From contig NC_135804.1 of the NCBI RefSeq assembly GCF_964213995.1, positions 49,786,001-49,850,000 on the forward strand: DNA of 64,000 nt, written 5' to 3'. Position 1 is the stretch's first letter, and each line of letters opens with the position of its first letter. Below, piece by piece: positions 1 to 64,000 of this stretch. Source of the stretch: Mustelus asterias (taxonomy: Eukaryota). A program made the translations under genes and the position numbers. Below the pieces are notes generated by a model. It did not search any database. It was not told where the DNA came from and saw only the letters and a program-made list of their open reading frames with translations.

Positions 1-639
1 GGTCACACTGGGTTGTTTACCAGACATAAGGGCATCGTGACCCCTTATTTAGGAGGGAGGTATGTGACCCATGTGCCTCCAGCACCTACAGACATGACCG
101 TTGGGTACACACCCAGAGATTGGTGTGGCAGCACCTGATTGGACTCTTATCGATCAGGGTGATCAAGTCCTGATCGATTGATTGGCAATGGCCAAAAGGG
201 GCGTGAAACCCAACGGGGTATAAAGGGTGCTGCGCAACCAGGAATCTCTCTCTCTCTCTCTCTCTTTCGCTCTCGCTCTCTGACCCCATGAACGGGCTAC
301 AACAACGGTGACCTTCACCAGCGACGACCAGCACGAGGAGAGCCACCACACCCGAGAAGGAAGGAAGACCAGAGCCAGAGTGCCAGACCAGACCAAAGGA
401 CCAGACTACGCAGAGGACGACCGAGACCAGTGCACAGATAAAGGCCAATATCTGCTTGGGTACTTCCAGTCACGCAAAGTTAAGGTCTTATATTGGCCTT
501 GAACTTTAGTATTTTCCTGTAAGATAACTTATCGCTGGTTGGGTGGGTGATTATTGATTGTGTGGGTTTAAATAAATATTGGTTGTACTAATAAGACGTC
601 TACTCGTAGTTATTTGTCCACCGTAAAAGGGTTAAAACA
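1..639 (+). mobile_element. LTR-like element (3' part; probable solo LTR)
   Basis: TATAAA near 219, (CT)n tract, AATAAA at 571-576 and a ...AAAACA end at 639. The 5' end is outside the window, so the TSD cannot be checked. Confidence 0.5.
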
Positions 640-1050
640 GACTGTGCGGCAGATAAGAGGCAACAAAAGCATGAGGGAAGCACTAATGATACAAGAAACA
701 TTTATTTAATACCTTTCACCTCAGCACATCCCAAAGAATTCCACAAAAATGAAATTATCTTTGAAAGAATCTGTTTTGCAAGCAAATGCAGTAACCAAGT
801 TGCATATAGCAAGGTCCCACAAAGAGGAATGGGTGGAATAATCAGATAGCTTTTTCTGATGGGAGTGGAGGTGAGAGCTGAAAGGGGCAGTAGGTGAGGG
901 GAGGGAAGGAAAGTGCAAGAAGTTTCAAAGAAATCATGGCTAGGGGAAGAATTCACTTCATTCTCCAGGAAGCGAAGAGTTGTACAAACATTGCTGAACT
1001 TGTGTTTTAATTAGAAGTTCTCCCAACACTCGAGGAGAAGCTGACTACTA

Positions 1051-1330
1051 GGCAGCATGATAACACAGTGGTTAGCACTGCTGCGCCAGGGACCCAGGTT
1101 CGATTCCCAGCTTCAGTCATTGTGTGTGTGGAGTCTGCACGTTCTCCCTGTGTCTGCGTGGGTTTCCTGCAGGTGCTCCGGTTTCCTCCCACATTCTGAA
1201 AGACGGGCTGGTTAGGTGTATTGACTCGAACAGGCACCGGAGTGTGACGACGAGGGGAATTTCACAGTAATTTCATTGCAGTGTTAATGTAAGCCTACTT
1301 GTGACTAATAAATAAACTTTACTTTACTTT
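1051..1330 (+). mobile_element. HE1/V-SINE-like tRNA-derived SINE (tail type B)
   Basis: A/B-box head (CAGTGGTTAGCACTGCTG...GGTTCGATTCCC) and V-domain-like core GGAGTCTGCACGTTCTCCC...GGGTTTCCT...CCGGTTTCCTCCCAC. Tail GGGGAATTTCACAGTAA...GTAAGCCTACTTGTGAC...AATAAATAAACTT. Confidence 0.8.
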
Positions 1331-1660
1331 ATATGTACAAAATATATTTTGCAGTATCTATTTCAGTTTTGCAATATCTATTTCCCTTGCTGGAGTGTCT
1401 AGAACCAGGAGAGAAAGTCTCAGAAAAGGAGGCAGGTCATTTACGACCGAGATGAGAAGGAATTTCTTCACTGAAGAGGGAGCGAATCTTTGGGATTCAC
1501 TGCTCCAGAGGGCTGTGGAGGTTCAGTCATTGAGCATGTTCAAGACAGAAATCAAAAGACTTTTAGATATTAAAGATATTAAGGGATATGGGAGTGCGTG
1601 GGAAAATGGCATTGAGAAACGATATAGTTGAATGGTGGAGCAGGCTCAAGTCTTTCTTTG

Positions 1661-2017
1661 GGGCGGCACGGTGGCACAGTGGTTAGCATTGCTGCCTCAG
1701 TGCCAGGGAGCCAGGTTTGAATCCAGTCTTGAGTGACTGTGTGGAGTTTGCACGTTCTCCCCATGTCTGCGTGGGTTTCCTCCGGGTGCTTTAATTTCCT
1801 CCCACAGGCCAAAGATGTGCAGGTTAGGTAGATTGGCCATGCTAAATTCTCCCTTAGTGTTCCAAGATGTGTAGGTTAGATAGATTAGCCACAGTCAATG
1901 TGTGGGGTTACAGGGATATGGTGGGACAGAGGGCCTGTGTAAGATACTCTGTCAAGGTTGGTGCAGACTCAATGGGCCAAATGGCCTCCTTCTGCACTAT
2001 AGGGATTCTATGATTCA
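1661..2017 (+). mobile_element. HE1/V-SINE-like SINE (CR1-type tail A)
   Basis: Same head and core as 1051-1330. Ends GGGCCAAATGGCCTCCTTCTGCACTATAGGGATTCTATGA, resembling a CR1 3' end. Confidence 0.8.
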
Positions 2018-2045
2018 AAGGGGCTGAATGGCTTTCTCCTCCCGT

Positions 2046-2500
2046 TGCCTGGTCTCAAGGGTGTTGGCTATAAGGAGAGGCTGAATAAACTAGGATTGTT
2101 TTCACTGGAAAGATGGAGGCTGAGGGGAGACCTGATAGAGGTCTACAAAATTATGAGAGGCATAGACAGGGTAGATAGTCGGAGGCTTTTTCCAAGAGTA
2201 GAAGTGTTAATTACAAGGGGGCACAAGTTCGAGGTGAGAGGGGGAAAGTTTAAGGGAGATGTTTTTCACGCAGAGAGTGGTGGGTGCCTGGATCGTGCTG
2301 CCAGAGGATGTGGTGGAAACAGGCACATTAGCAACATTTAAAAGACATCTGGATGGGTACATGAATAGGGAGAAAATAGAGGGATACAGACAGAGTAAGG
2401 GCAGAAGGTTTTTTGTTTGTTTAGTTAGGGCATCGTGATCGGCACAGGCTTGGAGAACCGAAGGGCCTGTTCCTATGCTGTACTTTTCTTTGTTCTTATT
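2046..2500 (+). mobile_element. CR1 LINE 3' fragment (ORF2 C-terminus)
   Basis: Translation LGLFSLERWRLRGDLIEVYKIMRG is the CR1 ORF2 C-terminal motif, followed by a TTCTTTG-type tail. Confidence 0.85.
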
Positions 2501-2702
2501 TCTTATGTTCCTAATACAGGTTTCACCAGATCTTGGCTGGGAAAACTATCTTGGGAATCCCACTTCTGTCCCACAGTGACAAATAGTGTTCCCAGCTATT
2601 ACAGAGAACTGATATAAACATTCTTTTACTGCTTTTAAAACTTTATCATCAAGTCATAAGAAGATTTGAGAAGCTGAAGGATGGATAGTGCTGTGGGTGG
2701 AG

Positions 2703-3082
2703 CTTGAGGGGTGACCTGATAGAAGTCTACAAGATTATGAGGGGCATGGACAGAGTGGATAGTCAGAAGTTTTTTCCCAGGGTGGAAGAGTCAATTACTA
2801 GGGGGCATAGGTTTAAGGTGCCAGGGGCAAGGTTTAAAAGAGATGTACGAGGCAAGTTTTTTTTTTACACAGAGGGTGGTGGGTGCCTGGAAATTGCTGC
2901 TGGGGGAGGTAGTGGAAGCGGATACAATAGTGGCTTTTAAGAGGCGCTGGACAAATACATGAATAGGATGGGAATAGTGGGAGATGGTCCCCGGAAGGAT
3001 AGGGGGTTTTAGTTCAGCCGGGCAGCATAGTCGGTGCAGGCTTGGAGGGCCGAAGGGCCTGTTCTAATTTTCTTTGTTCTTT
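2703..3082 (+). mobile_element. CR1 LINE 3' fragment
   Basis: RGDLIEVYKIMRGMDRVDSQK. Nearly the same subfamily as the copy at 58627-59458. Confidence 0.85.
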
Positions 3083-4665
3083 GATAACTCCACTGGAGAC
3101 AAAATCGGGAGATCTCAGGGGTAATGTGCTACTGCGTTGTCTATTTGAAGTCTATTTGAAATGGGTAAGGCATAGATAAGTAAATTAATAGAATGAATAA
3201 TCAAGTTGAAATATGGCAGACTGGCCAAAATGGCTCAAGAGGAAAGTGTTAAATGAATTAAGTGTCACATTTCTGTCAGGAAAGCACTTGAGCCTTTAAT
3301 TGCCCTCGGGGTGTGTGCCCAAGCAGGATATACTCCAAGTTACCATAAGCAACAGCATGGGCTGTAGAAAGGTTTTCAGCATTGAGTACTATAATAATGT
3401 ATCTTGAAGCAATCAGCAACTCAGCATGGAACTGCCCAACTGAATCCATGGGAAAATTAATAAGAGCTAAATTGATAAAAATCATAAAATAACTCATCCA
3501 ACACTCAATATGCACAAAGTGGTCTTGTCCAGGTGCTTACTGTTCACTCAGATGCACTAGTGCACAACATTTCAGTCATATAGTTGTGATAAGATTTAAC
3601 TTCACCAGAGGGAATTCTACTGCCTCACAAGGCTCCAAATCTTACTACTCCCAGAGTAAGTTTTAAATAATCCCAGATCAATAATTCCAGATGTGCTATG
3701 ACAGATGATGCAGAGCAACGTGTTTCTTAACCATTATGCTCAGTTCAGTGAAATCCCTGCAATAACTGTTGCTGTATTCTCCCAAGGCAAAGAAATACGT
3801 TCTCCATAATTCAAAGCAATAAAGTCTTCCAAACTACTTACGCAACACTAAGAAGTCAATAGACAGTTCCATATATTTAGCTGGCAAATTTACAGGATTA
3901 CACCAAATAGTTTTTAAACAAAAAGTTGCACTGCACCATCAAACTTTCCTTGCAAATGATACCGTGCTGTAATTCTAATATGTCACCAATATTTACATAC
4001 ACACATACAAATTAGGAGTAGGCCAGCTGGCCCCTCAAGTCTACTCCATGGTAAGGTCATGGCTGATCGGGTTGTGGCCTCAACTCCATATTCTGCCTAC
4101 CCCCAATAATCTTTGACTCCTTTGTTAGTCAAGAATCTATCTACCTCTGCCTTAAAAATATTCAGTGGCTCTGCCTCCACCACTCTCTGGGAAAGATAGT
4201 TCCAAACATTCATGGCCTTCTGAGAAAAAAATTCTTCTAATCTCCATCTTAAAAAGGAGACCCCTTATTTTTAAACTGTGTCCCTTTGGCCCACAGGGGG
4301 AAACATCCTTTCAGCGTCCACCCTGTCAAGTCCCTCAGGATCTTATGTGATTTAATAAAATCAGCTCTCAATTCAATCCATTTGTGCATTCCCATCCACC
4401 CTACCGAACATACTTTGCCCCACCAATGTAATCATTATTTTGGATACTGAAAACTCTCTCAAAACAACAATGACTGAATGACCATTCTTTTATCAGTGTT
4501 GCTTGAGGGAAATCCATCTGCTGATTTTTACATCCTGAATTTTCTCTTTATACTTCCTTCCAGCAAATTAAAACAGCAATCAAGAATGACATTCAAACTG
4601 ATTTCATTCTGAAACATGTCTGGCCCTGAACCTAAAATAACTTCAATGATTTTCCCTATGTCTAC

Positions 4666-5251
4666 TGTAAGGGGAAAAACGTAAGGAAAGCACACTTTAA
4701 AATAACTCCCGTTATTTTAAAGAGTTAACTGGGAAAGGAAGCATAAAACAGACACCGGCTTCCACTTAGACAAAGATCACCTGAAATCAAACCCAACAGA
4801 CAAGCCATTTAGATTCACAGACAGTGATTTAAAGTTAACAAACACCTCAGGAAGCCAGCCAAGGATCGAGACATCTTTTAGATAAGGGAAAACCCGAGAC
4901 AAAGGGAGTAGACTAGTCATAGAAAGAACGGGAAAATATGAATGCAGGAAAACCAATTAGCACCTGAATGAGCCGAAACCAACCATTGATAGCCACAGAC
5001 ATAGGAAATGTACCCATTCATAAGAACAATACTATGTTAAATGTTTGTATCTGCCTATAACATGTGATAAAGTTCAAATCTCCGGTCCATCTATTGTGTA
5101 AAAAGTATAAAGATGGACCGTTCCCGTCATTTTACTGAGAGAAGGTTTGCTACAGCCTTGTCTCCACGGAGCTCCGTTGAATAAACTGTATTTTGGAACC
5201 TTGAGATCTGACTACGAGTGGATTTTTCCCACAACAAATAATCCCACAACA
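4666..5251 (+). mobile_element. Solo LTR with 5-bp TSD (TCTAC)
   Basis: TG...CA termini, with TCTAC at 4661-4665 and 5252-5256. Internal TATAAA (~5106) and AATAAA (~5180). The terminal TCCCACAACA is duplicated. Confidence 0.75.
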
Positions 5252-5263
5252 TCTACATTAAAT

Positions 5264-5350
5264 TAGGTTAAAGTCCAACAGGTTTATTTGGTATCACGAG
5301 CTTTCGAAGCGCTGCTCCTTCATCACCTGATGAATGAGGGAACAGCACTT
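5264..5350 (-). mobile_element. Penelope-derived pLTR fragment with degenerate hammerhead motif
   Basis: AGGTTAAAGTCCAACAGGTTTATTTGGTA... is shared with the elements at 32041, 40073 and 45488. Confidence 0.65.
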
Positions 5351-7265
5351 GGTGTGAGTTGGACCAGGGTAGTAGAGTTATGGATGAGGTCAAGTTTATG
5401 GAAATATTGGAACTACATAAAAATAATCTTAAAAGAGTCAGCACATCAGTACACCTCCAATGATACGTGGCAGAAGAAAACAAACAATTGAAAGTTGACA
5501 TAAACATTGTGAATATAGAGTTAAGAGGCTCAAAATATTTTATGGCTCATACTTTAAGTCAGAAGGACAGAACATTAACTTTTAATTCAGGCACAATGAC
5601 ATACCTTAAGTGCATAATAAGCTTGGGAAAGGTTGCAGAACACCAATTTATTTACCCTAAGATAAAGATCAACAAAACTGGTCTTTCTTTAAAATCAAGG
5701 CTAAAACTCAGGTTAACCAGCGAACTGCACTAATAACATGGAGGTAGTGAGTCAGCACACAGATAATCCTATTTTTAAAAAATCAACACAGTTTCTATCA
5801 CTTCCCATGAGTTTATTTAACTGTAGGAAATGCAAAGCATCTATGTTAGTGCTCATCTTTTTCTGACAGGGCTGAGAATGCAATAGGAACAGGCCTTATG
5901 TTCTCAAAATGCACAATTCACTAAATAATTCCAACTAATTTCTCATTCTAATCTTTAGTATTTTTAAGCTAAATTTCCCCTACTTTTCAATGTGCAGCAC
6001 AAATAGTGTGAAAACAAAGATCATACTGAATGAGATTAAAGCACATTAGATTGGAGCCTGAGACGATTAGAAGCTAGCCTTTATATAGAAACCAAGGAAC
6101 ATGAGTTGGCAATTTAGTCCCTAGAGTCTATTCCACCATTCAACGACATCACAGTTAATCTGTCCCCTAACTCCATATTCAAGCCCATCTTTGCTCCATA
6201 TCTCTTAATACCTTTTGTTAACACAAATCAATCAAATTGAGATTTAAAATTAACTGACCTGACAACAATTGTTGTTTGCGCAAGTTCCAAACTTCTACCC
6301 CTCTGTGCGTGAAGTGCTTCCTTACTCCACTCCTGAAAGGCAGACAATGTCCCTTTTCCAAGACCAATGGAACTAGTTTCTCCATCTATCCAATTTGATC
6401 CCTTAATATTTTAAACTTTGACTAAATAGGTCCTTAACTGTCCAAATTCCAGGGAATCAGGTAATGCTATCTTTGTGTAATCTCTCGTTGTATTTTAATC
6501 CTTGGAGCTCAGGTATCAATTTTGTTCATTTACACTGCACCCTTCAAAGCCAGTATACCACTTGCCACAGTCCCAGTCTAGCAGCTATGCCCTTTATATC
6601 CCAGTCAGCTCAGTCTGTGGTGATACTCGGTGTTGAACTTTTAAGTCCCCCACCCAGAGTACATTCTGCAGCCTTGCCACCCTCAGTGCTTCCTTTGTGG
6701 TGTTCAACATAGAGGAGTACTGATTCATCAGCTAACAGTACACGGTAATCAGCAGGAGATTTCCTTGCCCACGTTTGACCTGCTGTATGAGATTTCATGG
6801 GGTCCAGAGTCGATGTTCAGCACTCCCAGGACAACTCCCTCCCAACTATATACCACTGTGCTGCCACCTCGGCTGGGTCTGTCCTGCTGGTGACACAGGA
6901 CATACCTAGAAATGGTGATGATGGTGCATGATTTAGTGAGTATGACTATGTCAGGCTGTCGGTTAACTAGTCTGAGAGACAGATCTCTGTACCAAAATTG
7001 GGAGAGCTGTAGGGTGTTTCTCTGAGGAACAGTGGAACCTCTCCCTGTGCTTCCAGGCAAGGTATTTGTAAAACCATCCAGAGGTTGATTACCATTTCCG
7101 GTAAAGACAAAGGAACATAATGACTAGCTCAACTCAAAGACCATGGGTATAACTGCCAATAATAATTCCTAGGTCTCTGGTTGGAATATACATAGGAGGA
7201 GGTCAAAAGCCTGCTTGCTACCAGCCTGTGGTGTGTGTGTCTGTCTGTCAGTCCGTGTGTGTGCT

Positions 7266-7510
7266 GTGGCAGGAGTGAAACCATGATTACTTGGCAGGGG
7301 TGTGCCTCTCGGCCTTTTGGCTAAGACCATGCATCAGATCAAGCCCAAGATGGCGGCGCAAAGACTTTTCTTGTCAACTTGGATCTTGTATGTCTCTCTT
7401 GCACGGATCATGAATTGGATTCAATTTGAATTTGAATTGGTTTTTGGTGCAAGCAAGGAGATGGATTCAGGTCTGCCTGGTCCACTCTGTGCATTGGCTT
7501 TGCAACTTTA
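7266..7510 (+). mobile_element. U2 snRNA-derived element with U1-like head (SINEU-like), copy 1
   Basis: CTCGGCCTTTTGGCTAAGA matches the U2 5' stem-loop. Later GGTTTTTGG...GGAGATGGA...GTCCACTC follows the U2 Sm site and 3' domain. Upstream TGGCAGGAGTGAAACCATGATTAC-TTGGCAGGGG resembles the U1 5' end. The GTAGTA branch-pairing motif is absent. Confidence 0.65.
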
Positions 7511-8177
7511 AGAAACAGCAGCTGGAAGTTTGCCACACTGAGGTTGATACAGTAACTGAAGCAGGGCCCCTGCAAAATAGTCAGCTTTTACAGGAACACC
7601 TAAAACTCTCCCTTTGACTGAGGGAGTCAGTCAGCGAAAGGCCGCAGCTGGAAGAAGAACTGAAATCTCTCCACCAAACCACAGAATACCTGAACAAACG
7701 AATCAATTGTTTGCAGAAGTCAACTACTGGAATCAATCTGTATTGGCTACAATGTTCATCATCTATTCCCCACAATTCAAGGACTGTTCTGTATAACTTT
7801 AAAAAAATATTATGCACTATTGAACTCAATTCTGACTTCTCTGTATGAATACAGGTGTGTGTGCGTTATCCTTTCTCCTTAACCTTTCGGTAATTAATAA
7901 ATTTACTCCATCTTAACTCCAGAAAGCCTGGAATTAAATTGGCTCATTTTTAAACATAACTATTGGGTCTGGAAATGGTGTCCAAGGGAAAGGGAACCTT
8001 GTTAGATTAAACCTTTGTTGCTACTAGCAGAGGCTGGGTTGAATAAAGACACAGAGCCAGTCTTCCCTCTTCACCGAGGTTCATAATTTGGGGATATCCC
8101 AGCTGGACAGTGACAAATTGAGGGGTCTTGCCCAGATCAACAACTCTGGGGAACCTCACCCGGGGCTGGTTATAACA
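7511..8177 (+). mobile_element. LTR-like remnant hosting the U2-derived element
   Basis: AATAAA motifs and LTR-like end sequences (...GGTTCATAATTTGGGG, ...GGTTATAACA). No TSD identified. Confidence 0.4.
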
Positions 8178-11100
8178 AGACGGAATTCCAGAGATTAAAG
8201 TGAAGACAGTTGTGTTGCCAATGGTGGAGTGATTGAAATCAGAAATGTGCAAGATGACAATTGGAGGAATGCAGTAATTGAGAAGATTTCTAGGGCTGGA
8301 GGAAGATACAGAGATGGGGAAAGGGGCATGAAGCCATGGAGAGATTTGAAAACAGGTATGAGAATTTTTAAATTGAGATGCGATCTGACCAGAACCCAGT
8401 GAAGTTCAGCAAATATGGTGATGGGCAACCAGGACATGGTGTAAAGTTTAGATTTGGATGAACTCAAGGTTTTGTAGGGTGAAGATGGGAAGCTGACCAG
8501 GAGTGTATTGGAATAGTCAGAGCTGGGGGTAATAAAGGCATGGATGTGGATTTCAGCAGTAAATCAAATAAGATTAGGTTGATGAGGTTATCGAGGTGAA
8601 CACATTTCTGATATGCAGCAGGTAACATTTGAGATTGTTGAATCTGCAGCCACCTGCGAGGATTTCCTTACACACCTTAATATGCTCCGTCCCCCACTCA
8701 TTCACTTCTGAGGTGGAGCAGTCTAATGAATTTTTAAAAAGTTGTTATTTATTAATGTCACAAGTGGGCTTACATTAACACTGTAATGAAGTTATTATGA
8801 AAATCCCCTAGTTGCCACACTCCAGAGCCTTTTTGGGTACACTGAGGGAGAATTTAGCATGGGCAATGCACTTAACCAGCAAGTCATTTGGACTAATTAG
8901 CTCCCTTTCATTGACATGTTCGTTAAAAAAAATCCACTAATGGGTTCTCCATTGCTGTCTACCACAAGCCTACCTTCACAAGTCAATACACACTTTGGGA
9001 TTTGTATAATTCCATGCGTTATAAGATTGGCCTTACCAGCAATTTTGTAAATGGGGTCTGAGCCATTTTCTCACCACCATGATTAAACTGACTGGCCTGT
9101 AATTGCTGGGCTTATCTTTACACCCTTTTCTGTCCAGAAATCTTCCTTGGCTGGTTTAATAATAAGATTGCCAGTTCAATTCTTGTACATGAGTACAAAG
9201 GCTCAGAAGAGGACCCTTCCACCACCACCAAAGTAACATTTCACTTGGTACAAAATATTCCCCTCATAAACCAGCCTCTTCAAAGGAGAAAATTTAAAAA
9301 TGACATTTACTGGTATTACTTGATTGAGAATTTGTGTTAACAATACTGCCAAATTCAAAAACTTCAGTGCTACATTTTAGCTTATAAACTCAAGTTGAAA
9401 CTTATTTTTCTGCCTAGTTGTGCCTAAGATTTCAATAACACACACTTCTGCCAGGGCCCATTTAATTTGTGTGTGAACAGCTTTGTTTACTCAAGGAAAT
9501 CACAGTGCCTTTCCTTCACATGGAATTCATCCCACTACTCCACAGCAACACCCCCAGGCAACTGTCAAGAGCACTGACACCAAGGCTCACTCTTCTCAGT
9601 TTCTAAAAAGAAAGGCTTTTCTTGAGTCCGTGTTCTATATTTAAAAACCCAGCTGTTTTCATTTTGTTTTATTCGTACACTTTCTTCGTTGAATTGCTTA
9701 TTAAACTCCATTTCCCCTGCCACTAAAGACATACAGGTAATCTGCTCCCAGTCGCCTAATACCAGCCTTGAGGGACTCACGCTTCAATCAGCCTCTCTCT
9801 ACTTCTTTGTTTGAATCAGGAGCACACTGCAGGAAATCATAACCAAAATGGCCTGGTCAAAAAGCTCACTTCTTGCTCAGTCACATTGTACAATCACTGG
9901 ATACGGAACATTTTCTCTATGGTACAAGACTAAGTTGACGATAGCATTATATCACAGACTTTCCAATGAACTTTGAAAACTTTAGCTAAAGCAGAAGTAT
10001 TTCTGCTTTTGTATTCATCCTGAAATATAAAACTTGAATCCACACGAGGAACAATACTAGATAGAGTACAGGCAAAAGAAATGTGTGTGGGGCTATAGAT
10101 ATTCTATCACCATGTCCATCGTCAGCAGATACCCAATCTTCCAGTCAAAGCTCAATTTGCAGTTAATTGAATAACCATTTTACATAATTCACATATACTC
10201 CAACCCAAAATTAAATAAGACTAGTCTTTTTACTGTTTAACGATTATTTCTGTAATTATCTTTCTGCATCCATGAGTTATGAGCCAGTGGTAGTAAAATT
10301 TACAAAAACAGAAAATGCTGGAGAAACTCAGCAGGTCCGACAGCATTTGGGGAGAGAGAATAGAGCCAACATTTTGAGTCAGAGTAACCCTTCATCAGAG
10401 CTGAAGGCAAAGAAAATCAGACAAGATTTACAGTAAGTAAAAGTAATCTTGGAATCGAGGAAGTAAATGTGTTTTTAAAGAAATTATATGGAGTCAGAAC
10501 ATTAACTCTATTTCTCTCTCCACAGATGCTGCCAGATCTTCGGGGTTTTTGCAGCATTTTCTGTTTTTATTTCAGAATCCAAAGTATTTTGCTTTTATTA
10601 AGAGAGGAATCTGTTCTTTTGTCTTTGTTTATTCACAACATGAGGTGAAGTGATCAAGAACTTGCCCAATGCGTCAAGATTGCAAATCTCCAATACTCCA
10701 CGGTGCACTAACCAATATTTGTAGAGATTTATACAGTGTAAGAATAGAGGATCCTAGGAATATATCATGATTTTGCTGGGGAGCAGAAAATAAACAAATG
10801 GACACAAATAATAACATGTTGACTTATACATGATAAAACTTTTGCAGTTATTTTCCAAAGGCCAAACCTGATAATCTTGCCATATATCATGTTTAGTTGC
10901 TTCTATGCACAATTATGTCACAAAATACAGAAACAGCCAAACATGTAAAACCACAATTAGCTGAAAAAGATAGCTTATAATTTATAGTTCAAATATAATC
11001 CCCAATGATCAGCACTTTTAAAATAAGAAAAATATTCAAAATTATGCATTCACAAGCACTACTTTAGTGCAAAAATCTAATCCTATGGGCATCATAAAAC

Positions 11101-11250
11101 ATTGCATTTTAATGACTGGCTTGCCAACCAGCACAAGTATCCATATACCACTTGATGCATTCAACACTTCATTTTGACGATTAGTCTCAGTAATGCTCAC
11201 TACTCCAGCGAAAGCAATAAGCAGTAAAAAAATCCCAGGACGTTAAGCTA

Positions 11251-12121
11251 AGAGTCATAGAGTCATAGAGGTTTACAGCATGGAAACAGGCCCTTTGGCC
11301 CAACTAGTCCATGCCGCCCTTTTTTAAAAAAAACCCGTAAACTAATCCCAATTGCCCGCAATTGGCCCATATCCCTCTATACCCATCGTACCCATGTAAA
11401 TATCTAAATGCTTTTTAAAAGACAAAATTGTACCCACCTCTACTATCTCTGGCAGCTTGTTCCAGATACTCACCATCCTCTGTGTGAAAAAATTGCCCCT
11501 CTGGACACTTTTATATCTCTCCCCTCTCACCTTAAACTTATGCCCTCTAGTTTTAGACTCCCCTACCTTTGGGAAAAGATATTGACTATCTAGCTGATCT
11601 GTGCCCCTCATTATTTTATAGACCTCTATAAGATCACCCCTCAGCCTCCTACGCTCCAGAGAAAAAAGTCCCAGTCTATCCAGCCTCTCCTCATAACTCA
11701 ATCCATCAAGTCCCGGTAGCATCCTAGTAAATCTTTTCTGCACTCTTTCTAGTTTAATAATATCCTTTCTATAATAGGGTGACCAGAATTGCACACAGTA
11801 TTCCAAGTGTGGCCTTACCAATGTCTTGTACAACTTCAACAAGACATTCCAACTCCTGTATTCAATGTTCTGACCGATGAAACCAAGCATGCCGAATGCC
11901 TTCTTCACCACTCTGTCCACCTGTGACTCCACTTTCAAGGAGCTATGAACATGTACCCCTAGATCTCTTTGTTCTGTAACTCTCCCCAGTGCCCTACCAT
12001 TAACTGAGTAAGTCCTGCCCTGGTTCAATCTACCAAAATGCATCACCTCGCATTTGTCTAAATTAAAGTCCATCTGCCATTCGTCAGCCCACTGGCCCAA
12101 TTGATCAAGATTCCGTTGCAA
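11251..12121 (-). mobile_element. CR1 LINE, 5'-truncated, uninterrupted ORF2 C-terminus (259 aa)
   Basis: WQMDFNLDKCEVMHFG...LVRPHLEYCVQFWSP...LFSLERRRLRGDL, with a (CTATGACT)n tail. Confidence 0.9.
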
Positions 12122-15100
12122 TAGAGCTGAAACATGATTAGAAAGGTCTGCTAGTTACATATTTTACCAGCACATTTTTCATTAAATATAAGGGACATTT
12201 TATGGTCAAATACTTGAGAAAAAGATCACTCCACGACCTTAGCCGGGGAAATTTCTTTAAACAATTGAGACAGACATTGTACTAGGACATAAACTATGCA
12301 TCAGCTTTAGCATTTAAACTGTTGAACATGATAGATTATCCCAAATTTAGAACTGCACCCAACATTCCTGGCATTCTTGTCAAAATAATGCATAGAGATG
12401 GGGGATATCATGCTGACAACAGTGATTAGAATATCACTTTCTATAAAGGCAAAGAAATAAATCTGAACAGCCTGTTTCTTTGGCAGGAAACCTACAAGAT
12501 TAATATACAAAATGGTAACCGAAAACTAAGTCATTCAGTTAGTGGCGAATGGTTGACAAGAGTTTGAACTTTGAATTCCTTCAGCTTGTTAGGGAAAGGA
12601 GAGATAGAAGAAAGTAAAACATCTAACAGTTGTGAAGTCTTTTGAGAATTAGTAAGTTTGAAGAGACAATATGGTGGAATTTCTGTTTATGCACACACTA
12701 TAAATATGACTGTGGGCCAGTTGGTGAAAAGTCAGTGCTGGATGCGGAAGCTGGTCAACGCCTGCACGTGATGTTGCCAAGAAACAGCACGTAGATTGCA
12801 AAACTTTACGAGTAGAACAAAACTAGAACGCTCCCACTGAGATAGATAATGGATTTCAGTCTTCCAGAGGGTGGTCCAGTCAATCATAGAGAGGGCTGCG
12901 GTGAGGTTAAAGGAAGATAATGTACCCTAAATACAATCACAGATAAGTCATTGGTGACAATGGGTATTTCCACGCTGTGTTGGGTTTAGGAGATTCAATT
13001 AGACTTGTGGGACAGATGGACATAAAGCCTTGGAAAGGATATGGACTTTGGAGATGGAGCAGAATTGCAAGGGCAGAGAAGTGAATAAGCTGACAACTTT
13101 GGTCTTTAAAGTATAGGGGTAGTGCCTGACAAGACAGAACTATTTACAGTGCCAGTTAGGAGCAGTCAAAAAAGGAAGCTGGGTAGCAGTTTGGTGGAAC
13201 AGGTGACGGGAGCAGGAGCTCAGTCTCATGGATGAGCTGAGCTTTGACAGGGAATGAGGGTGGAGGGGGGAAGAAAGCTATGCGGAAGGTACCAATGGTA
13301 GGCAAGGAGTTTCAGGACCAGGGTATGGTGTAGGGCGGGGTGGAGGGTTGGCCCTTGGGACAATGGTGACAAACAGTGGAAGCAGCTAAATAAATTACTT
13401 GATTGTTGGTGACAAAAATCCATGAGCTCCTCAAATCTATTGTTAGAGAAGATGGAGTAGGCAGGTAAGTAGGGAAAAGGAACCTAAGGTGTTCAGTGCC
13501 CTCTGCTAAATCTGTCCTCTACTCCACCATCACTTCAGAGAACAGCAAGGCCTGAAAAGGCTTGCTTTGTTCAAGCCACATTATGTGTGGATGACTAGAT
13601 CAATTCTGCGTCAGGTACACTCACATGCGTATCTTAGACTTGAAGAAACAAATATGGGGCCATGCCAGGAGAAACAATGGGGATGGAAAGTAGTGCAGCT
13701 TTTGCTAGGGACAAGTGCACAAAAATTAAAAATCCTGCTCAATCACTGAGCACCAGACATACACTGACTCTACTTTCATCTTTTGATGTGTATTAAATCT
13801 TTCTGAATGTTAAAAGCTTAATTTGCTTCACCTATATATTAACAGGCTAATTTCAGAATGGAATTCATTAAACAAATGCAGCTCGACTAACACAACATGT
13901 TATCGTTGAAGAGTTGGTGTAGCTACCTCAGAAAGGTCGGTCCCCACACAGCTACTGGTACATGTGGAATAGTAGCCCTGTAAGGAATCAATGCCTTTAG
14001 GCAAGACAGAGAAAACTGGAGAGATGAAACATTTTTTCCCCCAAAAAGGCTCCTCTTGAAGGAATTTGTTTACTGACCGTACTTTCCACTTAAATACCAG
14101 AGACACAATATAATTAACCACAAAGGCAAAAGGAATGGAAAGTGATGGGCAGGCTTACACTGTCAAGGACGTAAAAGAAATAGCCCCAGGCTGACATAAA
14201 CAGAGTTACATTAAACTTTGTATTTCAAACTTTGTAAATCAACCTGGGGAACTCGACTGAAATATGATGAACTTACTTAACAAATCATTGGAGGCAATCT
14301 GTAATTTATAGTTTCTTCAAAACATGCTATCATATCAAACGGCAAAGAACAGTCCCATGTTAGATGTTTCTCAGGGTCAAAACTAGGAACTCACATAAAA
14401 CACAATTGTGATCTCAAATAGTTAATAAATGTAAATTCTGAATTCCTAAATGATAGGGAAATAGAAATTTAAATTAGTTGTTGATAAGATAGAAGCTAAG
14501 GTTCTGGATGTACCCATTATTTGTCATTTTAATCCAAGCTAATGGGATTTTCAACATAGATAAGACCTAGAGAGATAAATGTTACTTTATTTCAAGACAG
14601 AAAGGTATTGAACATCTTCTGTGCTTAGGGCTGAGCAGGATACAGTAAATAAACAATGTTCTCATTTTACATTTGAGATAGAACAAACATATTTCAAATG
14701 CAGCAGTTGGAAGACAGAGTTTATTCTGGAGGAATCTGCACAGTTCGTACTCAGTTGTGGAATAAATTAACCAGCAAAAAAAATCTGAACTATCAAACAA
14801 TCCACTGAAGGAAAAAATGGTAAATGGCAACAGAACCTCCTCAGAGGAATAATAAAGATAATTCATTTCTAAAACAGATAAATTACTTCAGAACATGTAA
14901 TAATTTGCTGTGCCAACTATAGTCAAAATGAATCAAAGCAGTTTACTCTCATTAGATTGCATTTTAATGACTCCTGCCCGTACCAGTTCCATAAACAATG
15001 TTTTCTTTCTTTAAAGGTAGCTTGTCGTCCAATAAAACAAAATTCAAGGAACAATCCCACATTTTTCAATTAGGCATTTTATACTGTTCTGACCTCAGCA

Positions 15101-17129
15101 CAGAGTTCAACAGCTTTAGACCCTCTACCACCAATGGACCATTACTCTAGGATGTATCTTCTACATGATGCACTGCAGCAACTCTCCAAGGCTTCTTTGA
15201 CAGCATCTTCCAAACTAGCAATCTCTGCCACCCAGAAGAACAAGGGCAGCAGACCCTAGAAATTGCACCAGCTGCAAGTTCCCCTCCAAGTCACACCATC
15301 CCGACTTGGAACTATATCGTCATTCTTTCATTGTAACTGGATCAAATCCTGGGACTCCCTTTCTAACAGCATTAAGTACCTACAACACTTAGACTGCACA
15401 GGTTCATCACCACCTCGCAACAGCAATAAATACTGGCAGTGTCAGCGACACCTACATCCCACAATTTTTAAAAATCCCTTCTCCTTCATTTACTTATCTA
15501 GCTATCCCTTAATGACATCTACACTATTCACTTCAACTGCTCCCTGTGGTAGCAAGTTCCACATTTTCACCACTCTCTGGATAAAGATGCATCTGAATTT
15601 TCTTTTTGATTTCTTGGTGACTTTCTTATATTGGTGGTGCCTGGGTCTGCTCTTCTCCACAAGTGAAAGCACCTCTCTGTGCCCACTCTATCAAAACATT
15701 TCATTATATTAAAGGCCTCTATTCAATCACCCTCAGCCATCTCCTTTCAAGACGGGAGAGACCTGGCTTGTTCATGCCTTCCATGTAGGCAAAACATTGA
15801 AGTTCTGGGGGTCATCCTTGTAATTTATTTTTATCCTCTTCGGTGCCTCTCTCTTTTGATAACATGGCAACCAGAATTGCACACACTTCCAATGTGGTCA
15901 AACCAAGGTTCAATACTAGTTTAGCATAACTTCTCTACTTTTCTATTCAATCCTTCTAAAATAAACCCCGAGTTCAGTTTGCCTTTTTTTGCCAAATGGT
16001 TTTGTTAACTCAAGTTTTCAGTAATTTGTTTATTTGGACTCCTGATCCCTTTGCTTCTCAATCCCATATAAATTCTATTTTCCAAGGAAATGTGACCTCC
16101 TTATTTTCCTTTCCAAAACATTCATACCTCACACTTCCATGTTGAAATGTGTCCATTCTGCAAAGTTTACTAACATCTTCTTGTGATTTGTCGCACTCCT
16201 CCTCAGCATTGACTATCCACCCAACCCTGTGTTCTAGATTCCAAAATCTAACCTGTTAACATTAATTGTGAACATGGGGCCGAGCACTAATCCTTGCGGG
16301 ATCTCACTTCCCACCTTCTGCCACCCTGGATCATTAAAGTCAGTTTGCATTGACAATTTTAAGCTTTTTTGTCCTTTTCTTCAAGTTTTAGTTTCAGCAT
16401 GAAATGACTTGGGAAAAGAAATTAGGCGCTGCTTCAATTAAACAAAATGTCAGTAATTCTAATTAATATTTTAAACATTGCGAATACTCAAGAAAACAAG
16501 TTGCTTTAAATGTTAGGTTCAGTTCATAATTATATGCAGTTCGCTGGCACTACTTTCAGGAATTCACCTTTAACGTCCAGATATTTTTTGAATTAAAAGC
16601 AACATTGAAAAGCTTATGATTAATGTTGTGAAAACATACAATAATCTGTCAGTATGATGAGTGGAGACTCCAAACACTGGGGATTACGAACAGGAAAACA
16701 ATTGCCATCTTATTTTTAGTAAACAAAGTCTTGGTATGTGACCCAAGTCAGCCATTCATTGATGACTTCAATCATTCTTCAAAGAATTATCAATACATTA
16801 TTCCATGCCCAATTAGGAATTAAAGACTGGCATTTGCTGCCATCTAAATTTACAAATAATACAGTCTGCACAACACTAACCGAAGATGATCCAGCTACCC
16901 CACAAAGAATACAAATTGTGCTGCCTTTGTTTCATTTGTTGTCAAAAATCAGGTCCAAGATTGCATGTATATTGCATTAATGGGCTCAGCACAGCACATA
17001 CTGCATATAATGTTTGTGCCATGATATTGTCATGCCCACCTGCCCACACTAAAAATAACAAAATTAAAAGTTTGGGCTGATGCATTTGGGAATAAACACA
17101 TTTTTAATAACATGATAACTGATAACATT

Positions 17130-17320
17130 GCCGGTTGGCTCAGCTGGCTAGACAGCTAGTGTTTGGATCAGATTAGCAAGGGGTTTGATCCCCGTTCTGG
17201 CCGAGGTAAACTCAAGGCTTGCCTCTTTGCCCTACCTATAGTAAAACAAAAGTCGCTTAGCCTTGTTTCAGTGATTATCAGCAGGGACCTGATCTAGGGA
17301 AGAGAACACAAGAAGAGAAG
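17130..17320 (+). mobile_element. tRNA(Ile)-like-headed SINE, degenerate
   Basis: GCCGGTTGGCTCAGCTGGCTAGA...GGGTTTGATCCCCGT resembles tRNA A/B boxes but does not form an intact cloverleaf. Confidence 0.5.
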
Positions 17321-19122
17321 GAAGTAGAGAGAAATACTGCCAAACAAACTCTCTGACCCCACCACAATTGCGGAATCTCATTCTCTCGATGAGGGGATTT
17401 TCACAGTAACTTCATCGTAGTGTCAATGTAAGCCTACCAGTGACACTATTCAATAAACTTAAAAACAATTCAAACTGAAATTGTTTTTCTCTTTCCTTTT
17501 CTCTCTATTTCAAAATCTTTATCTTTCTCTCCTTTTATGATTTAAATCTAATATTTCCTGGTTGAGACTCTGCTTGGCAAAGTGACGATTCTTCAATCTG
17601 ACTGGTCGAAGAGCCTTGCTCTTTCTTGCCCTGCTCACAGTCCAGGGAATTACACCAGATAAAATTAGAGCCAATGTGAGCATTAAAGCCGGGGAAGACT
17701 GCATGGGCAGCTGTCAGGAAGGTGCACAGTGAATGCTGCTCCTTCATCACTGGCTGCAAAATCCAAGCCAGCGTGTCTTATGGAATTGCAACATTGCATT
17801 TACAGTTATTTTCAAATAATCAGTACTTCTTTAAACAGAGTTTAGCCTTAATAGTGAAATTAAACTGGTTAATAAAATGCTTTTTTGAAAAACGCAGCAA
17901 GCTAAAAACAAATCAGGCCCTTCAGTTGGTTAATTACGCTCCTAGCCAAACTGACCCTTTGGGACACGGCAAATAGGCTCAGTAAAGAACAAAAAATTGA
18001 ACACTGCTAATCAGTTAAATAAGACTACTAGCCAAATTCTGCCACAAGCATCAAGCGTCCCACGTCAGGACTGCTTTCATGTAGCGACCCAGACTCGGTG
18101 GCACATCTGCACTTTTAATTTAATGGGAGACAATTAGTAAGCCATGTCTGCTATCACTGTCCAGTTAGGGGTGGGAAGTGGGCTGAGAAGATGGGAGGGT
18201 CTATCAGAGCAGCCTGAGCGAAGAACGGCCTTTGGAACCACCTTGAGGGGCTGTGTGCTGCCAAGCTGCACAGTACAGGCGAGGGCAACACAGGGTGGAG
18301 GCATGACGATGATGAATTGACTGATAGCCAATCCCTTCCACCCAGCCCTATCCCAGGTGGAGATGAATCCACTTGCAAGGCTTTGCAGACCCATGGCCAG
18401 AGGGCTGTCAGTTTGGTCCTTCAAAGGTAAAATTTCATATTCATCACATGGTGCCGATGTCTCACATTGCTTTCGCCTCCTGCAAGTAAGCGGGCTGCAA
18501 ACAAAATGGAGGAGGGGGGATGTATTTTTGGCACATTTGGCAACTCCTTACTCTGCCCACCATTGCCAGGTTCATTGCTGTTACCACTGCGTTCCAGCTT
18601 CTGGGAAATACATGAGGCAGCACATGTTGGGGAGCTGGCCCCCTTTTTATATTAAGTTCCTCTATCGCGCCCCACACCCCCCCCATCCCCTCCAAAGGGC
18701 TGGGAAAATACAATCCAAAGAAGCAGAATTGTGATACGCATTCTAAATGTAACAAGGTTATTTGATCCTTCTGTTTCCTTTCTAAATGGGTTAGGGAAAA
18801 TTTGCACAAAACTGAATCTCCCTCAATGTCTCAATCCCCTCAATGCTGGGTTCTTGGAACATTGTAAGAATCTGATTCTTGCAAAGTACCCTGCAACTCT
18901 GAAAACTCACTGCCACTACAGTAAATAGTGTTAAGATCAGTATTGCTGCTTGCTGAGGCATGGAATAAGCACCAGATCAAGAAATCAGACTGAAAAACCA
19001 AGGTTTCATGACAATATTGAAATCACTCGAGATACTGATACCCATGCCTGTAATTTTCATGTGATTGTTTTTTTTCTTCCTAACAAAAGTTTTGCTGAAT
19101 GCACTATTTTAATGTCACTTAC

Positions 19123-20064
19123 CTCCCCTGAGTAACTGTATTTACCCTTCAATATCTGCCTATATAATCGTGTGCGATTGTCATCTTCAAAGGGCATAGT
19201 TCCACTTAATAAAATGTAGGAGACTACACCCAATGCCCACATGTCAACAGAATTTGTGTAAGGCTTCCTCACGAGGATTTCGGGGGCAATATACTCTGGG
19301 GTGCCACAGGTAGTCTTCATGAGACAGTCATCGCCTTTCTTTCGAGTGCTTGCTAATCCAAAATCTGTGATCATAATCTTGGAGTCAGCACCTGGATGAT
19401 AGTACAGCAAGTTTTCAGGTTTCAGGTCTCTATGGGTGATGCCAAGGATATGCAAATATTTAACTCCTTCAAGAACCATTTGCAGAACTCTGGTGGCATC
19501 TCTTTCAGTAAAGGAGCCTTTGGCTATGATCCTGTCAAAAAGTTCACCTCCAGTTGCTAATTCCATCACCATATACACCCTCTCTTGAGTCTCAAATACT
19601 TCAATGAGCTGTATGACATTGGTGTGTCTCACTCTCCTGAGGACATTGAGTTCAGATTCACACACTTCTCTGCCTTCCCTGTACTTAGTTTCAATCAATT
19701 TTATTGCATAAGGCTGTTTAGTGCTTTTGTGCTCCACTCTGACCACTCGACTAAAACTTCCTCGACCAATCAGTGCCTTGATGTCATATTTTGCAGTCAC
19801 TCTGGGGTCAAACTTTGCACGGTACTTGGCCACTTTATTCCTCCTCGGATCATTCTGCTGGTCCCAGTGTCCAGTTTGTTGGTATGCATTAGTCTGATGA
19901 GGTGGTGGTTGGCCTGCCTTGCCACCACTCTTGATGGCGTCATATTTAATAAAGTGCTTGTACTTATCACCGTGGTGGCCAGTGTATGGCTCCACAGTTT
20001 TCACTAGATCCAAATGGACATCTTTAGGTGGCTCGGGCAGCACCTTGCTTGTCCCACAGCCCAT
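19123..20064 (-). CDS. PSKH1: Protein serine kinase H1, main coding exon (314 codons, phase 0 end)
   Basis: ATG at 20064 gives MGCGTSKVLPEPPKDV. Kinase motifs GRGSFS, AIK, HRDLKPEN, DFG and GTPEYIAPE are present. The exon ends YSYSGE|gtaagt, and its acceptor is ...cgttgcag|20142. The catalytic HRD is intact, unlike the pseudokinase PSKH2. Confidence 0.95.
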
Positions 20065-20399
20065 CACTTTTTGCTGTTAGTGAGCCAGGAAGGCATGTTG
20101 TCCCTTCATCACTCTCCCTCTCCTTGTACTTTCACCCTTCCTCTGCAACGAGAAAGAAAAACACAAATTTCAAACCACTTTTAACACAATACTTGTAACT
20201 GACAAGTCAGGTCGAATATTCTCCACAGCTTCCAGTTACAATAACTGGCTTTTATTTTGTAAAGATTCGACACTTACAAGAATATGATATTGAAAAGTTG
20301 ACTAGATGACTCGGTTCAATATGCAGGTTATAAGAGTGAGGGGAAGGTCTGATTAACGAATGAAACTCTCATTCCCCAGCCCCAGCTAAAGCTGTGACA

Positions 20400-20680
20400 G
20401 GCGAATCCCCGGGAGCCGGGCGGCCCCTTCCCGAAAAGCGCGGTCCCACCCCGGCACGGCCCTCACCTGACTCGGCACAGCAAGGCCGGCTGCTCCGGCT
20501 GTCCCGCTGAGGGCCGCTGCCAGGCGCAGCATTGCCAACCTCAGAGGCCGGGCCGCGGCGCTGCTCCTTCCCGGTCCGCACACTGCCAGCCCCTCCCCCT
20601 GAACTTTCCCTGACCTCACGCTCCCGGCGCGATTGGGTCACTTCCGCGCCCCAGACTGGGGTTGCCATGGCAATGTCAAT
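20400..20680 (-). promoter_or_regulatory. CpG-island promoter of PSKH1 with CCAAT, ETS and RFX X-box sites
   Basis: Sharp CpG enrichment. CCAATC (minus strand) at 20631-20636, CGGAAGTG (minus strand) at 20639-20646, and the near-palindromic X-box GTTGCCATGGCAAT at 20661-20674. Confidence 0.7.
20467..20620 (-). other. PSKH1: Probable non-coding exon 1 of PSKH1
   Basis: GC/CpG-rich block ending in a CAG|gtgagg donor at 20467/20466. The TSS position is inferred. Confidence 0.55.
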
Positions 20681-20927
20681 CATTCGCCTTGCCAACCCTC
20701 CAGCAGATTGCATTTATTCGTTCAGTGGGGATGTTACCATCAGTGGCTGGGCCAGCACAATAGTCCTTGAGAAGGTGGTGTGAACTGCCTTTTTGAACAA
20801 CTACAGCAAATGTGGTGTAGGTACACCCACAGTGCTGTTAGGGAGGGAGTGACAGGATTTTGACCCAGTGACACAGAAGGAAAAAATGATATATTTCCAA
20901 GCCATGATGGTATGTGGCTTGGAGGGG

Positions 20928-21400
20928 TACTTCGCTTGGCCTTTTGGCCTTATGGCAGCATGGTGGCACAGTGGTTAGCACTGCTGCCTCACAGCACCAG
21001 GGAGCCAGGGACCTGGGTTTGATTCCCAACTTGGGTGACTGTGCGGAGTCTGCACGTTCTCCCTCTGGCTGCGTGGATTTCCTCTCAGTGCCCCAATTTC
21101 CTCCCACAGTCTGAAATACATGCTGGTTAGGTGCAATGGCCATGCTAAATTCTCCCTCAGTGTATCCGAATAAGTGCCGGAGTGTGACAACTAGGGGATT
21201 TTCACAGTAACTTCATTGTAGTGTTAATGTAAGCCTACTTGTGACACTAATAAATAAACTTAAAAATCAAGGTGAAGCATCGGATCAAGCCCAGGATGGG
21301 GTCCAATGCCTTGTCTTGTTAGCTTGGAACTTGTTTGCTCCTCTCGTGGGGACCATGAATTGGATTCAATTTGAATTTGATTTTTTGGATGGAATAATTT
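20928..21400 (+). mobile_element. U2 snRNA-derived element, copy 2 (split by a HE1-like SINE)
   Basis: GGCCTTTTGGC before the insertion. After it, GCATCGGATCAAGCCCAGGATGG...CATGAATTGGATTCAATTTGAATTTGA matches copy 1 at 7330-7436. Confidence 0.65.
20954..21263 (+). mobile_element. HE1/V-SINE-like SINE (tail type B)
   Basis: Full head, core and tail as at 1051-1330. Confidence 0.8.
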
Positions 21401-22859
21401 TTTTTAAAAGATGGAACTTGTACATGGCAGATCTGCTGCCTTTATCCTTTAGGTGATATAGATCATGATTTGGAAGGTGCTGTTGAAGGAGCATATTGTT
21501 TCAGTGCATCTTGTAACTGGTACACATTGCTGCCACTAGGCATTGGTGGTGGCAGCTAATGACACTGGTGGAACGATTGAAATTTGGATGCCCAAGGTAC
21601 CAGATTTGCAGGAACACCCGTATCTGTGCACGGATATCTCAGAGGGTTTTGGGCTGGTGGATGTTACAGAGAAGAACCATTGGACGTTGCTTAACTGAAG
21701 CAATGTAGATCAACAAATTCAGGAGTGGTGGGTGAATGGAACTTAGTGCGAGTTAGGACATGGACTGCAGAGCTTTGGAGATTAGAACATGGGAAGTCCA
21801 CCAGGAATCCCACATTGGAATAGTTAAGTCGAGAGTAACAAGGGCATGAATAAAGGTTTCAGCAGGCCTGGTGAAAATAGGCAATTCTAATGATGGCTCA
21901 GATATATGGCTGGAAGCTCACCTTGGCATTAGATATGACATCAAGGCTGTGAACCATGAAGTTCAGCCTCAGACAGTTGCGAAGGACAGGAATGGAGTTG
22001 GTAACTAAAGAACAGAGTTTGCATTGGGTACTGAAATAATGGGTTCAGTCTTCCCAATGTTTAGTTAGGGGAAATTTCTGCTCATCCAGTACGAGATGGC
22101 AGACAAGCAGTCTGACAATTTACAGATAGTGGAAGGATCGTGAGAGGAGATAGTTAGAAATATCTGTCATCAGTGTGCAAGTGAAAACAGATACTGTATT
22201 CTCAGATGATGTATGAAGCATGTAGATGAGAAATGGCAGAGAGTCAAGGATGGATCATTGGGGGATGCCAGAGATAACGCTGTGGGAGAAGGTGATTCTC
22301 TGGCTGTGACTGGATACATAAGAATGGAACAAGGTGAGTGTAGGTTCACCCAGCTTAGTGACACATTGAAGGGTTGATGGAGGATGGTGTGATCAATATG
22401 AGGACAGTGGTGTAGTGGATTGGTAATGCAGAGAGCCACGCTAATTAATAGGGACCATGGCTGGAATTCTCTGGCTGTTCATGCCCTGTTGCTGCTGCAA
22501 GTGAGGACAGAGACTTTGGCGCTCAAACAAATCTCCATTCGCTGCAGTGGGACCAGAGAATCCCGCTAGCGTGAACAGCTGGAAAATTCCAGCCTATGAA
22601 ATAATTTAGTTGTGGTTAAAAAGCAATCTGATTTATTAATGACCTTTAGGGAAGAAAATCTGCTGTCTTTACCTGCTCTAGCCCACTTGTGACTCCAGAC
22701 CCCCTGGACCCATAGAAATGTTGTTGACTTTGAGTGCCCTCTGAAATTGCCTAGCAAGACACTTAGTTGTACCAAACTGCTACAGAAGATTTAAAAAGGA
22801 ATAAAACTAGACAGACCTCCTAGCATTGAACTCGGCAGTGGAAATGACAAGGGCACACC

Positions 22860-25060
22860 CTACCCAGTCAACTTTGCAAAGTCCTCCTAACTAACATCTG
22901 GGGACTTGTGCCAAAATTGGGAAAGCTGTCCACAAGACTAGTTAAGCATCAGCTTGACATAGTTGTACTCACTGATTCATACCTTATGTTGGTGGGGTTT
23001 TCGAGGTGGCTGGGTACCGTCAGAAATTTCAAACAATACAAGACTCACGAAGCCAGTGTCCCAGTTTAAAGATGTAACTTTTATTAAAACCAGCGATCGC
23101 AGGGAGAAATTTATTGAAGAGTCCTCGTTCACTCTGGCGAGGAGCAACCTCACAACTCCAATTAAGCTCTGACGTTCAATGGTTAGGAAAGGTCAATTAT
23201 TCTCTTCTTATCAAATACATCTGCCTTTCATTAGCTTTGAATCAATTATCTTCAATATACATAAATCAACAATAATATCTGTCATATACTGCAGTCAATT
23301 GTACCTTACCTTCTGGCATAATGGTATTTCATTAGTTTATAAAATCTAGAGGTCTCCTCACGTTTTGGCTAACTAACATCTTGTACCCCTTAGTAGCCAG
23401 ATACATTCCAAAATATCAACATATATGTTTTTAAATCATCATTACTTGTTTAAATTTCTTACTGCATTTCATATGTGTGCAGACTGTTCCCTTGTTAGCT
23501 TATAAACCTGATTTAAATTCATTTATCCTGAAGCTGGTAGTTCTGCCAGCGTCTTAAACATCTAATGATTTAAAATCTTCACTAACCTATTAGGATTTTT
23601 ATCCCAACATGTTTCAACCAACCTAACAGATACCCCTATCATCATCCTTGGGTATGCCCTGTTCCACCAACAGGGCAGAGGTGGTGTCACAGTGTTATAC
23701 AGTCAGGAGGGAGTTGCTCTGGGAGTCCTCAAATTGACTCTGGACCCCATGAAGTCTCATAGTCAAACATGGACAAGGAACTCTCCCACTGACTACAACC
23801 AGGTGGTGAATCTGTACTCCTCCAGATTGAACACCATTTGGAAGAAACAAGTATAGCAAGGGTTATGGGTTGCGAACTTCATGTCCATCATCAAGTGGTA
23901 ACAATATTACTGACTGAGTTGGCTAAGTTCTGAAGGATATGTCAGCCATACTGGGCCTATGGTAGGTGATGAAGGTCCCAGCAAGAGGGAAAACCTATTG
24001 GATCTTACTCTCACCCAATCCACTTGTTGCAGATGTATCTGTCCTTTTGGTGGAAGGAACTACCAACAATCGTTATGGAAACAAACTCCTATCTTCACAC
24101 GGAGGATACCATCCATTGTGACGTGTGACACTACTTAAGTGGTATGTGGGATAGACAGCTTAAACACCTCAAAACAGCATTCCATGAAGTGCTGTGGATC
24201 ATTAACAGCAGCAGAATTATACTCAACCACAACCTATAGTCTCATAACCTGCCATATCCCTCACTCTATCCTTATTAGAGGATCAACCCAGCTTCAACTG
24301 AGGAGTGCAAGAGCTATTCAGGCATACCTAAAAATGAAGGGTTAACCTGGTGAAGCTGCAACACAGGGCTGCATATAAAACAGCAGGAGCAGCATGCAAT
24401 AAATGGAGCGAAGCAACCTCACACCCAATGGATCAGATCAGTCTTGCCACATCCAGTCATGAATAGTGATGGACAGTTAAACAACTAACCAGGAGGAGAG
24501 GCTTCACAAACATCCCCATCCTCAATATTGGAGGAGCCCAGCACATTCGTGCAAAAGACAAGGCTGATTCATTTGTAGCCATCTTCAGCCAAAGGTGTCG
24601 AGTGGATGATCTATCTTGATATCCTCCTGAGGTCCCCAGCATCACAATGCAAGTCTTCAGCTAATTTGATTCTTTCCACATGATATCAAGAAACAGCTAA
24701 AGGCACCGAATACTGCAAAGGTTTTGGGTCCTAACAAAATCCCAGAGGTATAACTGAATACTGGTGCTCCAGAACTAACAAACGAGCCATAACCCTGGTC
24801 AAGCTCTTCCAGTGTAGCTACAACACTGGCATCTAACCGATAATATGGAAAATTGCCCAGATATGCCCTGCTGACAAAATTAGGAAAAATCCTATCTGGT
24901 TAATTAGTGTCCCATTGGTCTATTCTCAATCATAAGCAAAGTGATTAAAAGTGTTGTCCACGGTGCTATCAAGTGGCCCTTACAAGCAATCACCTGCTCA
25001 CTGACACTCAGATTGGGTTATGCCAGGGCTGCTCGGTTCCTTATATCATTACAGTCCAAT
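22860..25060 (+). mobile_element. Old degenerate CR1 LINE (endonuclease to RT region), interrupted
   Basis: Frameshifted CR1-like sequence including an RT-proximal segment (...GGAAAATTGCCCAG...CCCATTGGTCTATTCTCAATCATAAGCAAAGTGAT...). The same family appears reversed at 6560-6990. Confidence 0.6.
22987..23609 (-). mobile_element. Solo LTR-like insertion in CR1
   Basis: TGTTGG...CCAACA inverted termini and AATAAA on the minus strand (~23080). It interrupts the CR1. No clean TSD. Confidence 0.5.
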
Positions 25061-25431
25061 TATGGATCGGCAATTAATGACTAGCCAGTGAAGACCACAT
25101 CCCTTGAATGAATAAAAACAATGAATAAAAACAAATATTTCTTCCATTGTTAAGTCAGAAGTGGGGATGTTCATTGATAATTGCACAGTATTCAGTTGCC
25201 AGCATTTTATGAGGGCCAGTGTAAGGCTGAGTGGATGAATGGCCTCACTCTGTGTTGTGATATTCCATTCTGTGAATGATGTATGGGCAGATCCATCAAG
25301 CTTATTTATTCAGCCTTCCAGGTGTTGGATGGGACATTACCTGTTTCTAATAATGTCGATAGAAATGTCTCTGCTCTATTTGTTTTTCTCTCTGTGAGGT
25401 TCTGTTCATCTTTTTCTCTCTCCATTCATTG

Positions 25432-25765
25432 TGGGAGAGGTGATGACCTCATGGTATTATCGCTAAATTATCAATCCAGAAACTCAGCTAATGTTCTGGG
25501 GACCCAGGTTCGAATCCTGCCATGGCAGATTGTGGAACTTGAATTCAATAAAAAAATCTGGAATTAAAAATCTACTGATTGTTGGGGAAAAACCCAACTG
25601 GTTCACTAATGTCCTTCAGGGAAGGAAATCTGCAATCCTTACCTGGCCTGGCTTATGTGACCTCCAGAGCCACAGCAGTGTGGTTGATTCTCAACTGCCC
25701 TTGGGCAACTAGCGATGGGCACTAAATGCTGGCCAGCCAGCAATGCCCATGTCCCATGAATGAAA
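25432..25765 (+). mobile_element. tRNA-derived SINE (non-HE1 family)
   Basis: B-box GGTTCGAATCC, core GGTTCACTAATGTCCTTCAGGGAAGGAAATCTG and an ATGAATGAA tail. Related copies lie near 22410-22760, 29857-30135, 49235-49455 (-) and 56960-57680 (-). Confidence 0.7.
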
Positions 25766-27815
25766 ACTCTCTTACACCTTAAGTTCTTCTAGTTATTTTG
25801 TTTTTATTTAGGTCATCTCTAAACTATCTCAACTGGATGTTCCTTTGGCAGTTTATTGTTAACCTGTGTAAATTGCTCCTCTTCTCTCCTTACCCCTAAT
25901 GAGTTAATCAATGCAAGTTAATTTCCTGCTCCATGAACACTTGGAAAATGGATCAGCACACATTCCGCAAAAGCCAGGTGGGAAATGCAAGATGGAATTT
26001 GAGTGACATCTTCTGACTGATTCAGTAACGACACCTTTGGATTTTTGAGTCATTCATTGCAATCCAACAACAAACTGTTTTCATCAATTGCGTTGGATTG
26101 AAAAGCTGTCAGTTTGACCTATGCCACAGAGTTAGTGCTCGCACTTTTCTCTGAGAAGCGTTTTGGGGACATGCTGAGGTTGTAAAAAACACCCATAAAT
26201 GCAAATCTCTCTTTTCCTCTGATCAATATTTCCACAGCCTGAAAAGCAAGTGTTTTGTAACCAATTAACTGTTTCTGCTGCCAAGCACTTTTATAAAGTC
26301 ACTCTCAGCCTCCCTATTTCAATCTGAGACTGTGCATTATTCCGTAGTTGTCGGTGACTTGCTTTTGGCTTCCTGCTGCTCAAGGATTTCGTCTGATTTT
26401 TATCCCCAAAGCAGAGGATCTCTGTCTGAAACCACCACAGGACAGTGAGTCAATTGCTGGCCCACCAATACCCCACGTGCTGTTCTCCCCTCTCTTGCAA
26501 ATAGCATCGAAAACAACTTGCATTGAGTTAATATCCAAACTGACCTGTAATACATGGTCATCATAACTTCCATCAATTTTATAATTAAAATGCTGCAATA
26601 TTCTCACTTCTTTCCCCTGTGAAATTTAAAGGTGCGTCAAAGCCACATTACTACAGCATGGGGACAAGAATTAAAAGATTCGAAGAATTTTGGAGCCTCT
26701 CTGATTAGAGAGCCGGAGCTTTAAAAAGTGTTCTGTTCTTTTGCGCTGACTAAGTCACTGGGAAATACAAAGAGGAAAGGATTTATCACTGCACGTCAGT
26801 AAATATTTTGACATTATCTTTAATCTCTCCACAAAACAACACCGTATAATTATTGTGGTTAAAACTGCAGAGGCACTCAATATATCAATTGCTTCTCGGT
26901 TTGCACAGTAAGTGGGGAAAGTGAGTCTGCCTCCTGCAAACCTGCTGCAGCAGAATTCACAGGGTCAAACACATTGGAAATGTTCGATAATGTACGCCAT
27001 CCAGTGAGTGAACACCGCACTCTTTCTCCAAAGTTTACACTTGTTTTTCTTCTCTCCCCAACGCGATCTTGAGGCTTTCCACTGCTTCCCCATCACCTCA
27101 GGAACATTGCTCTTGGCGTTTCCTCTTCCCGTGTCAAAAGCTAAGCTCCAACTAAAAACAGGAGGTTTTTTTAGCTTTTTACTCCTGTCTCCAATGTTGT
27201 GGAGACATATTTCCCGGATGATTTGGCTCACACACTTTAGAATTCTTTAGTGGGTTTCATTATAGTGCCCTAAGCAGTGCAGGATAATTTGAATTGAAAA
27301 TTCCACGCTCTATTGAAGCCAAAATCACTCAACTCAAGGATAATATATTCCCTGTATCCATCATTGAATTATTAATTGATTGAGCAATTTCGTATGGTTT
27401 GCACTGAATGTGTACCCCGTTTGCTGTTTGATGTATTTCTTTTTTTAGTATTAAGTCCATTCTCTCTATTTTTACTGAATGTCTATAACCGAACATTTGT
27501 TGGGAGTTTTTATTCTTCCGCCACCTGTGCTATTTGACCTCTCTCATGACCTCTACTGCTGATTGCAATTCAATTCAATTTGTCAGAAGCTACAGATAAT
27601 GTGTTTGACACATGTACTTGGAAGCCAGTTCCTGGTTCTGGGATCAATCCACCTGGGCTATTTGCATGAAGATCTCCTTCTGTTGAAATTAGTTGGGTTA
27701 GTTCCTCCTGGGTGCAAACACAAAACCTGTACAGATTGGTGCATTTATATAACACCTTTCACATCTCCAGAAAGCATTTTATAATCATGAAGAACATTTG
27801 AAGTGTAGTCATGGT

Positions 27816-28847
27816 TCATAGAATCATAGAACCCCTACAGTGTAGAAGAGGCAATTCAGCCCATTCAGTCTGTACTGACTCTCTGACCGAGTACCTTACC
27901 CAGACACTCTCCCCCACCCTATCCCTGCAACCCCACATATTTACCATGACTAATCCATCTAACCTACACATCTTGGGACATTAAAAGGCAACCTAGCATG
28001 GCCAATCCACCTAACCTGCACATCTTTGGACTGTGGGAGGAAACTGGAGCACCCGGAGGAAACCCACACAGGCACGTGGAGGACGTGTCCATGTGCATAG
28101 ATCCCTGAAAGTTGGCACCCAGGTTGATAGGGTTGTAAGAAGGCGTACGGTGTGTTAACGTTTATTGATAGAGGGATTGAGTTTCGGAGCCATGAGGTCA
28201 TGTTGCAGCTGTACAAAACTCTGGTGCGGCCGCACTTGGAGTATTGCGTACAGTTCTGGTCGCCGCATTATAGGAAGGATGTGGAAGCATTGGAAAGGGT
28301 GCAGAGGAGATTTACCAGGATGTTGCCTGATATGGTGGGAAGGTCTTATGAGGAAAGGCTGAGGGACTTGAGGCTGTTTTCGTTAGAGAGAAGGTTAAGA
28401 GGTGACTTAATAGGGGCATGTAAAATGATCAGAGGATTACATAGGGTGGACAGTGAGAGCCTTTTTCCTCGTATGGTGATGGCTAGCACGAGGGGACATA
28501 GCTTTAAATTGAGGGGTGATAGATATAGGACAGATGTCAGAGGTAGGTTCTTTACTCAGAGAGTAGTAAGGGCGTGGAATGCCCTGCCTGCAACAGTAGT
28601 GGACTCATCAATATTAAGGGCATTTAAATGGTCATTGGATAAACATATGGATGATATTGGAATAGTGTAGGTTAGATGGGCTTTAGATTGGTTTCACTGG
28701 TTGGCACAACATCAAGGGCCGAAGGGCCTGTACTGCGCTGTAATGTTCTATGTTCTAACGTGCAAACTCCACACAGACAGTGACCCAAGTCTGGAATTGA
28801 ATCTGAAGCTGTGAGGCAGCAGTGCTAACCACTGTGCCACCATGGCG
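27816..28847 (-). mobile_element. HE1-like SINE interrupted by a CR1 insertion
   Basis: The SINE halves at 27816-28088 and 28758-28847 join across a duplicated ACGTG. Confidence 0.75.
28089..28757 (+). mobile_element. CR1 LINE 3' fragment
   Basis: ORF LYKTLVRPHLEYCVQFWSPHY... with a (TTCTATG)n tail. Confidence 0.9.
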
Positions 28848-31450
28848 CCCACAAAACAGAAAAGTTGCTCTGTAGATAAATGCAGCAGCCATTTTATGCA
28901 CTGTCAGATCCCACAAGCAGCAGTGAGTTGAATGGCCAGAAAATCTGTTTTTGGAAGTGCTGCCTGAAGGATAAATATTGGCTGGGATATATCGGTAAAG
29001 CTCTTTGCTCTTCTTCAGGTATTGCCAGTGGGCCTTTTACATCTGTTTGAACATACAGATGGTGTCTTGATTCAACAGCTAAATGAAAACCTCAGTCAGT
29101 GCCTCAATACTGCACTGAAGTATTAGCCTAGATTATATGTTCAAGTTCTTAGCTGGGGCTCAAACTCAACACACCTCCTGATTTGAAGTTGAGTGTTAAA
29201 CCCCTGAGCTAGGTTGATGTTTCTCAGGGGCTGGGTAGATTGAAACGGGATTAACTGAGATAAGGGAATTATCTCAGTTTGGAACAGCTTGGAATTAGCT
29301 AAGACAAAAGGTGGCAGCCTGAGAGGAGAGGAAATATTCAAAATTGAGTGGGAGAGAGTGGAAGACTGGCAACTTAAGCAGTTTATAGGTGGAAACAAGC
29401 TATATTGAATTGACGAGACAAATGAGATACTCTGAATAGAGTATCTTTGTGAAGGAGTGTAAATTTGATTGGGTACAGCATCTCCATGTCTTGTGTCTGT
29501 AGGGGATAGAATGCCTTTAATAGAGTGAGATGGTGAAGCTTAGATGTGGGAGGGTGATAGTTGAGGTAACTTTTGACAGGACTGTTGAAGATCCAAATTT
29601 TACTATTTTTCCTTTCTTTACTTGTGAAATATAATAGTTCTTACAATTAACCAGAATGGATCATATTTAATCTAAAGATTCTGCAGAGGAGCATGCCCAC
29701 AAATACTTCTAGAATTGCAGCACTAATTTTGTGTCTTCACTCTTTCAGGCACGTGTGTTTTACTTCCAGCATAAGTGAAGGAATGTTAGGACTACCAAGT
29801 CGATTCGAGTCCATTTTTTCATAAGGCAGGACCATTCTTACATTACAACAGTGACTAGAGGTAGTGACCTAGTGGTATTGTCACTGGACTAGTAATCCAG
29901 AGTAATTCTCTGGGGGCCTGGGTTCGAATCTCACCTTGGCAGATGGTGAAATTTGAATTCAATAAAGTCTTAGGAAAACCATAAAACAAATATTGTTAAA
30001 AACCAATCACTAATCCTATCCTTGCCTGGTCTGGCCGACAGATCCACAACAATGAGGTTGACTCTTAAACTGTTCTTGTAGGCGGCTCAGTTCAAGGGAA
30101 ATTAGGGATGAGCGACACCCACATCCAATGAATAAAAACAATTCAAATACAATTAATTGCTGTAAAACACTATGTGGTGTCTTAAGGTTGTGTCTACTTT
30201 CTTGACTTTTCAGCTCTTTGGGCGCTGTGGCATACATTGTGAAGTGTTTATGCCATCACAGCTTCCTTCGCGGGACGGTTGTCTCCGGCGCAGTTAGACC
30301 TCCCTGATGCCCTTCTGTTTCTCATCCTCTTCTTCCGTTAGGTACACAAAACAAGGAAAGCCATCAACTCATTTCTGCCATTTGCAAAAGCAAATGTCAG
30401 TGCCAACATTGCCACTTCATCAGCCTTAATCAGAATGATAGAAATCAGGAAAGTAAGATGAAAATCTCATGCAGATCATAAAATGGTACCAGGAATGAAG
30501 GACTTAATGATATCAATAGGCTGAGATTGTTCTACTTAGAGCAGGGAAGGTTTAATAAAAATGTTGAAAATTACAAGGGGTTTGTCAGAGTACAGAGGAA
30601 GAAACTGTTTCCAGAGGTAGGAGGGTCAGGAGTCAGGGAACGCAGATTTAAGATAATTGACAAAAGGACCAGGGGTAGATGGGGAGAACTTTCCTTTGCA
30701 GTGGATTTTTGCGATCTGGAATGTGCTGCATGTGAGAAAGATCAAAGGAGATTCCGCAGTAATTTCCAAAGGGAATTGGACAAAGGGAAAAAAAAGTGGG
30801 ACTTTGGGGAAGGGTAACGAATAAGGACAATTTGATAGTTCTGTCAAAGAATCAGCAGAGACATAATTGCCGGAATTTTACCAGCTCGCCTGCTCGAGGC
30901 GCGTAAGATCCCGCCCGAGGCCAACGGAGAATGCCATTCTGTAAGCCTCACCCGCCCCGATTCTGGGGCAGGAGTGCCAGTAAAATTCCAACAAATAGCC
31001 TGAATGGTCTCCTTCTGGGCTGTAAGATTCAATAAAGTGCTCCCAGCAACCTTCAGGCAGAGCTCTTGAAATCCATACTTGTGACTGATAGTCCTAGACA
31101 CCCATTTTGAATGAGAATAAACTCTACGCTATGAGGCAGGAACACTGGCATTACTGTCGAAATGGGGATTTCATTTCAATCTTAGCACTTAAACAGAAAA
31201 GTGCTTGAAGTGTAAATTGGGTCAAAACCTAACTTTACAGATTACTGCCACCTTTTCCAATCGGTCCTGTTGACCTTGTGTCTGAAATGTAGATGTTACC
31301 AGTCTGAACATTTGTGCTGATTTGTTTTTGGCTCCAGTGTGTGTTCCGATCCTGGTTGGAGCAGTTCAATATTTGGAGTTGATGTTTGTTCAGTCACTCA
31401 GTGTAAATTAAAACAACTGAAGAAGAGGAAAACAGAATGCAGGCACATGG

Positions 31451-31456
31451 TTTATT
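31451..31456 (-). terminator. Polyadenylation signal of the CTRL-like gene
   Basis: AATAAA ~40 nt after the stop codon, with a second AATAAA at 31459-31464. Confidence 0.7.
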
Positions 31457-31495
31457 AATTTATTAACTCATTATGTCCCAGGGAGGTTAAAGTCA

Positions 31496-31654
31496 TTAGT
31501 AATTAATGTATCGATCAACAAATGAGCGCAATTTGGAAACGCGGGCGTAAACTGCAGGACTGTACGTATTACAGTTCACCGTTCCCCAAGAAACAATGCC
31601 AACCAGGTTCCAGCCGGTATTCCCATAACAAACAAGAGGACCACCAGAGTCACC
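31496..31654 (-). CDS. CTRL: CTRL-like chymotrypsin exon 7 (catalytic Ser195, stop)
   Basis: ttgcag|[52 protein letters not shown]. Confidence 0.9.
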
Positions 31655-32096
31655 CTGCAATTTAAAAAGAAAGGAAAATCCTATCATTCCTTAGCAAAAT
31701 GAAATTTGAGTAAACATCACTATAAAACTTACTGGCTGTACCTATCTTCATTTCAAAAGGCATTAGGAACATAGGAACAAGAATAGGCCATTCAGCCCCT
31801 TGAGCCTGCTCTGCCATTCAATAAGATATGGCTGATTTGTGGCCTAACTCCATGTACCTGTCCTAGGCCCATATCCCTGGATACCCCTGCTCAATAAAAA
31901 AATGTCTATCCCAAACTTAAACCTAACAATTGAACCAGCATCCACCTCCACCATTCTGTGTGTAGAAGTGTTTTCTAACATCCCTCCTGAATGGCTTGGT
32001 CCTAATTTCTAAATTATGACCCCTGGCTCTAGAGCCATTGTAAGGAGTCTAACAACACTAGGTTAAAGTCCAACAGTTTTATTTGGTAGCAAACGC

Positions 32097-32131
32097 CACT
32101 AGCTTTCGGAGCGCTGCTCCTTCGTCAGATG
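32097..32131 (-). ncRNA. Minimal hammerhead ribozyme motif (sense to the CTRL-like pre-mRNA)
   Basis: CAU-CUGACGA-A-GGAGC(AGC)GCUCC-GAAA-GC-UA-GUG: both core boxes, stem II, palindromic AGCU stem III and a short stem I. Confidence 0.65.
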
Positions 32132-32175
32132 GAGTGGAAATCCACTCCATGATGAAGATGGAGAGATTTCCACTC

Positions 32176-32210
32176 CATCTGACGAAGGAGCAGCGCTCCG
32201 AAAGCTAGTG
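32176..32210 (+). ncRNA. Minimal hammerhead ribozyme motif
   Basis: CATCTGACGAAGGAGCAGCGCTCCGAAAGCTAGTG, the mirror copy of 32097-32131. Confidence 0.65.
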
Positions 32211-32434
32211 GCTTTTGCTATCAAATAAACCTGTTGGACTTTAACCTGGTGTTGTTAGACTCCTTATTGTGTTTACCCCAGTCCAACGCCGGCATCTCCA
32301 CAGCAAGAGCCATTGCCATTGAAAGTTATGTGATGTGCCAAATTTCCATTGGGAAGGGTAAACTAGCATGTTGGCCCAATTAAATTGAATTTTTGTCATT
32401 TTTGATTTTGTTTTCTCCAACAGTAGATTAATTT

Positions 32435-33243
32435 ACATAAGAACATAAGAAATAGGAGCAGGAGTAGGCCATCTAGCCCCTCGAGCCTGCCCCGCCATTC
32501 AATAAGATCATGGCTGATCTGACGTGGATCAGTACCACTTACCCGCCTGATCCCCATAACCCTTAATTCCCTTACCGATCAGGAATCCATCCATCCGCGC
32601 TTTAAACATATTCAGCGAGGTAGCCTCCACCACCTCAGTGGGCAGAGAATTCCAGAGATTCACCACCCTCTGGGAGAAGAAGTTCCTCCTCAACTCTGTC
32701 TTAAACCGACCCCCCTTTATTTTGAGGCTGTGTCCTCTAGTTTTAACTTCCTTACTAAGTGGAAAGAATCTCTCCGCCTCCACCCTATCCAGCCCCCGCA
32801 TTATCTTATAAGTCTCCATAAGATCCCCCCTCATCCTTCTAAACTCCAACGAGTACAAACCCAATCTCCTCAGCCTCTCCTCATAATCCAAACCCCTCAT
32901 CTCCGGTATCAACCTGGTGAACCTTCTCTGCACTCCCTCCAATGCCAATATATCCTTCCTCATATAAGGGGACCAATACTGCACACAGTATTCCAGCTGC
33001 GGCCTCACCAATGCCCTGTACAGGTGCATCAAGACATCCCTGCTTTTATATTCTATCCCCTTCGCAATATAGGCCAACATCCCATTTGCCTTCTTGATCA
33101 CCTGTTGTACCTGCAGACTGGGCTTTTGCGTCTCATGCACAAGGATCCCCAGGTCCCTTTGCACGGTAGCATGTTTTAATTTGTTTCCATTGAGATAATA
33201 ATCCCATTTGTTATTATTTCCTCCAAAGTGTATAACCTCGCAT
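32435..33243 (-). mobile_element. CR1 LINE 3' fragment, uninterrupted ORF
   Basis: CEVIHFG...LYRALVRPQLEYCVQYWSP...SLEFRRMRGDL, with a (TTCTTATG)n tail. Confidence 0.9.
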
Positions 33244-33659
33244 TGCAATTTCCATTGCAAACTATTTAATAATGAATTAAATCATCAGCAATAAAAAACC
33301 TTACCAGTTAGTGACAAAGTTATTTCAGAAAGAGGAAGATAAGAACAAGGCAGCACTGAGGCCTGTGTTATCCCACCACTGTGGCTTCTCAGTGATGCTG
33401 CAGCCCACACAAAGAAGTGCAGGATATTCAGAGAAGATTGTATCATAGGCACAGATAGTTTAGTGTTGGTAATGAAATCTATTCTGGTTTGAAATCCCCT
33501 CACAGATCAGCTGACATGGACTTGAAATGGAACCAGTGATATCAGTTGAAGGTTATGGAATTCACTAAGCTCATCAGTCCCATAACTCAACTAAATGTCA
33601 AAATGCAACTCGAGCCAACGACAAAAGAAATCACATCTTATTGCACAGAATGATGGAAA

Positions 33660-33958
33660 AGACAGTGGTTAGCACTGCTGTCTCACAGTGCCAGGAATGC
33701 GGGTTCGATTGTGTCTTGGGTCACTGTCTGTGCAGAGTCTGCACGTTCTCCCCATGTCTGCATGGGTTTCCTCCGGATACTCCGGTTTTCTCCCATAATC
33801 CAAAAGACGCACTGATTAGGTGCATTGGCCATGCTAAATTCTTCCTCAGTGTACCCAAACAGGTGCCGGAGTGTGGCGACTAGGGGATTTTCACAGTAAC
33901 TTCATTGCAGTGTGAATGTAAGCCTACTTGTGACACTAATAAATAAACTTTAAACTTA
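33660..33958 (+). mobile_element. HE1-like SINE (tail type B)
   Basis: Head, core and tail as at 1051. Confidence 0.8.
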
Positions 33959-34139
33959 AAAGAAGATCATCTGAATAGATATTATGCTGCTTATTTAATT
34001 TCAACTACAGCTGTTTATTCCTGATCCACAGTAACAGTGATTTGAAGCTTTATTGTTTATAACCACCCCATCATCATCATTGTAGACCTCATCAGCCCGC
34101 TCAGATCTTTATAAACATCTAAAAGTTCATAGTGTTTAC

Positions 34140-34267
34140 CTGGCAAGAGGAAGATCCAGAGGCACCAGCACAAATCATTATATCACTGATTTGATTCCCC
34201 CAGTACTGGCGACAGGTTTGTGGATCAATAATGGGAATATTGGTCTGCATCAGTTTGGTCGCAATGG
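34140..34267 (-). CDS. CTRL: CTRL-like chymotrypsin exon 6
   Basis: ctccaag|(S)IATKLMQTNIPIIDPQTCRQYWGNQISDIMICAGASGSSSCQ|gtaaac. 128 nt, phase-consistent. Confidence 0.88.
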
Positions 34268-34374
34268 CTTGGAGGAAATAAATAAGGGAAGTCAAGATTA
34301 ATAACAAATATTTAGAAGTAGATCTGTCTGACTGCACTAAGTTGCATTAGAGAAGTACTTTATAATAATCTTAC

Positions 34375-34558
34375 AGCCTCCAGGTACAGTCCTTCCCCAT
34401 CCAGTTGTGATACACGTTGTGCCTTCTGGAATGTAGGCATTGGCAGTAACAAGTCTGATCGGAGAGACATAGTTACTTATACCGGCTGGTGAAGAGAGGC
34501 GGAGGAGAGTACAGTCATAGTTCATGTTGTAGGGGTTCCAGTAAGGATGAGTTATGAC
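34375..34558 (-). CDS. CTRL: CTRL-like chymotrypsin exon 5 (catalytic Asp102)
   Basis: tgtag|VITHPYWNPYNMNYDCTLLRLSSPAGISNYVSPIRLVTANAYIPEGTTCITTGWGRTVPGG|gtaaga. 184 nt. Confidence 0.88.
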
Positions 34559-36688
34559 CTACAGCAAAGATATAAAATGTCACTTATTCATTCACCATTC
34601 TTCATGAATGGTGTTAAAATAGCTAAGGACAAAGCTGAAAGAGATTGAGGGTGGGATTCTCTGAATTTGCATAAAAACTGGAGTAAATCCCATTGTTTTT
34701 TTCAGAGGGATTTTCAAAATGAATTTCCCACACTCTGTGCACTGCAGAAAGCACTAGCGCGAATATCACTAATAATCAGTGGGCGGGGCCTAGTCCTGCT
34801 GGAGAGGCCGGTAGAATAGCGCTGAGTGGGCCACTGCGCATGCGCCGATCTGTCAGCGCCGAGATTGGTGCATGCGCAGTAGTCCCGCATTGCCAGCTTC
34901 CCGATCGCTGGCCAGCATGATCACTGGCCAACACAGCAACCCCGCATCGCTGGCCATGCGATCCCCCCAACACCTAATTGCTGTCCTCCTGGATGTGTCC
35001 AAGCCAGCCCTGACCCCACCCCCACCCACCCACAGCCCCCCGGCCTGTTTCGATCTCCCTCCCAGCAGTCCCTATCTCACCACCACCCCCTCCTTGCTGG
35101 AGTGAAATCATTAGCATAATTTATGCAGCTCCACACCGATTACTGGCGTGGAACTGACGGCGTCGGAAATCTGGCGGCCAGAGACGCGTGGAGGCCGTGG
35201 CGCCAGCGGGACACCCGCTACACGGCCTTCGCTTGAGTCTCCCGGCCCGCTGCGCTGTTAGAGCAGTGCAGCGGGCTGGGAGAATTGCTCCCTTAGAGTA
35301 GGTAATAGATTCAATGCCCAATTTATTCAACCAATGCAAAGCTATACTCAACAAAGCCAACAGCCAAAACAAAACGTATGTCAGAGAAAGTAGCGATTGA
35401 ACAATCCAGTGCTTTGGTCAAACCACACCTTGAGCACTGTGCTCAGTTGTGGCTACCAAAATCAGGGGGAGACAGGATAGAGAAGAGCAAGCAAAATGCT
35501 GCCAATGCTGGAAACCTGACATAAAAACAGAAAAGAGGAGTCATTTGGATTCAAAAGGATAACACTGTTTTTCTCTCCAAAGATGCTGCCAGACCTGCTG
35601 AGTTTATCCAGCATTTTCTGCTTTTATTTGTGATATCCTGGTGTCAGGGGTCTGAATGATGAGAAAAGGCATGGACCAGTTTGAACTTTTCAGCCTGGAA
35701 AGACACCACTGGGAGGTGATCTTGTAGAGGTAGCCAAGATAGTAAACGACATAGAAAAGTTTAGGATGCTTTGAGGAAGTTGCAGGAATAAGCTAAGAAA
35801 AAAAGCCAAGCTAGTAAAATCTCATGGCCAGAATTCTCCAGTCTTGCCCGACCTGCTACTGCTGCCAGCGAGAATGGAGAATTTGGCGCTCAGCCAAATC
35901 TCTGTTCGCAGCAGCGGAACCGGATAATCCCAGCTGTGGGCAAGTTCGGAGAATTCTGGACAATATTAAAGTTCATAAGATGGAGTTCCTTTTCACACAG
36001 AGGGTGACTGACACCTGGAATAGACCTCTGAGCAGAGTGGGAGAGGAGAACATGCTGAAATAATTTAAGGAAAATTAAATGCCACAATAGGGAAGTCTAG
36101 GGTTGTTGACAAGGTGGGTTGAATGGCCCACCTTATCCATAAATATCTTGTATATATCATAGTTGAGACAGAGACGATGGGAAAGTGAGTTAGGAATTGT
36201 GAAATACATTGAAACTTCAGCTTATTAAGAAAATATGGTTTTAACCTATTTATAATTAAACCCGCGCTTCAAAATCAAGGTTCAGCAATTGTGAATCTCA
36301 CTAAATCTTGAGCCCTCTTTGAAGCCAAAAAATATGTTCTGGACAATAGAATGGGGAGAAAATGGAAAAAATAATCTTAAAATCTCAGTAACATTATTGT
36401 CAGAATAATGTGGAATCCGCAGTGAGCAATGTGAATGGCAAAGAGAGGGCTGAATTCCTGCAGATGCATGTGGTTAAAAGAGCAAGGAAATATATTTCAA
36501 AAGCTCGATTTAGTTAACATCATGTCACTGGTAATAAAGTTGGACATTACAGCCTTGTGGATGTAAACTTTTCTGTGTTATATGATCCAAAGTAAAATAT
36601 AATGCAAAGCATTTTAGAAGAGAATTTGCATTTGGAAATATCTTCATTCAATATACATGCAAATTGGAATGTATCAACAGGTACATAC

Positions 36689-36770
36689 CTGGGAAACACT
36701 TTTGATTTGGACTGGTTCTGCTGAGGAATACATATCAAACTCTCCAAGCACAACATGATGATACCCAGGG
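36689..36770 (-). CDS. CTRL: CTRL-like chymotrypsin exon 4
   Basis: aatag|(N)PGYHHVVLGEFDMYSSAEPVQIKSVSQ|gtatgt. 82 nt; resembles human CTRL PGRHFVVLGEYDRSSNAEPLQ. Confidence 0.88.
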
Positions 36771-39080
36771 CTATTTTAAAAAAAAAGCATTTGTAATGTT
36801 CATGTGTGGTTAGTGTTTTACTTGTCACAAATGTTCTCTGGGCTGAATTGTCACAAATGGGCTGAATTATATGGGCACGGTGGTCCCCACTCCTCCAGTT
36901 AAAAAAGTTAGTGGGGCGCGGGGTGAGAGTAGCCCAGGAGAAGAACAGCTGCCTCACAGTCATTTATTAGTGAATTGGCAGTAAATAAGTGAAATAATAC
37001 TCCCTCCAGCACCGAGGGGAATGATGGCCAGTGCTGGTACTGCATGCAGGCGATGAGGAGGCAAATTGCAATGTTTAGGGGTCAGCAAGGAGGATGTGGG
37101 TCAAGGTTTAAGACTTCATGGGGGAGGGGAACCTGGGTGGGGGAGGATTACACCCCAGTTAAGAAGAGACTCCCCTCCCTCCACCTGCATTAATTGTCCA
37201 CTTAAGTTGGGCCCACTACTGGGTGATCTATCTGACACTACCCCTCCTGCAGTAGAGGTAGGAGCAGGTGGATAGATGGCAAGAATGCTCCCAGTGGCCT
37301 TCAAGCCAATAGGAGAGCATTAAAGGAACCCCAAGCACTGCAGCCAAGCAGCAATCCAATTTTTAATTTTTAATTTAATTTTTTACTGTTCTCTACCTTT
37401 TATTTCTTTATTGTCTTTCTTCATTTTTCTCCCCCCCCCCCCACTCTTTCCCCCTACGTTATCCCCCTTCCCTTCCCTTTTCTCCCCCTTTTCTAAATTT
37501 TACCTCTGTCCCATCCATTCCCCCCCCCCAACATCTTAACATAACAACATAAGAACATAAGAAATAGGAGCAGGAGTAGGCCATCTAGCCCCTCGAGCCT
37601 GCCCCGCCATTCAATAAGATCATCTTCATCTGTCACAGCTTACCCTCTGATTTTAGCTTCTCTGCCGTTTGGCCATTCACACCCTTTATTCTCTCTGTGG
37701 ATTGCCATTAGCAGTCTTTTACCCTGGTTCCTGTGGCTATGACTCATCTTTCATTCCCCCACTCTGCAATATAAATATCTCCCACTTTCTATGCCTTTTA
37801 GCTTTGACAAAGGGTCAACTGGACTCGAAACATCAGCTTTTTTCTCTCCTTACAGATGCTGCCAGACCTGCTGAGATTTTCCAGCATTTTCTCTTTTGGT
37901 TGCTGGTTAGGCCATGCTAAATCCTCCCTCAGTGTACCTGAACAAGTGCTGGAGTGTGGTGACTAGCGAATTTTCACAGCAACTTAAGTGTTAATGTGAG
38001 CCTATTTGTGACACTAATAAATAAACTTTAAAACCTTAACTTTTAAAAAAAAGAGGGTGCTTTACTTGTCACTCACTAAAAGAATTGTAAATACTTCTGA
38101 AATGGATGAAGTTCACTTTGCTTCACAGGGAACCACTTTAATATATAAACATTGGAATAATCTGAAGATGAAAAGTTGGTAAATTAAATAGTATCGCTCG
38201 ATGGTATTAGTCTAACAAGTCAGCCGGATGATGTGCTGCTTCCTAATTTTCCCTTTGCTGGGAGCCTTAAACGTCATGTTTGTGTGACCCCATGGAGACC
38301 GGTGGGAAACTTTGCACTTGTTAACGGACCTGATAGTGTTTATTCCCCCACCTTCTCTTCAGCTACAGTATTAGATTATCATAGCACAGGCTATATAAAA
38401 CTCAGTGCTTTTTCTGGATTACTCACAGAAGGAGCAGCTAGAGAGTGGTTCACTCATCCTTTTCTGGGTGTTGACATATACGGGAAATGATGTCGAAGCT
38501 GCCACTTATCTCTATTCACCGGAAAGAAATGCCTTAACCTCTTTAAATGTCAGCTTCGTGCATTCCAATTGTGGGCAGTACTTGCATTGTTCAACAGGCT
38601 CAGAAGCATTCTGAGCGATATTGGCCAGAATTCCCCAACCTTGCCCACGGCTCGGATTCTCCAGTCCCGCTGCAGTGAATGGAGATTTGGCTGAGCGCCA
38701 AATTCTCCATTCTCGCTGGCAGCCACAGCAGAGTGTGCGAGAATGGAGAATTCCAGTAATTATAACTACCACAGGGCAAACTAAACTTAAGGATAGTTTT
38801 GTTCGGTGCACTGGTATCCAGTCAGATGAAGCTGGGAGTCTGCAAACATTGTCTTGCACCCAACTTGAGAGACTGAAAGAATCAGAATTGGCTCCAAGAA
38901 GTGAATAGTGCTCCAGCAGAATGTCTCCTCAACCAGAAAATAAATCTGATGACTGGAGATTGGTGTTATGTTTCTGTGCTCCATGACAAATGAGCACATG
39001 AATATGGGGTCTGAATTAGGCGTTTCTCACAGTTAGATATCTCTAATTTAAACATGGATAGCCTGATCTCAAAAACTTAC

Positions 39081-39160
39081 TTAAAATTGCAGTGAGCAGC
39101 AGTGATAACCCAGTTCTGAGTTATTAAAGAGCCTCCGCAGAAATGGCGTCCATAATAGTC
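39081..39160 (-). CDS. CTRL: CTRL-like chymotrypsin exon 3 (catalytic His57)
   Basis: cacag|[26 protein letters not shown]|gtaagt. 80 nt. Confidence 0.9.
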
Positions 39161-39800
39161 CTGTGAGGAAGGGTTCATAGAGACGACAATTAAATCAGAG
39201 CAGCTTAAAAGGTATAAAAATGCTGGAAATCTGAAATAAAAACAAAATGCTGAAAATACTCAGCTGATCAGGCAGCATCAATGGAGAGATCTGATGAAAG
39301 GTCATCAAAAAATTATTTCTCTCTCCACAGGTGCTGCCTGACCTACTGAATATGTGCAGCACTTTCTGGCTTTATTTGAACTTAAATATACTTTTGCTAC
39401 AAGCAGGAGAGAAAGTAGACCTTGTTTCGTCCATTTTCTACAAATGATTTCTCAACTTATAATCGGTTCCACACAAACAAAACACACGGCAAGTGGTTAG
39501 AACATCCTTTTAATCATCCCCGGTGAGTGTCTGAAACCAGTGTTAGGCCCATTGCCTTTGCAAATGGAGGTTTAATGCCTGCCTCATACTTCCTTTGCTA
39601 AAGTTTACTTTGGGTCTTGAAGATGTCAAACCAACAGTCCTAAGAAGAGCTCACTAGAGGCCACTGCCAAATAGAAAAGTTACAAAGTTCTGATTCGATG
39701 TTTGTGAATATGTGGTAGCTAAATATGTGTCTACCCGAGATTTCATTGTAAATGATGTTCTATTATTCTACGAGATAAGCTATAATATAATTAATGTTAC

Positions 39801-39904
39801 CTGCAGGGAGACCTGCCATGGCCAGGATCCCGGTTTAGCAACCTGTCCATTAACAATTCTGGAAGTATAAGTTTCAGTGGGGTCGACTGATGGAGCACCG
39901 GCAA
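39801..39904 (-). CDS. CTRL: CTRL-like chymotrypsin exon 2 (activation peptide, IVNG)
   Basis: ttgcag|(V)[34 protein letters not shown]|gtaaca. 104 nt. Confidence 0.9.
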
Positions 39905-40072
39905 CTGCAAAAACATTTTTATTAATAGCAAAAAATATTTTCATTTATTTTCCTTTTATAAAAGAACTGAATGTCAGCATTTGTCTTTTTAACAAGGACT
40001 TGATTAACAAGATTGCATTTATATTTCTACTGAGTCTCCTGTGAGTTTGTGGAATGTGGCAGTATTGACTTA

Positions 40073-40338
40073 GTAAGAAGTCTCACAACACCAGGTTAAA
40101 GTCCAACAGGTTTATTTGGTAGCAAACGCCACTAGCTCTTGGAGCGCTGCTCCTTCGTCAGGTGAGTGGGGGATCTGTTCACAAATCTGTTTGTTAGCAG
40201 ATCTCCCACTCACCTGACGAAGGAGCAGCGCTCTGAAAGCTAGTGGCGTTTGCTACCAAATAAACCTGTTGGACTTTAACCTGGTGTTGTGAGACTTCTT
40301 ACTGTGTTTACCCCAGTCCAACGCCGGCATCTCCACAT
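40073..40338. mobile_element. Palindromic Penelope-derived element with hammerhead motifs; 13-bp TSD
   Basis: Same family as 32041. TSD CAGTATTGACTTA at 40060-40072 and 40339-40351. The plus-strand motif is at 40211-40245. The minus-strand arm has GAAA changed to AAGA. Confidence 0.8.
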
Positions 40339-40600
40339 CAGTATTGACTTACCCAGTGAACATTCTTCAAATTAAAAGCATTCTAGCTGTTCCACCAAAT
40401 CCAACTGAAGTTGCTAAAAACCAAGAATTATTTCAACTTGAACATATATTTTGTGTGAATGAAAGCGATTGCATCACATAAAACTAATGCACGTTTGGCA
40501 GTGAGACACCAAGGATTTCCTTCAATATAGGAATTAAAATAATTGTTAGTTAATATTTTCACATAAAAGATCAAATTGTTTTATTGGAGCTATCTCTTAC

Positions 40601-40649
40601 CAGCTGTTACTGTTGTGATAGCGAGACAGACAATCCAAAAAAAAGCCAT
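40601..40649 (-). CDS. CTRL: CTRL-like chymotrypsin exon 1 (signal peptide)
   Basis: MAFFWIVCLAITTVTA+G|gtaaga. The seven exons sum to 786 nt (261 aa plus stop). Confidence 0.85.
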
Positions 40650-41317
40650 TCTTGCCTTTCTTGTTTGGTTGCTGTCTGCTCATGCTAGCTGCCTTTTACA
40701 ATTTTTGTTCAGCTGTTAGCGATATCTGGAACTGATACGGAATATTAATTCACCAATTAGACGATAGCCATGGAGGTAGATTACCGAAACCAACATATAT
40801 TGGACACGTTTGTTCAGTTAGAATGCTCTGATCAAAATACTTTTCTAATTCAGGTGGGAAAGAAAATAAGCCTCCTATGTGGCAAAATTGGTCATTTTTA
40901 TTTACTTTTATTGCATCTCCATTGCTCCTGAATTAATTCACTTTTTCACTTACTTTCACTGACAAAGCGTCATTTGCTTCTTCCCCCTTTTCAGCCCATT
41001 TGCCACTGAAACCCTACGATGGCTTTGTTATCTCCAGACTTGACTATTCTGATGTCCTCCTGGCCAGCCTCCTATTTTTCACAGGCTTCAACTCATTCAA
41101 AACTCTACCACACATATCCTATCCCACAACAAGACCCTCTCATCCATTGTCTCTATCTTTGCTGTCTGAGCCACATTGGCACCTGGTCCTTCAGCACCTC
41201 AGACATAAAACTCTCTTCCTTGTGTTTAAAGTCCTTCATGGCTCTGCCCTTCCGATCTTCTACAGCCTCATACAACCCCTGAACTCTCCATTCCTCTAAC
41301 CGTAGTCTTTTGTGCAT

Positions 41318-41976
41318 TGTCCCACATTGGTGACCCTGCTACATAGGCTCTAGGCTTTGGAATGTCTTTCCTAAATTCCTCTGCCTCTCCTTCTGCCCTT
41401 TGTTGTTGTTTCTCACTGTGTATACTTCCTCCTTTATCACCACTCCTCCACCTTGCTACTTCCACCATCCTGTAGCTGAGAGGACATTTAGCCAAATACC
41501 CTTTAAGATGCTCGCAACTGTAAATCCCATTTGAAGGTTTTCACTCCTGTTAAGGACCAGACAAGAAACTCCAAAGTATTTTCTGAAGTTAGTCTAGATC
41601 CTAACTTTTACATTTGATTTTTGGCATTACGGTGAGCATAAGGTGTTTCACTCCAGAAAAGAGAGACATTGCTCTCTCTCAACTCAAAAGCAGCTGCTCA
41701 GCTTGAATTCTCTATACAAGCCGCGTTTCACCCCATTACATGACCATACCTGTCAATCATCCCAATCAAGCCCTACTCTGCAAAATCCCAGGGGAACAGC
41801 AGAACAGCATTAGATTAAGCAATTATGCTTATGCAGCAACAATATAGGATGTCGGTTGTGGACAGAATGTATACACAGTGAGAAACAACAACAAAGGGCA
41901 GAAGGAGAGGCAGAGGAATTTAGGAAAGACATTCCAAAGCCTAGAGCCTATGTAGCAGGGTCACCAATGTGGGACA
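41318..41976. repeat. Perfect 108-bp inverted duplication (41318-41425 / 41869-41976)
   Basis: The arms are exact reverse complements by manual comparison, with a 443-bp spacer. Confidence 0.9.
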
Positions 41977-42499
41977 GAATGACAAAATGGAAGCAAATGC
42001 TAGAAACATCCTTCACAGAAACATGACTATAATACATCTCTTAAAGGCACAGTATCATCACACTCCGTTGTCTCTCTCTGAATCCTCTGAATCTGGATAC
42101 ATTTGTATCAAACCACAATGCTGTATAATGTTCTCATTGGGACTTTACGCATTAGACCTGAATTATTCTTATTGTCACAGGATAGAAACCTGTGGAATTA
42201 TTGAAACAAAAAGAGTTAAAAATGCAAGTTGTGTTCAGTGATTGGAATGAATGCTCATCTGGCATTCTGCGTCCTATTTAATGAAATAAACCAATTAAAA
42301 GTAAGGAAGTAATTAAACAAAGGGCCACATTAGAATTAGCCTAATCCTCAATCGATCCTCATGTTTTCTATTCGTCAAGCTACTACATTATTTATATGAT
42401 GCTACAGTATTGGTAATTAGTTGGAAAAGAAAAATTACTAATGACAATGCAAATAGCACAAGAAACAAGTGGTGGGGCTGATAGTTATAAAAATAAATT

Positions 42500-43487
42500 A
42501 CATAAAATCCCTAATGCAGAAGGAAACTATTCGGCACATTGAGACAGCACTAACTCTGCAAAAGATCATTTTCACCCTGCTCTATCCCCGCAACCCCATG
42601 TATTTACCCTGCTAATCACCCTGAACTACACATTTTGGGACACTAAGGGATAATTTAGCATGGTGAATGCACCGAACCTGCACATCTTTGGACTGTGGGA
42701 GGAAACTGGAGCACCTGGAGGAAACCCACGCACAGGGAGAATGTGCAAACTCCACACAGAGAGGCACCCAAGGCTGGAATCAAACTTGGTTCCATAGAAC
42801 CATAGAAAATTACAGCTCAGAAACAGGCCTTTTGGCCCTTCTTGTCTGTGCCGAACCATTTTATGCCTAGTCCCACTGACCTGCACTTGGACCATATCCC
42901 TCCACATCCCTCTCATCCATGAACCCGTCCAAGTTTTTCTTAAATGTTAAAAGTGACCCCGCATTTACCACTTTATCCGGCAGCTCATTCCACACTCCCA
43001 CCACTCTCTGCGTGAAGAAGCCCCCCCTAATATTCCCTTTAAACTTTTCTCCTTTCACCCTTAACCCATGCCCTCTGGTTTTTTTCTCCCCTAGCCTCAG
43101 CGGAAAAAGCCTGCTTGCATTCACTCTATCTATACCCATCAAAATCTTATACACCTCTATCAAATCTCCCCTCAATCTTCTACGCTCCAGGGAATAAAGT
43201 CCCAACCTATTCAATCTCTCTCTGTAACTCAGCTTCTCAAGTCCCGGCAACATCCTTGTGAACCTTCTCTGCACTCTTTCAATCTTATTTACATCCTTCC
43301 TGTAACTAGGTGACCAAAACTGTACACAATACTCCAAATTCGGCCTCACCAATGCCTTATATAACCTTACCATAACACTCCAACTTTTATACTCGATACT
43401 CCGATTTATAAAGGCCAATGTACCAAAGGCACTCTTTACGACTGGCGCTGTGAGGCAGCAGTGCTAACCATTATGCCACTGTGCCAT
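42500..43487 (-). mobile_element. HE1-like SINE interrupted by a CR1 fragment (42792-43441, minus)
   Basis: SINE halves flank a CR1 with ORF LYKALVRPNLEYCVQFWSP... and a TTCTATGG tail. Confidence 0.85.
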
Positions 43488-44868
43488 GTAATGCAGCATA
43501 TAATTTGGGAGTTCGAAGGAAAATAGTTGGGGATGTTACTGCCAGGGAAAGTTGATGGTCATTGGTCGGGGAGACAGGTAAATGAGACTGCAGGTAGGTG
43601 GTCTTCCTGAAGTGGCACAAATGACAACAGGAGCTGATGTGATTAACCGGAAGGAAAAACTTGCATTCATATAGCGCCTTTCATGTCCTCTGGATGCCCT
43701 AAAGAGCTTTTGAATTGTGGTTACTGTTTTGAAGTGGGGCAACTTGTGTTTAGACTGGGAAGAATGCAGTGCAATTGTCACAGTCCTCCAGAGTGGAAAT
43801 GGCACATTTTTCCTTCTGTATTCTTCCAACAACATCTGTGAACTATTTGCATCTTTCCATTTTGCAGACTGCCCACATGTATAAGTATTTGTAGTTATGG
43901 TTCTGACTGCAGCTCTGGAATTTTATTTAATGAATTTGTTATTTTTCTATCAATATGCGTCTAAAATATCATTTTTCAGTAGCATTATTCTAACAGATGC
44001 ATGCATTGCATGTTTTAACGTATGCTTCAACGTATGTATGTCTGTGTATTTCTGAACTGAGATGAAAAGGACTTTCTTCACTCAGAGGGTGCTGAATCTT
44101 TGGGATTCTCTACTCCAGAGGGCCGAGGAAACTCAGTCATCGAATATGTTCAAGACAGAAGTGATCGATTTCTAGATATAAAAGATATCAAGGGATATGG
44201 GATAGTGCGGAGAAATGGCATTGAGATAGAAGATCTGGTTGAATGGTGGAGCAGTTGGCCTGCTTCTGTTTCTATTGCCTATGTCCCTATACATACAGCT
44301 ATCTGCCCGATGGGTACACAATTCAAAAAATAAAACACTTCATCAATGTAGAGCTGTTGTTAAAGAGTTTGTGTGAAATATAGAAAAGCTGACTGAAGGT
44401 TAATACACCAGCCTCTTATGTTCTCACCATTAATTATGCTGAACATGGGCATCAAGGTTATGTTTGTGATAAAATTGGCTTAATGCTTAAACAAGGACAA
44501 ACATGAGGCATGTTTTATTACATAGCGACTAAACATTATCTGGAAACTGCCATTATTTGGCACAGTGAGTGCCCTGGGTGGGAGCAGAAAGTTACAAAGC
44601 CACGGTGTGAATGGCCAAAACAAACGGAATTCAACGTGGGCAAGTGCAATGTTTAGACTTGCGAAGGATGGAACAGAGTTTTTCTAAATGTTCAGAAGCT
44701 CGGGACTGTGGGGTTTAGGGGTCTATATTCAGAACTCACAAAACCCAGCAGCCAATTCAAAACATTAAATTAGAAAGGTTAATGAATCTCAATCTCAAAA
44801 GGGTCATAACACAAAGGGGAGGAAGTTATGCTACAGCTGTACAGAGCCCTGGTTGGAGGCATCTAGAG

Positions 44869-45189
44869 TAGAATCATAGCATCCCTACAGTGCAGAAGGA
44901 GACCATTCGGCCCATCGAGTCAGCACTGGCCACAATCCCACCCAGGCCCTATTCCCATAACCCCACGCATTTACCCAGCTAATCCCCGACACTAGGATCA
45001 ATTTAGCATGGCCAATCAACCTAAGCCGCACATCTTTGGACTGTGGGAGGAAACCGGAGCACCCGGAGGAAACCCATGCAGACACGGGGAGAATGTGCAA
45101 ACTCCATACAGACAGTGACCCGAGTCCAGAATTGAACCTGGGTCCCTGGCGCTGTGAGGCAGCAGTGCTAACCACTGGCCCACCATGCC
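44869..45189 (-). mobile_element. HE1-like SINE (CR1-type tail)
   Basis: Full head, core and tail. Confidence 0.8.
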
Positions 45190-45487
45190 TCCTTCTGCAT
45201 TCAGTTCTGGATCCTGTACCTCAGCAGCAATATATCAACCTTAGAGGAGTCTTACGCTGATGGTAAATATGAGGGTATCCCAAAACTCAGAAGGGTAATT
45301 TGAAACACAGGCTCTTACTGGTATATACTTTTACTTTGATATAATATGAGAAAAGATATGCAAACCAGGAAGCAGCAGCATAGTCTTGTTAAGATCAATT
45401 CATAAAGAATATAACTTAAAAGAAAACACACAGCAAGAAATACACCACAACAGTGTATTTAATTACACTAATGGCTATATACGCACA

Positions 45488-45939
45488 GTAAGAAGTCTAA
45501 CAACATCAGGTTAAAGTCCAACAGGTTTATTTGGTAGCAAATGCCACTAGCTTTCGGAGCGCTGCTCTTTCGTCAGGTGGAGTGGGAGATCTGTTCACAA
45601 ACAGGGCATACAGAGACACAAACTCAATTTACAGAATAATGATTGGAATGTGAGTCTTTACAACTAATCAAGTCTTAAAGGTACAGACAATGTGAGTGGA
45701 GAGAGCATTAAGCACAGGTTAAAGAGATGTGTATTGTCTCCAGACAGGACAGCTAGTGAGATTTTGCAAGTCCAGGCAAGTTGTGGGGGTTACAGATAGT
45801 GTGACATGGACCCAAGATCCCGGTTGAGGCCGTCCTCATGTGTGCGGAACTTGGCTATCAGTTTCTGCTCAGCGATTCTGCGTTGTCGTGTGTCGTGAAG
45901 GCCGCCTTGAAGAACACTTACCCGAAGGTCAGAGGTCGA
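45488..45939 (-). mobile_element. Penelope-like retroelement 3' fragment (GIY-YIG C-terminus plus pLTR with hammerhead)
   Basis: Minus-strand translation STSDLRVSVLQGGLHDTRQRRIAEQKLIAKFRTHEDGLNRDLGSMSHYL* has the E...GLN motif of PLE endonucleases. It is followed by the same terminal sequence as the 32041 and 40073 arms. Confidence 0.8.
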
Positions 45940-46721
45940 AAAAAGATCATTAAAACCAGCTGGCTCCATTCAGGCTGGTAGTCAAAGGACTCTGGGCTGA
46001 CCTACACTCTGTAGCCTCTGAACAGTGTTCAGAACACACTGTAAATAAAGGGTGATTGGTGACGGAACACAGGCCTCAGTGAGATTATTTCAGCCCCTTT
46101 GCCCAAACAACATCCAATATTATATCTAAGCTAAACCCAGCATATGAGTACCATCCCACAGGTTATTTTTCAGGTTTGGGGAAACCATCTTCAGCTTCAG
46201 TGTAGAAACCCTTTGATTTTAAACAGCAGCCTTTTAGCAACAACCTGTTTTTGGGAGAGCCTGTTTTCTGCAGCTGGGTGTGGCTACGATGGTAGCTGCT
46301 CCCTCACTCTCTTCTCCAGTCATCTTGGTATGGGAAAAATCATTTCTTCCTTTGATGTTACCCACCCCCTGGACCCAATTTTTAGCAGATAGGTTCAAAT
46401 TATTCCCTTATCTTACCACTTTGAAGTCATTTCTTCGATACATCATTGTTTTCCCCTAGCCTCTGAGGGAAACACTTATTTTCCTGCTGCTGTGCTAATT
46501 CACATGTCAAAATCACCTCTTCAGCCAGCTGGACTTATCCAGCCCTCCTTTTGTCCCATTTCGCGACTTTATATTATCCCAATTTCATTTAATGTCTTGG
46601 TTTTCCTCAGTTCTTTACAGGGGTGTTGACAGGGGTTTTCTTTTGAGGCTGTGTACAGCTAAACTTAAGCTAAACACAGAGACTCATGAAACTCAGTGTA
46701 CCGATTTTAAGATGCGCCTTA

Positions 46722-47045
46722 TGATGCGCGTTATTACACACGAGGCTTGAGATGCTCAAGGAAATAAAGGCTTTTATTACAACAAAGCTACCATATATAG
46801 TACACGATCCCAGACTGAGGGATCCCAGACAGAGCAGTGACCTTTATACCTCTCCCAGGAGGCGGAGCCCGACTGGGATGTACCATAATAACTATAATAC
46901 AGGTGTAACAGCCCAACCCTAACCCCAAAAGCAACAAGTAGAACAACCCATCCCTAACCCCAACAGCAACATATATACAGACTCGTAGTACTGGCCAGAC
47001 CCTGGCTCAGTACTACCTAGTGGGAACCAACGATGGTTCACCACA
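46722..47045 (-). mobile_element. Solo LTR with 5-bp TSD (CCTTA)
   Basis: TG...CA termini, with CCTTA at 46717-46721 and 47046-47050. TATAAA and AATAAA occur in order on the minus strand. Confidence 0.75.
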
Positions 47046-48233
47046 CCTTATTAACCAAATGATCAAATGGGAGAATGGTATAAAGTCGCCCAGCACTCCG
47101 GATAGAGAATGCGAGCAGCCCAATATCACTGTGAAATACAATGACTCTGTGAGGGCAATTATACATTTTCAAAATCATATTTTCCACTTTCCCGGTGGGC
47201 ATAATCCAGTAAACACTAATACAAATCAGTCAATAATCATCACTGTCATTATCTCCAGCCAATAACAATATACATCCTGATCGCATGGGATCTCATTTGT
47301 CATTAGTTACGGACATTACCTCCCTTCTGTTGCCCAGCAACACAGAACATCGGACAGTGAGACGGAAGAATGATTCCCACCACTCAAACCCATGTGACAC
47401 TTGTCCGACCCTGAGAAAACCCTGGTGTCTGCCTTGCACCTGTGTTATCAGCTTGGAGGCACACAGTGGGGCACTCACTCACCTATTGTCTAAACACAAG
47501 ATCAGCGTAGAGGAACCAGGAAGTGATGCCTGCTTGGCAACCAACGCATCCCCCGGAGCAAGGGGTGATCCAATATGACGGGAAGGTAAAGCCTGTGAGT
47601 GATCCATGCACACTGCCACCGCACCCGCCAAACCCTTACCCCCCCCCCAACTCCCTGATAATGACACTGGTCCTCATCTCCCTGGTCCAAGCTGCACTTC
47701 CCTGGGTCCCCAGCATTCTCCCTGCTGCCTCTTGAATGTTGGACTACCCGAGAAGTAATGGCTGCCTGAGTGCTTACCTCTGATATTTGCCTTGGAGGTG
47801 ACGACACCAGGTTCACGCTGATGTAGAGCTGTTAGAACTGGCGCCGGCGTGACATGGTGCCAATGCCAGCTGAATATTCAGTGTGGCCTCAATATCCGCC
47901 CTGAGTGCTTGCTAATGATATGCTGATGCATTCAAATTAGGTTCACACCCTTCCCCAGCGTGTTCCACATCACTGTGGGTGAGGTTAGTTCGAAGTCAGA
48001 AAATCTGATCTTGCCGGTGAGATTCACGTTTTTTCAAACTCTCTGCATTTTGAGCTTGCGCACATTCCCGTGCACGGAGAGAGTGGGCACAAAATCCCGC
48101 TCATTGTTTCTATGTTATGTTGAACCAGGTCTATGTGGTTTTTCTAAAGCTTCTGTCCCCATTTACTTTTTCTCTCACTCTGCTTGAGCAATGGCAGAAT
48201 TCTAGTATCTGGGCATATTGCATGTTAATTCTT

Positions 48234-48553
48234 TAGAATCATAAAATCCCTACAGTGCAGAAGGAGCCCATTCAGCCCATTGAGTTTGCACCGACCTCAA
48301 TCCCACCCAGGACCTATTCCCATAACCCCACGTATTTACCCTGCTAATCCCCTGACACTAGGGTCAATTTAGTTTGGCCAATCACCTAACCCGCACTGGA
48401 CTGTGGTAAGAAACTGGAGCACCTGGAGGAAACCCACGCAGACACGGAGAGAACGTGCAAACTCCACACAGATAGTGACCCAAGGCCAGGATTGAACCCA
48501 GGTCCCTGGCGCTGTGAGTCAGCAGTGCTAACCACTGTGCCACTGTGCCGCCC
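48234..48553 (-). mobile_element. HE1-like SINE (CR1-type tail)
   Basis: Full head, core and tail. Confidence 0.8.
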
Positions 48554-50021
48554 ACAGTGGCAACAAACACTGTCACAATGCTAGCTGTTCTAATTCAGGG
48601 ACATTAAAGGAATTCGAGTATGCGCTTGCAACTTCACGTAGATATTGACTGGGGATGAGAAAGCACTTCCATTTTCCCCAGACCCACCCTCTGATTTAGT
48701 TAAGTGTCCAGATAGATGGTGCGTGATGTAGATCTCTAACACACAATACTGTCTCCTGGGACACTTTACTGGCACCTCATTTACGTGATTCATTGAAGCA
48801 ATTTCCGGAACTACCATGAGGCATGGATGAAAGTTGCAGGTTGACAACTTAAATAAAAAATCTTTGTAAGCATATTCTCTGATTCTCCAAGAATACGGGT
48901 AGATTTTTAAACTGGCTTTACTGAAACTCTTCAACTGAATTATCGCGGATTAGCATCCTGCCTCCAGATTTCTCTGATCAATCAGAGAGGATGATACGTC
49001 GGATGTGTTGAAGGAAGGATTTGTAATTAAATGAGCACTGCGGATAGCAACCTCCCCCCTCCCTGCCGCCCCCACCACCACCACCCCCCCCCCCCCCCCC
49101 ACCCCCACCCCATCCCCAGACTAGTGGGTCAGCTACTGAGGGGATTTTTAAACTTTACAATCCACCTTGGGTCACCCTCCCTCTCATTTACCTCAAAAAG
49201 GCAGCCTGCTTCCTTTTTTCAATGCCTGAAGGCCTTTTTTCCATTCATTCGTGGGACATGGGCTGGCCAGCATTTATTGCCCATTCCTAGTTGCCTGAGG
49301 GCAGTTGAGTGTCAACCACATTGCTGTTGCTTTGGAGTCACATGGAGGCCAGACTAGGTCAGGATGGCAGATTTCCTTTCCTAAAATACATTAGTGAACC
49401 AGATGGGTTTTTCTGACAATCGACAAAGGCTTCATGGTCATCAGTAGATTCTTAAGGGAGGTTTGCAGAGACCCGGGGCATTGGGACCAATTCTGGGGTA
49501 GGATGAACCTGTAGAAGATGGACAGGTTGCACCTCAATGGAAATGAGACCAATGTTCGTGTAGAAAACATGGTTCATGTTGCCTATATGAACTTTCAAAA
49601 GGTGTTTGATTAAGTATCACATAATAGATTAAATCGCAAAATTGAAGCATGTGGGGTTAAAGGAGTAGTGGTAGAAAGGAATAAATGCGAACCTTTCTGC
49701 ACATTTCTTAGTGTCCAGAAGCTGGAGTGTGAGGAATGGAAATGTCACACAAGTTTGTAGATAATAATATATATTATCTATTTTCAAAGTTTGCACCCTG
49801 CTGCAAAAATATGAAACAATATTTTATGACATGGTAAACTCTTTTAAGATCACCTTGTGAGGTAACAAATGAGAAACAAAGTACCCAACACAAATTGTGG
49901 AGGAAGAGGGGCAACTATAACGATTTAGTTTCTTATTTCAGTTGAATGAAATTAACTGTCCCTCTTTCAAGTATCTAGGATACGGGGAAAAAAAGCCACT
50001 TTACATTGACTTGGCAAGTTC

Positions 50022-50027
50022 TTTATT
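50022..50027 (-). terminator. Polyadenylation signal of the chymotrypsin A/B-like gene
   Basis: AATAAA ~30 nt after the stop codon. Confidence 0.7.
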
Positions 50028-50058
50028 TTAAAACCAATTAAACTTTAAGTCAGTTCCT

Positions 50059-50220
50059 CTAATTGGCAGCAATTGTGTCCACAATCCAGGAGTGGAACTC
50101 AGTCACTCTCGCATAGACTGCAGGGATTCGGGTGGAGCAGTAACCACTGCCCCAGGAAACGATGCCCACCAGATACCAGGCTCCTCCATCTTGGCAGACA
50201 AGAGGTCCACCTGAGTCACC
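50059..50220 (-). CDS. Chymotrypsin A/B-like exon 7 (Ser195, stop)
   Basis: ctgcag|[53 protein letters not shown]. Confidence 0.9.
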
Positions 50221-50326
50221 CTGCAGGAAGAGGACAAACCAATTCAACGTGATTATTACAAATTGACAATAAAAAATGATTATTTAATGCAGTGCAATAT
50301 TTTTGAGTGTGACGTATTTTCCATAC

Positions 50327-50460
50327 CATGCAGGAGGTAGCACCAGCACCACCAGCACAAATCATGACGTCCGTGATTTTGTTGCCCCAGTAGATCTGGC
50401 ACTGAGAGGTGGGAAGGAGAGGAAGGGCCGCTTGCTGCAGTTGGCATGGTGTATTGCTCG
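50327..50460 (-). CDS. Chymotrypsin A/B-like exon 6
   Basis: cacag|(A)[44 protein letters not shown]|gtatgg. 134 nt. Confidence 0.9.
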
Positions 50461-52788
50461 CTGTGGGAACAAGGAAAAGCTCAACATGTAGTTAGATTAT
50501 CTGGAATTGTCAAGGCGATCATAACTTTTCAAATGCTTCTAAAATGATTAACCAATGGGCAGTTTGACAATTGTGCCAAAGTAATTCAATACAGTGGATA
50601 AAAGGAAACTAGTCTGCTGCGGGGACATCCAGAACAAGCAGCATAATTGGAGCCAAACCACTCAAGAACAAACTCAGGAAGCACAAAAGATGGTGGTGAT
50701 CTGGAACTCTTTCCCCCAATTACTGTGGATGCTGAGCCAACTGAACCTTTCAGCGCTCGGATCGGTGGATATTTGTTAGGCGAGGGATAAGATGCTAGTA
50801 AATGATCCAAAGATGTGCAAGTTAGGTGGATTGGCCATGGTAAATTGCCCCTTAGTGCACCAAGAGATCTAGGTTAGATGGATTAGCCATAGTAAATGTA
50901 TGGGGCTGGGGAGAGAACCAGGGTAAGGTACTCTGTTGGAGAGTCGATGAGCCGAATGGCCTCTTTCTGCACTGTAGGTATTCTATGGTTCTATGATTCT
51001 ATGAGGATCAAACTGAATGGCAGAACAGGCTCGAAGGACTGAATAACCTATTTTCCTTGTTAATTTTCTTGGTTTAAATATTTCTTATTGATTCTAAACA
51101 ATATCTGCCTTGGGATCTAAAGAAGAGTGAATAAATTAAGTTCACTTCAAGAGAAATGGTTTGGTGAAATAAATGGGGAACTCATGAATAAACTCAGGAG
51201 CAGAGTAAATGGAAAACAAGTGGGATGAAGGAACTTGTATTAGACTTGTGAGCTTTTAAAGCACTTAGCCTTTTATTTTGGATCAAGCATGATTAGGATC
51301 TCAAAGTCAGTAAATATGGATTTTCTTTACAGCGTTACAGTTTTCAAGTGTATCCCAAAACATGCATAATTTAGGGATTTTATATTTGATCATTCCTGAA
51401 CTCTGGCATTTGAAGTTTGCTCGAATTCTTGTTTGACACTTGTGTGAATGAATTAACATCCTTGAATTCTGGATCTTTTAGATCAAAAGGAAAACAGCTA
51501 ATGGTTGATGAGTACCCGAGGGTCTTCCTCTTTTCAAAGAGATGTTTCAGTTTACACTGTGACATATGTCAGAAGAGAAAATAACCGCTGGTTAGGACCT
51601 GAAAAGCTAATTGGCTGATAATATTTAAATGGGGGGTGGGGGGTGGGGGGGGGGGGGGGGGGGGGGGGGGGAGACGACTTGAATATCCATCTTGTAAAGG
51701 GAATCTTGAACATCTTATGCGTTTATATTAATAATGGCCAGCATTGATCCAATGGAGCAAATGGCCTCCTTCTGCACTGTAAATGGCTCTGATGTTCAAA
51801 CTGTAATCAATGGGCTGACTATGAAGGCCTTGCGACACATTAGGAGGAAATCATTTTGATCACCATTACATTATGCAATCCATATTCCAATGAACATTAG
51901 AAATAACGCACTTAACCACTTGTTTCTTCTTAATTGCCTCTTTATAAATATTTGCAATTCATTTTTAAATAGTGTAAATATTTATTTCACTCGAAGTGCA
52001 GGAAGATTGAATTAATATAGGATCTCACCACATCTCTTCATAGTGTTTCGCATACAACTAACTGCGTTCAAAGTCTGATCACAGAAGTGGAAATAGCAGT
52101 CATGTTATACACAACAAGAGTAAAACCACAGTTTCTGCTACCTCACGCTATCTCTAACTAATAGACTAACCTCATTTGTGATAATGCAGCATGAGCCTTG
52201 CTGACGTTTAAATGAACAGAGCTGGAATTTCTCCTGCTCTATCATTCCAATTTAGGCAGTAATACACAGGGGAAAATTGGGAATATTAGGTGTGGAGGGT
52301 TGTGCAAGAATCAATTGGTCACAATCTCTGTAACCAAAAGGAGAAGAAAATTGACCATGCTGCATGGCGGGGCCCAGTTGTGATGGTGGTGTCAATGCTA
52401 AATACATTGAAACAAATGCTAATCATTTGTAACATGTTGCCTTTGAACCATTACTCCATTGGTGATCTCCTATTCTTAAATAAAATCAAAGAGATTGCCG
52501 AGTCCGTCCTTGCCAAGTCTTACTATATCCCTGAGAATTGACTTTGAGGTTCTAGTCTTCAGTTTCAAATCCCTCCACATACTTGCTCCTTCCCACTTCC
52601 ATGATTTTCCCCAGATTATAATCCTGCTTCCTGTCTGCAGTTCTCCATCACTGGCTTGTGTCTTATCCCCCTCTCCTTCCACTCTTCAGCGAACTTACTT
52701 TTGCCCTCTTGGTTTCTCCACCTCCTCACCTCCCTTCTTGCTTAGAATCTTCTTCAATTGTGTTTTTATCACATCAATGTCTTCCTCA

Positions 52789-53797
52789 CATAAGACCATA
52801 AGACCATAAGACATAGGAGCGGAAGTAAGGCCATTCGGCCCATCGAGTCCACTCCACCATTCAATCATGGTTGATTTCAACTCCATTTACCCGCTCTCTC
52901 ACCATAGCCCTTAATTCCTCGAGAAATCAAGAATTTATCAATTTCTGTCTTGAAGACGCTCAACGTCTCGGCCTCCACAGCCCTCTGTGGCAATGAATTC
53001 CACAGACCCACCACTCTCTGGCTGAAGAAATTTCTCCTCATCTCTGTTCTAAAGTGACTCCCTTTTATTCTAAGGCTGTGCCCCCGCGTCCTAGTCTCCC
53101 CTGTTAATGGAAACAACTTCCCTACGTCCATCCTATCTAAGCCGTTCATTATCTTGTAAGTTTCTATCAGATCTCCCCTTAACCTCCTAAACTCCAATGA
53201 ATATAATCCCACGATCCTCAGACGTTCATCGTATGTCAGGCCTACCATTCCTGGGATCATCCGTGTGAATCTCCGCTGGACCCGCTCCAGTGCCAGTATG
53301 TCCTTCCTGAGGTGTGGGGCCCAAAATTGCTCACAGTACTCCAAATGGGGCCTAACCAGTGCTTTATAAAGCCTCAGAAGTACATCCCTGCTTTTGTATT
53401 CCAAGCCTCTTGAGATAAATGACAACATTACATTTGCTTTCTTAATTACGGACTCAACCTGCAAGTTTACCTTTAGAGAATCCTGGACTAGGACTCCCAA
53501 GTCCCTTTGCACTTTAGCATTATGAATTTTGTCACCGTTTAGAAAATAGTCCATGCCTCTATTCTTTTTTCCAAAGTGTACGACCTCGCACTTGCCCACG
53601 TTGAATTTCATCAGCCACTTCTTGGACCACTCTCCTAAACTGTCTAAATCTTTCTGCAGCCTCCCCACCTCCTCAATACTACCTGCCCCTCCACCTATCT
53701 TTGTATCATCGGCAAACTTGGCCAGAATGCTCCCAGTCCCGTCATCTAGATCGTTAATATATAAAGAGAACAGCTGTGGCCCCAACACTGAACCCAG
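52789..53797 (-). mobile_element. CR1 LINE, 5'-truncated, open RT C-terminal ORF
   Basis: GSVLGPQLFSLYINDL...KFADDTK is the RT catalytic motif, with a (CTTATGGT)n tail. Confidence 0.92.
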
Positions 53798-54258
53798 CTC
53801 TTTCATTATCCAGACTCTCCATCACCATGTGCCTCAGGATACCTCTTCTTTGTAATAAACTCTACCTTCTTGTGCGCCCCTCACCCTAACATTGACAGCT
53901 GTGCCTTCAGCCTTGTTTTGGAATTCCTCCTCAATCCTCTTCACCTCCCAGCGCTCCCTTCTCTTGCAAAAGAAAGCTTATAACCTGCCTCTTTGACCAA
54001 GTGTTCAGTCATTTGTCCTAAATTTTCTCTTGGTCAATTTTCATCTGTTATGCTCCTGCAGAGTGCCTGCGACACTCTCTATATTAAGTATGCAATATAA
54101 GTGCAAGTTGTCATGAGCACTGTGGAAATATGTTAGTCTTGCAGAAAGCAAAGTTCAGAAAGGAGCTTTTCCAAATGTGATTGCTGTCAGTTGAATCCAC
54201 CTGTAGTATTTGAGAGGCAACAGAGTTTATTTGGAAAGTAGTTATGAGGGTCCCATAC

Positions 54259-54439
54259 CAGTCGATCGGGTTAGACCCCATCCTGAAGTGACACACAACT
54301 TGCCCCCTGGGAAATTGGCAGCCATGCTTGCCAGGCACACAGGGGAAATGCGGTTGGTGAGTCTAACGGGGGAGGTGACCTTCACCAGAGTGACATCATT
54401 ATTGATGTTATACGGATCCCAGCCGGGATGGGTGATGAC
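54259..54439 (-). CDS. Chymotrypsin A/B-like exon 5 (Asp102)
   Basis: tacag|VITHPGWDPYNINNDVTLVKVTSPVRLTNRISPVCLASMAANFPGGKLCVTSGWGLTRST|gtatgg. 181 nt. Confidence 0.9.
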
Positions 54440-55894
54440 CTGTAACAGAAAAGTAAAAAGATTAGATCTCGCTCACTGGAGATGACTAAGCTTCCATCCT
54501 GTTGCACTGAAGGAACGGTACCTTCCCTCAGGTTTGGTAAGGAGCTCACCTGCTGCCATTTCACCAGTAATCCCATTTACCTCATCAAGGAGTGGGGGAG
54601 GGCGGTTCCAGTCAGTTGAATGGGAACAATTGTGAAGAATCAGCACTGAGAGGTTGCAACTATATCCAAACCTGTTGCTTTAAACTCTTTATGGATTGGT
54701 GTGGCCTTGTGGCACAGAATGATGCCTAATCTTCATAGTTCAGGACAACCAATCCCTAAATCTCCTTTTGAGCCAGATTTGGGAATTGTGAACCTTTGGT
54801 GAGATGAGGGGTAATTTCCCTGGTTATTTTTAAAATTTGATTTCACATAGCTAACAGGATTACCAATTTTTTGAGGCGCTCTTGAGGGGATCAATATTTT
54901 TTTTAAAACTGGGCCGTTTATGATTTTTGGGGTTATATGCGAGATCGGCACTGTCCATTACTGGACTTTGAAAGAAGCTTGCAGCATTAAGACAGAGAAG
55001 AAAAAGATTAATGTTTCAGATCTACAGACTCTCCACATTCTCCACAGATGCTGCTGATCTTTCCAGTGTTTTATGTGATGTTTATTTCAAATTTCCAGCA
55101 TGTGTAGTATGCGTAGTGTTTCGCTTTTAGTTTTAAACAGCCTTGTCCAGAGTTGGGAATGTTTCAAGACTGTTAAATGGGGGAACAACTGGAAGCAAGG
55201 TGCTTTGAAAGTTTGACATTCTTGTCCCTCCAAGCATTTATGTAGGACCGTCACTGAGACAAGACCCTTCCTGATTTTTACAACCCTCTTAATTAATTTA
55301 CATACAGATCCCGGGTGGGATTTTCCAGTCCTACGTGACAGCAGGATTCTCCAATCCTGCCAAAGGCGACCCCCAGTGACGGGTTCCCCGGCAGTGGGAC
55401 TGTGAGCCACACAAAACACCATGGACATCGGTGGGACCGAAAGATCCCACTGGCAGCCAATGGAGAGTAGTCTCCACTGCCGGAAACTATGCTACCGGGG
55501 GATGAGCGGGGGGATGGGAGAGGGGTGTATGGAAAATCTCGTTGTTTCTTACAAGCAATAAAATCAATTGAAATTATGGATTTGTCATTATGACCAATTA
55601 ATGTATTTTCGTTCCCTGTAGGAAGGACAAGTTTAAACCTGGGGCAAGCTACATAATTATCAATACAATACACCCAGGGTAACTGGCCCCATATTACATT
55701 GCACCACCAATCTCTAAGCAAATCTAATAAAGGGAAGGTAACATTAATAAGATCAGAGTAAAGAACATTTTTGTTCTTGTAATTTAGATAAAAGCAAGCT
55801 CAGGCATGTGTTGGCATGGCCTCTTGAGTTAGCAATACCAACCACTGCAACCAGCACAGAATAAAAGTGTAAATGCAGAAGGAACGTCTCGTGA

Positions 55895-56648
55895 CGTTCA
55901 CGAGGGGTCATAGGTTCAAGGTGAAGGGGGGGAGGTTTAACACAGATATCAGAAGGACATATTTCACACAGAGGGTCGTGGGGGCCTGGAATGTGTTGCC
56001 GGGCAAGGTGGTGGAGGCGGACACACTGGGAACGTTTAAGACTTATCTAGACAGCTATATGAACGGAGTGGGAATGGAGGGATACAAAAGAGTGGTCTAG
56101 TTTGGACCAGGGAGCGGCGCGGGCTAATTGTTCTTTGTTTCTCGTTTCAAGGCTTCATTCTATGATCATCTTGCTGGTGCCAGTACAGAGCGAGACTGCG
56201 GATAGTTGGGAACCTGTCTCGGGGGCAGGGAATTCAGATGGTGTTCGTAAAGCAGAAGTGGAAATGAATAGGGTTGGGAAGCATTTTCTGATCAGGGCCA
56301 GTGTGATCTCTTGGACTTGTTTCGATCGCCACAGGGGGTCGGAGAGGAATTTCCCAGATTTTTTTTTTCCCCATATTGGCCCTGGGGTTTTCACTCTGGG
56401 TTTTCGCCTCTCCCTGGAGATCACATGGTCTGGAATGGGGGGGTGGGGGTGAGTTAATAGGTTGTGATGAACAAAGCATCGTAGCTGTGAGGGACAGCTC
56501 GGTGGATAGGATATTAGGATGTAGATAGGCTGGAAAATTGGGCGGGGATCCTGGATTCAGGATTCAATCCTGGACCGGGGAGCGGCGCGGGCTTGGAGGG
56601 CCGAAGGGCCTGTTCCTGTGCTGTATTGTTCTTTGTTCTTTGTTCTTT
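55895..56648 (+). mobile_element. CR1 3' fragment with long 3' UTR
   Basis: TRGHRFKV...FTQRVVGAWN ORF end. GGAGCGGCGCGGGCT occurs twice, and the tail is (TTCTTTG)n. Confidence 0.8.
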
Positions 56649-57115
56649 GTAATACTGGTACCAGGAGGAACCCATTCTGAACAGGACAATGAGAACAGTT
56701 CGGAACTGGTGATCCAACAGAAACCACCAGTTATTAATAACAAAATATTCACGCAATGGTAACCTGAGAAAACGAATTATTGCTGACATGAATTAGGATG
56801 TGAGGGTTTTATTTAGTTAAAGAATGAAGAGAATAAATAAGGTAAGATCAAAATCTTATCCTTTGTGTCAGTAGGAACATTTCTCTTTGAGTTCGACAGA
56901 GTTTGAGAAGTTTATTCATTTGAATCTTGTAATTTGTTTGGAAAACTGGGCTTCACCAGCAAGGTTGGCATTTATCACGCGTCTCTCATTGCCCCGAGAA
57001 GCTGCTGGTGAGGCCGCTTCTATTTGATGGATCCGAGAAGGCAGTTAACCACGTACAGGCCACATTGGTTAAGGATGAGAGGGTTCCTTCATTAAGGAAT
57101 GTTAATAAACTCATA

Positions 57116-57520
57116 GGGGCGATCTTACAAAAAAATTCTAAGTGCCGAACGAGCGTGAAAACGGGAGAGACTCGCGTTCTTTTTTTGGGCAAGCTCCCAG
57201 ATGCAATCGTATAGCACTTAGAAAAAAAACTGAGATGAAGTGTGATTCTTGCCACCAGGGGGAGTGGACAGAGCCTATCCACACCGGGAAACCAGCTGTT
57301 GAGCTGTAGGGGCGCTATTGTGCATGCGCCCCAATCTCCCAGTGCAGATCGCTGGCCCTGATCGCCTTCCCAGGCGTGAGGCTGATTACGGCAGCGGAAA
57401 ACGGCTGGTAACATTGCAAGAGGTGAGAAACCAGGCGTGAAGCCTAATTTTTGCCCCTTGCCTGATTTTACCAGCTCGCCATGCCAATCGACCAGCGTGA
57501 CGAGCCAGTAAGATCGCCCC
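57116..57520. mobile_element. MITE with 13-bp TIRs
   Basis: GGGGCGATCTTAC...GTAAGATCGCCCC, flanked by CATA on both sides and inserted in a SINE. Related GC-rich TIR elements lie near 22458-22593, 30869-30990, 34650-35293, 35826-35961, 38623-38756 and 55312-55540. Confidence 0.75.
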
Positions 57521-57746
57521 CATAGGTTTTTGCAACAATTGGCAGCCTCATGGCCACATTTACTGGTGCCAGCTTTTTATTTCTAGATTTTGTTTGAACT
57601 GAATTCAGATTCTGAAGCTGCTATGGTGGGATTTGACTTTGCAGTAACTGCTTTACTAGTTCACTAACATTGTCAGTACACTATTCCAACCTATGATTTC
57701 TTTCTGTAAAAGTCAGCAGTGGAGGTGCCAGAGGGCTTCTTGGTAC

Positions 57747-57825
57747 CTTTTCAATCCTCAGAACCTGGGTGCCTTCTTTTGTCGAACATTTATTGGACGC
57801 TCCAACGACAGCCCGGTGTGATGTG
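57747..57825 (-). CDS. Chymotrypsin A/B-like exon 4
   Basis: catag|(S)TSHRAVVGASNKCSTKEGTQVLRIEK|gtacca. 79 nt, phase-consistent. Confidence 0.85.
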
Positions 57826-57921
57826 CTATGGGAAAGCGAGACATTGCTCAGCGTAAGGGACTTCTGTCCATTAATGCTATCATTGTGGATTCTGAACATT
57901 CTCACCGAGTGGTATTCTTAC

Positions 57922-58001
57922 CTCACGCCGCAATGGGCAGCAGTCACAAGCCAGTTTTCACTGATTAAGGAGCCTCCACAGAAATGCCAGCCAGTGGCGT
58001 C
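57922..58001 (-). CDS. Chymotrypsin A/B-like exon 3 (His57)
   Basis: aacag|[26 protein letters not shown]|gtaaga. 80 nt. Confidence 0.9.
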
Positions 58002-58626
58002 CTGTTCGAAAGAAGCGATGAGTATTTAGCAGTGAAAAGGGAAAAAAAAATCAGTTTCCTTTGGCCGTCACCATGTCAAAATCTAACACTGTCAATCAAA
58101 ATTTCCGACCCATTCAAACATCACCGCAACCCTTGCTGTGTACAGCGTCAACATTAAAGTGACAAATATACGAGTCTAAAGCTGATTTGTCACATTTTTG
58201 GGGGCAGTCTCAAAGCTGTGATCATTGTACTTTTTCCAAAAAAAATTATGTGTCAAATGATTAGTCTTTAAAACTGTCCACAATATATGTTTGCAGAAAT
58301 GATATTGAAATCAAAATAAGTTGATTGTTTCAGGACAGAAACCTTGACCCAAATTTTGGCAGTCAGGGGTGAAGTGTTGACATCAAAACAAGCTACTCAT
58401 AAAGATTTAGTGATCTGGATGGCACGGATTCCACCTTTTCCTGTGCCAATTTCATCCTGGCACCAGATATTGGGCATCTCAGGTATTCAGCAACACTGAT
58501 GTCATCAGATAGGCTAAGCAACCAATCAGATTGAAGAATCCTCACAGATAGCAAACCAAATAACAAGCAGGCTCTATCTTTTCTGATTTTATAATTTTAC
58601 AGAAAGTGAAATTAAGATTAAGATAG

Positions 58627-59458
58627 ACAAAGAACAAAGAACAAAGAAAATTACAGCACAGGACCAGGCCCTTCGGCCCTCCAAGCCTGCACCGACCATG
58701 CTGCCTGACTGAACTAAAACCCCCTACCCTTCCAGGGATCATATCCCTCTATTCCCATCCTATTCATGCATTTGTCAAGACTCCCCTTAAAAGTCACTAT
58801 TGTATCTGCTTCCACTACCTCCCCTGGCAGCGAGTTCCAGGCACCCACCACCCTCTGTGTAAAAAAACTGCCTCGTACATCTCCTTTAAACCTTGTCCCT
58901 CGCACCTTAAACCTGTGCCCCCTAGTAATTGATTCTTCCACCCTGGGAAAAAGCTTCTGACTATCCATTGTGTCCATGCCTCTCATAATCTTGTGGACTT
59001 CTATCAGCTCGCCCCTCAACCTCCGTCGCTCCAGTGAGAACAAACCAAGTTTCTCCAACCTCTCCTCATAGCTAATGCCTTCCATACCGGGCAACATCCT
59101 GGTAAATCTTTTCTGTACCCTCTCCAAAGCCTCCACATCCTTCTGGTAGTGTGGCGACCAGAATTGAACACTATATTCCAAGTGCGACTTAACTATGGTT
59201 CTATATAGCTGCAGCATGACTTGCCAATTTTTAAACTCAATGCCCCAGCCGATGAAAGCAAGCATGCCGTATGCCTTCTTGACTACCTTCTCCACCTGCG
59301 TTGCCACTTTCAGTGACCTGTGTATCTGTATACCCAGATCCCTCTGCCTATCAATACTCTTAAGGGTTCTGCCATTTACTGTATATTTCCTATTTGTATT
59401 AGATCTTCCAAAATGCATTACTTCACATTTGTCCGGATTAAACTCCATCTGCCATCTC
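58627..59458 (-). mobile_element. CR1 LINE, 5'-truncated, open ORF
   Basis: RWQMEFNPDKCEVMHFG...SLERRRLRG, with a (TTCTTTG)n tail. Confidence 0.9.
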
Positions 59459-60728
59459 TTCGTGTGGGATGAAGGTAGTAGCAGAAACATTATAGACCAA
59501 CTTCACAAAAAGTTAATTGAAAGGGAAAAATTCGACTTTCTACAAATATAAAATTTACTTTTCAGGGCCAGCGACACTGTTCAAGTATAGATTTTGATTT
59601 AGAACTCTATTAAAAGCCAAGTTACACCTCATTCAACAAGGCATTGCCTTTTCAAGTGCTTTAATTGTGAGATCAATTGGGTTGAGGGTCCAAACTAAAA
59701 GCAGAATTTAAAGGTAACAAAAGCTGTGTTGTTCCCTGATACTTGTACTACTTGGAAAAGGGATCAATGGATTAGAAAGTCAAATGTGTGACTGAAGAAC
59801 TGGGTCTGGGCTTTCAGCTTTGAGGCAGGAATCCTGAGTCATGCTATTTCCCTACGTCACTATCCCGCCTCTTGCCTATCAGTGCCCACTCCTGCTATTT
59901 TCATCATGGGTGGTGGGCTGGGCTGGAGTTGAGGCTGGCATCTCTGGAAGCAGGCATGAGGCTGGAATGGATGTGAGTGGATGCTGAGACAGGCAAGTTA
60001 GAAGTCCTGCCTCTATTCCCTGGGACATCGGCCCAGATCAGATGCCGAGTTCTCACCCCCGGCAAATCTCCCTTTACCCCATATATCCCATTGTTCCCCT
60101 GTGCCCTTCCCGCTGCTGATTACATGTTCAGCCATGTGTGATGAGAGGTGGTGGTGGCTGGAGCATTGAGCTCCAAATGGCACCATTGGTGTCAAATTGG
60201 GATTGTACACAGATTGGCGGCATAGTTTAGCTGCTCTGCACATTTCTAGAAGATGTTTCGTGCCCTCACCAATACGGTGGCTGGCACAATACTTCAGAGT
60301 TGTGTGTGCATGACTCAGATACCATTTTTGGATCTCAAGCAGCAACTGCAGTGCCCAAGCACACCGTACTCCCTGTCTGAGATTTCCACTGCAGATGTTG
60401 CAAGAAAATACAATCTGAGATTATCCAGAGCTTCATTGTTCCCAGGGAATGAGGTCTAACAGATCAGATACTATTTGTACATTTCCTGCTCCAGGTGAAA
60501 AAAAAAACATAAAATGACTGCGTCATCGAAAATAGGAAAGAGAACAGAAACAGTACTATAGAACAACACATCAGCACAGTGCTTCACACTGCTGCCTCAC
60601 AGCACCAGGGACCTGGGTTCGATTCCCGGCTTGGGTCACTGCTGCTTTGTGAACCGTGTCTGCCATTAATGATGGTATATGTGGTACATCGGGAGTTGTG
60701 CTAATCTCTAACCGTAGTAACAACATAC

Positions 60729-60832
60729 CTGCAGGGAGACCTGCCACGGCCAGGACCCTGAGACAGCATTTTCACCATTTACAATCCGGGCATAGCCAGT
60801 GACAACAGGGCTGATAGCTGGGACCCCACAAC
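60729..60832 (-). CDS. Chymotrypsin A/B-like exon 2 (activation peptide)
   Basis: tctag|(S)[34 protein letters not shown]|gtatgt. 104 nt. Confidence 0.92.
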
Positions 60833-60924
60833 CTAGATTTAAAGTGCATAATTAGGGATTAGTTTAAGTATCATACCTCCAACTAAAACAGAAGCTAAAA
60901 TAGTCACTTTAAAATTTAACTTAC

Positions 60925-60982
60925 TCTGTCCGTAAGCTGTGCCGAGGACGGCGAGACAGGAGATGAGCCAGAGGAAAGCCAT
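60925..60982 (-). CDS. Chymotrypsin A/B-like exon 1 (signal peptide)
   Basis: MAFLWLISCLAVLGTAYGQ+A|gtaagt. The seven exons sum to 798 nt (265 aa plus stop). Confidence 0.88.
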
Positions 60983-61033
60983 GGCTTTTGCTTTGGCAGT
61001 TGTTTTGAGTTTGAGAATTGAGATTTAAGGCAA

Positions 61034-61039
61034 TTTATA
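61034..61039 (-). promoter_or_regulatory. TATA box of the chymotrypsin A/B-like gene
   Basis: TATAAA 52 nt upstream of the ATG. Confidence 0.6.
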
Positions 61040-61319
61040 GCCTAACTGTGATGTTGGCGATCAAACAGATTAAAGCTGAGCTTTATAACCATGTGTACCT
61101 GACAACATTTCTTTCCAAAGTAAATTGATGATGTGGAAAGTACACCCATTATTGAAACAGTGAATATAAATTACTGACTCCTGATAAATTCTGTATGTGT
61201 GTCTGGAAATGTTGAACACAGATGGAAGTTTCTGCAAAGCGAGGCTCTGGCAATCTTTGTAATGTGCCCATTTAATGATGCAATATAATCTAAATAGGGT
61301 GACAGAGAGTATTATGCAC

Positions 61320-61920
61320 TGAAGGCAAAAGAGACATGCTGTCGAAGCTTTTTCTCTTGTACTCATCAGGACAGATTCAAGAATTTCAAATTTCAAAAGG
61401 AACAACAATTTATACTGCATGAGAAAAGGGGTGCTGATTGGTTGTCGAGTTTACTCTGATTGGTTGCGATGTTTCCATGACTAGGAAGTTTTTGTTTATT
61501 TTATAAAGATGCAGTGACTGGACAGGTGCCTGTCTATGAATGTATGTAGAATATAGAAGCTTAAGTGAGCCCTCTCTTAAACTTGTTATTAGTGTAATTC
61601 TTAGCACACTTGGGATGGTTTAGCAAGTGCTGCCCAGTTGTAAAATCGCACTTAACATTAGACATTATGTTCTGAGTTTTGCAAGCGCAGGATGGTTCAA
61701 TATGGTCAGTATTCTGCCTGTTGTAACAGCTGAAGGGATGAGCTGTTTGATATGATTCACCAGTCGTTGGGAGATACACTTACAAACCTGGCATCACACT
61801 GGCACTGAAATTCCAAAACCACACTACACACTTGTGTGGTAGGCAGAACACCTTTTAAGCTTGACGGCAGCATCCGGTTAGTAGGCCGTACATTCAACCA
61901 ATACAAGGCTTTAATCGATA
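61320..61920 (-). mobile_element. Degenerate Penelope-like fragment (second family)
   Basis: ORF piece CDFTTGQHLLNHPKCAKNYTNNKFK resembles the PLE GIY-YIG region. A degenerate CTGATGAG...AAAAGCTTC hammerhead-like motif lies at ~61339-61370. Confidence 0.55.
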
Positions 61921-62444
61921 TTCTGTAAATTGGCACCGTGAGTTTACAGGCTATTTTGTGCGGCCATCTTGGTGGCCCATCACATTAAATTCTCCATGAA
62001 GGTGGACATTCTTTCAATGGAGGTGGACACTAATGGAAGTGCCTGAGACATCATGGCTTGAGATTGTCTCCTCCATTTTCTGTACAAGGGTGCATATTAC
62101 CCCTGGAAATTCTAATGGAAGCACAGACATTTCCATTCCTGTTCCATAAGTACCCATTTGGGGTATGACCCGAGGCCTAGCATCTGTGTCGAGCTGCACA
62201 GAACTTGAATTGTCTGCACTCTCCAACTGGGACTCTGCTGCTGTTCCTGTCTCCAGCATCTGTGATGTGTTCCTCATCATGTGCCATCCTGTCTCTCTGT
62301 GTGTATGTATCTGAGTTGGCTGAGGATACACAAGAGTCATGTGACACTCATCCCTCATCTCCTCCATTGGGAGTGACAGGCCTCCAACTCAATTTTCAAG
62401 TTTGCTGATGACTCCACTTTAATGGGTCGGATCTCAAACAATCC

Positions 62445-62600
62445 TACACATCCTTGGACTTTGGGAGAAAACCAGAGCACCCAGAGGAAACCCACACAGA
62501 CAAGGGGAGAACGTGCAGACTCCACACAGACAATCATCCAAGACTGCCTCACAGTTCCGGGTCCCTGGCACTGTGAGGCAGCAGTGCTAACCACTGCACC
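62445..62600 (-). mobile_element. HE1-like SINE 5' fragment
   Basis: Head and V-core only. Confidence 0.7.
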
Positions 62601-64000
62601 ACCCCAACGGCTCAGGTGGTAAGATTCCACCCTTGGCTGTTAAGCACTTTGGAACATCCTGAAATTGTGGAAGGCAATATATAAAGAAATATTTTTAATG
62701 TACCCCAGTGAGTTAAAAAATGACCTATGTTATACTCCTTAAACAATGTGCTTGTAGAAACATCCTGTCCCCCCCGGCCCCCCAATCAATTAACAATTAT
62801 CATAAATGATACAGTAAATGTGAATCATCTTTGTCACTGGCAATTAACATTATATATAAACATATTGTTTGTTTCAACACTTTCTCTTGGAAGTTTAATG
62901 ACATTTGCAGAAAAAAATTTCCCAACAAAATTTGACAGTTTTTATGCCTGTTCTAATGTGTTAATTAAAATAACTCTCCATATAACACTCCAAAAGAAAG
63001 CAGTGGACTGAGCAGAGGGCTGTGGGAAGCTCACACATGTTCCTTTCAGCAGAAGGTTGGGTCATCCTACTTTCCCTGCTGGTAACTGGAAAGTCCTTGA
63101 GAGATTGTTGAGGTTATACAAGTTTTTCAGAGATAGGAGACCGAGAATCATAATTAGAGACAACTAACTCAATGTATAATAAAACTAGCAGATAGAACAC
63201 ATTGTCCTTTATAGGGAAGTTTGATTTAACTTTTAACTAAAATAGAAGGTGGAAATGCTACAATGGGGGCCTCTAGTTTCTCTGAAATTACAGGATTTTG
63301 TTTTCTTATTGACAATTATATATTTTGCTGTACAGTAGGTTTTGAACAAATAGTGTACAATGAAACTTGAGTTTAATATTTTACTAATATTATCATTTTT
63401 GTTGAAACTTTTTGCTGATCTTGTAGTTTTTTTTTACTACTGGAAGCTGCCTTGCTCCTTGGTGCAATGCATTCAGATATTTAATCATCACAGCTCCTTA
63501 AAAGGTGGCGTTTTGAGGGTTTAGTATTAGGGCAATGTGGTATTCCCATCTTGTTAGTGCCATACTTGCATTGCGTGCTTTGTAATGGGTGTGTTTCGAA
63601 CAGTCATAGTTGTTTTCACTAGTGACAGGTGAGAGTGTTATAAATATACAAACAGTGAAGCCTAATGACTTATGAAAGACTGTGACATGATTTTAATGCA
63701 ATTGCACATTTGGAGTCCATTATCGGCTTTGACAGTGAGAAAACTGACACCAATTGAAAGTAATATTTAATTTTTAGTGCTTCCACCGTGCCCAGGATGA
63801 AAGGAGGGTCTCTGGCCTCCACCAAACAATCATTGGCTTCCCCATCTCTCCATGGACATGATCACCTCCAGATTCCTCCACCATCCAAAACACTCATCTG
63901 ACTGCCAAGGACTCTCCACAAGGGTCACCTGTAGTGGCCTCCCACCACTGGCCATCTTGTTCCTGCCCATCAGCCAAGCTCCTGCTGGGATTGGGTGGGC

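Follow-up and report, generated by a model that had tools for sequence, protein, structure and literature searches.

A dispersed U2 snRNA-derived, SINEU-like repeat family in a shark genome, likely mobilised by a Tx1-type LINE

The element at positions 7304-7514 of the window, by which we mean the whole stretch of 64,000 nucleotides of Mustelus asterias DNA that was analysed, is one copy of a dispersed repeat of about 220 nt, here termed family A, whose scattered copies number in the hundreds and likely in the thousands. We are fairly confident that family A is a non-coding retroposon derived from U2 snRNA, likely mobilised by a Tx1 (Keno-like) LINE, with master copies that likely sat in U2 genes at nt 38 and were likely transcribed from the U2 promoter. 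Judged from its sequence, family A is of the SINEU structural class: it combines a U2 head with a dispersed unit of common derived structure, a length below 500 bp, a poly-A-type tail and internal oligo-T runs.

The abundance of the family was assessed with positions 7300-7520 as a genome query, which returned 3663 first-look candidates; among the best 40 of these 3663, which were scored, the full-length members were 84-89% identical to the query. An 18-mer taken from a non-U2 segment has 752 exact matches genome-wide, compared with none for its reversed control, and is intact in 15 of 29 aligned family A copies (counted by eye). The copy estimate is based on about 15% of copies being expected to keep this 18-mer intact at 90% identity, and families A and B (described below) would jointly amount to roughly 1,500-5,000 copies. 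The first-pass annotation had proposed an amplified element instead of two independent U2 pseudogenes; the aligned copies and the 752 matches against 0 bear this out and rule out the pair of pseudogenes.

The family A majority sequence (220 nt, from 29 copies) was compared with the genome's own U2. Its nt 1-31 equal U2 nt 1-31 (31/31), a 24-nt non-U2 segment follows this head, and nt 55-198 align to U2 31-154 with gaps and insertions at 91/146 (62%), which confirms the collinearity with U2 that had been read from 7305-7510. Equally sound were the observations that the branch-pairing motif is replaced and that insertions are present, both being visible when the majority is aligned to the genome's own U2, where the branch-point motif is absent. 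Short duplications precede the Sm site, a G stands before its U run, a IIb-like stem and stem III are retained, and an end of about 22 nt takes the place of stem IV. The tail consists of an AATAAA-like word and then A/T runs; oligo-T runs occur twice, as T4 within the head and as T5 within the body. Since the body carries derived changes common to all copies, it was amplified from masters and not recopied from U2 each time. A working U2 variant gene was also considered for the window copy and ruled out: Rfam U2 matches 7301-7538 weakly, at 25.3 bits (E 0.5) against a gathering cut-off of 46, and neither the branch-point motif nor the Sm consensus nor stem IV remains. The true U2 genes of this genome score 178-190 bits, and other copies of the family score up to 46.3 bits (L024).

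The copies are old and scattered. Among the first 30 pattern matches on C1, 24 reach the 3' end, 16 begin at most 8 nt from U2 +1, and the median copy is 90% identical to the majority. In the flanks of 60 loci from the family A search there is no recurrent target or common target repeat and no upstream sequence common to the loci, and at 4 of these 60 the neighbour within 30 nt, on the same strand, is a Tx1 fragment or a further member of A, B or C; two of the 60 proved to be family B, leaving 58 family A loci for the counts below. The first-pass annotation had suggested looking for target duplications and a tail. Duplications scoring at least 10 accompany 4 of 54 full-tailed family A copies, above a background of 0.9% of 648 mismatched pairs, and 50 of the 54 are without a clear duplication. 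The tail was found as an A/T-rich stretch in the family and is missing from the window copy.

Table 1. Annotated features of the two copies in the window and of their surroundings.
Feature	Position	Strand	Evidence
Host repeat 5' part, LTR-like	7008..7266	+	68-84% to other genomic copies from ~7006-7017 to ~7266
U1 snRNA piece 1, own U1 nt 10-30	7267..7287	+	20/21
U1 snRNA piece 2, own U1 nt 5-20	7287..7302	+	15/16, by eye
Family A copy, majority nt 4-214	7304..7514	+	191/210 to majority of 29 copies
U2 head, U2 nt 4-31, stem-loop I	7304..7331	+	U2 4-29 at 92%; majority 31/31
Non-U2 24-nt segment, 5' arm of family hairpin	7332..7354	+	Gap in U2 alignment
Diverged U2 31-86: branch-point motif lost, hairpin 3' arm, stem-IIb-like hairpin	7355..7411	+	
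Sm-site remnant, G replacing A before U run; short tandem duplications upstream	7439..7447	+	
U2 stem-loop III homologue	7457..7488	+	Kept in family A, lost in B and C
Host repeat 3' part	7511..8178	+	72-78% to 19 other copies, most ending ~8170-8181
Second copy, 5' piece, U2 head remnant	20932..20953	+	A majority 2-21, 17/17 aligned with gap
Younger unrelated repeat inside second copy, ~310 nt	20954..21266	+	Several window copies, D4/D6/D8/D13/D17
Second copy, 3' piece, family-B-type tail	21269..21410	+	B majority 143-280, 123/138

The host of the window copy is an LTR-like repeat of about 1,170 bp (7008-8178) with TG...CA ends (by eye), whose 3' part has 469 genomic candidates. About a dozen host copies read straight across the insertion site, and these empty sites set the main limits of the insertion at 7267-7514. 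The insertion replaces 0-2 host bases and matches the host over 2 nt at its 5' junction (the start of U1 piece 1) and 4 nt at its 3' junction; the copy is without the last 6 nt of the family A majority and without an A-tail, and a search for a target duplication around it (L001) found none. The non-U2 segment that follows its head resembles reiterated U2-head motifs and also the 5' end of the Tx1 LINE described below: over nt 32-50 of the family A majority, the LINE matches at 12/19 and U2 at 6/19. At the junction of the host with a neighbouring repeat, a short inverted piece of the latter lies at 6989-7010 (by eye).

Two tandem U1 5'-end-like pieces had been reported directly upstream of the U2-like part, and both are real: the first scores 38 compared with a maximum of 22 over 2539 control windows, and the second was aligned by eye. 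No U1 piece precedes the insertion site in any of the 19 other host copies shown, so they are not part of the host LTR; with U1-free empty sites, an origin as host sequence is ruled out. The first-pass annotation had further asked whether the U1 head is constant, and it is not. Canonical U1 pieces occur at only 2 of 58 family A loci, L001 and L071, which rules out a constant U1 family head. More broadly, snRNA 5' extensions are found at 6 of the 58 loci, namely U1+U1 (the window copy), U6, U2, U2+U1 and, twice, a variant U1. In one case (L003) a full-length U6 copy (90.1 bits) is fused directly to a family A copy; in two others (L025, L077) family A bodies carry a variant U1 head of the B type but no U4 piece, their junctions differing. 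The U1 pieces of the window copy are a one-off 5' addition and not a family head, and piece 1 was likely added by a template jump. One-off U1 additions of the same kind are described for SINEU-2 in the available text of Kojima 2015 (PMC4494074).

The second copy that had been placed at 20928-21400 on account of common non-U2 insertions is present with those same segments. Two of its properties had been missed: it is split by a repeat of about 310 nt, which we take to be tRNA-SINE-like, and its tail is that of family B. It shares its core with family A without stem III, and is flanked by a decayed duplication of about 10 nt of its own host repeat, as judged with empty-site sequence from two other loci (L190, L202). 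A GC- and CpG-rich, promoter-like stretch lies at 20390-20680, just upstream of that host repeat. Elsewhere in the window, three copies of a near-perfect palindromic MITE-like repeat (32024-32305, 40057-40340 and 45472-45585) have arms of 100-114 nt that are 95-96% complementary, and a weak mir-3533 match in the Rfam search of the window falls within one of the three copies.

Two sister families were recognised. A long common head was present in 2 of the 30 family A pattern matches, and a genome search with that head gave 1149 candidates, of which the best 40 of 1149 were scored. The resulting family B majority (30 copies, 280 nt) joins U1 1-61 at 80% and U4 23-48 at 26/26 to a family A core cut after the Sm site, and its head is 92% identical to the majority; a U4-derived segment is not reported in the literature searched. 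Family C consists of U2 1-39 and a B-like body, is found beside LINEs, and shows frequent duplications and tandem copies (by eye); an 18-mer from it has 2503 exact matches compared with 0 for the control, and its median identity is 96%. The cores match at 108/112 between A and B and at 79/100 between A and C. Going by identities of 90%, 92% and 96%, the three families differ in age and have exchanged heads, C being young. At two loci (L139, L011) the U1-derived hairpin of family B is expanded into a 40-bp tandem array upstream of the elements, and in family B heads (L113-L142) the pairing of U1 stem-loop I is kept through changes on both arms (by eye).

A long hairpin and the IIb-like stem are common to the families, with 90% of cells paired compared with 29-51% when the partners were slid. 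The rows for this analysis were 16/30 from the A search, 16/30 from B and 16/30 from C, the A rows being picked by an exact 5'-arm match. Double-sided changes separate A/B from C at pairs 8:54, 17:43 and 19:42, which amounts to about three covariation events in all; the number of double-change pairs did not exceed that of shuffles (228/500). Folds of single copies are weak for A (z 0.16, -1.67, -1.04), the value of 0.16 belonging to the window copy, where the hairpin has decayed, and strong for C (z -5.45).

A search with the zf-RVT domain gave 1389 candidates, of which the best 150 of 1389 were scored, and a full LINE copy was obtained. Its ORF1 encodes ZCCHC3-type domains plus a CCHC knuckle, and its ORF2 of 1144 aa contains an AP-endonuclease, a reverse transcriptase and zf-RVT, a domain set that we take to be Tx1-type. 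Its best protein matches are unnamed or amphibian proteins at 55-57%, the named ones being amphibian at 54-56%, and none is labelled Keno. At 3 of 18 long loci this LINE is followed by U2 from nt 38, with several more cases in an array on C21, and many copies are dispersed outside U2 genes. Keno and Utopia use the same U2 site, with downstream U2 starting at nt 39, according to section 6 of PMC4640811. The 5' end of the LINE aligns with family A nt 5-50 at 40/46, a match made up mostly of plain U2; the stretch beyond U2 contributes 12/19.

The true U2 genes of the genome lie in tandem arrays on C24. One of these (C24:44,815,000-44,935,500, L179) is an array of about 15 units of 8,035 bp, each with one U2 gene left intact and another interrupted by a Tx1 LINE (5' flank U2 13-58, 3' flank U2 38-191); a second C24 U2 array has a unit of 1.83 kb. 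On C21 (28,045,500-28,078,000; L182, L187, L197, L198) there is a U2-variant array with a unit of about 450 bp, about 90% identical to the main U2, which holds several Tx1 LINE insertions and one family C insertion at nt 38. That family C copy sits in a U2-variant gene: behind the array's native upstream flank come the U2 head, the body of C, an A-tail and finally U2 38-185. The upstream sequence of this array differs from that of the main array, and inspection by eye made out no clear promoter element there. In addition, the same duplication separates the LINE and tandem C copies at two loci (L181, L189).

Target sharing with the Tx1 LINE is therefore direct for family C, and for family A it consists of three junctions with U2 nt 38. 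A family A 3' end is joined to U2 nt 38 at 3 places compared with 0 for the control (1 under a stricter pattern). Two unlinked copies have the tail, then U2 38-53, then an A-run, identically in both, and the third runs into U2 38-125 at 95%. These are 3 of an estimated 1,500-5,000 copies; the same pattern test on family B tails gave 0 matches, and a family A copy lying within an intact, promoter-bearing U2 gene was not encountered. The simplest reading of the junctions would be read-through from a master at the LINE site in a U2 gene; the alternative would be direct insertion into U2 fragments at the same site. A 75% Tx1 fragment also adjoins one family A copy (L002). The intact LINE copies look younger than family A, and the actual partner may have been an older relative.

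In the mechanism that we propose, Pol II would transcribe a master inside a U2 gene, beginning at U2 +1 under the snRNA promoter that lies upstream, which would account for copy heads beginning there. Among the sequencing runs listed for a family C stretch none was of RNA, which speaks neither for nor against transcription. The master RNA would be polyadenylated at the AATAAA-like tail, and read-through (3' transduction) would be the source of the U2 38+ pieces. A Tx1 protein would reverse-transcribe and insert the RNA, mostly away from U2 genes, and wherever the reverse transcriptase switched to U1, U2, U4 or U6 RNA, a one-off head and occasionally a new family would result. For the window copy, priming on the 4-nt match to the host and two template jumps onto U1 RNA could have produced the tandem U1 pieces. 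A bolder version, to which we give an even chance, is that the families form an independently born, long-lived superfamily (A old and full-bodied, B with U1 and U4, C young) that has no promoter of its own and survives by Keno-type homing into U2 nt 38, each such insertion providing a Pol II promoter together with a new U2 head. If true, this would explain the transcription of SINEU-type elements and add U4 as a SINE building block, and the conserved hairpin would be suggested as a signal for the LINE protein.

Other accounts of the same data were weighed. Family A could be a genuine SINE that was spread mainly by an L1, L2 or CR1-type LINE, the U2-site junctions being occasional side events. 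The scarcity of clear duplications, the absence of a target preference in A and the number of U2 junctions, three only, all suit this account; it is nevertheless improbable in our judgement, as by eye the tail of A is similar to the 3' end of Tx1 (in low-complexity sequence), sister family C has ties to the Tx1 LINE, and the snRNA 5' jumps and tandem stacking match the behaviour of Tx1-linked SINEU-2, as the available text of PMC4494074 describes it. A little harder still to believe, in our view, is that a single divergent gene for a U2-like small RNA, with a promoter of its own and a function in the cell, gave rise to the copies by retrocopying, with no self-renewing SINE lineage. Hairpins kept with double-sided changes between A/B and C (90% of cells paired) and the persistence of the IIb-like and III stems would be expected of such a gene, against which stand the loss of the branch-point motif, Sm consensus and stem IV, the three families of differing age (90%, 92%, 96%) with exchanged heads, the tails joined to U2 at the LINE site, and the lack of a common upstream flank in the 60 loci.

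As for the polymerase, transcription of family A by Pol III is unlikely given the internal T runs, and we regard it as the least credible of these accounts. Words resembling box A and box B, as we assume their consensus to be, can be found by eye in the family A head; the spacing between them is just about 10 nt, and both internal T runs (T4 and T5) are expected Pol III terminators. The same argument from internal T runs was made for SINEU in the available text of PMC4494074.

Among known elements, SINEU-3 of crocodilians is the closest in layout: according to the available text of PMC4494074 it is, like family A, short and mostly U2 (5' 31-32 nt, a later U2 block and a short unique 3' end), with a poly-A-type tail, internal oligo-T and a link to Tx1. 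SINEU-3 has an internal U2 deletion of about 50 bp and targets Mariner-N4_AMi (same source), whereas family A has insertions and no such deletion, a diverged body (62% to U2), a new long hairpin and the U2 nt 38 junctions. A Mariner-type preference was not seen in family A, as the flanks of 60 loci gave no recurrent target, in an analysis without a Mariner sequence as query. Repeated addition of U1 or U2 heads is described for SINEU-1 and SINEU-2 of crocodilians, as here; their U1+U2 chimera is paralleled by family B, and the one-off U1 extensions by the window copy (PMC4494074, available text). Family B also has the 26/26 U4 piece (nt 23-48), where the available text of that paper reports U1 and U2 only, and a 26-nt SINEU-2 head string given there has only U1-conserved positions in common with B (by eye). 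Family A is set apart from SINEU-1, -2 and -3 by the missing SINEU-3 deletion and Mariner preference.

Keno (Tx1 clade) and Utopia resemble the candidate partner LINE in having an AP-endonuclease and the same U2 site (PMC4640811, available text). The family A element is itself non-coding, unlike these LINEs, and the partner LINE is also dispersed beyond U2 genes. Sharks are not named in the available text of PMC4640811 (0 occurrences). The U1 pieces of the window copy and the U6 head of L003 look like the U2/U6 processed pseudogenes and template-switch chimeras treated in the available text of PMC4494074; unlike these, the family A body was amplified from masters.

In Kojima 2015 (PMC4494074, available text), SINEU is described from crocodilians alone and the question of its transcription is left unanswered. 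No shark SINEU was met in the literature searched, and the available texts of PMC7245038, PMC5786205, PMC8010984 and PMC5499810 contain none, the last with 0 occurrences of snRNA; Repbase and Dfam lay outside that search, and a catalogued entry is possible. The origin is probably independent of crocodilian SINEU. What the analysis adds is family A, an old form with the full body, together with its junctions by read-through, and family B with its U4 piece.

Thousands of copies in a vertebrate lineage other than the crocodilians would demonstrate the repeated birth of snRNA-derived SINEs in genomes with active Tx1 LINEs. With the ORFs of a partner LINE in hand, a young family C copy inside a U2 gene, and read-through junctions that would mark old masters, the question of the promoter becomes directly testable.
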